Assembly (NCBI GenBank): GCA_947463435.1
Contig: CANHTS010000003.1
Location: forward strand, 1-41,401
Reading direction: 5' to 3'
DNA from: Flavobacteriales bacterium
Lineage (GTDB): Bacteria > Bacteroidota > Bacteroidia > NS11-12g > UBA955
Length of the DNA stretch: 41,401 bases
The first letter of the stretch is position 1; every line of letters starts with the position of its first letter. Positions 1 through 41,401 of this stretch are shown here, piece by piece. The notes beneath the pieces are model-generated. The model worked only from the letters and a program-made list of their open reading frames with translations. It was not told where the DNA came from and searched no databases. A program made the translations under genes and the position numbers.

Positions 1-1
1 A

Positions 2-217
2 AATGCCCGGAGAAACTTCCATGGCATTTATCACAACATTTCCGAAAAGTATGTGCAGAATTACCTGAGTGAATTCTCGTTCCTCACCAACCACCGGCAC
101 CTTGGATCACAAAAATTTGATGCGCTTTTATCGCTAATCCTAAGCCAGACGTGGTTTGCGTCTTTGGTGCAAGCTTCCGTATACTCGGGAAACGCGTCGA
201 CGGAAACGGGACCGTGA
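2..217 (+). mobile_element. IS1595-family (DDE) transposase, C-terminal fragment cut by window start
   Basis: Manual translation of frame +2 gives NARRNFHGIYHNISEKYVQNYLSEFSFLTNHRHLGSQKFDALLSLILSQTWFASLVQASVYSGNASTETGP*. This matches the IS1595 C-terminal signature (N.KR...GIYH.IS.KYLQ.YL.EF.YR.NRR). It is absent from the ORF track because the start lies outside the window. Confidence 0.85.
161..188 (-). repeat. Putative right terminal inverted repeat of the IS1595-like element
   Basis: The minus strand reads CCGAGTATACGGAAGCTTGCACCAAAGA. It overlaps the 3' end of the transposase, and 23 of its first 24 nt match the start of array unit 3 at 41173. Confidence 0.6.
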
Positions 218-475
218 AGCACGACAATACCATCCCGTTCCCCCATCCCAACCCCCAAATTCAACACTTCCATCTCTCCTTCCTTGTTATCCACTGGCTC
301 CCACATTCCCCGTGATGGCCTGACGCTTGTGATATCCATCCTGCCATTTTCACGCATGCATGTGCCAATAGCAGGGTGATGTCATTTACAACAACATCAT
401 GCTAAAACAGCCTCTTAGCGCTGCCATTATGCTCTTGCACAGGCACCACCCACTTGAAAAGTTAAAATCCTCGCT

Positions 476-492
476 CGTTCCGGAATGGAACG
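476..492 (-). terminator. Possible weak hairpin terminator downstream of the 504-1808 gene
   Basis: CGTTCC-ggaat-GGAACG forms a 6-bp stem. A T-rich tract (GATTTTAACTTTTC) follows a few nt later on the minus strand. Confidence 0.25.
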
Positions 493-503
493 CAACGCCA
501 TCC

Positions 504-1808
504 TTAAAACCGCATACTCGCCTGCAGCACACCTCCTGCACCACCGGTCTTTCCGGGCAGCACAAGGCCTTCAACCGAAATAGCCTGCGCCTGTATCCAC
601 AGCGAATTCCACGGACGCAAACTGAACCCCAGTCCGATATCACCGTTAGGCACACCGCCATATGCAGTGGTAACATGCATCTGTACAGAATGCTTCTGAT
701 TCAGGCTTTTCGTGTATTCCAGGCTTGCACGGGGAATGAATCCTGGATACATACGGTATTCCAAACGCGCCCTGAGTGTGTTGCCTTTTGTACCGATGGT
801 TGTAAACATTTCGGCTCTGAACCGTGCAGGCAACATGATCCAACCGCTGGGATCGCGGCGATCCGGATCCAACTTGCTTAACAAGGTGTCGAAATAGTTC
901 CGGAACGAAGCCGTTGAGTCAATCCCGTAGGGTGTAAACGGCACATTCCAGCCAAAGACCTGAACGCCCTGTTCGGCTTGATAACGCGATGCGCGCTTGC
1001 CGAGTGATACCAAGCCTAAATCCTGTACATCAAAAAACCAATTCAAAGGCCGATTGTACTTGGAGGAGTATTTGACCCCCGCGACACCAAATTGGGTGGA
1101 AAAGCCATGACTGAGGTCGTAGAATCCATTGGCATTTCGGTCTTTCCGCGTGTAATCCAGGTTGTAATTCATGAAGACACTGTCGCCCACTGCCGAAGTA
1201 AAGAGCGAACCCGAGGGAAGGCGCAGGTCTTGATAGTTTCGCATAAACACCCAATTTGCACCCAGACGATAGGTGATTTTCGAATTCCTGGGACGCCACG
1301 TGGCTTGTGCACCCAGCCGGTTCCACGAAATGGTATTGAAACGCAGGTCCCGGCTTTCGAGTGTTTTTCCTGCAAAAGGTGCATTGCCCCGAAACACCAG
1401 ATCGAATGCCGGTTGGTCGAATTGGGATGCGTAAAGGTTGGTATACGCGTATTGATATGACCAGGATATCTTCTTGGATGGTATCATATGCCGTGCAAAA
1501 TCGTCGAATTGGACAAGTATACCCGCCTGTCCCTGCAAATGGCTCTGTGCATCGCCAATCCGATCCGAACTCTTGCGGATGATATCGTTGCTGATACCAC
1601 CCCCCATAAAAGGATACAACATACCCGCCGGCAAACGCTGGCTATACATCCAGGCATCTGTCTGCACCTTTAGAACCGAACTGGGCTGTATTTGTTGAAT
1701 CGGCGGTGGCAACATTTGCACTGCACGCTCAGTCGTCATGGAATCTTTCTGGGCATGCGCCGCCCAAACACTTCCACCCGTAATCAAGAAAATGAAAAGC
1801 CGCTTCAT
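504..1808 (-). CDS. Outer-membrane beta-barrel protein, DUF5723-like
   Basis: Signal peptide (MKRLFIFLITGGSVWAAHAQ), alternating amphipathic strands and a terminal Phe (LQASMRF). The 'AFDLVFRGNAPFAGKT' and 'MLPARFRA' segments resemble DUF5723 proteins. The ATG overlaps the upstream stop (TGATG). Confidence 0.6.
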   Translation of the reverse strand: MKRLFIFLITGGSVWAAHAQKDSMTTERAVQMLPPPIQQIQPSSVLKVQTDAWMYSQRLPAGMLYPFMGGGISNDIIRKSSDRIGDAQSHLQGQAGILVQFDDFARHMIPSKKISWSYQYAYTNLYASQFDQPAFDLVFRGNAPFAGKTLESRDLRFNTISWNRLGAQATWRPRNSKITYRLGANWVFMRNYQDLRLPSGSLFTSAVGDSVFMNYNLDYTRKDRNANGFYDLSHGFSTQFGVAGVKYSSKYNRPLNWFFDVQDLGLVSLGKRASRYQAEQGVQVFGWNVPFTPYGIDSTASFRNYFDTLLSKLDPDRRDPSGWIMLPARFRAEMFTTIGTKGNTLRARLEYRMYPGFIPRASLEYTKSLNQKHSVQMHVTTAYGGVPNGDIGLGFSLRPWNSLWIQAQAISVEGLVLPGKTGGAGGVLQASMRF

Positions 1809-3847
1809 CAAAGACTGTTTTCCATGGTTACCTGGCCAACCAGACGGATGCGCAGGCGGTAAAATGAATACAACTTACGGTACGCGCTGCCTTCGGTCCG
1901 CAACATCGGCACAAAGACAATATAAGAAGCGCGGCGCAGATTTTCCATCCGGTCTTCCGGTACAGCGGCCTCAAGCGTAGCCACTGCGCGATTGATAACC
2001 ATACCTGTCGCCTGGTCAACAGACGCAGCCGGTAACTCGGGTTGCGGAATGATGCTGTCTATCTCTTGGTAAAAGGCATCCAACAAATAAGCTTTCATGC
2101 TCACTGCTACCGGAAAATCGTTTTCCGCGTAGAAGCGTAACACTGCCTTTTTGGCGTTTTCTATGCCGCGGATCGATTTCAGATCCATGCGTTGCGTATC
2201 CCTGAAATACAGTCCAGGCGTGCGGAAGCCAACCGGCATCGACGCGTCGAGGTAGACGTTCAGCGGTTTGTCATGGTACAGGAAATCCTGCCAGCGGTTG
2301 GTATTGCCGTTCGGGTTCAGCTTGATGTTCAAATCATAACCGAAACCGGAAGGCACGTTGGAAAGAAAATCCCGGATATTGGAGTTACCCGTATTGAGGT
2401 AAAAATTCGTTTCAGAAGCCTTCCACGGTTGAAAATCAGCACTTTGGATGGTATGAGTAGCTCCGACGATGCCGGGTGCATTCAGGAGCACAGAACGTTT
2501 GTTCAGCACATTCTCTGAGGAAATACTCCGCACTGCTACCTGTCCCTGTGCGCCTATGCCGTTTGAAACCCGGAGATTCATGGAAACAAACTCCGGCTCC
2601 AGGCTGCCACCCAACGGGGGATACATCGTTACGGGCTGTACACCGCTGATATTCTCATCACTCTGCCCGAAATAACCGACCGCCCATTCAGGCTCTATGC
2701 CTACGATGCCATATTCAACCCGGATGCTGTCGTCGAGCGATACATTCACCTTGCGCCCGCTGCTGTCCAAATTGACGATCACAATCTGGTGGAAAGTATT
2801 GACTGTGTCGGTGACGGATGGATTCTTGCCGCGGTAATCGACCACGTAGCCATTCATGTCCACATCCTCTGAATAGCGTTTCGTTTCGCCTGGAACGGCG
2901 GCAGGAACTTGTATGATCCGCTCTACGCTTTGTCCGTTTTTCACCACATTCGGCAAGCGGAAAATCATGGTGAGGTTTTCCTGGATGGTAGTGGATATAC
3001 GAATGCGCAGTGTTCCGCGACGCGCCTGGATGAACTTGATTTCCGGTCCGCCCAGCTCCATACTGGTCCCTTCATCCTGATACAACACATTTTGTGAGGG
3101 GAAGGCTGCAGTGGCTGCACGCGGTTTCAGTCCGGTTACGGCGAGATTGAGCTCCACACCTTTGAAGGCATCAATGGTGACTGGTCCGTTGCTGGCATCG
3201 GTTCTCAGCGTCTTGATTTGCGCCGTGAGCACCTTGTACACCGTTTTGCCGGCCAGTGAAACCTTGCGTGTTTGCGTGGTTCCAGGAGAAACGTTGTTGA
3301 ACGTCTCGATGGAAATGAGGGAATTATCCGTCTTATTTCGCAGCTCAAACGTCACCTCAGAAAGGTTGACCTGCAATTCGTTGGTCAGCGATATATTAAG
3401 CCAGCCGGAATCGAGCGTCGCATATTCAAAGAATGCGCTGGCATCGAGGTCTACCGGGGTCAGGTTGGTGAGATTCTGCGCCGGTATAACTTGTGTGCTG
3501 CCGTTCAACAGGATGAAGACCGGATTGATCTCCGCCAGGGTAATCCGTCGACTGATATTCTGATCGTTCAGGCGCAGCGCCTTAAGCGTGAAGAAACGCG
3601 TTACAACGGTGTCCGGAATGCGGATGCCTTCCAGGCGGTTGCTGCTGTAGACCAGCTGACTGTACTCGAGTGAATAACTGCTGTCTCCTGTCTTGTTAAA
3701 CAGGTTCGCAGAGTTCATCTGGTCAAGCGAAATCTCAGCCTTCGCAACCGGTGCGAGGTATTCAGATTCCCAGAAAGTGCCACCGTTTTTGCGGCAGGCA
3801 GACAGCAGGACTATACCCGCCAACAGGATGTAGTAGTGTTTCTTCAT
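1808..3847 (-). CDS. Large beta-rich lipoprotein of unknown function (679 aa)
   Basis: Lipobox LLSAC. Long ORF, coupled to the downstream barrel gene, with internal beta-sandwich-like repeats. Confidence 0.8.
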   Translation of the reverse strand: MKKHYYILLAGIVLLSACRKNGGTFWESEYLAPVAKAEISLDQMNSANLFNKTGDSSYSLEYSQLVYSSNRLEGIRIPDTVVTRFFTLKALRLNDQNISRRITLAEINPVFILLNGSTQVIPAQNLTNLTPVDLDASAFFEYATLDSGWLNISLTNELQVNLSEVTFELRNKTDNSLISIETFNNVSPGTTQTRKVSLAGKTVYKVLTAQIKTLRTDASNGPVTIDAFKGVELNLAVTGLKPRAATAAFPSQNVLYQDEGTSMELGGPEIKFIQARRGTLRIRISTTIQENLTMIFRLPNVVKNGQSVERIIQVPAAVPGETKRYSEDVDMNGYVVDYRGKNPSVTDTVNTFHQIVIVNLDSSGRKVNVSLDDSIRVEYGIVGIEPEWAVGYFGQSDENISGVQPVTMYPPLGGSLEPEFVSMNLRVSNGIGAQGQVAVRSISSENVLNKRSVLLNAPGIVGATHTIQSADFQPWKASETNFYLNTGNSNIRDFLSNVPSGFGYDLNIKLNPNGNTNRWQDFLYHDKPLNVYLDASMPVGFRTPGLYFRDTQRMDLKSIRGIENAKKAVLRFYAENDFPVAVSMKAYLLDAFYQEIDSIIPQPELPAASVDQATGMVINRAVATLEAAVPEDRMENLRRASYIVFVPMLRTEGSAYRKLYSFYRLRIRLVGQVTMENSL

Positions 3848-3897
3848 GGGTGTGGAAGGAAAAACTGTTCCCGGCCCAATTTCCGGGAAACAGTGTA

Positions 3898-5010
3898 TTA
3901 GTGCGCGAGCTGCAAATCGGCACCAGATCCCAGTTTGCGCATGAGGCGCATGTGGGAATTGAATGCTTCACGGAAGGTCGGGTACTCGAGGTAGGGCACA
4001 TTGTACTTTGCAGCAACGCGCTGTACAATCTTGCGCACGTCAGGATAATGCACGTGGCTGATTTGTGGGAATAAATGGTGCTCAACCTGGAAATTCAATC
4101 CGCCGGTCACCCAATTCCAGAACCTGGATGTAGGAGCGAAGTTGGCGGTGGTAGCCATCTGGTGTACAGCCCATTCCTGAGGAATACGGGTGCGCACATC
4201 CTGAGCAGCTTCCACAAAATGGGTGATCTCCACCACGTGTGCCATTTGGAACACACAACTCAGAATTATACCGAGGGTGACGTGCAAGGATACGAATGCA
4301 AGCATACCGCCGCCCCAGCCGAGCATGTAAACGGGCAAGCCTACATATACCGCCGTGTACATGATCTTGGTTACCCAGAAAATGATGTGCTCGCTAAGCG
4401 GAATGGGAGGAAGATCGGTGGTATACACGCGGCGCTTGAAATACTTTTCGAAGTCGGCTGCGTACATCCAGAATATGGAACTGATGGCATACAGGCCCAT
4501 CATATAGATATGCTGAAACCGGTGCGCCGGTTTCCAGGGCTGGCTAGGACAATGGCGCAGGGCTGGAATCTTGGCAATATCGTCATCCACTCCGTCAACG
4601 TTTGTGAAGGTGTGGTGAATTACGTTGTGCTTGGTCTTCCAAATGAATGCATGGCTGCCCAACAGGCTCATGATATTGCCAAACCAACGGTTAACCCGTC
4701 CGCTGGATGAGAAACTGCCGTGACATGCGTCGTGCATGATATTGAATCCGGCCAGGGCGTGGAATATGCCGATTACGGCGAAAATGAGAACCGAAGCCCA
4801 TACCGGCAGACCCAAAAACAGCGCTGCTACGTACAGTGCGGGAACTGTGATGACGATGATCGCGGTCTTGGTATAAAGACGTGAATCGCCTGTTTTTTGC
4901 TTGCCCTTGGCCTTGAAAAATTCGTCAACCTCGCGGCGGAGTTCCCCGTAAAACTGGTTGCCGTTATTTTCGAAAATCGGCGGGGGAACATTGACATGTG
5001 GTGTATTCAT
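3898..5010 (-). CDS. Membrane fatty acid (acyl-CoA/linoleoyl-CoA type) desaturase
   Basis: Three His boxes (HDACH, HNVIHH, QVEHH within GGLNFQVEHHLFP) and transmembrane segments. Confidence 0.95.
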   Translation of the reverse strand: MNTPHVNVPPPIFENNGNQFYGELRREVDEFFKAKGKQKTGDSRLYTKTAIIVITVPALYVAALFLGLPVWASVLIFAVIGIFHALAGFNIMHDACHGSFSSSGRVNRWFGNIMSLLGSHAFIWKTKHNVIHHTFTNVDGVDDDIAKIPALRHCPSQPWKPAHRFQHIYMMGLYAISSIFWMYAADFEKYFKRRVYTTDLPPIPLSEHIIFWVTKIMYTAVYVGLPVYMLGWGGGMLAFVSLHVTLGIILSCVFQMAHVVEITHFVEAAQDVRTRIPQEWAVHQMATTANFAPTSRFWNWVTGGLNFQVEHHLFPQISHVHYPDVRKIVQRVAAKYNVPYLEYPTFREAFNSHMRLMRKLGSGADLQLAH

Positions 5011-5030
5011 TACTTTTTGTTAATGCTTTG

Positions 5031-5038
5031 CAAAGATA
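5031..5038 (-). promoter_or_regulatory. Bacteroidota -7 promoter element (TATCTTTG) for the desaturase
   Basis: Matches TAnnTTTG, 20 nt upstream of the ATG. Confidence 0.65.
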
Positions 5039-5077
5039 GGCGAAGATTTCGGCCTCCGATGCTCAACCCAACGCGCT

Positions 5078-5085
5078 TAAGTTTG
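5078..5085 (+). promoter_or_regulatory. Bacteroidota -7 promoter element (TAAGTTTG) for the rsmF-like gene
   Basis: TAnnTTTG 3 nt before the ATG at 5089, divergent from the desaturase promoter. Confidence 0.6.
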
Positions 5086-5088
5086 CGC

Positions 5089-6447
5089 ATGCAATGGCCG
5101 GAAGCGTTTTATCAACGGGTTCTATCAAGATTAGGGCTTGAAGCAGCTTCTTTCTTTACCGTACTCGATACAGAACCGGTTACAGCCGTGAACCTGCATC
5201 CGCTCAAATTCAACGCTCCGATGACATTAGCGGAAATACCATGGAACCCGTATGGCCGGATTCTTTCTGAACGACCCGCTTTTTTTCTCGATCCCTGGTG
5301 GCATGCCGGTGCCTATTATCCGCAAGAATCCGGAAGCCAGCTTTTGGCCGCTGTGCTTGAACAACTGCCGGTTCCTGAAGAGCCAATTATGCTCGACCTC
5401 TGCGCAGCACCGGGCGGTAAAAGCGTCCTCATCTCCAATTTCCTGCAAGGCCGCGGCGCCCTCCTCAGCAACGAAGTGATCCGGAAACGGGTACCGGTTC
5501 TCTATGAAAACCTGGCGCGCAACGGATTCGCAAACAACGCCATCAGCAACCTGGATCCAAAAGAACTCGGCAATTGTACAGAGCTGTTTGATTTGATTTT
5601 TGTGGACGCACCCTGCAGCGGCGAAGGCATGTTCCGCAAACACGCACAGGCGTCTGAACAATGGTCGCCGGATTTGGTAGAGTTCTGTGCCCTGCGGCAG
5701 CAACGCATCCTGAGCGATATCTGGCCCGCTTTGAAACCGGGTGGATTTCTGGTCTACAGCACCTGCACCTTGAACGAAACAGAAAACGAAGACAACCTGC
5801 GCTTTCTGCTGCAACAGGCGGATGCCGAAGCGGTTGACCTGAAGTTTCCAACATCATGGAACATAGAACCCGGCACAGCGCCAACAGCCTGTTGGTATAG
5901 CTGGCCACACAAAACGGGCAGTGAAGGATTCTTCCTGGGAATCGTCCAAAAGCGGGCCTCCGGCGATAAGGGAATCTTAGAAAAGCCGATTTCCCTGGCC
6001 AAGATCAACCTTCCACAACAGTGGCTTTCCGAATCAGCACCACCACCACATGTGCGCCACAAAGAACAGCCTGCACTCATGAATGCTGCGCTTGCCTCCT
6101 TGTTGCCGTCTCTCGGCACAGCACAACATGGCATCCAACATGCCGGAACACCGCTCGGAGAGTGGATTGGCAACAAATTCAAACCGGCACCGGAGTTGGC
6201 ACTTAGCCTGCATTTGCGCGCAGATTGCAGTTTGCCGCTCAACCTGAGCCAGGCGGTTGCTTTCCTTTGTGGCGATGGGGTTTTGCCTGAAGCCGAAACG
6301 CAGGGTTGGTATCCGCTTTCATACGAAGGCCTCGGTTTGGGTTGGATTAATCACCTCGGAAAACGCAGCAACAACGCGTGGCCACGGGCTTGGCGCATCC
6401 GGCAACGCCCATCCGGCGGCGTTCCCGTTCCATTCTGGCAGCCCTGA
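5089..6447 (+). CDS. rsmF: RsmF/NOL1/NOP2/Sun family rRNA m5C methyltransferase
   Basis: Motifs LDLCAAPGGKS, DAPCSGEGMFRK and YSTCT, plus a C-terminal GLGW...N..P..WRIR domain. Start moved to the ATG at 5089 (MQWPEAF) to avoid overlapping the divergent gene. Confidence 0.88.
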   Translation: MQWPEAFYQRVLSRLGLEAASFFTVLDTEPVTAVNLHPLKFNAPMTLAEIPWNPYGRILSERPAFFLDPWWHAGAYYPQESGSQLLAAVLEQLPVPEEPIMLDLCAAPGGKSVLISNFLQGRGALLSNEVIRKRVPVLYENLARNGFANNAISNLDPKELGNCTELFDLIFVDAPCSGEGMFRKHAQASEQWSPDLVEFCALRQQRILSDIWPALKPGGFLVYSTCTLNETENEDNLRFLLQQADAEAVDLKFPTSWNIEPGTAPTACWYSWPHKTGSEGFFLGIVQKRASGDKGILEKPISLAKINLPQQWLSESAPPPHVRHKEQPALMNAALASLLPSLGTAQHGIQHAGTPLGEWIGNKFKPAPELALSLHLRADCSLPLNLSQAVAFLCGDGVLPEAETQGWYPLSYEGLGLGWINHLGKRSNNAWPRAWRIRQRPSGGVPVPFWQP

Positions 6448-6497
6448 CCCGGAGCCTGCTGCATAGCTTTCCGTATTATTGTGTGACCAGCCAGCCC

Positions 6498-8243
6498 ATG
6501 ATACGCCAGCTCCTGTTCCTTGCACTTAGCTTTTCCTCCCTCCAGATGAAAGCGCAGACCCATGTACGTATTACCAGCGCCTCGGCAGACTCCGTTATGC
6601 GCGGACGCTACAATCCAGCGCAGTTTGCACCGGCTTTTCCAATCAATTACCCGCCGCATATCGCCCAATGGATAGCCCGTCAGGTTTCTCCGGACACCCT
6701 GCGCGCCAACATCCTGAAACTCGCTTCCTTCCAAAACCGGAATACAGCTTCAGATACCCTTTCCGGATCGCGTGGGATTGGTGCAGCGCGCCGCTGGATA
6801 CATGGCGAGTTCAGCCGCTATGCCCGCGAAAGCAACGGACGACTCCTGCCGGCATTCCAGGAATTTGATTTCAATGTCTGCAACCTGATGTCGCGCCACA
6901 GCAATGTGATAGCTGTGCTGCCCGGAACCGATACCGCCGACCGCAGCATCGTGCTGATTGAAGGGCATTTCGACAGCCGCTGTGAAGGCAATTGCGATAC
7001 CGCTTGCCTGGCCGAAGGCGTGGAAGACAACGCAACCGGAACAGCCCTCGTAATGGAGTTGGCACGTGTCTTCAGCCGAAACGGCTTCGCCTTCCCCCGA
7101 ACCATTGTATTCATGGCCACTACCGGTGAAGAACAGGGCCTCTACGGTGCGCAGGCGTTTGTGAATTATGCACTCCGCAACGGCGTCGCCATCCGGGCAG
7201 TCATCAACAACGACGTGAGCGGTGGAATCATCTGTGGGAAGACAGCTTCGCCCCCGGGTTGTCCGGGCGAAAACCTGATCGACAGCATCCGGGTGCGGCT
7301 CTTTTCTGCAGGAAACATCAATTCACCTTCCAAGCAACTCGCCCGCTTTGTGAAGTTGCAATACGCGGAAATGCTGCGGCAACATATGGATGTGCCCAGC
7401 GATATCCAGATCATGAGCCCGGAAGACCGCACCGGCCGCGGTGGTGATCATATTCCATTCCGGCAGAACGGTTTCCCGGCCATCCGCCTCACCAGCGCCC
7501 ATGAACACGGCGATGCCGATGTGAGTAAACCGGGTTACAGCGACCGACAGCATTCCACCCGCGATCGCGCGGGTATTGATTTTAATAGCGATGGATTGCC
7601 GGACAGCTTCTTCGTCGATTTTCGCTACCTGGCGCGCAATACCTGCATCAATGCCTGCGGCGCAGCCATGGCCGCCGCAGGTCCGGCGCGTCCCGATCTG
7701 CAAGTGCAGGTAAGCGGCAAAACCCTCTTCACCACCATTACGCGTGAAACACAATACACCTGGTACCGCATCGCCATCCGCAGCACCTCGCAGGATTGGG
7801 ATACCGTGTTCACCCAACACGGCGTTAGCGGGAGCTTCCTCATGCCCGAAGGCCGCAGTTACTATATCAGCGCCGCCGCAGTTGATTCGAATGGCGTGGA
7901 AAGCATCTTCAGCCGCGAAGTCACCGCCCAGACCACCGGCCTTCTAGACTTTGGTTCAAGCAGCGAAACACCCGATATTGAACTGAAACAAAACCATCCC
8001 AATCCTTTTGATCTTGCAACCTGGATTGTAGTCCATGTGAACCGCATGCCGCGTTTCAGAAAAGCTGAACTCCAGGTGAGCGACGCCGGCGGAAGGGTGC
8101 TGCGCCGCTGGCCGGTTGAACTGCGGCAGGGCACCAACGAATACCTCTACGAACACGGAGAAGGCATGCGCGGCATCCTGCATTATTCCATTCTGCTCGA
8201 TGGCCGTCCGATGCAAACACGCAGCATGGTCTTCGCCAACTGA
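6498..8243 (+). CDS. Secreted M28-family metallopeptidase with FN3-like region and T9SS type A C-terminal domain
   Basis: Signal peptide and zinc-ligand motifs (EGHFDSR, GVEDNATG, TGEEQGLYG, NND, GGDHIPF, RQHS). C-terminal 'LKQNHPNPF' CTD motif. Start placed at MIRQLL. Confidence 0.9.
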   Translation: MIRQLLFLALSFSSLQMKAQTHVRITSASADSVMRGRYNPAQFAPAFPINYPPHIAQWIARQVSPDTLRANILKLASFQNRNTASDTLSGSRGIGAARRWIHGEFSRYARESNGRLLPAFQEFDFNVCNLMSRHSNVIAVLPGTDTADRSIVLIEGHFDSRCEGNCDTACLAEGVEDNATGTALVMELARVFSRNGFAFPRTIVFMATTGEEQGLYGAQAFVNYALRNGVAIRAVINNDVSGGIICGKTASPPGCPGENLIDSIRVRLFSAGNINSPSKQLARFVKLQYAEMLRQHMDVPSDIQIMSPEDRTGRGGDHIPFRQNGFPAIRLTSAHEHGDADVSKPGYSDRQHSTRDRAGIDFNSDGLPDSFFVDFRYLARNTCINACGAAMAAAGPARPDLQVQVSGKTLFTTITRETQYTWYRIAIRSTSQDWDTVFTQHGVSGSFLMPEGRSYYISAAAVDSNGVESIFSREVTAQTTGLLDFGSSSETPDIELKQNHPNPFDLATWIVVHVNRMPRFRKAELQVSDAGGRVLRRWPVELRQGTNEYLYEHGEGMRGILHYSILLDGRPMQTRSMVFAN

Positions 8244-8249
8244 ATAAAC

Positions 8250-9452
8250 TCAGTTACCATCTGCGTAGTCCTGCAGGTAGCTGTAGCGTTCCGTTAAAGC
8301 GCCCCGGCGTGTAATGCGCGCACCTTCGAGCATGGCGCTTTGGGGGTGGAAGAGTTCCGGAATCACATCATGTAACAGGTGTTCACCAAACTCACTGCTC
8401 GCGTCGCGGGGCAATTCATTGGGCAAATTGCTGACAGCCATTACGTCGATCGTATCCGGAAGAAAAGGCGCAGTGCGTTGTTGTGTTTGACGGTCCCAAC
8501 CAAAAACCGGATCAGCGATGGTGGTTGCGTCTACAGTAATCGGCACAGAACCATCTACATCACAACTGATATCGGCAATTACACGGATGCGGAAACCCGG
8601 CCAAAGTGTGTCTTCTTTTTCAAAGAGCCGGGGTAAATCGCTCGTCCAGAAAAGACCGTTGATGAGCATATCGCAGGCAGGCAGAAATGAACGGAATGAG
8701 CTTTCGTATTCGCTGTGGTTCGCGTAGAAATGCTGCGAATTCCAGGGTTTACCTTCTCGGTGCTGGTATAACTCGTGGCTGTTGAGATGCACAAAAACAG
8801 GCCGCGTATGGTTGCGCAGCAGGAAATCTTCCGGTGTTACCTCCAGAACATTCAGTTGGCGCAGCAGTTCAAGTGCGCCATTCGCCACACGGCCGCCGCC
8901 GGTAAGAACGATCTTGGCCGGTCCAGGCTGAATCTTATGGCATTCGCGCAGCATCTCGGCATAATCCAGGCATTGCCAGGCGGGCTTGAGTTCATAACTG
9001 CCGGTTTTCCTTCCCCAGGTAAGGAAGCCGTTGTAAGCACCGACGATGCCTGCCCAGCGACCAAACCCGAGCACCCGCAAGCCACTTTCCCATTTGAGGG
9101 TTTCGTAATCGATCAACTCAATGTTCTTCTCCAGGATGACTTGCAGCATCGCCTGGTTATAAGGTTGTTTCTTGATGGTATGCGAGAAGAAGAAATATGT
9201 TTTACCGGTAATCAAATGATCCCTTGGAACTTCCTTGATGCCGAATAGCACATCGCAATCGCTAAGGTCGCTGACCACCGGAATGCCTGCGGCCCGATAT
9301 TCGTCGTCGCTGTAGGTGCGTTCCGAGCTGCTTTCCACAAAAATGCGCACATCCGGGTAGCGCTTCTGCACACTCACACATTGAACGGGGGTCAGGGCTA
9401 CACGGGTATCCGGCGGACTTTTTCTTTCCCGCAACAAACCGAATCGGATCAT
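8250..9452 (-). CDS. AlaDh/PNT-family NAD(P)-dependent oxidoreductase (lysine-ketoglutarate reductase/saccharopine dehydrogenase-like)
   Basis: Motifs RVALTP, GIKEVP, FFSHTIKKQPYN, LIDYE, GFGRWAG, GGGRVANG, ADISCD and NLPNELPRDAS. Confidence 0.9.
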   Translation of the reverse strand: MIRFGLLRERKSPPDTRVALTPVQCVSVQKRYPDVRIFVESSSERTYSDDEYRAAGIPVVSDLSDCDVLFGIKEVPRDHLITGKTYFFFSHTIKKQPYNQAMLQVILEKNIELIDYETLKWESGLRVLGFGRWAGIVGAYNGFLTWGRKTGSYELKPAWQCLDYAEMLRECHKIQPGPAKIVLTGGGRVANGALELLRQLNVLEVTPEDFLLRNHTRPVFVHLNSHELYQHREGKPWNSQHFYANHSEYESSFRSFLPACDMLINGLFWTSDLPRLFEKEDTLWPGFRIRVIADISCDVDGSVPITVDATTIADPVFGWDRQTQQRTAPFLPDTIDVMAVSNLPNELPRDASSEFGEHLLHDVIPELFHPQSAMLEGARITRRGALTERYSYLQDYADGN

Positions 9453-9487
9453 GCTGCGAAGCTATGAAGCGGCTTTTTATTTGCTGC

Positions 9488-9495
9488 TACCTTTG
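9488..9495 (+). promoter_or_regulatory. Bacteroidota -7 promoter element (TACCTTTG) for the SRAP-CapA-GT4 unit
   Basis: TAnnTTTG 14 nt upstream of the ATG at 9510. Confidence 0.65.
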
Positions 9496-9509
9496 CCTTC
9501 GCTTCCGCC

Positions 9510-10226
9510 ATGTGTTACGCGTATGCCACCCATTTCGACCGCAATAAGCTGAAGCAGCGCTACGGGCTGGCCGATGTGCCATTGAGTGGTTACCATTTCT
9601 TCAACAGCGCCTTCAACCGTCCGCTCTTGCCGGTGATAACAGGGTTGCACCCGGCCAGCCTGCATTTGCTGAGCTGGGGACTTGTTCCGCATTGGGCACG
9701 CAACGCAGAGCAGGCCGATGAAATGGCGCGCCGCGGTTTCAACGCCCGCTCAGAAACCGTGGCCGAAAAGCCCATGTTCCGCGATGCTTTTCGAAAGGGA
9801 CGCTGCCTGGTTCCCGCTGCAGGTTTCTACGAATGGCGGACAGAAGGCAGTACCAAGTATCCCTTTTTCATTTATCCTGTTTCCGAAGATGGAATCTGCA
9901 GCCTGGCCGGTATTTGTACCCTGAAGACTGATTCCGAAACCGGCGAAGAACAAGGTTCCTTTTCCATCCTTACCGCTCCGGCCGATGCGTGCATGGCATG
10001 GATTCACAACAGCAAACTGCGCATGCCACTCATCCTGCGCAAGGAAGATGAAGCCGCCTGGCTGGATGGCAACGAAGCCGAAGCCAATGCCCTCATCCAA
10101 CGCGGTGCTTCAGACGCGTATGCAGCTTTTCCGGTCAGCAGGCTGGCTTCCTCAGCCCGCTCCAACCGCGACGTGGCCGAAGTATGCGCGCCATTTACGT
10201 ATCCTGAACTGAACCTTCCCTGGTGA
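9510..10226 (+). CDS. SOS response-associated peptidase (SRAP; YedK/HMCES family abasic-site protecting protein)
   Basis: N-terminal MC, plus WGLVPHW, FNARSET, RCLVPAAGFYEW and IH...RMPLIL. Confidence 0.95.
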   Translation: MCYAYATHFDRNKLKQRYGLADVPLSGYHFFNSAFNRPLLPVITGLHPASLHLLSWGLVPHWARNAEQADEMARRGFNARSETVAEKPMFRDAFRKGRCLVPAAGFYEWRTEGSTKYPFFIYPVSEDGICSLAGICTLKTDSETGEEQGSFSILTAPADACMAWIHNSKLRMPLILRKEDEAAWLDGNEAEANALIQRGASDAYAAFPVSRLASSARSNRDVAEVCAPFTYPELNLPW

Positions 10227-11569
10227 AACCGCTGCATCGTTTCAATCCGGTTATCTCGCTAACGCGAAAGGGGAAAATGCTCAATGCCCTCCTGCGTGCA
10301 TTTTACAGCCTTGTACGTGTATTCAAAGGGAAAGCATGGGAAAGACCTTTGCCCGCCTTTGAAGAAGACCCGCAAGGTTTCAGCTCCCGCGATATTCTCT
10401 ATTTTGGCTACAAGTATTACGGTTTTCCCCATTGGAAAGCGGAAAAGAATGAAACAGAAGCGGCACTCCGATGTCAACCGGCGCAAAAAGCTCCTAAAAA
10501 TCCCATGACCAACACCGCAGTCCTCAGCCTAGGCGGCGACCTGATGCCTTACAAGGTGCTGCGCGATGCCGATACCAGCCGGCTTTGGGATGAATTCAGG
10601 GATTTCTATTTCGGGGCTGATATCGTATTCGCTAACCTGGAAACCCCGTTGAATCTTTCCAAACCTGCTTCCTGGGTGCCGGAAGTGATGCTCAACGACA
10701 TGTATTTCAATGGCGACCGCGAACTGTGGGACATCTTCACCGATCGCGGGCGTGGGCGCTACGATGTGCTTTCCATTGCCAATAACCACATGCTCGATCA
10801 GGGGTATGATGGACTGGAAGCCACAGCTAATTTTCTGCATCAGGAAAAGGTTGCCTTTGCGGGCTGGAATAAGCGAGGCATATTTCAGGCAGAAAAACAA
10901 ATCGTGGAACGCAAGGGCATTCGATTCGGTTTCAGCGCCTGGACCTATTCTTTGAATCGCTGCAAGCCAGATTCGCAGCGCGCCGGAGAACTGAATTTCC
11001 TGCCCTTGAACCGCGCCGGTTTCGACTCCAGGCGCATTGTGCAGGAATGCAGGCAATTGCGTGAAAAGGGCGCCGAAGTCCTGGTTCTATCCCTCCATGC
11101 GGGCAATGCATATCAGGCTTTTCCGGGTGAAACGGTACGGGCTAACTTTCAGCGCTTGATGGAAGAAACGGGTGCCGATGTGATCGTGGGCACCCACCCG
11201 CACAATCCGCAGCCATGGGAATTCCATACCTGGAAACGCGCAGACGGTTCAATAGCGCGCGGATTGATTCTGTATTCATTGGGCGATTTCATTGCGTATG
11301 ATATTTTTAAATGGTGCCATTTGCCATTGATGCTGCGCCTGAGTTTTACACGGCAGGAATCGGGTGTTACCCTGACGGGTTTTGAGCCGCGTTTTGGCTT
11401 TATGCACCTAAGCAGGAATGGTTCACTTCGCTTACTTGATTTCGCTGCAGCAGCAGATAAAATTGACCCAAGAGTGGATAAAGCGGCCTGGAAGGAATGG
11501 CAGGAACTGCGGTATTTTTACAAACGGAATTTTTCTGGACTTTTACCTTTATCCTCATCTAACCATTGA
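10223..11569 (+). CDS. CapA/PgsA family metallophosphoesterase-fold protein
   Basis: Motifs GDLM, NLETP, ANNHMLDQG, LHAG, GTHPH and YSLGDF. The start is either GTG 10223 (overlapping the SRAP stop) or ATG 10277. Confidence 0.9.
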   Translation: MKPLHRFNPVISLTRKGKMLNALLRAFYSLVRVFKGKAWERPLPAFEEDPQGFSSRDILYFGYKYYGFPHWKAEKNETEAALRCQPAQKAPKNPMTNTAVLSLGGDLMPYKVLRDADTSRLWDEFRDFYFGADIVFANLETPLNLSKPASWVPEVMLNDMYFNGDRELWDIFTDRGRGRYDVLSIANNHMLDQGYDGLEATANFLHQEKVAFAGWNKRGIFQAEKQIVERKGIRFGFSAWTYSLNRCKPDSQRAGELNFLPLNRAGFDSRRIVQECRQLREKGAEVLVLSLHAGNAYQAFPGETVRANFQRLMEETGADVIVGTHPHNPQPWEFHTWKRADGSIARGLILYSLGDFIAYDIFKWCHLPLMLRLSFTRQESGVTLTGFEPRFGFMHLSRNGSLRLLDFAAAADKIDPRVDKAAWKEWQELRYFYKRNFSGLLPLSSSNH

Positions 11570-12726
11570 ATCCTTCACGTACCCGGGTTTGCCATCTCAG
11601 TAACCTGCACGTTGCCTTCGATACGCGGATTTATTTCCGTTTTTGCCGCAGCCTGGCCAAAGAATACGATGTGACATTGATTGCAGTGCATCCGTGCGAG
11701 GAAGTAGTGAAAGGCATTCACATCGTGCCGGTCAGGCGTTTAAAGAACCGATACTGGGAAATGGCAACCGCTTCGCTGCGGATGTTCCCCAAGGCTCTGC
11801 GTGCCCGTGCTGCTATTTATCAGATCCACGATCCGGAATTGATTCCTTGCGGATTGTGGCTCAGGCTGCTGGGAAAGAAGGTTGTTTTCGATGTGCACGA
11901 GAACTTCGCGGCAGACATCGCAGATAAGCCCTGGATCCGTCACAAGCGCTTGCTGTCAACTTTGTACACCTGGTGGGAAAAGCGCGCTGCTAAGCGCTTT
12001 GAACTCCTGTTGGCGGAAGATTCCTACGCACCGCATTTCAAGGACCTTGGCGCCAGCTATACTGTTGTGCTCAACTATCCGGATTTGCCCTTCTTCAGGC
12101 CGTTCCGCAAACTGGACGCCAGATCGGAAGAGCATCTCTTTTACATCGGTATTCTGCTCGAAACACGCGGTTTGTTTGAAATTGCTGAAGCCTTGTACAT
12201 CTTGAAAAAACAGGGAAGAATCTTCCAATTTCATTGTGTAGGCGAACTGTATTCCCGCCTGGAACAAGGGATGAACAAGCTGCCATTCTACAATCAGATC
12301 AGGGAGCAGATGCATTTTTATGGCCGCATGCGCCTCGACGAAGGCTACGCTTTATCGAAAGGAATGGGTATTGGCTTATGCATTATCCATCCGATGAAAA
12401 ACTCGGTCGAGAGCTACCCGACGAAAATGTTTGAATACATGAGCATTGGCTTGCCAGTCATAGCCTCCGATTTCCCTTTGTACAGGGAAGTGCTCGAAGC
12501 ACATGGCTGTGGACTTTGTGTAGACCCGCGAAACCCTGAAGCCTTGGCCTCTGCCATACTGACCATCGCTGACAATCCAACACTACAGGCCGAAATGGCT
12601 GAAAATGGCGTAAAAGCCGTGGAAGCACATTATTCCTGGGAGTCGCAGGAAAAACGCATGCATGAAGTTTACAACAAACTCATCAACGGCCAGAAGCCGG
12701 TATCAATGGCACCAGGAGGCGTCTGA
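11566..12726 (+). CDS. Glycosyltransferase family 4
   Basis: Motifs H...DTRIY, IHDPEL, FDVHE and PTKMFEYMSIGLPVIASDFP. The TTG start overlaps the upstream stop. Confidence 0.92.
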   Translation: MNPSRTRVCHLSNLHVAFDTRIYFRFCRSLAKEYDVTLIAVHPCEEVVKGIHIVPVRRLKNRYWEMATASLRMFPKALRARAAIYQIHDPELIPCGLWLRLLGKKVVFDVHENFAADIADKPWIRHKRLLSTLYTWWEKRAAKRFELLLAEDSYAPHFKDLGASYTVVLNYPDLPFFRPFRKLDARSEEHLFYIGILLETRGLFEIAEALYILKKQGRIFQFHCVGELYSRLEQGMNKLPFYNQIREQMHFYGRMRLDEGYALSKGMGIGLCIIHPMKNSVESYPTKMFEYMSIGLPVIASDFPLYREVLEAHGCGLCVDPRNPEALASAILTIADNPTLQAEMAENGVKAVEAHYSWESQEKRMHEVYNKLINGQKPVSMAPGGV

Positions 12727-13089
12727 AGCTACAGCGGCCCATTTCTGGTACTCTTCCAGCTCTTTGCCGTTCAGCTTCTTTTCCCATTCCATCAACTTAT
12801 TGATCATTTCACCGCGCTGGCGGAACAATTCCATATCCGGATTCATATCGTCCATCTTGCCGAGTTTACAAACGATTGTATTGTAAGCGTCCAGATCGCC
12901 TGCATAAGGAAGGCTAAGCGGAATTCCCAGACGGTTTTTGGCAACCGCCTGTTGCGGAGCCTGGGCTTCGGTGGCGGTTCCGCTGCTAACGCCGGTTCCG
13001 CCGGCATCGGTGCTTCCGTTGTTTTGCGCAGATTTACAGCCCTGAGAGCTCATCACGATGAAAACGAGGCCAAGTACAAGAAGTCTCAT
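12703..13089 (-). CDS. Small hypothetical lipoprotein
   Basis: Hydrophobic leader with SQGC lipobox, then a low-complexity linker and a helical C-terminus. It has its own -7 element at 13097-13104. Confidence 0.7.
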   Translation of the reverse strand: MRLLVLGLVFIVMSSQGCKSAQNNGSTDAGGTGVSSGTATEAQAPQQAVAKNRLGIPLSLPYAGDLDAYNTIVCKLGKMDDMNPDMELFRQRGEMINKLMEWEKKLNGKELEEYQKWAAVASDASWCH

Positions 13090-13096
13090 AGTTTGG

Positions 13097-13104
13097 CAAA
13101 GTTA
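13097..13104 (-). promoter_or_regulatory. Bacteroidota -7 promoter element (TAACTTTG)
   Basis: TAnnTTTG 7 nt upstream of the ATG at 13089. Confidence 0.6.
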
Positions 13105-13132
13105 AGTCATACAAGAATTACTTCGGAACCGA

Positions 13133-15949
13133 TTAATAACTCAGATACATGCTCTTGGTTTTGATCAGTTCGCGGAAAGCAGGGTCTTTCAAATCTTTGA
13201 CAAACACAATTTCCTCTCCCGTGCTCTTCATTTCCGGCCCGAGCTCGCGGCTCACTCCGGGGAACTTGTTGAAAGAGAAGACTGGCTTCTTGATCGCCCA
13301 GCCGGCTGGGCGGGGTGGCACGGTGAAGTCGCGCAGCTTATTCACCCCCAGCATAACACGGGTTGCCCAGTTTACATATGGCACGTCGTAAGCTTTACAA
13401 ATAAAGGGAACCGTTCGGCTGGCCCGCGGATTGGCTTCGATAACGTACACTTTTTCGTCTTTGATGGCAAACTGGATATTGAGTAAACCTATCACCTGAA
13501 GGGCGCGCGCAAGTTTTTCAGTGTATGCTTCCATCTGGGAGATTACCGATTCGCTCAATCCGAAAGGCGGCAAAACAGCGCTGCTGTCTCCGCTATGGAT
13601 ACCTGCAGGTTCGATATGCTCCATCAAACCGAGAATATGAACGTCTTCGCCGTCGCAAATGCAATCGCTTTCTGCCTCTTCAGCCCGATCAAGGAAATGA
13701 TCAATCAGCACCCGGTTGCCAGGCAAGTCGCCGAGCAGTTTTACTACCGCGCGTTCCAGGTCTTCGTCGTTGATTACGATCACCATACCCTGCCCGCCCA
13801 GCACATAACTTGGCCGAACCAGAACCGGATATCCGACCTGATTGGCAATTTGTATTGCTTCATCAGCATCGAGGGCTACACCGTATTTAGGGTAGGGAAT
13901 TCCCAGTTCTGCAAGCAGGTCGCTAAAACGACCACGGTCTTCGGCTATGTCCATGTTATCATACGATGTGCCGATGATAGGAATTCCATGCTCTTGTAGC
14001 TTCTCCGCCAGTTTCAGCGCCGTCTGACCACCGAGCTGAACGATCACGCCTTCGGGTTTTTCGTAGGCGATGAGTTCGCGCAAATGTTCCCAGTAAACCG
14101 GTTCGAAATAGAGCTTATCGGCCATGTCGAAATCGGTACTCACTGTTTCGGGATTGCAGTTGACCATGATGGCTTCAAAACCCGCTTCGCGCGCTGCAAG
14201 TATGCCGTGCACGCAGCTGTAGTCGAATTCAATGCCCTGGCCGATGCGGTTCGGGCCGCTGCCCAAAACAATGACCTTGCGGCGATCGCTGAATAAGCTT
14301 TCGTTTTCTCCGTCGAAAGTGCTGTAAAAATAATTGGTTGGGCTGGGGAATTCGGCGCTGCAGGTATCCACCATTTTATATACGCGGCGGATATCGAGTT
14401 GCATGCGCTTGTTGAACACATCGTCTTCCGTGCAATTCCCCATCAGCCAGGCAATCTGATGGTCACTGAAGCCCTTTTCTTTGGCAATGCGGAGCAAAGC
14501 GGCAGGTATGTTATCTACATTGAACCGGCGTATTTCTGTTTCCGTTTTTACCAGGTCGTGGATTTGTTCAAGAAACCAGCGGTCAATGCGGGTGATTTTA
14601 TGGATGGAAGTGAGCGGAACACCCATAGAAACTGCGTCTTTGAGTTTAAAGAGGCGATCCCAGCTGGCGTATTCCAGCGCGTGCAACAAATCATCAAGGT
14701 TGCGACTCGATTTGCCGTCGGCGCCGAGCCCGTGGCGTCCAATTTCCAGGCTCTGGCAAGCTTTCTGCAAGGCCTCCTGGAAGCTGCGGCCGATGGCCAT
14801 CACCTCGCCCACACTCTTCATCTGGAAGCCCAAACGTCGGTCCGCACCGTGGAATTTATCAAAGTTCCAACGTGGTATTTTTACGATTACATAATCGATG
14901 GCCGGTTCGAAAAACGCACTTGTTGTTTTCGTTACCGGATTCTTCAGTTCGTCAAGATAATAGCCTATGGCCAGCTTGGCTGCGATTTTGGCGATCGGAT
15001 AACCTGTGGCCTTCGATGCCAGCGCTGAACTGCGGCTAACCCGCGGATTGATTTCCACGGCGATGATTTCTTCCGTGTCCGGGTTCACGCTGAACTGCAC
15101 GTTACAGCCTCCGGCGAAGACGCCCATGCTGCGCATCATGCAGAAGGCCATGTCGCGCATTTCCTGAAAGGTAACATCGCTCAGGGTCATGGCCGGCGCA
15201 ACTGTAATGCTGTCGCCCGTATGGATGCCCATGGGGTCAAAGTTTTCAATCGTACAGATTACGGCGATATCGTCTTTGCCGTCGCGCAGCAGTTCGAGCT
15301 CGTACTCCTTCCAACCCAAGACAGCCTGCTCAACCAACACTTCGTGAACCGGGCTTGCTTCGAGGCCGCGTTGTAAAGCCGCGTCGAATTCCTCCTTCTT
15401 ATACACGATAGAACCGCCTGTGCCGCCCAGGGTATAACTGGGTCGAATCACCAGTGGGAAGCCGATGCGTTGTGCGATTTCTTTGCCCTCCAGAAAACTG
15501 TTGGCAATCTGGCTCTTGGCCACACCCACATGGAGTTCCATCATCAGCTGACGGAATTTCTCGCGGTCTTCCATGCGGTCGATCGCCTCAATATTTACAC
15601 CAATAATCCGGCAGCCGTATTTCTCCCAGATTCCCAATTCATCGCATTCCTTCGCCAGGTTCAGCGCGGTTTGTCCACCCATGGTTGGCAGCACCGCATC
15701 GATTTTCCTTTCCTGAAGGATTTTTTCGATGCTTTCGGGCGTTAAGGGCCACAAGTAGACATGATCAGCATTCAGCTTATCGGTCATGATGGTGGCCGGG
15801 TTGCTGTTGATCAGGCTGACTTCGATACCTTCCTCCCGGAGAGATCGCGCAGCCTGGCTGCCTGAATAGTCGAATTCACAGGCCTGACCGATGATAATCG
15901 GGCCGGAACCAATGATGAGTACGCTGTGGATTTCGGGGTCTTTTGGCAT
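13133..15949 (-). CDS. carB: Carbamoyl-phosphate synthase large subunit
   Basis: IGSGPIIIGQACEFDYSG, two ATP-grasp modules (RPSYTLGG and RPSYVLGG), NPRVSRSSALASKATG and LGPEMKSTGE. Confidence 0.98.
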   Translation of the reverse strand: MPKDPEIHSVLIIGSGPIIIGQACEFDYSGSQAARSLREEGIEVSLINSNPATIMTDKLNADHVYLWPLTPESIEKILQERKIDAVLPTMGGQTALNLAKECDELGIWEKYGCRIIGVNIEAIDRMEDREKFRQLMMELHVGVAKSQIANSFLEGKEIAQRIGFPLVIRPSYTLGGTGGSIVYKKEEFDAALQRGLEASPVHEVLVEQAVLGWKEYELELLRDGKDDIAVICTIENFDPMGIHTGDSITVAPAMTLSDVTFQEMRDMAFCMMRSMGVFAGGCNVQFSVNPDTEEIIAVEINPRVSRSSALASKATGYPIAKIAAKLAIGYYLDELKNPVTKTTSAFFEPAIDYVIVKIPRWNFDKFHGADRRLGFQMKSVGEVMAIGRSFQEALQKACQSLEIGRHGLGADGKSSRNLDDLLHALEYASWDRLFKLKDAVSMGVPLTSIHKITRIDRWFLEQIHDLVKTETEIRRFNVDNIPAALLRIAKEKGFSDHQIAWLMGNCTEDDVFNKRMQLDIRRVYKMVDTCSAEFPSPTNYFYSTFDGENESLFSDRRKVIVLGSGPNRIGQGIEFDYSCVHGILAAREAGFEAIMVNCNPETVSTDFDMADKLYFEPVYWEHLRELIAYEKPEGVIVQLGGQTALKLAEKLQEHGIPIIGTSYDNMDIAEDRGRFSDLLAELGIPYPKYGVALDADEAIQIANQVGYPVLVRPSYVLGGQGMVIVINDEDLERAVVKLLGDLPGNRVLIDHFLDRAEEAESDCICDGEDVHILGLMEHIEPAGIHSGDSSAVLPPFGLSESVISQMEAYTEKLARALQVIGLLNIQFAIKDEKVYVIEANPRASRTVPFICKAYDVPYVNWATRVMLGVNKLRDFTVPPRPAGWAIKKPVFSFNKFPGVSRELGPEMKSTGEEIVFVKDLKDPAFRELIKTKSMYLSY

Positions 15950-15962
15950 CGATTAAATTGCG

Positions 15963-15970
15963 CAAAGTTA
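15963..15970 (-). promoter_or_regulatory. Bacteroidota -7 promoter element (TAACTTTG) for carB
   Basis: TAnnTTTG 13 nt upstream of the ATG. Confidence 0.65.
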
Positions 15971-16046
15971 GCACAATTGGACGCTCCGGGGCTGAAAAAT
16001 CCCCTGAAACCGCGACTGCTGCGCAAGGGTGTGGAAAGCTGCTCTT

Positions 16047-16054
16047 TATCTTTG
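16047..16054 (+). promoter_or_regulatory. Bacteroidota -7 promoter element (TATCTTTG) for the methyltransferase
   Basis: TAnnTTTG 9 nt upstream of the ATG at 16064. Confidence 0.65.
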
Positions 16055-16063
16055 AAGCCCGCC

Positions 16064-16867
16064 ATGTACGAATTTCACGGAGACAAAAAGCGATACTTCG
16101 ATATGACCTGCGCTGTCACGCGTGATCATATCATTCCATTCCTGCGCGAGCGTTTTCCTTTCCCTGAAGGGATGGAAGTGCTGGAAATCGGTTGCGGAGA
16201 AGCCGGCGTGCTCAAGGCGTTCACCGACTTGGGATACACCTGCACCGGTATTGAACTGGAAGACGCCCGTCTCGACCATGCAAGGGCTTTTATGCCAGAA
16301 GAAATGGCGGCAGGGAAAGTTCGTTTCGTTCATGGCGACATCTACGATATTGAGCCTGAACGCGATCTCGGTAAACGTTTCGACCTCATCATACTGAAAG
16401 ATGTTATTGAGCATATACCTGACCAGTCGCGTTTCATGCCACAATTGCACCGCTACCTTAAACCGGGAGGCGCAGTTTTCTTTGCTTTTCCTCCCTGGAT
16501 GATGCCTTATGGCGGCCATCAGCAGGTTTTGCCCGGCAAATGGGCGAGCAAACTGCCATGGTATCACCTCTTGCCGGGTTCTTTGTATCCGGCGGCACTG
16601 AAAGCCTTGGGCGTGAACGCTTCGGGCATTGCAACCATGGAGGAAATTCGCTCCACTGGCATCAGCATTGAACGTTTTTTGCGCATCGGAAAACAAGCCG
16701 GTTTCCGCGTGAAGCACCGGCGCGATTACCTTTTCAATCCGATTTACGAGCATAAATTCGGGCTGCGGCCAAGGCGTTTACCGGTATTTCTCGGGGCCAT
16801 TCCCTGGTTGAGAAATTTTTACACGATGGGCGTTTATTTCCTCATGGAAGCGTCTGAAAGGCAATAA
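16064..16867 (+). CDS. Class I SAM-dependent methyltransferase
   Basis: Motifs VLEIGCGEAG, FDLIILKDVIEHI, LKPGG and FPPW..PYGGHQQ. Start placed at MYEFHG. Confidence 0.9.
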   Translation: MYEFHGDKKRYFDMTCAVTRDHIIPFLRERFPFPEGMEVLEIGCGEAGVLKAFTDLGYTCTGIELEDARLDHARAFMPEEMAAGKVRFVHGDIYDIEPERDLGKRFDLIILKDVIEHIPDQSRFMPQLHRYLKPGGAVFFAFPPWMMPYGGHQQVLPGKWASKLPWYHLLPGSLYPAALKALGVNASGIATMEEIRSTGISIERFLRIGKQAGFRVKHRRDYLFNPIYEHKFGLRPRRLPVFLGAIPWLRNFYTMGVYFLMEASERQ

Positions 16868-16933
16868 GCACAAGCTGTCACCGTTTTTTTACCGGTGGAA
16901 AAGATTTCGGGACTTATATTCGCAGATTCAGGC

Positions 16934-17860
16934 ATGAAACGAATAGTAATCGGAGCAATCGCCATTGCGGCGGTCAGTGTGGCCACAGAAGCCATGGCCC
17001 AATCGCCCAAAGTGCGCCGCGGTAAGCCGCTGCACGTGGGGCTGATGCTGGGGGCTTCCAATTATCAGGGAGATCTTACCACTTCGGTGGCCTGGAACGA
17101 AACCAAGCCGGCCGGTGGGCTGATTTGCCGCTACGACCTGAACTACATGTTCACCCTGCGGGGCAGCGCATTGTTCGGAACCATCAGCGGTTCAGACAAG
17201 AATTACGACAACGATCCGGGCCGTGCACGCCGCAACCTGAGCTTCCGTTCCAATGTGGTTGAGTTCAGCGGTCAGCTGGAATGGAATCTTTTCGGTTACG
17301 AATCCGATCCCAATACCCGCGCCCGCTCCCCTTACCTGTTTGCGGGTGTTGGTGTTTACAAATTCAACCCTAAGGCTTATTTCGAATACGATCCGGCAAT
17401 TTTCTCGCAGGGCCCCAATCCGATTGATCCCAATGGAGAATTAGCCAAGTACGACGGTAAATGGGTAGAACTCCAGCCGCTCGGAACCGAAGGCCAGGAG
17501 ACAACGAAATACAATGACAAACGCCGGTATGGACTGACCCAGGTTTCGATTCCTATCGGATTCGGATTCAAAACACAGCTCAATGAAGATTGGGCACTCG
17601 GCATTGAAGCCGGCGTTCGCAAAACTTTTACCGATTATCTCGACGATGTGAGTTCCATTTATGTGGACGACCAGATTGTAGGTGGTGCGTATGGTTACCT
17701 CGCGGTAGCCATGAAAGATCGCGCACGCGAAGTGGGGCAAGAGTCATTTGCCAACGATAACCCGCGTGGCAACAGCAACAACAAAGACTGGTACATGTTC
17801 CTCGGCTTTACCCTCACCCGTCCGATCGTAGGGGGCAAAACCACCTGTTTCCAGTTCTGA
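16934..17860 (+). CDS. DUF6089-family outer-membrane beta-barrel protein (PorG-like), paralogue 1
   Basis: Signal peptide, plus GASNYQGDL, RNLSFRS, LQPLGTEGQ, RKTFTDYLDDVS and RGN..NKDWY. Confidence 0.85.
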   Translation: MKRIVIGAIAIAAVSVATEAMAQSPKVRRGKPLHVGLMLGASNYQGDLTTSVAWNETKPAGGLICRYDLNYMFTLRGSALFGTISGSDKNYDNDPGRARRNLSFRSNVVEFSGQLEWNLFGYESDPNTRARSPYLFAGVGVYKFNPKAYFEYDPAIFSQGPNPIDPNGELAKYDGKWVELQPLGTEGQETTKYNDKRRYGLTQVSIPIGFGFKTQLNEDWALGIEAGVRKTFTDYLDDVSSIYVDDQIVGGAYGYLAVAMKDRAREVGQESFANDNPRGNSNNKDWYMFLGFTLTRPIVGGKTTCFQF

Positions 17861-17865
17861 ACCGT

Positions 17866-18669
17866 TTGAGATGCTTGCTTTTGTTAGTTGCCGCAAGTTG
17901 CGGCCTGTCCGTAAATCTTACGGCCCAACGCTTTTTTAACGGAAAGCGGGAAGTAGGCGCATTTTTTGGTGTCTCCAATTATCATGGCGATCTGGCGCCA
18001 AGCCTTGTGGTGTCAGATTTCAGACCTGCTATAGGCGCACTGTTCCGGTATAATTTCAATCCGTATGTCACGTATCGTGTGCAAGGATCCTTTGCTGAAA
18101 TACGCGGCAGCGATGCCAATTATTTGCCACAACGCCCCAGGAACCTGGAATTCAGAAGTGTGATCATTGAAGCAGCCAATACGATGGAATTCAATTTCCA
18201 CCGTTTTGGCACCAATGTCCTCGATCAGGATTTTTCCCCGTTTCTCACCATCGGTTTAAACCTCTTCTACTTCGATCCGATTGGCCGTTTTGGAGACAAT
18301 GAGCACCAGTTGCGACGGCACCATACGGAAGGTCAGAAACGGGCATACAGTCCACTGCAGCTTGCTGTGCCCATTGGCATTGGCATCAAACAGAACCTTT
18401 CCAGGAATTGGGTTTTGGGTGTTGAAGGAGTTTGGCGTAAAACGTTTACCGATTATTTGGACGATGTGAGCGGATTTTATCCTGATTACAAGGCGCATGC
18501 AGACAAGTACGGCAGCCTTTCTGCCGACCTCAGCCACAGGCAAACACTCAATGGTGACAAGCCTTTCAAGGCCGGAACGCAACGTGGCGACAAGCACTTG
18601 CGCGATTGGTACTTTTTTCTGGGCATGACCCTTACCTATCGCTTTACGCCCGTAATTTGCAGGGGTTAA
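17866..18669 (+). CDS. DUF6089-family outer-membrane beta-barrel protein (PorG-like), paralogue 2
   Basis: Motifs GVSNYHGDL, RNLEFRS, TEGQ, RKTFTDYLDDVS and RGD...DWY. TTG start. It lies directly upstream of uppS, the position PorG occupies in other Bacteroidota. Confidence 0.85.
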   Translation: MRCLLLLVAASCGLSVNLTAQRFFNGKREVGAFFGVSNYHGDLAPSLVVSDFRPAIGALFRYNFNPYVTYRVQGSFAEIRGSDANYLPQRPRNLEFRSVIIEAANTMEFNFHRFGTNVLDQDFSPFLTIGLNLFYFDPIGRFGDNEHQLRRHHTEGQKRAYSPLQLAVPIGIGIKQNLSRNWVLGVEGVWRKTFTDYLDDVSGFYPDYKAHADKYGSLSADLSHRQTLNGDKPFKAGTQRGDKHLRDWYFFLGMTLTYRFTPVICRG

Positions 18670-19421
18670 TGTCTGAGAGTGCGCTGAAAGAAAAAATTGA
18701 TCCGGCACGGCTGCCCAGCCATGTCGCCATCATCATGGACGGCAATGGGCGTTGGGCCATGCAAAAAGGACATTTGCGGATGCTTGGCCACCAATACGGT
18801 GTGCAGGCCGTAAGGAATGTAACGGAAGCAGCGGCAGAGCTGGGCGTGAAATATGTTACCCTTTACGCCTTTTCGACCGAAAACTGGCGCCGGCCGCAAG
18901 AAGAAATCAATGCCTTGATGGCATTGTTGGTTGATACAATCCAAAGCGAAACCGATACGCTGATGAAGAACGGGATTCGCCTGGAAGCCATTGGAAACCT
19001 TGCGCAATTGCCTACGGCTTGTAACAAACAGTTACAGGAAACCGTCGAAGTTACTAAAGATAACGACCGCATGACCCTGATCCTGGCGCTGAGTTATTCC
19101 GGCCGCTGGGATATCATCGAAGCCACACGCAAAATTGCCAGGCAGGTGAAGGAAGGGCTCCTGCAGCCGGATGAAATAGACGAAAACGTGCTCAACTCTG
19201 CGCTGAATACATCCAGATACCCAAACCCTGAACTGCTCATCCGCACCAGCGGAGAACAGCGTATCAGCAATTTTCTACTCTGGGAAATTGCGTATGCCGA
19301 AATGCATTTCACACCGGTTCTCTGGCCGGATTTCAGCAAAGATGATTTTTACCAGGCCATACTCGATTTCCAACAACGCGACCGCCGATTTGGACTTACG
19401 GCCGAACAATTGCACTCCTGA
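18669..19421 (+). CDS. uppS: Isoprenyl transferase (undecaprenyl diphosphate synthase)
   Basis: Motifs HVAIIMDGNGRWA, YAFSTENWRRP and LIRTSGEQRISNFLLW. The ATG overlaps the upstream stop (TAATG). Confidence 0.97.
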   Translation: MSESALKEKIDPARLPSHVAIIMDGNGRWAMQKGHLRMLGHQYGVQAVRNVTEAAAELGVKYVTLYAFSTENWRRPQEEINALMALLVDTIQSETDTLMKNGIRLEAIGNLAQLPTACNKQLQETVEVTKDNDRMTLILALSYSGRWDIIEATRKIARQVKEGLLQPDEIDENVLNSALNTSRYPNPELLIRTSGEQRISNFLLWEIAYAEMHFTPVLWPDFSKDDFYQAILDFQQRDRRFGLTAEQLHS

Positions 19422-19455
19422 TACCTTGCCCTTCCTCACCGTTCCATACAGCTCC

Positions 19456-21990
19456 ATGTTCCGGAAAACCCTGCTAAGCTTTTTCATGGTCTTGGCAGCA
19501 ACCTTTTCACTGCGCGCCCAGCAAGACACCTCAGCCTATTTCAGATACAATTTCGTTGACCCCGAGGAGTTTGTCATAAAAGACATCCGGGTAGAAGGCG
19601 CAAAATATGTGCAGGAAGCGCTGGTTGTCATCTATTCCGGGTTGTCGATCAACCAAACCATACGCATTCCGGGCGATGCCATTTCCAACGCCCTCGTCAA
19701 CCTTTGGAAACAGGAATACTTTGCCGATATTCAGGTGGGGCTCCAGCGCCTTCCAGCAAAGAAAGTAATTCTGACCTTCTATGTAACCGAACGCCCGAGA
19801 CTGAGTAAGTTCAGCATCAAAGGCCTTAAAACCGGTGAATCGAAAAACCTGCGGGAAGAAATCACCCTGAAAAGCAATAATATCATCACCCAAAACCTGC
19901 TGAACAAGACCCGGCAGGAAATCAAAGAATACTACGACAAGAAAGGTTACTTCAACGCCGATGCTGAGTTTTCACGTGAGCCTGACCCTGCTAAACCAAA
20001 CTTCGAAATCATTCGCATCAAGGTTACCAAAGGCGAGAAGGTGAAGATTGAAGATATCGTTTTCAGCGGGAACAGCGCTTTAACAGAAACGATACTGCTC
20101 AAGTCGCTCAAGAAAACCAAGCGTCTCAAAGGCAAAATCAATCCTTTCGTTTCCAGCCGCTTTATTGAAGAGAAGTACCGCGAGGATCTCGACAAGCTGC
20201 TCGTTCGCTATTACGAGAAGGGCTACCGCGATGCAGAAATCGAATTTGACGATATCGAGCGGATTTCTGGCAACCGCATCGTCGTCAAGATTGGCATTTC
20301 AGAAGGAAATCAGTACCGCTTTGGCAAGATCAGCTGGCGCGGCAATACCAAATTCAGAAGCGGGATGCTCGATACCCTGCTGGGCATCAAACGCGGCGAT
20401 ATCTACAATCAAAGCTTGTTGGAAGAAAAGCTGTTTGCCAATTCAGGCGGTTTCGATATCCAAAGCCTCTACATGGACGATGGCTATCTTTTCTTCAACA
20501 TGCAGCCCATCGAAACCGGTGTGCGCGGAGATTCGATCGATATTGAAATCCGCATGTTCGAAGGCGAACAGGCCCGCGTAAACCGCGTAACCGTAAGTGG
20601 CAACACCAAAACGAGCGACCATGTAATCCTGCGCGAAATCCGCACAAAGCCGGGTGACAAATTCAGCCGCAGCGATATACAGCGAACCATGCGCGAACTG
20701 GCGCAGCTGGGGTATTTTGATCCGGAACAAATGGGCGTTGACCCTGTGCCGAATCCGGCCGATGGAACTGTCGACATCAACTACAAGGTTGCCGAAAAGC
20801 CCAGCGACCAGATCGAACTCTCCGGTGGCTGGGGTGCCAATGGCTTTACAGGCAGACCGGCATTGCTCGGCACGGCCGGCATCACGCTCAACAACTTCAG
20901 TATCCGCAAGCTGGGCAAACCTGAACTGTGGAACCCGATTCCCAGTGGCGATGGGCAACGTCTTTCCATTCGCGCCCAGAGCAATGGTACCTTCTACCAG
21001 GGTTATAACTTCAGCTTCACTGAACCTTGGCTGGGCGGCAAGAAACCGAATTCTTTCTCCGTCAGCTTGTTCCATACCGTTAACCAATACGATTGGGCCG
21101 TGCGCACCGATCCGAGCCGCAGGGTGCTGATGAACACCGGCGCCTCTGTTTCCCTTGGCAAACGCCTGCGCTGGCCAGACGATTTCTTCAGCCTGCAATA
21201 CGTGCTTAGTTTTCAGCGCTATAAGTTCCAGAATCTCGCAGGTTCGGGTTTTGGTTTCCCGCGCGAATTCCAAAACGGTACATCCTTCACACCGAGCCTG
21301 CAATTGGTGCTGACGCGTAACTCGGTCAGCAACCCGATCTATCCGGAAAGTGGAAGCCAAATCACCATGAGCGTTCAGGCTACACCTCCATTCTCTGTAT
21401 TCAGCAACAAAGATTACGCTTCCCTTCCATCGGCAGAGAAATACAAGTGGATTGAGTATCATAAATGGAAATTCGATGCCTCGGTTTACACCCAGCTTTT
21501 CAAGAATTGTGTATTGGCTACACAGGTGCGTTTCGGTTTCCTCGGCTTTTACAACCAGGATCTGGGCATGACATTCTTCGAGCGTTTCCGTCTGGGAGGT
21601 AGTGGACTCTTTGGTTTCTCGCTGGCAGGTACCGAAATCATCTCACAGCGCGGTTATGATAACTTTACCGTGAGCGATGCCGCAAGCCGCAGTGAAATTG
21701 GGGTTCCGATCTACAATAAGTTCACCACCGAAATCCGCTATGCCATCAGCAAGAACCCGACGGCAACGGCTTATGCCCATATCTTCGGTGAGGCGGGCAA
21801 TGCCTATGTGAACTTCAGAAGCTATAACCCAACGCAAGATTTGCGCAGGGCTGTAGGTGTAGGTGTTCGTCTCTTCATGCCCATGTTCGGTATGATAGGT
21901 CTCGATTATGCCTACGGTTTCGATTGGCGTCAGGTGGCCGGCAATTCAAAACCCGGTCAATTCCACTTCTTCCTCGGCCAGCAATTCTAA
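19456..21990 (+). CDS. bamA: Outer membrane protein assembly factor BamA
   Basis: Signal peptide, POTRA repeats (GNTKTSDHVILRE), barrel motifs (FTEPWLGG, QRGY, GVGVR) and terminal FFLGQQF. Follows uppS. Confidence 0.95.
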   Translation: MFRKTLLSFFMVLAATFSLRAQQDTSAYFRYNFVDPEEFVIKDIRVEGAKYVQEALVVIYSGLSINQTIRIPGDAISNALVNLWKQEYFADIQVGLQRLPAKKVILTFYVTERPRLSKFSIKGLKTGESKNLREEITLKSNNIITQNLLNKTRQEIKEYYDKKGYFNADAEFSREPDPAKPNFEIIRIKVTKGEKVKIEDIVFSGNSALTETILLKSLKKTKRLKGKINPFVSSRFIEEKYREDLDKLLVRYYEKGYRDAEIEFDDIERISGNRIVVKIGISEGNQYRFGKISWRGNTKFRSGMLDTLLGIKRGDIYNQSLLEEKLFANSGGFDIQSLYMDDGYLFFNMQPIETGVRGDSIDIEIRMFEGEQARVNRVTVSGNTKTSDHVILREIRTKPGDKFSRSDIQRTMRELAQLGYFDPEQMGVDPVPNPADGTVDINYKVAEKPSDQIELSGGWGANGFTGRPALLGTAGITLNNFSIRKLGKPELWNPIPSGDGQRLSIRAQSNGTFYQGYNFSFTEPWLGGKKPNSFSVSLFHTVNQYDWAVRTDPSRRVLMNTGASVSLGKRLRWPDDFFSLQYVLSFQRYKFQNLAGSGFGFPREFQNGTSFTPSLQLVLTRNSVSNPIYPESGSQITMSVQATPPFSVFSNKDYASLPSAEKYKWIEYHKWKFDASVYTQLFKNCVLATQVRFGFLGFYNQDLGMTFFERFRLGGSGLFGFSLAGTEIISQRGYDNFTVSDAASRSEIGVPIYNKFTTEIRYAISKNPTATAYAHIFGEAGNAYVNFRSYNPTQDLRRAVGVGVRLFMPMFGMIGLDYAYGFDWRQVAGNSKPGQFHFFLGQQF

Positions 21991-22052
21991 AAAAGGGCGA
22001 TATTTGGTAATGTATGGGCGCTTTTTTACGCCCTGTTACCAAAGTCCTCCCG

Positions 22053-22781
22053 ATGCATGAGCTGACCCTTTTGTTGCAAGAAATCCAGGCTGAGGTACCC
22101 GGTTTCTTGTTGCAGTTCCCCGAATCAGATGCCATTCACCGTTTCCGTGTCAGAATAAAGCAATTGCGTGCGCTGGAAAGGTTGCAGCGGCAGGAAATAG
22201 CCTGGCGTTCCATTTTGGATGTCTACCGCGCAGCGGGAGCCATTCGCGATCTGGAACATCGACTGCATTTCACGAAAAAAGAGCTTGGCACCGGGCATGT
22301 ATTGTACCGCCATTTGCTCCAAACCAGGCCGGAACGATTGCAGAGTCTGAATGGAGCCTTAAGGGAATTTGACGGGCGTTCGTTCGTTGCTGCCCTTCAG
22401 AGCCTTGAATCAGATCTTTCAAAGCTGGAAGATCCGGAAAACAAGGTATGGATAACATGCCGGAGCTGGCTGCGAAAAGCGCGATTCCGGCTTCGCAAAT
22501 CAAGTCGGAAGAAAGAAGCACTGCATGCAGCACGCAAAGCGCTGAAGCAGTCTTTACACCTTCTGCAATGCTTTCATACGGCAGAGAAAATCGAACCGTT
22601 GCGTGATCTGGAGCAGGATATCGGCAGTTGGCACGATGAATGGGATTGGTGCCGACAAGCCGCCGAAGTAATGGGCAGCTCAGGTAAGGAAGCGTTTCCC
22701 GACAAACAGGCCAATCTGCAAAAAGTACGGCGCATGTTGCGCAAGCGGGTGCTAAGCTTCAGGCTGCGGCAATTGCGCTAA
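22053..22781 (+). CDS. CHAD domain protein
   Basis: Motifs AIHRFRVRIKQLRA, AGAIRDL, LHAARKALK and IGSWHD. The start is either 22014 or 22053. Confidence 0.85.
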   Translation: MHELTLLLQEIQAEVPGFLLQFPESDAIHRFRVRIKQLRALERLQRQEIAWRSILDVYRAAGAIRDLEHRLHFTKKELGTGHVLYRHLLQTRPERLQSLNGALREFDGRSFVAALQSLESDLSKLEDPENKVWITCRSWLRKARFRLRKSSRKKEALHAARKALKQSLHLLQCFHTAEKIEPLRDLEQDIGSWHDEWDWCRQAAEVMGSSGKEAFPDKQANLQKVRRMLRKRVLSFRLRQLR

Positions 22782-22787
22782 GCTCGA

Positions 22788-23831
22788 TTAGAACGCTTCA
22801 CCAAAGGCGATGTAGAAACCGCTTTGACCGTGGGCGCCCCAGGCATAATCCAGGCGCAGGTTCACCCTGGCGGCGCGGTCTGCCAGGAAACGTAAACCCA
22901 AGCCGGCATTCGGTTTGATAGCCTGGAACATCGATTCTCTACCTGTAATTGTGTTGCCGGCACCGCCGAAAGCCGCAAGGCCCCAGCGGCGGTAAACAGT
23001 GCGTCTTATTTCCATTTGCAGCAGTGCGAGGTGTTGTCCGCGGAAGCGCCCCAGGAAATAACCGCGCGCCGCATCACCTCCATACAATGGCAAGTCGAAG
23101 AAGGGGGTCAGTTTGCCGGAATGGTGATAGAATCCACGGAATGCAATGGTGCCTTCGGAAATCGGAAAATAATGCCGGTAATCGAGTTGAAGCTTTGGAA
23201 AGTTCCCGCCTGTCCAGCGGTTAATACCCATTTGTAACCTGAACATCCGGCCGCTTCCGGCATTGAGTTGATTGTCGCGATGATCGCTAAGGTATGTCCA
23301 GCCGAAACCGCCTGCACGCCCGGGAGCAAGGGTAGTGAAAAGCGCAGTATCGCCTTCCATAAAAGAAAAGTTGCGTTGTTGATGGAAACGGAGATCGGGG
23401 CCAGCGAACAGCTTGGGCTTCAGACGGAACAACCAGGCAAACTGGGCTGAGCTGCGCTGGCCTGAATAACGCAGGCGTTGCAGGTCGGAAGTGCCGGCGC
23501 CAATTCCCCAATAGTAGTCGGGATAAAAGGTGTGCAATAATTGGGTTTTCAATACCGCTTTTTCGTCTCTGAGGAACCAATCGCATTCAGCCAGTAAAAT
23601 GCGTTGGCGGTTGCGGGTGAAGCTGATATCGATTTTGGCGGATGAAATGCGCGCCAGGCTGTCGGGTCTGTAAGCCAACTGCACCACAGCGCCTGCATAG
23701 GCGCGTGTTTCAGGTGTATAACCAAGCGTAGGAACCGGCAGGATGCTCGTCTTGCGAAAGCTGCTATCGGCGCTAAGCAGCGCAGGAGAGGCAAGCGTCA
23801 GGCAAGCTACGAATCGGTAAAACCCGGACAT
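22788..23831 (-). CDS. Omp85/BamA-TamA family beta-barrel without POTRA domains
   Basis: Motifs LPVP.LGYTPET, DHRDN, ARGYFLGRFR, GLGLRF and LRLDYAWG, with terminal FGEAF. The ATG at 23831 is preferred over the TTG at 23852. Confidence 0.85.
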   Translation of the reverse strand: MSGFYRFVACLTLASPALLSADSSFRKTSILPVPTLGYTPETRAYAGAVVQLAYRPDSLARISSAKIDISFTRNRQRILLAECDWFLRDEKAVLKTQLLHTFYPDYYWGIGAGTSDLQRLRYSGQRSSAQFAWLFRLKPKLFAGPDLRFHQQRNFSFMEGDTALFTTLAPGRAGGFGWTYLSDHRDNQLNAGSGRMFRLQMGINRWTGGNFPKLQLDYRHYFPISEGTIAFRGFYHHSGKLTPFFDLPLYGGDAARGYFLGRFRGQHLALLQMEIRRTVYRRWGLAAFGGAGNTITGRESMFQAIKPNAGLGLRFLADRAARVNLRLDYAWGAHGQSGFYIAFGEAF

Positions 23832-23833
23832 AC

Positions 23834-24466
23834 TCAACCAACAGGCCGCCAAATGCGGACGGGCGCTTCGATGCCAAAGCTGCGCTTGATGGCCGAACGC
23901 AGAAAAATGGCGGTTTCAATGCCTTCGTTCTGTAAAAAGGTTTGCAAACCTGCCTCGCCTGCCGCCATCATATCAATCATGTCTAATCTCCATAAGCCTT
24001 CTTTGTCGAAGCGCAGACTGAGTTTGCTTTGCTGCCCGTCAAACCAGAGGGGAACCTTCGCCATACTTCCTTTTATATGCGGATATCCCAATACGGCGCG
24101 GTCTAAGCCTGCAACGCCCACCATGCCATTGCGGATTCCAAAGGCAAGCAGGTCTTTGCCGCGCATTACGCGGATTTCGCTTTCCGGAACCTGCAAACGG
24201 ATGGCCAAAACCAGCAATTGACTCATGACGCCGTGGCGGCTCAGGGCCGCGCTGTCGGCAAAACGCACTACCTGCAGCATTGAATCGTAGTAGCCGGTAG
24301 TACGCCGGTTGAGTTGCGCTATGGCCTGGTCTGCGTCGCGATTCTGCAACGCAGTCCGGTAATTTTGAAAGATGCGTTGCAGTTCGGCGCTGTCGGTCTG
24401 GGCCTGCAAGGAATATTGGCCGCCAATCAGCCCAATGAAGAACAGTACGCGAAACAACAAACGCAT
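23834..24466 (-). CDS. Secreted hypothetical protein
   Basis: Signal peptide (MRLLFRVLFFIGLIGGQYSLQAQ). Co-oriented between pgk and the Omp85 gene. The layout is NTF2/DUF4878-like (inference). Confidence 0.7.
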   Translation of the reverse strand: MRLLFRVLFFIGLIGGQYSLQAQTDSAELQRIFQNYRTALQNRDADQAIAQLNRRTTGYYDSMLQVVRFADSAALSRHGVMSQLLVLAIRLQVPESEIRVMRGKDLLAFGIRNGMVGVAGLDRAVLGYPHIKGSMAKVPLWFDGQQSKLSLRFDKEGLWRLDMIDMMAAGEAGLQTFLQNEGIETAIFLRSAIKRSFGIEAPVRIWRPVG

Positions 24467-24488
24467 CTTTCCGGGTTTCTTTAGTTGT

Positions 24489-25700
24489 TCAGGAATTGGC
24501 AGCCTCTTCGCCTTCATTCACTGCCGCGATGCCCGGCAGCACTTTTCCTTCGAAATACTCGAGCAAGGCGCCACCACCGGTGCTCACATAGCTCACCCGT
24601 TCGGCCAGCCCGAACTGGTAGATGGCAGCCGCGCTATCGCCTCCGCCAATCAAGGTAAAGGCGCCTTTACCTGTGCTTTCAGCTACCGCCTCAGCAACGG
24701 CTTTGGTGCCCTGGGCAAAATGTGGCATTTCGAACACGCCCATCGGGCCATTCCACAGCACGGTTTTGCTGTCGAGGATGATCTTGCGGTAGGCAGCAGC
24801 GGCGTCAGGCCCGATATCAAGACCCATCCATCCTTCTGGAACACTGTTGCTGGAAGCGCTGCGGCGGTTGGCGTCGTTGCTGAATGCATCCGCACAAACA
24901 CTGTCTGCCGGCAATACAATTTGAACACCTTTGGCTTCGGCCTTCTTCATGATTTCCCGGCAGGTTTCCAGACGCTCTGTTTCGCACAGGCTGCTGCCAA
25001 TGCTTCCACCCATGGCTTTGAAGAAAGTGTAGGCCATGCCACCGCCAATCAGGATGTTATCCGCTATGCCGAGCAGGTTTTCTACAATCAGGATCTTATC
25101 ACTCACCTTAGCGCCGCCCACGATTGCGGTGAAAGGACGCGCTGGCGATTCCAACACCTTTCTGGCGTTTTCAATTTCAGCGGCCATCACATAACCGAAA
25201 CATTTCTTTCCGGGGAAATGTGCTGCGATAACAGCCGTGCTGGCATGCGCGCGGTGCGCAGTGCCGAAGGCATCATTCACGTAGAAAGTACCAAGAGCTG
25301 CGAGTTTGGCCGCAAAATCAGCATCACCTTTCTCTTCTTCCTTGTGAAAACGCAGGTTTTCAAGCAGCAATACCTGTCCGCTTTGCAAAGAAGCCGACAA
25401 CAGGCTTGCTTCCTCACCGATACAATCCGGAGCAAAAAGCACCTCAGTTTCAAGCAGCTCGGCCAGCCGCGCGCGGATGTGTGCGAGTGAAAATTTCTCT
25501 TCCGGTCCGTTCTTTGGGCGGCCCAGATGGCTCATCACGATGGGGCTGCCTCCGTCGGCGATAATCTTCTTCAGGGTGGGGATAGCCGCCCGGATACGGC
25601 TGTCGTCGGTGATTTCGAACGCAGCATTGAGGGGTACATTGAAATCGACACGGATCAGCACTTTCTGTCCGGCAAACGAATACTGGTCAACGGTTTTCAC
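24489..25700 (-). CDS. pgk: Phosphoglycerate kinase
   Basis: Motifs [42 protein letters not shown] and STGGGA. GTG start at 25700. Confidence 0.98.
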
Positions 25701-25704
25701 ACTG

Positions 25705-25712
25705 CAAAGGTA
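25705..25712 (-). promoter_or_regulatory. Bacteroidota -7 promoter element (TACCTTTG) for pgk
   Basis: TAnnTTTG 4 nt upstream of the GTG. Confidence 0.65.
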
Positions 25713-25733
25713 AGCAGCCTGTGGGAACAGCAT

Positions 25734-27095
25734 TCAGCGCCGTACATGCACCAAGGTAAAGCGCTTTTTACTGTACTCAAAGGTCTTGCGCCCAATATCT
25801 ATTTTGGTGCCGTCTTTGGCTTTGGACGGATTGAAAACCGGTCCGTCGGGGAAGTAAATCAGCCCGCCTGTTTTGATGGCAATATCCACCAGGTTGGCAT
25901 GAATATTCGTCTGAATATTGCAGGGAATCACATTCACCGGTTTTTTGAGGGAAACGATCAGGCGCATGTCTTTCACACCAGCCGTGTTGTCTGCGATCAT
26001 AAGCAGGGTATCTGCATCGGGAAACTCTTTGGCGGCGCGGAGCAGTGCTTCGATATTGTTTTCGGGCATATCGCCGCCGGAACCGTTGCGCATGGCCCGG
26101 TAAGCCATAGCTTTTACGCTGTCGAATTGATTGCTCGAGATGGGATAAATACCACCCGTTTTCCCTGGAACCTTCCATTCATCGGGCATATTGTCGCCAT
26201 CGTTGAAGAATAGGTATTGTCCGTTGTCGAGCAATCCGGGCCGGAGTGCAAGCCAAACCAGCATTTGTGCCGTATAGGGCGACATGCTGGCGGTTACATC
26301 CTGTACCACGGCCTTGGTTTTAGGTGATGGAAGGCGGTTAAGCGTTTGCAGGAGGAAGGTATCAGGAAGGAAGGAGGCGTCAAAATCGCGCTTCTGGACG
26401 GTATAACCGCCTTTTCGGCCGCGTTCAACGCTGTCACGCCGAACTTTCATCTCCGGTTCCCTGAACCAGATACCGGGTTTGTCATAGCGGAATCCACTCT
26501 TGCGTTTCTTGAGGTTACGCGGCAGATATTTTCCGGTTGGCGTTCGCACTTTCTTGATTTTGTAATCAATCTCCAGCGGAATATCGATGCTCGTATCGTA
26601 CACACTGCGCAATACCCGTTCGATGATATCAATTTCCATCCTTGATTCTGGCCTTGGCGAAGGGTTGCGCTTCATCACCACTACAAAACCATGAAAACAG
26701 CGGGCTGCATTTTCGCGGGTAACGGCATTGCGTTGTTCAAGCACTTCCCAGCGTATTTCGCCGCGCGAGAGTATGCCAGGTATCTGTTTTTCCAGTATTT
26801 GCAGCCGCTGCCGATTTAGCTCCGGCTGGTCGAAGTCTTCCAATTCGCGGAAGCGCGTATAGACCAGTTTGATGGCTGCAACGCTGTCGGGTTTCAATCC
26901 TTTGAATTCGGTCGGATTTACAAATTGTGCGCCGGCAAAGTCCATGCTCAGCAGGCGCATGGAGGAAGGTAGTCGGCTCGTGCCCAATTCGCCCACTATG
27001 TCGGGTTTGATGGCCATGATGGCTTCAATCCGGCTGTTTTGCGCTTGCAGGAAGAAAGGCAGAAACACAAAAAATATCAAACAGCGACGGGCCAC
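25734..27095 (-). CDS. Secreted hypothetical protein with C-terminal vWA-like domain
   Basis: Signal peptide, MIDAS-like VVQDVTASM, FFNDGD, GGDMPENNIEAL, MIADN and IAIKTGG. Confidence 0.75.
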   Translation of the reverse strand: MARRCLIFFVFLPFFLQAQNSRIEAIMAIKPDIVGELGTSRLPSSMRLLSMDFAGAQFVNPTEFKGLKPDSVAAIKLVYTRFRELEDFDQPELNRQRLQILEKQIPGILSRGEIRWEVLEQRNAVTRENAARCFHGFVVVMKRNPSPRPESRMEIDIIERVLRSVYDTSIDIPLEIDYKIKKVRTPTGKYLPRNLKKRKSGFRYDKPGIWFREPEMKVRRDSVERGRKGGYTVQKRDFDASFLPDTFLLQTLNRLPSPKTKAVVQDVTASMSPYTAQMLVWLALRPGLLDNGQYLFFNDGDNMPDEWKVPGKTGGIYPISSNQFDSVKAMAYRAMRNGSGGDMPENNIEALLRAAKEFPDADTLLMIADNTAGVKDMRLIVSLKKPVNVIPCNIQTNIHANLVDIAIKTGGLIYFPDGPVFNPSKAKDGTKIDIGRKTFEYSKKRFTLVHVRR

Positions 27096-27155
27096 ATTCT
27101 CATAACGTCAAACCCTGTGCCGTTATTGGCTGGCTTTCGAGCCCCTGCAGCAGCG

Positions 27156-27163
27156 TACCTTTG
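27156..27163 (+). promoter_or_regulatory. Bacteroidota -7 promoter element (TACCTTTG) for the M16 peptidase
   Basis: TAnnTTTG 6 nt upstream of the ATG at 27170. Confidence 0.65.
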
Positions 27164-27169
27164 CGTTTC

Positions 27170-28408
27170 ATGGCAGCACCTGAATACCGCCTCCATACCT
27201 TTTCCAACGGCCTGCGCATGGTGCACAAGCGTGTCGGCGGCACGCGACTCGTTCATCTCGGTTATGTGATCAATGCGGGTTCCCGGCACGATGGCGCGCA
27301 TCCGGGCCTGGCGCATTGCTTCGAACACATGATGTTCAAGGGCACGGAAAAACGCAAAGCCATACACGTTCTGAACAGGCTTGAAACCGTGGGCGGCGAA
27401 CTCAACGCCTTCACTACCAAAGAAATCACGAGTATTTACGCCAGTGTGATGACGGCACATTTCAGCCGTGCGGCGGAACTGTTGACCGATGTGGCCTTTC
27501 ATTCTACTTTTCCTGAGCACGAGCTGAAGAAGGAAAAGCAGGTGATTACGGAAGAAATCAACCTGTATCTCGACACACCCGAAGAGAATATCTACGACGA
27601 ATTCCAGGAGATGGTGTTTCGCGACCATCCGCTCGCTGGAAATATTCTCGGCACGCCGGAAAGTGTGAAGGCCATGCAGCGGGAAGACATGGTTACTTTC
27701 CGGGCGAGCCATTATGGTTCATTGAACACGGTTTTCGCAGTGGTTGGAAACATCAGCTTTGAGCGGGCGATTCGCACCTTGCAGCCGCTTATGGATGCCA
27801 TTCCGGCCTATGCAAACGGCAATGGAAGGCAGCAACAAACGCTGCATTACAAGCCAGAAAGCCGCAGTACGGAAACCGAGTTTGTGCAAGGTTACGCCAT
27901 TATGGGCTGCCCGGCCTATGCCTCAGACGATAAACAGCGCTGGCCCATGAACCTGCTCAACAACCTGCTGGGGGGCCCGGGTTTGAATTCCAGGCTGAAC
28001 CTGGCCATACGCGAGAAGTATGGGTTTACCTACAGCGTGGAAAGCGGTTATGCTGCCTTTGCCGATACGGGTATGTTCCATTGCTATGTTTCAAGCGATA
28101 AGGCCCATCTCATGCGCGCCGTCTTGCTGATTGAAAAAGAACTAACCAAACTGCGCGATAAACCCTTGGGCACACTTCAGTTGCACAATGCGCGCAACCA
28201 GTTGTGCGGACAAATTGTCATGGCCGATGAAAACCGCAGCGGGCTGATGATGCATCTGGGTAAGCACATTGTGCAGCGCGGCTCGGCAGAATCGCTCGAC
28301 CAGGTGTTGAAGCATATCCAAAATATCAGCGCCACACAGCTCACTGAAGTGGCACGTGAGGTATTCGATCCGGCAAGGCTCAGTTATCTGCTGTACCTTC
28401 CGGCATGA
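27170..28408 (+). CDS. M16 (pitrilysin/MPP-like) zinc peptidase
   Basis: Inverzincin motif HCFEHMMFKGT, GGELNAFT and LGG.GLNSRL...IREKYG. Confidence 0.95.
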   Translation: MAAPEYRLHTFSNGLRMVHKRVGGTRLVHLGYVINAGSRHDGAHPGLAHCFEHMMFKGTEKRKAIHVLNRLETVGGELNAFTTKEITSIYASVMTAHFSRAAELLTDVAFHSTFPEHELKKEKQVITEEINLYLDTPEENIYDEFQEMVFRDHPLAGNILGTPESVKAMQREDMVTFRASHYGSLNTVFAVVGNISFERAIRTLQPLMDAIPAYANGNGRQQQTLHYKPESRSTETEFVQGYAIMGCPAYASDDKQRWPMNLLNNLLGGPGLNSRLNLAIREKYGFTYSVESGYAAFADTGMFHCYVSSDKAHLMRAVLLIEKELTKLRDKPLGTLQLHNARNQLCGQIVMADENRSGLMMHLGKHIVQRGSAESLDQVLKHIQNISATQLTEVAREVFDPARLSYLLYLPA

Positions 28409-29034
28409 TTCCGGCGCACATACGGAAAATGCTGCTCGGCGGCGAAAGTGAGGTGCTCGATTTCAAGCAAACCATCAGCAGCGCGGCGAAAATTGCCAAG
28501 ACGATGGTGAGCTTTGCCAACCACAAAGGGGGAACCATATTGGTTGGAATTCGCGACAATGCAACAGTCTCTGGTATACGCAGCGAAGACGAGAAATACA
28601 TGCTCGACCTCGCTGCGGGTTTTTTCTGTAAGCCTGAAGTATCACTCATCATTCACGAACATGAGGCGGAAGGGAAAACCATCCTGGAGGCTATCGTTCC
28701 GGAAGGTCCTTCCAAGCCCTATTACGCAAAGGGAGAAGATGGTAAGTGGTGGGTTTATGTGCGTGTGGCCGATCAATGCATTCTTGCCAGCAAGGTGACG
28801 ATCGACGTCATGAAGCGCCGTTCGGGTGAAAAGCCAACCAAACTCCAATATACCCCGCTCGAGCAACAGCTCTTGAAAGCTATCGAAATGCAGGGCCGCA
28901 TTACCATGCCCGAGGTTTGTGCATCTTTCAATATCAGCCGCCGACGCGCAACGCGCATGCTGGTGAACTTGCTGAGCATAGGCGTATTGCGCAGCCATAC
29001 CACAGAGAAGATAGAGTTTTATACCCTGGCCTGA
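28405..29034 (+). CDS. Schlafen/AlbA_2 domain protein with C-terminal wHTH-like region
   Basis: Motifs GESEVLDFK, SFANHKGGTILVGIRD and KPYY...YVR, plus a C-terminal helix-turn-helix pattern. ATGA overlap with the M16 gene. Confidence 0.88.
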   Translation: MIPAHIRKMLLGGESEVLDFKQTISSAAKIAKTMVSFANHKGGTILVGIRDNATVSGIRSEDEKYMLDLAAGFFCKPEVSLIIHEHEAEGKTILEAIVPEGPSKPYYAKGEDGKWWVYVRVADQCILASKVTIDVMKRRSGEKPTKLQYTPLEQQLLKAIEMQGRITMPEVCASFNISRRRATRMLVNLLSIGVLRSHTTEKIEFYTLA

Positions 29035-29038
29035 AGAT

Positions 29039-32000
29039 TTAACGGAACAGATGGAAGGTGTTGTTATACCAATGCCTTACGCCTTTGAAATCGGTAATAT
29101 CCAGCGAAACAACATAAACGCCCGGTGTAACTGGTTGGCCCTTGAATGTGCCATCCCATGGTTCGCTGTTGTTCGTACGGTACATCAGTTCACCCCAGCG
29201 GGAATAAATTTCCATTTTGTATTGCTGTATGCCCATTCCCTGGGGTGCAAAGAGATCGTTTTTTCCGTCGCGCCCTGGGGTGAAGGCATTTGGAACGTGC
29301 AGGGTGAAAATGTAGCGCACCTGCACGCGGTCTTCGCTGGAATCGCGGCAACCGTAATCATTTTGTACCCACTGGCGCAAACGATACCAACCGCTGTCCG
29401 CATAGGTATGGTTCACGTTGGAAGTCTGGTAAAGACTGCTGCCGTCTCCCATATCATACCAATACAAAGTGGCGCCGGCGCTGCGGTCGAGCAGACGAAT
29501 GACAGGATCGAGAATGGTGGTTCCATCGGCTGGCTGGATTTCAAAACCAGCTGAAGGAACCGGATATACCCAAACCGGTCTCACGGTATCGTAACGGCAA
29601 CCATAATTGGTCAAAATGTCTAGCCGCACATTGAAGATTCCATCGCTGCGGTAGGTGTATTGTGGATTGGCGCTTGAAGAAGTTCTGCCGTCGCCGAAGT
29701 TCCAGCTATGGCGAGATACGCTGCCACCGGGAACCACGCTGAGGTCATTGAAGCTGGTGAAATCACCCAGGCATACGGTATCAGCAACAAAAGCCGGAAC
29801 GACTTTATCAAAAGCGGTTACGAACCGGATCAGCGAATCGCGACAACCCTGATTGCTGGAAGCGTGCAACGCAACACGGTAAGTTCCGGCGCCTGGATAA
29901 GCATGGGCGGGAGAACCATTGGTGCTGCCTTTTCCATCACCAAAATCCCAACGCTGGGTTGCGATGCTGCCGCCGGTCACCCGTAATGTGTCTCTGAATT
30001 CAAAGCGGTTGTCGTAGCAGGCATTCACCGCTCCAAAGCCAATTTGTGGCAAGGCGTGAATACGGATATTCCGGTTGGTGTGATAAATACAACCTTCTGC
30101 GTTTTCCAGGCTGAGCTTTACGTTGTAGAGACCGGGGTTTTTATACCGGTAAACCGGATTTTGCAGGGTGGATGAATCGCCGCTGCCAAAGAACCATTTC
30201 CGTCTGGTGGGTGTGCCGTTTCCGGTATGGCTGCCGCTGAAAACTGCATCTTCTCGCAGGCAATGATCGCTGAGGACAATATTCGGCCTTGCAGCATGAT
30301 GCACTATGGCTTCCTTGCTGAGCGAATCGCGGCATCCGTACTGGCTTTCCAGGTAAAGCCTGACAGTATAGCGGCCACCTGCGTTGTATCGATATGTCGG
30401 ATGTGTAAGATTGCTGCTGTTGCCGTCTCCAAATGTCCAGTTTCTGCTGCGGATGGTGCCAAAGTCAATGCGCGAACTGTCGCGGAACCGTGTGGTGCTG
30501 TCTTCACAAACAGCCTGCATGCTGAACGCAGGAACAGGTGATGGATAAACACGGAAACTGTCGGTGCGGCTGTCGGCGCAACGGCGATCGCTTTCCACAA
30601 ATAAGTAGACCGGAATCATGCCGGCATTACGCGTTCTCCATGCCCCGCTGTTGCTGCTAAAGCTGTCGCTGGCTGCAATTTTCCAACCTATGCGTCCTTT
30701 TCCTGCGCCATTCCAATTGGAGTTATCGCTGAACCGGAGGCTGTCGCTGATGCAGACTCCGTTGCTGATCAATGCTGCCACAGGCCGGGGATGAATGGTT
30801 GCCGAACCGCTGAAAGTATCTTTACAACCGTTGATGCTGGCCGCGAAAAGGGTAACTGTGTATGTACCGGCGGCTGGATAAATGTGTTTTACGAGTTTTC
30901 CGCTGTCTGTCTTGCCATCACCAAAATCCCAACGGGGTTTGAGCAGTGTGCCGCTCAACAGTGTTGTGGAATCGGCAAACCGGAGTGTGTCGGCGCCTTT
31001 TCCGTAGCATGCAGCTCGGTTGCCGAAGAAAGCGCGCGGACCAGGGAATACGTTCACTGTGGCGCGGAAGGTATCGGTGCAATTGGCATCGCTGATAGCG
31101 ACAAGGCGCACACTTCGGCTGAGGCCGCCATTCATGCGCAGGGTTTGTTTCAGGCCGTTGAGTGTATCCAGGCTTCCTAATGTCCACTGGCGCTCGCGGA
31201 TGATTCCGGTGCTGAGGGTGCTGGAATCGGTAATCAACGGGTCTTTTCCTTCGCACACACGGCTCCAGCCAAAGGCGGCGCGCGGATAAGGTTTGATTTG
31301 AACCCTGGCGGTATCCCAGGCTTTACAGTTGTTGGAGTCGCGTACTTCGATGCGGTAGGTTATTGTTGCGGCAGGTCTTGCTATGGTATTGGCACGGAGC
31401 GAATCATTCAAACCTGTGCCGGGAGTCCAGCGGAAGCGGTAAAGACCTTTCCCCCCGCTGGCTTTGGCGGAAAGAGCTGTGGGTTTACCTACGCAAAGGA
31501 GTGTATCGGTCGGACCGGCATCCACCACCGGAGGGGCGTGAACGGCCAGGCGCACCGTATCCCGCGTGGTGCAAAGGCCGCGGTTGGTGGCGAGAATCAG
31601 GTCGTATGTTTCCGATTTTCCACTGCCATTTAGCAACAATACGCGCGGCCGGGCAAGGGTGTCGTTGTCGAAGGCTGCTGCAGGTTCCCAGCTGTAGCGG
31701 AAACGGTTGGAATTGAATAAACCGGCCCGGAGGCTGTCGCCCGAACAAACCTGCAAATCCGGTCCGGCATTGGTTAAACCGGGAACCGGGAATCGGGTTT
31801 GACGGAATAGGCAGGCACAGGCAGCAGAATCAACAACAGCAATAACGGCACAGGAATATCCGGCGCGTATGCGCAAGGTTTTCAGGACATTGGCTGTCGC
31901 ATTCGCCGCCAGTCCTGATTTCAGGGTATCAGTACCAAGAATCGGATCTCCGGGGCTCAATCCGGCAGAAGCGTCGGCATCGTAGTGGTAGCGTATGACG

Positions 32001-35000
32001 ATGGGTGCGCCGGCAGCAATCCGTACACCGGTATTCCGAATGCTATAAGAGAGTTTGATTTCTTCGCTGTCGTTGCTGAGTTGCCGCGCCGAAATTCCCA
32101 TGTTCAGGAATTGGGGTTGTGCTTTCAGCAAGGTTGGACGGCTTAGCTCTTTACCGGTGATGACATTGATGGTGCACTTGGAATTGTCTTTCACACAAAC
32201 CACCTCCTGTTTCACGACACTTTGCCCGTACAAATCAGCCTGTCCGCAAGAGAAGAAACGCCCATCGGTTTGAAAGCGGAAACGGAATTCCATGGAATCG
32301 CCGGGTTTTATACCCCCGCGTAAGGACCATTCCACTTCGGTTGCGCCGTTTACATCGCGGCGTCGCACTGCTGTTGGCCCGTTGCGGATTGCAGTAAGCG
32401 AACTGGTATCGTAAACCATTCCTTTGGGAAGGAGGAGCTGGTATTTGTCGTTCCACGAAGTAGTATCAGGACCAAGCACAACAACGCGTACCCGCATGTT
32501 GGAGGGTTTTTCGCAAGGGAAAATGCTGTCTGCCCATTGTTTTACCTGGGTGAAATAGGGTCTGATTACCCCTTTAATATCCAGCGGATAACTGATGGCA
32601 GGGATAGAAGGGACAGGATCTCCGCAGCGGATGATGGCTGCAGCATTCGCCCGTACAAAGCTGCCCGAGGAATAATCGCAATTGGTGCGTGCACGGAAAG
32701 AAATAAACAGCTTGTTTTTTGACGTGTCTGTTGTGCCTCTGAATCCTTTTGCAAGGGTGCTGTTAAGCTTATCGAGGTTCCACTCGTAGGTGGTTCCGCT
32801 AACGAGCGAAGGAGCAGGCAGGGAAACAGGGGCGGCATTGCGCGGGTATTGCAAGCGTACCGTTCCTGAAACTACTTCCATACCAAGCGGTAAGGTCAGT
32901 TGGACGCGCGTATTGTACGTGCTCGTGGCCTGCACATTCTCCAGCAGGATCCGGTAAGGCACTTCAGCGCATAAAGGAGCGATGCTGGCCGAGTCATACA
33001 GCGTAAGCTGGAGTCGCGTGTTCTGGGGCTCAAGGAACAGTTTGGTTTGATTGGGTGTGCACCTGTAAGCAGTGAGGTCTTTGGGGTATTCGAGGCAGTT
33101 CCAGCCACCGAGTAAGGTGAGCGAATCTTTGGTACAGCTGGTGTAAACGGCTCTGACCTTAAAGCGGCGGACGCCATTGGCAGGCAAGTTACCGGCGCGG
33201 TAAACACCATTGACCGGGCGAATGAGGGTATCGCGGACAGCATCGCGGATTTCCACCACGCGGATTCCTCCTGCAGAAACCGGGCTCAGCCAAGCATTGA
33301 AAGCGGCAAAGCCAGTGGATGCATTCGAGTAACGCACCTCCCATTCTGCCGTATCGGTGGAAGCATAAAGCGTTGGCAAAACGGGTTGTAAAGAGAGGTT
33401 TGGGCGGTTAAACACGAGGTAGTCGTCATGTCCGGCTACAGAAGAAGGAACGGTATCAAAACCGCGTCCCAGGCTGTTCCGGCGCTCAAAAATGAAATCG
33501 TATTTGAGGGTAATCGGCGTTCCGGCCGGCAATTCACAACCAGGTTGTATCAGGGCGTTGAAATACCCGTGGAAACCATCGTCGCTGTAAGACAACTTAC
33601 CGCCACGGTCTTTGTAGAGATTGGTGGCATCGATCACCAGCGGACTGATGCTGCCGGCGACGGGTTGCAGGCTGTCGGCGATTTCAGTTACAGTCTGATT
33701 CGAACCAGCAGTGCGGTATTGTACGATTTGCGAGCGGATATACTTCGCTCCTGCTGGCAGATAAAGTCTTACAGCCTTGAGTCTTCCGAAATTACGGTAT
33801 TCGTACTGAAAATAGTTGCCGCCTCCGTAGTTGGAACAGCAGGGCCCGGCGCTGAGATAGAAGTAATTATTCACCCATAAGGGATTGCAGCTGTTGATGT
33901 TATACGTATTTCCCACCCAGTTCAGGAAATACCAGCCGCCGATGAACATCTCTCCTGAAAAAGTATCGCACTGGAAGCGTTGGCTGGCATTCGGAGCCGG
34001 CACGGTACCAAAATAGAAACGGTTGTCCCAGCGTGCGGTGACACCACCGTAACTAGGGACACCCGGATTGCCACTTACCCTGTAACGAACAATCAGTTCA
34101 ATGCTATCGTTTACGGTATAAAGGTAACTGGAAGGCAGGCAGCCACCAGCGGCAATGCTATCGAGTGTGAAATCGAATAAGAAGGTAGCATTCACCCCAC
34201 TGGTCACCTTTCGGTGCCTTACACGGTTGCAGGTACCGGAATACAGCGATCCACGCTTGTAGACGCGGAGGCGGGCATCAACGACAGTAAGGTAACTTCC
34301 GTTGGTGACGATGCTTTCCGCATACGCAAAGCGCCAGAGGGTAATTGAAGATGTGCGGCGTACCTTGCCAAAAAATGTGCTGGTGATGGTGTCGCCGGGC
34401 AGTGCCCTTTCTTTTCTTATTTTACTGTGATCCAGGCTTCCCGTGGCATCCGGCAACCCGTCGTTGTTGTTGTCGGGGGAACCAAAGGTGCTGCGCTCAA
34501 CCTTGAAATTCCGGAATTGCATGCCGCCGTTGCAGACATCATAACAATGTAACCGCAGTGTTACACTGTTGCAGAAAGTGCGAATCCAGACACTTGGATT
34601 GCACAGCGGATCCGGATTGTATCGGAACGTGGCTGCGACGGTGCGGTTGGAATTGCCTGTGGCTCCGACGCAGCTTGCCGTCAGGTAAACCATCATATCA
34701 CCATTGTTCAGGCTGAAGGGAACCGGACCTTTGAAAAATGCGCGAATGGTATCGCCATATTTTCTCACCGAATCCGAATTCCAGGTACCGGTAAGGTTGG
34801 CGTTTTGAAAGAAGAAATCTGACGCATTCAGTGAATGGGTAAGACCCGGAGGAACAATGATTTCTGCCCAATAGCGTGCCCGCGAAGTGCCGGCGAAGAA
34901 ATTTGTACTGCCAATGGTGTAGCGAAACAGCTTCTTTTCTGTATCGACCATATCCGTAGGAGCAAGCGGTGTAACACTCATTCCGGTCCAAACGGGTACC

Positions 35001-36337
35001 TGACCCCACGTCCAGTTTACGGTCTGAGTCAGTTTACATGGATCGGTGAAAGTTGCCATGTACTGCCAGCCGATTCCATAATAGGATATATTACAGATAT
35101 CAGGGGTACAGGTATACATGTTCCAGTCGATATAGATTGTATCGCCTGGTGCCATTGTTCCAATTCGCAGACGGATTAATCCAACAGCCTGAGGCCCGAG
35201 ACAGGTATAAACAGCACTGCTGCTGTTGGTGAAGATGATGGAATCGACCTGTGCTTTGAAACGGGCGCCTTTCCAGCCACGGCGCAACCAGATGCTGGCT
35301 GTATCCAGCCGCGACATCATGTTGTTGCTAAACCCGAAATTGGCGCTCTGAGCAAGTGTAATGCGCACGTTTTCCGCCTTCATTTCTCCGCGGTTGAAGA
35401 AACGTAAACGCTGTGCTGAAGCAGTTGCGGAATTATAACAGGTGCTCACGCTTCCCTGAACGATACCGGTCAAAATCGGTGCGCGGGTATCTTTGATCAC
35501 AGTTGCATTTGAGCGAATCGTTTGGCAGTTTTTTCCATCGCAACCCCAGGTAAGCTCAATACTTGTGGCAAAGGCGTTGCAGCCAATGATTTCAATGCTG
35601 TCCGTTATGGTGACAGATTCGTTTTGATCCAGCACCGAATCGCGGTCGCCGATGGTTTGAAAGAACGATTTTCCAAGTACGTTGATCACGGTGTCGCGAC
35701 CGAAGTAAGTAGCGCTGCGGTTTACACCATACGTCCGTATATCCTTTCCGTTTACACGCCTGAGCGTAATCGATGTCAGCGGACCTTTTCCATAATTGGT
35801 AATGGTAAAAGTGCGCACAAAACGGTCGCCAACGTTACCTGTGAAAGATTGATTGCTGATAGAAGCGAAGCCCGGTGCCGGCACGTTGGCAGGAAACGGA
35901 TTGGAAGTTGCCTGGTCAAAACTTCCCACATAAGCTGCCCTGCATGTGATGCTGGGTGTTCCGCTTGCGTTCAGGAAACCCAGAAAATCGCAATTGGACC
36001 TGATGCCGTACCGGAATGTAAAACGACCGGCCAGACTGAGATTGGGCCCATTGAATACCGGTTTGTTCAGATCGCTGATATTGTTTTCGCTGACGCCGGT
36101 GCCGGCGACAGATCCCGGCACATACATAACGCCGGGTGGCAGGGTAAGTGTAACAGTAATGCTGCTTACCGCGCCGGGGCTGATATTGATGACGGTTGCC
36201 CGGGCGGTATCGCTTCCTGCGCAAATATTCAGGTTGCGAGGTGTACTCAGGGTAAAAGTTAACCTGTTCCCCTGCGCGGATAGGTTCGCTGCAAGAAACG
36301 AAAGGAACAATAACAAAATCCCCCGGAATACTGACAT
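29039..36337 (-). CDS. Giant surface protein with PKD repeats and T9SS type B (CHU_C/gliding motility-associated) C-terminal domain
   Basis: Signal peptide, multiple W.FGDG...Y...G.Y.V.L PKD repeats and C-terminal VPNAFTPGRDGKNDLF...IYSRWGE...WDG. The start is ATG 36337 or GTG 36343. Confidence 0.92.
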   Translation of the reverse strand: MSVFRGILLLFLSFLAANLSAQGNRLTFTLSTPRNLNICAGSDTARATVINISPGAVSSITVTLTLPPGVMYVPGSVAGTGVSENNISDLNKPVFNGPNLSLAGRFTFRYGIRSNCDFLGFLNASGTPSITCRAAYVGSFDQATSNPFPANVPAPGFASISNQSFTGNVGDRFVRTFTITNYGKGPLTSITLRRVNGKDIRTYGVNRSATYFGRDTVINVLGKSFFQTIGDRDSVLDQNESVTITDSIEIIGCNAFATSIELTWGCDGKNCQTIRSNATVIKDTRAPILTGIVQGSVSTCYNSATASAQRLRFFNRGEMKAENVRITLAQSANFGFSNNMMSRLDTASIWLRRGWKGARFKAQVDSIIFTNSSSAVYTCLGPQAVGLIRLRIGTMAPGDTIYIDWNMYTCTPDICNISYYGIGWQYMATFTDPCKLTQTVNWTWGQVPVWTGMSVTPLAPTDMVDTEKKLFRYTIGSTNFFAGTSRARYWAEIIVPPGLTHSLNASDFFFQNANLTGTWNSDSVRKYGDTIRAFFKGPVPFSLNNGDMMVYLTASCVGATGNSNRTVAATFRYNPDPLCNPSVWIRTFCNSVTLRLHCYDVCNGGMQFRNFKVERSTFGSPDNNNDGLPDATGSLDHSKIRKERALPGDTITSTFFGKVRRTSSITLWRFAYAESIVTNGSYLTVVDARLRVYKRGSLYSGTCNRVRHRKVTSGVNATFLFDFTLDSIAAGGCLPSSYLYTVNDSIELIVRYRVSGNPGVPSYGGVTARWDNRFYFGTVPAPNASQRFQCDTFSGEMFIGGWYFLNWVGNTYNINSCNPLWVNNYFYLSAGPCCSNYGGGNYFQYEYRNFGRLKAVRLYLPAGAKYIRSQIVQYRTAGSNQTVTEIADSLQPVAGSISPLVIDATNLYKDRGGKLSYSDDGFHGYFNALIQPGCELPAGTPITLKYDFIFERRNSLGRGFDTVPSSVAGHDDYLVFNRPNLSLQPVLPTLYASTDTAEWEVRYSNASTGFAAFNAWLSPVSAGGIRVVEIRDAVRDTLIRPVNGVYRAGNLPANGVRRFKVRAVYTSCTKDSLTLLGGWNCLEYPKDLTAYRCTPNQTKLFLEPQNTRLQLTLYDSASIAPLCAEVPYRILLENVQATSTYNTRVQLTLPLGMEVVSGTVRLQYPRNAAPVSLPAPSLVSGTTYEWNLDKLNSTLAKGFRGTTDTSKNKLFISFRARTNCDYSSGSFVRANAAAIIRCGDPVPSIPAISYPLDIKGVIRPYFTQVKQWADSIFPCEKPSNMRVRVVVLGPDTTSWNDKYQLLLPKGMVYDTSSLTAIRNGPTAVRRRDVNGATEVEWSLRGGIKPGDSMEFRFRFQTDGRFFSCGQADLYGQSVVKQEVVCVKDNSKCTINVITGKELSRPTLLKAQPQFLNMGISARQLSNDSEEIKLSYSIRNTGVRIAAGAPIVIRYHYDADASAGLSPGDPILGTDTLKSGLAANATANVLKTLRIRAGYSCAVIAVVDSAACACLFRQTRFPVPGLTNAGPDLQVCSGDSLRAGLFNSNRFRYSWEPAAAFDNDTLARPRVLLLNGSGKSETYDLILATNRGLCTTRDTVRLAVHAPPVVDAGPTDTLLCVGKPTALSAKASGGKGLYRFRWTPGTGLNDSLRANTIARPAATITYRIEVRDSNNCKAWDTARVQIKPYPRAAFGWSRVCEGKDPLITDSSTLSTGIIRERQWTLGSLDTLNGLKQTLRMNGGLSRSVRLVAISDANCTDTFRATVNVFPGPRAFFGNRAACYGKGADTLRFADSTTLLSGTLLKPRWDFGDGKTDSGKLVKHIYPAAGTYTVTLFAASINGCKDTFSGSATIHPRPVAALISNGVCISDSLRFSDNSNWNGAGKGRIGWKIAASDSFSSNSGAWRTRNAGMIPVYLFVESDRRCADSRTDSFRVYPSPVPAFSMQAVCEDSTTRFRDSSRIDFGTIRSRNWTFGDGNSSNLTHPTYRYNAGGRYTVRLYLESQYGCRDSLSKEAIVHHAARPNIVLSDHCLREDAVFSGSHTGNGTPTRRKWFFGSGDSSTLQNPVYRYKNPGLYNVKLSLENAEGCIYHTNRNIRIHALPQIGFGAVNACYDNRFEFRDTLRVTGGSIATQRWDFGDGKGSTNGSPAHAYPGAGTYRVALHASSNQGCRDSLIRFVTAFDKVVPAFVADTVCLGDFTSFNDLSVVPGGSVSRHSWNFGDGRTSSSANPQYTYRSDGIFNVRLDILTNYGCRYDTVRPVWVYPVPSAGFEIQPADGTTILDPVIRLLDRSAGATLYWYDMGDGSSLYQTSNVNHTYADSGWYRLRQWVQNDYGCRDSSEDRVQVRYIFTLHVPNAFTPGRDGKNDLFAPQGMGIQQYKMEIYSRWGELMYRTNNSEPWDGTFKGQPVTPGVYVVSLDITDFKGVRHWYNNTFHLFR

Positions 36338-36345
36338 GGTCACGC

Positions 36346-36353
36346 CAAATATA
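36346..36353 (-). promoter_or_regulatory. Bacteroidota -7 promoter element (TATATTTG) for the PKD protein
   Basis: TAnnTTTG 8 nt upstream of the ATG at 36337. Confidence 0.6.
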
Positions 36354-36391
36354 AGGAATCCTTAAAATCCTGTGAACCCAAGGCATCTGAC

Positions 36392-36399
36392 TACCTTTG
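36392..36399 (+). promoter_or_regulatory. Bacteroidota -7 promoter element (TACCTTTG) for der
   Basis: TAnnTTTG 4 nt upstream of the ATG at 36404. Confidence 0.7.
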
Positions 36400-36403
36400 C
36401 AGC

Positions 36404-37771
36404 ATGAATCGCATTGTTGCAATCGTCGGAAGACCCAATGTTGGGAAGAGTACCCTTTTCAACCGTTTAACCGGAGAGCGCAAGGCAATCGTAGACGACG
36501 TGAGCGGCGTAACCCGCGATCGTCACTATGGCGAAAGCGACTGGAACGGCACGCGATTCATGGTTGTAGACACTGGCGGCTTCGTACCTGAAAGCGAAGA
36601 TGTGTTTGAAAAAGCCATCCGCGACCAGGTGCATATCGCCATCGAAGAATCGGCTGTGCTGCTCTTTGTAGTTGATGTGACATCCGATATCCATCCGCTC
36701 GATGAAGAGTTTGCCGATGTGTTGCGCCGCGCAGGTAAGCCTGTCTTGCTGGTTGCCAACAAGGTGGATACAGCCAAGGTGAGTCCGCAAACAGCTCAAT
36801 TCTACAGTCTGGGTTTTGACGAGCTCTTTGAAATCTCTGCCATCAGCGGTTCAGGAACAGGAGAACTGCTCGACCGTTTGGTTGAGATCCTCGGTCCGGA
36901 CGCCCAAACACCGGTTAAAGAGCGCTTACCCGAGCCAATAGATGAGAATGATGAATCGGCTGATGCTGAGCCTGCGCTTCCCTGGATACCCAAAGTAGCC
37001 GTTGTAGGAAGGCCTAATGTTGGAAAATCGTCTTTCATTAACGCCCTTACCGGTCAGGACAGAAATATTGTAACTGAAATCGCCGGCACCACGCGCGACA
37101 GCATTCATACGCATTACAAAGCCTATGGTAAAGACCTGATTCTGGTCGATACTGCGGGAATCCGGAAAAAGAGCAAGGTGCAGGAGAACATTGAGTTTTA
37201 TTCGGTGATGCGTTCGCTGCGCGCGCTGGAAGAAGCCGATGTGGTTGTGTTGATAATCGATGCCACGCTCGGTCTTGAAGCGCAGGATCTCAATCTCTTC
37301 TGGCTGGCACACAGAAATGCCAAAGGTGTGGTGATTCTGGTGAATAAGTGGGACTTGGTTGAGAAGGAAACGAACACCATGAAGGCTTACACGGAAGACA
37401 TACGTAAGCGTCTGGAACCCTTCACCGATGTGCCGATTCTGTTCATTTCAGCCATGACCAAGCAGCGCATTTTCCAGGCGCTCGAAGAGGTGATGCACGT
37501 GCACGAAAATATGCAGCGCCGCATATCCACCCGCGAGTTGAATAATTTCCTCCTGCCGATTATCGAAAATCAACCACCGCCAAGCCGCAAGGGTAAGTTT
37601 GTAAAAATCAAGTATGTAACCCAGTTGCGTTCGCGGCGCATCGCATTTGCCTTGTTCTGCAATCTTCCCCAGTACGTGGCAGACTCGTATTCCCGCTTTC
37701 TTGAAAATAAGCTTCGGGAAAGCTATGATTTTAAAGGTGTTCCGATTAGCCTGTTTTACCGCCAGAAATAA
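36404..37771 (+). CDS. der: Ribosome biogenesis GTPase Der (EngA)
   Basis: Two G domains (GRPNVGKS twice, DTGG/DTAG, NKVD/NKWD) and a C-terminal KH-like domain. Confidence 0.98.
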   Translation: MNRIVAIVGRPNVGKSTLFNRLTGERKAIVDDVSGVTRDRHYGESDWNGTRFMVVDTGGFVPESEDVFEKAIRDQVHIAIEESAVLLFVVDVTSDIHPLDEEFADVLRRAGKPVLLVANKVDTAKVSPQTAQFYSLGFDELFEISAISGSGTGELLDRLVEILGPDAQTPVKERLPEPIDENDESADAEPALPWIPKVAVVGRPNVGKSSFINALTGQDRNIVTEIAGTTRDSIHTHYKAYGKDLILVDTAGIRKKSKVQENIEFYSVMRSLRALEEADVVVLIIDATLGLEAQDLNLFWLAHRNAKGVVILVNKWDLVEKETNTMKAYTEDIRKRLEPFTDVPILFISAMTKQRIFQALEEVMHVHENMQRRISTRELNNFLLPIIENQPPPSRKGKFVKIKYVTQLRSRRIAFALFCNLPQYVADSYSRFLENKLRESYDFKGVPISLFYRQK

Positions 37772-38289
37772 GGCCTCAGATTTTCCGGCATTTCCGGATG
37801 GGGGCCGAGTATTTTTTCCATCAACAGCACATCATGCCAGGCTCCAAGCTTGAACCCTGCCTTGTGTAAGGTTCCGGTTTCAATAAAGCCCATGCTGCTG
37901 TGCAGGGCAACACTTTCGCGATTGGGCAGGGTAATGACAGCGTAAACATTGATCATTCCTTGTTCCTGTAGTAAACCGAAGAGCATTTCGTACAATTTCC
38001 GGGCAAGCCCCTGTCGCTGAAAGTCGGGGTGGATATATACGGAGCTTTCACAGCACCATTGATAGGCGGCGCGCTCGCGGAATTTCCCTGCATAAGCATA
38101 GCCCGCAATTTTGTCGTCTGATTCTGCAACAAGCCAGGGATATTGTTGCATTACACTTTCAATTCGACCGGCAAATTCTTCCACGCCCGGCACCTGATAC
38201 TCAAATGTGATGGCGCTGGTTTTGACAATTGGCGCGTAAATCGCGCATATTCCCGCTGCGTCGGCGGGCTGTGCAAGGCGAATCTGCAT
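37756..38289 (-). CDS. GNAT N-acetyltransferase, phosphinothricin/YncA (ArsN1-like) type
   Basis: Motifs IY...V..SAITFE, PWLV, RERAAYQW..ESSVY, QRQGLA, LPN..SVALH..MGF and GFKLG.WHDV. Confidence 0.9.
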   Translation of the reverse strand: MQIRLAQPADAAGICAIYAPIVKTSAITFEYQVPGVEEFAGRIESVMQQYPWLVAESDDKIAGYAYAGKFRERAAYQWCCESSVYIHPDFQRQGLARKLYEMLFGLLQEQGMINVYAVITLPNRESVALHSSMGFIETGTLHKAGFKLGAWHDVLLMEKILGPHPEMPENLRPYFWR

Positions 38290-38290
38290 G

Positions 38291-38956
38291 TCAGGAGTTA
38301 ACGGCCAACGTTAGGAAATCGTTCACCGCTTTTCCGCTGCGGTAGACCTGCATCAGGTAGTCAACCGGATGGTTTTCAAGGATGGTTTCCGGTTCGAAAT
38401 TGTGGCCAAAATACCATTGTTTACGGGCGATGAGCGGATGGGCGGTTGCGAGCTCCTTTAGATCGCCGGCTACGCGTTTCTGTTCTTCACCCTGCAAAGT
38501 GCCGAAAGTTTTGCGGAAGGCCGGTGCTGATACCAGCGCTTCCAGTTTTTCGGGCCTTGCGGCTATGTATCGGCGAATGCGATCAGCCAATGCAGTATCC
38601 GGATTGTAAACGCCCATATACACGACGCATTGTTCGGCCCCCAGCTGGAAATAAAAGCCTGGGTTCATCATATCCTTCTTGCCTCCTGGAGCAAAGGCTG
38701 CTGCCATGTGCAATTTGTATGGTGACTTGTCTTTTGAAAAGCGGATGTCTTTGTTGATCCGGAATATCAGGTCGCCGGTTTTCATTTGGTCGTGCGGGGC
38801 ACCCAATGCTACTTGCATGGCGGCCACCAGTTGATGGAAGGGCGCTTTAACCTCGCGTTCGTAGGCGTCTCGGTGGGCATCAAACCAACCTTTACGGTTA
38901 TCGGATGCCAGGCCGATGAAAAATTCGAAGAAGGGGAGGCCGGGGAAATGTTGCAT
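38291..38956 (-). CDS. DUF2461 (TIGR02453) family protein
   Basis: Motifs N.K.WFDAHR..YE and IFRINKDIRFSKDKSPYK. Start placed at MQHFPG, with a TAAATTTG -7 element at 38978-38985. Confidence 0.9.
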   Translation of the reverse strand: MQHFPGLPFFEFFIGLASDNRKGWFDAHRDAYEREVKAPFHQLVAAMQVALGAPHDQMKTGDLIFRINKDIRFSKDKSPYKLHMAAAFAPGGKKDMMNPGFYFQLGAEQCVVYMGVYNPDTALADRIRRYIAARPEKLEALVSAPAFRKTFGTLQGEEQKRVAGDLKELATAHPLIARKQWYFGHNFEPETILENHPVDYLMQVYRSGKAVNDFLTLAVNS

Positions 38957-39050
38957 GGAGGTCGGGCTTATGAACGTCAAATTTACATTGCTTTGTTGCC
39001 GGGCATTGTAAGTCTCCGATTTGTGGTGTTTTTTTGTGGAAACCGCCAAC

Positions 39051-39782
39051 ATGAGACGTTATCTGTTCGTGTTTCTTAGCCTCTCATGTGCTACAGGCCT
39101 CAGAGCACAAAATGTTCCGGACACCCTGCGTTGGAAGGGCGAAGAACAAAGTATGTACAGTTCGATGGCAGGCTACATGAGCATCCGCGAACGAATGATG
39201 CTCACTGAAATCAACCGCATGCGATCCAATCCGGCGCTCTATGCCGAATTTGCTTCTGTATATCTCGCGCAGCTTGAAGCTGGTCTGCAAGCGCCGCCGA
39301 CGGATCTTACGCTGATTGTGAAGAAAGAAATGGCGCCGGGTTTCTATGTGGATGATACCTTGCGTGGGCGGCGGATTTTTGAAGATGATATCCGTTCTAC
39401 CCGCGAGTTGATTGCGCAGTTGCAAAGTATCCCACCCTTGCCTCCGTTGGTTCCGGACCCATGTTTATATCGCGCAGCCAGGGCGCATGGTTCATTTTTA
39501 CAATCGGCCGGAGATTTGAGTCATATCGGAACCGGAGGCAGCGATATCTGGCAACGCATCAACAGTGAAGCATGTTTTTCATTCAGTTCTTGTGCAGAGA
39601 ACCTGGTGGCTTATCGGGAAAGCATACGCCAGACGGTGCTCGATTTGCTGATCGATGCCTATGTACCCACGCGCATCCACAGGAAAATAATGCTAGACCC
39701 CGGTTTCAATAAAGCGGTTTGCGCGGAAGCCGGCAGAGTAGGCCGTTATCCTTCTGCCTGGGTAATGAACCTGGTGCACTGA
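39051..39782 (+). CDS. Secreted CAP/SCP domain protein
   Basis: Signal peptide, plus EINRMRSNP, L..AARAH, LSHIG, AENL and LLID......HRKIML. Confidence 0.85.
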   Translation: MRRYLFVFLSLSCATGLRAQNVPDTLRWKGEEQSMYSSMAGYMSIRERMMLTEINRMRSNPALYAEFASVYLAQLEAGLQAPPTDLTLIVKKEMAPGFYVDDTLRGRRIFEDDIRSTRELIAQLQSIPPLPPLVPDPCLYRAARAHGSFLQSAGDLSHIGTGGSDIWQRINSEACFSFSSCAENLVAYRESIRQTVLDLLIDAYVPTRIHRKIMLDPGFNKAVCAEAGRVGRYPSAWVMNLVH

Positions 39783-39783
39783 G

Positions 39784-40878
39784 TCAGAGTTTTTTGCGGC
39801 GGTTGGTTTCAAAGTCCTCAAAAACCAATTCGCCCAATCCCTGAAGACCGGTGTAGAAAGCTCTGCCGCCGTTCACTTCGGTAAACTCATGGACAAACTG
39901 TTGCAGATATGGGTCGCGCGCAATCATGAAAGTAGTCACCGGAATTTTCAATCTTCGGCACTGTGCCGCCATTTGGAGTGTACGGTTGATGATTTTGCGG
40001 TCGAGCCCGAAACTGTTTTTGTAGTAATTGCCGTTTTCCTTGAGACAGGAAGGTTTCCCGTCGGTAATCATGAATATTTGGCGGTTGGGATTCTTTTTCC
40101 TGCGCAGCAGTTCCATCGCTAATTCGAGGCCTGCGACTGTATTGGTATGGAATGGGCCAACCTGCAGGTAAGGCAGATCTTTTACGCTGATGGGCCATGC
40201 ATCATTGCCGAATGCGATGATATCGAGCGTGTCTTTCGGGTATTTGATGCGGATGAGTTCGGCGAGCGCCATGGCTACCTTTTTAGCCGGTGTAATGCGG
40301 TCTTCGCCATATAGAATCATGCTATGGCTCACATCGATCATCAGCACGGTGCTGGTTTGCGATTTGTGTTCGCGTTCGCGCACCACCAGATCGCGTTCCT
40401 CCAGGCTTTCGAATTCTCTGCCGGCACGGATTTGGGCATTCCGCAGGCTGTCGGTCATGCTGATGTTGTCGAGCCCATCACCAAAACGGTATTCGCGTAA
40501 ATCGGCCGACATTTCGTCGCCCTGACCGGTGAAGGTGGTTTTGTGTTGTCCGGCTTTACCTTTCTTCAGTTTGCCGAAAATTTGTTCCAGCGCGTCGCGG
40601 CGAATTTGTTGTTCTGTTGATGGAGAGATGGCGATGCTCCCATCTTCATTGTCTTTCAGGTAACCTTTTTCGCGCAGCTCTTCGATGAAGTCACCAATAC
40701 CGTAGTTGCCGGGTGTCAGTTCATGGGCTTTGTCGAGTTCCGTGAGCCAGTCGAGCGCTTCTGCGACGTCGCCACTGGTATGGACCAATAGTTCGCGAAA
40801 GATGCGGAAAAGAGAATCGAAATTCGATTCTTCCTTGTTTTCAAAGTATCGACTGAAAATGAAACCGGGTCTGGCCAT
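39784..40878 (-). CDS. vWA domain protein (YehP/Ca-activated chloride channel-like bacterial family)
   Basis: Motifs TVLMIDVSHSMILYGEDRITPAKKVAMAL, GPFHTNT and MITDGKP. Start placed at MARPG. Confidence 0.9.
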   Translation of the reverse strand: MARPGFIFSRYFENKEESNFDSLFRIFRELLVHTSGDVAEALDWLTELDKAHELTPGNYGIGDFIEELREKGYLKDNEDGSIAISPSTEQQIRRDALEQIFGKLKKGKAGQHKTTFTGQGDEMSADLREYRFGDGLDNISMTDSLRNAQIRAGREFESLEERDLVVREREHKSQTSTVLMIDVSHSMILYGEDRITPAKKVAMALAELIRIKYPKDTLDIIAFGNDAWPISVKDLPYLQVGPFHTNTVAGLELAMELLRRKKNPNRQIFMITDGKPSCLKENGNYYKNSFGLDRKIINRTLQMAAQCRRLKIPVTTFMIARDPYLQQFVHEFTEVNGGRAFYTGLQGLGELVFEDFETNRRKKL

Positions 40879-41014
40879 GGATGCGTATAACGGAACATCG
40901 AAGTTCGGTAATAGGTTTGAATGGATTGGCAGTGTAGGGTGCTTCGAGGAAAGAAAGAGGGTGAAGCACTCGTGCTTTGACAGCAATGAAGCACAGGTTG
41001 AACGGTGTTAACAC

Positions 41015-41355
41015 CAGAGCATACGGAAGCTTGCACCAGGGATTGTAATGCCGATGGGACCCGTTGAAAATGAAGGCTTTGACGATTTTGAGTCCGATTA
41101 TGCGGAAGCTTGCACCAGGGATTGTGCTGCCGCTGTAACCGGTTGGAAATAAATGCTTTGGGGATCTTGAGTCCGATTATACGGAAGCTTGCACCAGGGA
41201 TTCTGATGTCGCTGTAACCGGTTGGAAAAGAAGACGTTAAGAATCTTGAGTCCGATTATACGGAAGCATGCACCAGGGATTGTAATGCCGATGGAACCCG
41301 TTGAAAAAGAAGGCGTTAAGGTTTTTATGGCCGACTACACGGAAGCTTGCACCAA
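41015..41355 (+). repeat. Non-coding tandem array of 79-bp units (4 full plus a partial 5th), each starting with an IS1595 terminus-like motif
   Basis: Units start at 41015, 41094, 41173, 41252 and 41331 with an exact 79-bp period and no indels. Consensus head: CCGATTATACGGAAGCTTGCACCAGGGATT. Units 2 and 3 differ at 12 of 79 positions. Confidence 0.95.
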
Positions 41356-41401
41356 GAATCCGTAGGATGGCTGTTTTATGCTCTGGTTGCCCGCGCAGGA
41401 G

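What the first reader, a model, noticed from the sequence alone, without database searches (positions are those of the whole stretch)
41015..41355. Tandem 79-bp array built on copies of an IS1595 terminal sequence found 41 kb away
Seen: five heads recur at an exact 79-bp period. The head CCGATTATACGGAAGCTTGCACCA (unit 3) is 23/24 identical to the reverse complement of 165-188, which overlaps the 3' end of the IS1595-like transposase at the other window end. Similarity to that IS end stops after about 24-28 nt, so the remaining ~50 nt of each unit is something else. A period of 79 is not a multiple of 3 and no ORF spans the array. Inference: this is a head-to-tail array of transposon-end sequences with semi-variable linkers. 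It could be a one-ended MITE amplified in tandem, a decoy array that titrates transposase, or a CRISPR-like or ncRNA array derived from an IS terminus. I do not know of a described system of this form for IS1595.
Basis: partly seen in the sequence, partly recalled or inferred. Interest (0 to 1): 0.85.

Follow-up and report, generated by a model that had tools for sequence, protein, structure and literature searches.

The report
Minisatellite built from an IS end
The 79-bp array is a real, copy-number-variable tandem repeat whose units each begin with the terminal inverted repeat of an IS1595-type mobile element; it is one of at least seven such arrays in this lake bacterium and most likely a by-product of transposon insertion followed by unequal recombination, not a dedicated system.

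Summary
Five heads lie exactly 79 bp apart. The head is the terminal inverted repeat (IR) of a 1.1-kb IS1595-type element, which carries it inverted at both ends.

The fifth head is not a further unit. It is the left IR of a complete ~172-bp MITE-like element.

The array is an insertion. Five same-genus genomes have a ~130-bp empty site. The sister species G006 and two metagenome contigs carry 2 units, the window carries 4, and other lake populations carry about 3.

It is not unique. G000 holds at least 7 loci with IR-headed tandem arrays, with periods of 55 to 143 bp and four head subtypes. All 7 have counterparts in G006, usually with fewer units. Neither IR type searched was found in any other relative scanned (2 of 191 and 2 of 79 genomes).

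I found no RNA structure signal, no Rfam match and no spanning ORF. Heads at array edges evolve like their flanks.

Best reading: a transposon-end-derived minisatellite expanded by slippage or unequal crossover. A transposase-binding role is not excluded.

The parts
2..217 (+). 3' end (last 71 codons plus stop) of an IS1595-like transposase gene, cut by the contig start. The full copy of the same locus is G000:C132.
   Evidence: Reading. The match of C3:2-214 to residues 252-322 is 97%. PF12762 hit at C3:2-91. C3 start and C132 start overlap at 98% over 350 nt.
165..188 (-). Terminal inverted repeat of that IS (the end at the transposase 3' side). It encodes the C-terminal LVQASVYS.
   Evidence: The same 24-mer is inverted at C132:163-186 and 1250-1273.
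39784..40878 (-). VWA-domain protein gene. Its start faces the array.
   Evidence: ORF list. Pfam VWA_2, E 3.1e-9. Orthologues in G001-G006.
41015..41093 (+). Unit 1 (edge unit). The head tip is degenerate, the core is intact, and the tail is of the 'GCCGATGG' type.
   Evidence: Orthologous to unit A of G006.
41094..41172 (+). Unit 2.
   Evidence: Its head and first half match unit B of G006.
41173..41251 (+). Unit 3. Absent from G006.
41252..41330 (+). Unit 4. Roughly one unit's length (41242-41322) is skipped in a variant form held by runs X1 and X2.
   Evidence: (joint 41241->41323).
41331..41401 (+). Left end of a ~172-bp MITE-like element, cut by the contig end. The left IR is 41331-41354.
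   Evidence: The complete element with a right IR is seen in G006 (L002 1683-1854). An inverted IR lies 78-101 nt past 41401 in the X3 contig.

Best explanation
The array is a minisatellite (a variable-number tandem repeat) derived from one end of an IS1595-type non-autonomous element.

Shown. In the ancestor of G000 and G006, IS1595-type DNA entered the short divergent promoter region between a VWA gene and an SRPBCC-like gene.

Inferred. That insertion left two closely spaced heads in direct orientation: one solo end with about 55 nt of its interior, and the left IR of a complete MITE-like element.

Inferred from copy-number differences and mosaic units. Replication slippage or unequal crossover between the direct repeats then duplicated the 'IR + tail' unit. 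Further unequal exchange moved the copy number up and down, giving 2, about 3 and 4 units in different populations.

Shown. The same pattern occurs at 6 or more other loci in this lineage, with other IS1595 head subtypes and unit lengths of 55 to 143 bp. The IS1595-type elements are abundant in this lineage.

My reading is that the array has no dedicated cellular function. Its heads may still bind the transposase-like proteins, and it lengthens and reshapes the promoter region of its two neighbours.
For: (1) The head is an IS end.
(2) Empty site: G001-G005 have about 130 bp between the same two genes and no head-like 11-mer.
(3) The G006 locus reads VWA gene | 2 units | complete MITE-like element with left and right IR | SRPBCC-like gene. 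L027 and L028 show the same. G000:C41 resumes in the downstream gene after a gap of about 470 bp.
(4) Copy-number polymorphism: the 4-unit form is in one X3 contig, a form lacking about one unit is in X1 and X2, and a 2-unit form is in X18.
(5) Units look mosaic. By eye on the alignment, unit 4 has a unit-1-like middle and a unit-B-like end, while units 2 and 3 have a B-like middle and a unit-1-like end.
(6) Recurrence. 7 of 33 TRF arrays with period of 40 or more in G000 are IR-headed, representing 6 loci, and C1 adds a seventh. A relaxed head pattern gives 76 hits against 9 in the reversed-genome control. 16 of the 26 heads found at E<0.01 lie in direct tandem arrays.
(7) All 7 loci have counterparts in G006. 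G000 has more heads at the four fully comparable loci: 5 v 3, 6 v 3, 3 v 2 and 6 v 3.
(8) Locus C in G006 looks like one element nested in another, with two left IRs followed by two right IRs. G000 adds one 97%-identical copy of the 'left IR + 119 nt' unit.
(9) Five heads at array edges and locus C diverge between species like their flanks: 107/120 v 438/500 identical, p=0.76.
(10) No sign of RNA structure, no Rfam family, no ORF.
(11) The genome is generally rich in intergenic minisatellites of other families.
Against: (a) Inside the array the block at unit positions 10-30 (head core plus 'GGGATT') varies at 1 of 21 columns, against 31 of 58 elsewhere (p=5.8e-5, block chosen after looking). 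A purely neutral array should not show this unless exchanges or conversion are concentrated there.
(b) Heads of the IS and of two complete MITE-like elements are 142/144 identical between G000 and G006, while their 100-nt flanks are 510/600 (p=3.5e-7). This suggests constraint or recent exchange of these elements.
(c) No 8-bp target duplication was found at any of 7 IR pairs (best 4-6 of 8 over 49 offset combinations). Ordinary transposition into these sites is therefore inferred, not shown.
(d) Five of the seven arrays show no right IR beyond the last head, so the origin of the first head-tail-head dimer is unexplained there.
(e) Why this happened at 7 or more loci with IS1595 heads is not explained by slippage alone.
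(f) A 208-nt contig from an RNA library covers the array (2-unit form), while that run shows no cover of the adjacent VWA gene start. This is a weak hint of transcription, and DNA carry-over is not excluded.
Confidence: 0.62

Rival explanations
1. The arrays are maintained arrays of binding sites for the IS1595-like proteins. They could act as a sponge that titrates the protein and damps transposition, or as a protein-bound landmark that regulates neighbouring genes.
For: The head core is nearly invariant among 7 distinct units: 1 of 21 variable columns against 31 of 58. Heads of the IS and complete MITE-like elements are 142/144 identical across species against 85% in their flanks. The tip of the IR, where cleavage would normally occur, is the degenerate part in the array heads, while the inner part is kept. 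The genome carries many IS1595-like genes with a highly conserved Zn-ribbon N-terminus.
Against: Array-edge heads drift like their flanks (p=0.76). In the 55-bp array the heads themselves vary at many positions. Copy number differs freely between sister species and between populations. The two IR types searched (H1/H2 and the C46 type) were found only in G000 and G006 among the relatives scanned. No binding was tested.
Confidence: 0.13
2. The arrays were built by the transposition machinery itself. Units were added one at a time, by repeated insertion next to or just inside an existing end (target preference for its own end, or one-ended events), rather than by recombination.
For: Recurrence at 7 or more loci, always starting at an IR. 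G006 locus C looks like a nested double insertion. In Drosophila, double insertion through site preference is the main source of transposon dimers (PMC5932611, abstract and section 17 read).
Against: Nested insertion predicts a matching pile of right IRs, which is seen only at locus C. No target duplications appear at junctions or ends. Units within an array share their tails at 77-97%, as expected from local duplication. The newest units in G000 are near-identical neighbours (97% at C73, 92-100% at C91 and C13).
Confidence: 0.15
3. The array encodes repeated small RNAs or a CRISPR-like or guide-like array derived from the IS end.
For: A contig from an RNA library covers the array but not the adjacent gene start. 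One G-C to A-U double change occurs in a possible stem.
Against: Fold z-scores run from -1.45 to +0.87 for 8 unit strands. Consensus folds are -3.2 and -6.9 kcal/mol with 1 to 2 covarying pairs. No Rfam match was found even at E up to 10, apart from a chance lncRNA hit at 13 bits, and none at gathering score in 5 other arrays. The inter-head segments are homologous to each other, not unique spacers.
Confidence: 0.05
4. The array is an assembly artefact from collapsed dispersed repeats.
For: The window is a whole contig of a fragmented MAG, and it ends inside the repeat.
Against: An independent contig spans the whole array without gaps (X3). The same architecture lies in mid-contig in G006 and in 60-kb and 83-kb metagenome contigs. 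The tails occur nowhere else in G000.
Confidence: 0.02

Closest known systems
Transposon-derived tandem dimers and satellites in eukaryotes (McGurk & Barbash 2018, PMC5932611; abstract and section 17 read)
   Same: Direct tandem copies of transposon sequence arise at insertion sites and then expand and contract in copy number. They are polymorphic between populations.
   Different: There the units are whole or truncated elements in large eukaryotic genomes. Here the units are 55-143 bp, consist of one IR plus a short tail, and sit in a 2.6-Mb bacterial genome. No target duplications are seen at the junctions.
BOX elements of Streptococcus pneumoniae (Croucher et al. 2011, PMC3049150; passages read)
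   Same: A bacterial MITE-like repeat with a module in a tandem array whose number varies between strains and loci. It is intergenic and linked to an IS through its terminal repeats.
   Different: In BOX the repeated module (boxB) lies between the two terminal modules and does not contain the terminal repeat. Here the repeated unit starts with the terminal repeat itself. BOX folds into a stable RNA; these units do not.
REP/BIME clusters with RAYT transposase relatives (recalled; the REPIN paper PMC3116915 was seen only in a search listing)
   Same: Short IS-end-derived sequences are scattered and clustered in intergenic DNA, together with a related transposase-like gene.
   Different: REPs are hairpins related to IS200/IS605-type ends and usually alternate in orientation. 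Here the heads are DDE-type IS1595 IRs, all in direct orientation, with long tails.
IS26 translocatable-unit arrays (recalled; PMC7986276 was seen only in a search listing)
   Same: The formal layout is [repeat + segment] n times plus one terminal repeat.
   Different: In IS26 arrays the repeat is a whole 820-bp IS with its transposase gene and the segment is kilobases of passenger DNA. Here the repeat is a 24-nt IR.
CRISPR arrays
   Same: Regularly spaced direct repeats of about 24-30 nt in non-coding DNA.
   Different: The segments between the repeats are copies of one another, not unique spacers. I did not look for cas genes.

Membership tests
IS1595-family insertion sequence (source of the head) | Transposase with Zn_ribbon_IS1595 and DDE_Tnp_IS1595 domains | tested here: inconclusive
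   Zn ribbon is met (PF12760, 36.7 bits). PF12762 is matched only at profile positions 111-152 of 153 (30.3 bits). NCBIfam transpos_IS1595 scores 72.5 bits against a cut-off of 75. All 15 PF12762 matches in G000 cover only positions 111-153. The homologues P0015 and P0017 match 1-153.
IS1595-family insertion sequence (source of the head) | Terminal inverted repeats bounding the element | tested here: met
   C132:163-186 and 1250-1273 are inverted and 23 of 24 alike. The element is 1111 bp.
IS1595-family insertion sequence (source of the head) | 8-bp target site duplication (as reported for ISApl4, PMC12561309, abstract passage) | tested here: not met
   The best flank match is 4 of 8 for the IS and 4-6 of 8 for six other IR pairs, over 49 offset combinations each.
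MITE (for the 172-bp element that ends the array) | Short, non-coding, bounded by inverted repeats like those of an IS in the same genome | tested here: met
   In G006, L002 1683-1854 has left and right IRs. In G000 the left IR is at 41331-41354, and an inverted IR lies 78-101 nt past the window end in the X3 contig.
MITE (for the 172-bp element that ends the array) | Target duplication, and several dispersed copies with the same interior | tested here: not met
   No duplication was found. The interior occurs only at this locus in G000 and G006. Other IR-bounded elements (C147, C33) have unrelated interiors.
Minisatellite / VNTR | Head-to-tail units of tens of bp, with copy number differing between related genomes | tested here: met
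   Period 79 with 4.2 copies. 2 units in G006, L027 and L028, a form about one unit shorter in X1 and X2, and 4 units in the window and X3.
CRISPR array | Conserved repeats separated by unique spacers | tested here: not met
   The tails are 77-79% identical to one another.
CRISPR array | Adjacent cas genes | not tested
   No cas search was run on the window.
Known structured RNA (Rfam) | Match to a covariance model at gathering score | tested here: not met
   none.
BOX-type modular repeat | The variable-number module lies between two terminal modules and lacks the terminal repeat | tested here: not met
   Every repeated unit begins with the terminal repeat.

The most novel reading that the evidence does not exclude
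The IS1595-like proteins of this lineage are multicopy, yet in this assembly none of their genes matches the first two-thirds of the DDE profile. On this reading they are DNA-binding derivatives rather than ordinary transposases. The IR-headed arrays would then be their maintained binding-site arrays. That would be a bacterial counterpart of a transposase-derived protein bound to boxes in satellite repeats, serving as a sponge, a regulator or a chromosome landmark.
Probability: 0.1. Interest if true: 0.8.

Novelty: new variant of a known kind. Interest (0 to 1): 0.45.

Why it matters
Transposon-derived tandem arrays are well documented in eukaryotes. Three full-text searches found no description of bacterial arrays built from one DDE-type IS end, and none for IS1595.

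Here the process can be seen at several stages in two sister species and in natural lake populations: an empty site, two units, about three, four, and up to ten heads. That makes this lineage a compact natural case for how mobile-element ends seed minisatellites, and for how such arrays remodel promoter regions.

The arrays are also practical strain markers (VNTRs), and they cause contig breaks in metagenome assemblies.

If the conserved head core reflects protein binding, the arrays would bear on transposase titration, which is so far mostly a eukaryotic topic.

Tried and rejected
RNA readings. Rfam at E up to 10 on 40800-41401 gave only a 13-bit chance hit to a mammalian lncRNA model. Rfam at gathering score on five other arrays gave none. 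RNAalifold on six units, both strands, was weak. Single-unit folds were no better than shuffles.

Promoter and terminator scan (sigma-70 type only, not the promoter type expected in this phylum). It gave 2 promoter-like sites on the minus strand in units 1 and 4, against 0.7 expected. I gave this no weight.

Wider occurrence.
- A gapped two-head pattern over genome contigs gave 12 stretches. Only L019 is this locus; it shows the same sequence as G006:C119 over the stretch displayed. Nine are unrelated repeats that happen to contain the 12-mer. L020 and L023 are 17-bp arrays, described under things noticed.
- The 20-mer over metagenome contigs gave 3 stretches. Two (L027, L028) are this locus and L026 is a chance match.
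- Order-wide and family-wide IR pattern scans found only G000 and G006.
- IS1595 homologues in other genera of the order have other ends or are fragments, and I did not pursue them.

'Dead transposase' idea. I first read the missing DDE-core match of the C132 protein as domestication. It is single copy, sits at an orthologous site, and has dN/dS 0.27. I withdrew that reading because the clearly multicopy C46-type gene lacks the same match. An AlphaFold model (pLDDT 74.8, pTM 0.75) found no PDB fold match at E<=0.001; the best was E=0.27. The fold of the middle region therefore stays open.

Target duplications were sought at 7 IR pairs and none were found.

RNA-library run X18. One 208-nt contig covers the array. 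It counts only as a weak hint.

Supplementary files of papers were not consulted.

Full report
WHAT IS THERE

The window is a whole contig (G000:C3) of a fragmented genome: 280 contigs, 2.64 Mb, 84% complete. Tandem Repeats Finder gives a 79-bp period, 4.2 copies and 83% matches with no indels at 41021-41354. The 16-nt head core occurs at 41023, 41102, 41181, 41260 and 41339, exactly 79 bp apart, and once inverted at 165-180. That is six hits against 0.06 expected from shuffles. No ORF spans the array.

THE HEAD IS AN IS1595-TYPE END

In G000:C132 the same 24-mer stands inverted at 163-186 and 1250-1273, bounding a 1111-bp element. Its one gene (322-327 aa) has the IS1595 zinc ribbon and the last 42 positions of the IS1595 DDE profile.

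The start of the window overlaps that locus at 98% over 350 nt. The window therefore begins inside this IS. The 24-mer at 165-188 is its end and lies within the last codons of the gene.

Two short non-coding elements are bounded by the same IR: C147 (269 bp) and C33 (175 bp). In an alignment of 17 ends, likeness between the array units and any IS or MITE end stops after about 24-28 nt.

THE LOCUS IN RELATIVES

Among 41 relatives, only G000 and the same-genus genome G006 match the array. In G006 the locus is assembled through and reads as follows: VWA gene start, two units (79 and 78 bp), then a complete ~172-bp element with left and right IR, then an SRPBCC-like gene.

The window's fifth head is therefore the left IR of that element. 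The contig ends 71 nt into it. A Logan contig of run X3 carries an inverted IR 78-101 nt past the window end. G000:C41 resumes within the downstream gene.

Five other same-genus genomes have the two genes about 130 bp apart with no head-like sequence, which is the empty site.

Two metagenome contigs of 60 and 83 kb carry the two-unit form.

Laid contigs show three forms:
- the four-unit form in one ungapped piece (X3);
- a form lacking about one unit (X1 and X2, from two studies);
- the two-unit form in an RNA-library contig (X18).

The array is real and varies in copy number between species and populations.

IT IS ONE OF A CLASS

A two-mismatch scan of the genus turned up further direct series of a variant head. 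Inspection, TRF on the whole genome and a relaxed head pattern (76 hits against 9 in a reversed-genome control) give at least seven loci in G000:

| Locus | Period (bp) | Heads |
|---|---|---|
| C3 | 79 | 5 |
| C91, overlapping the end of C13 | 111-112 | 6 |
| C73 | 143 | 3 direct heads, then two direct right IRs |
| C42 | 91 | 6 |
| C144 end with C24 end | 55 | not countable (contig break) |
| C170 | about 75, two alternating unit types | 6 or more (contig end) |
| C1 | 112 and 193 | 4-5 |

The C170 head matches the IR of the IS in C53.

Seven of the 33 TRF arrays with a period of 40 or more are of this kind. Sixteen of the 26 heads found at E<0.01 lie in direct tandem arrays.

All seven loci have counterparts with the same flanks in G006. 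G000 has more heads at the four loci that can be fully compared.

Both IR types searched were found only in G000 and G006: 2 of 191 genomes of the order and 2 of 79 genomes of the family at 90% completeness or more.

The genome also carries a multicopy IS1595-type element. Its full copy is at C46, and its IR lies near many contig ends.

HOW THE ARRAYS PROBABLY FORM

In G006, locus C reads left IR, 119 nt, left IR, core, right IR, 117 nt, right IR. That is one element inside another in the same orientation. G000 has one extra copy of 'left IR + 119 nt', 97% identical to its neighbour. Two direct heads a short distance apart are a substrate for slippage or unequal exchange, which yields [head + tail] n times plus a final head. 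This is the layout of all seven arrays.

At the window's locus the units look mosaic (by eye). Unit 4 has a unit-1-like middle and a G006-unit-B-like end. Units 2 and 3 show the reverse. This is what unequal exchange between two founder units would give.

This matches the route from transposon dimers to satellites described in Drosophila (PMC5932611, abstract and section 17).

What remains unexplained is how the first dimer arose at the five loci with no right IR beyond the last head, and why no 8-bp target duplications are seen anywhere. An IS1595-family member is reported to make them (PMC12561309, abstract passage).

TESTS FOR FUNCTION

RNA. Eight unit strands fold no better than shuffles, with z from -1.45 to +0.87. 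Consensus folds are weak, with 1-2 covarying pairs. There is no Rfam match.

Conservation gives a mixed picture:
- Among 7 distinct units of this locus, 32 of 79 columns vary. Only 1 of 21 varies in the block at unit positions 10-30 (p=5.8e-5, block chosen after looking).
- Between G000 and G006, heads of the IS and of two complete MITE-like elements are 142/144 identical, against 510/600 in their flanks (p=3.5e-7).
- Five heads at array edges and at locus C are 107/120 identical, against 438/500 in their flanks (p=0.76).
- The first head of the window's array is the most degenerate, at 20/24 against a flank at 94/100.
- Heads of the 55-bp array vary at many positions.
- The IS itself is a mosaic between the species. 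Its last 82 codons have dS 0.018, against 0.55 in the middle. Recent exchange of IS sequence, rather than selection, may therefore explain part of the head conservation.

I conclude that a retained binding function of the head core is possible but not shown.

THE PROTEINS

The C132 gene is intact at an orthologous site in both species, with dN/dS 0.27. In an alignment of 20 family members there is no invariant column between residues 118 and 251, while both termini are highly conserved.

Only some homologues (P0015, P0017) match the whole DDE profile. All 15 profile matches in G000 cover only the last third, and this includes the multicopy C46 type. A missing profile match therefore cannot be read as inactivity.

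A model of the protein (pLDDT 74.8) found no fold match in the PDB.

VERDICT

The array is best read as a transposon-end-derived minisatellite, one of a lineage-specific class. No function has been demonstrated.

It is a new variant of a known kind of thing, namely transposon-derived tandem repeats and modular MITE-like repeats such as BOX (PMC3049150, passages). Three literature searches found no description of such arrays for IS1595.

The organism label rests only on the record title of L019, which calls it a Bacteroidota MAG. The runs holding the stretch are listed as lake or freshwater metagenomes.

Noticed in passing
G000:C46:8871-9857 (full copy). IR near the ends of C1, C6, C9, C42, C48, C62, C65, C153, C172, C176, C194 and C231, among others.: A multicopy IS1595-type element (328-aa gene) breaks many contigs. 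Like every IS1595-like gene in this assembly, its protein matches only the last ~30 positions of the DDE profile (15 of 15 matches cover positions 111-153 only). A proliferating element without a recognisable catalytic core deserves its own look.
   Followed up: partly
G000:C132:137-388 (window 2-217 is the same gene end): The last 82 codons of the IS1595-like gene show 1 synonymous and 0 non-synonymous differences between G000 and G006 (dS 0.018), against dS 0.55 in the middle of the gene. This points either to recent exchange of IS sequence between the species or to a constraint at the DNA level next to the IR.
   Followed up: partly
L020 115-194 and L023 2546-2625 (genome G191): Another Bacteroidetes MAG carries 17-bp tandem arrays whose unit equals the IR core plus 5 nt. 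They occur at 35 or more loci (71 pattern hits against 1 in the control), often just before terminator-like hairpins. No homologue of the IS1595-like protein was found there with this query.
   Followed up: partly
G000:C20:1-465, C48:6458-7282 and 9291-9618, C59:6501-6923, C108:7929-8266, C174:587-1037: A second family of intergenic tandem arrays (period 155-184 bp) is built on a 'CACGCAAAGACCGCAAAG'-like motif. The same motif also sits inside the units of the IR-headed array in C1.
   Followed up: no
G000:C20:516-756, C51:565-718, C191:3675-3884, C205:32-158, C275:2158-2445: A third family of arrays (period 52-98 bp) is built on a GC-rich hairpin of the 'GACCCGG...CCGGGTC' type, resembling REP-like repeats.
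   Followed up: no
window 1-360 and G000:C132:1-350: Two contigs of the assembly overlap at 98% identity. These are probably strain variants of one locus, so C132 is likely the neighbour of the window's left end.
   Followed up: partly
window 41049-41401 (run X18): A 208-nt contig from a metatranscriptome library covers the two-unit form of the array, while that run shows no cover of the adjacent VWA gene start. This is a weak hint that the region is transcribed.
   Followed up: no
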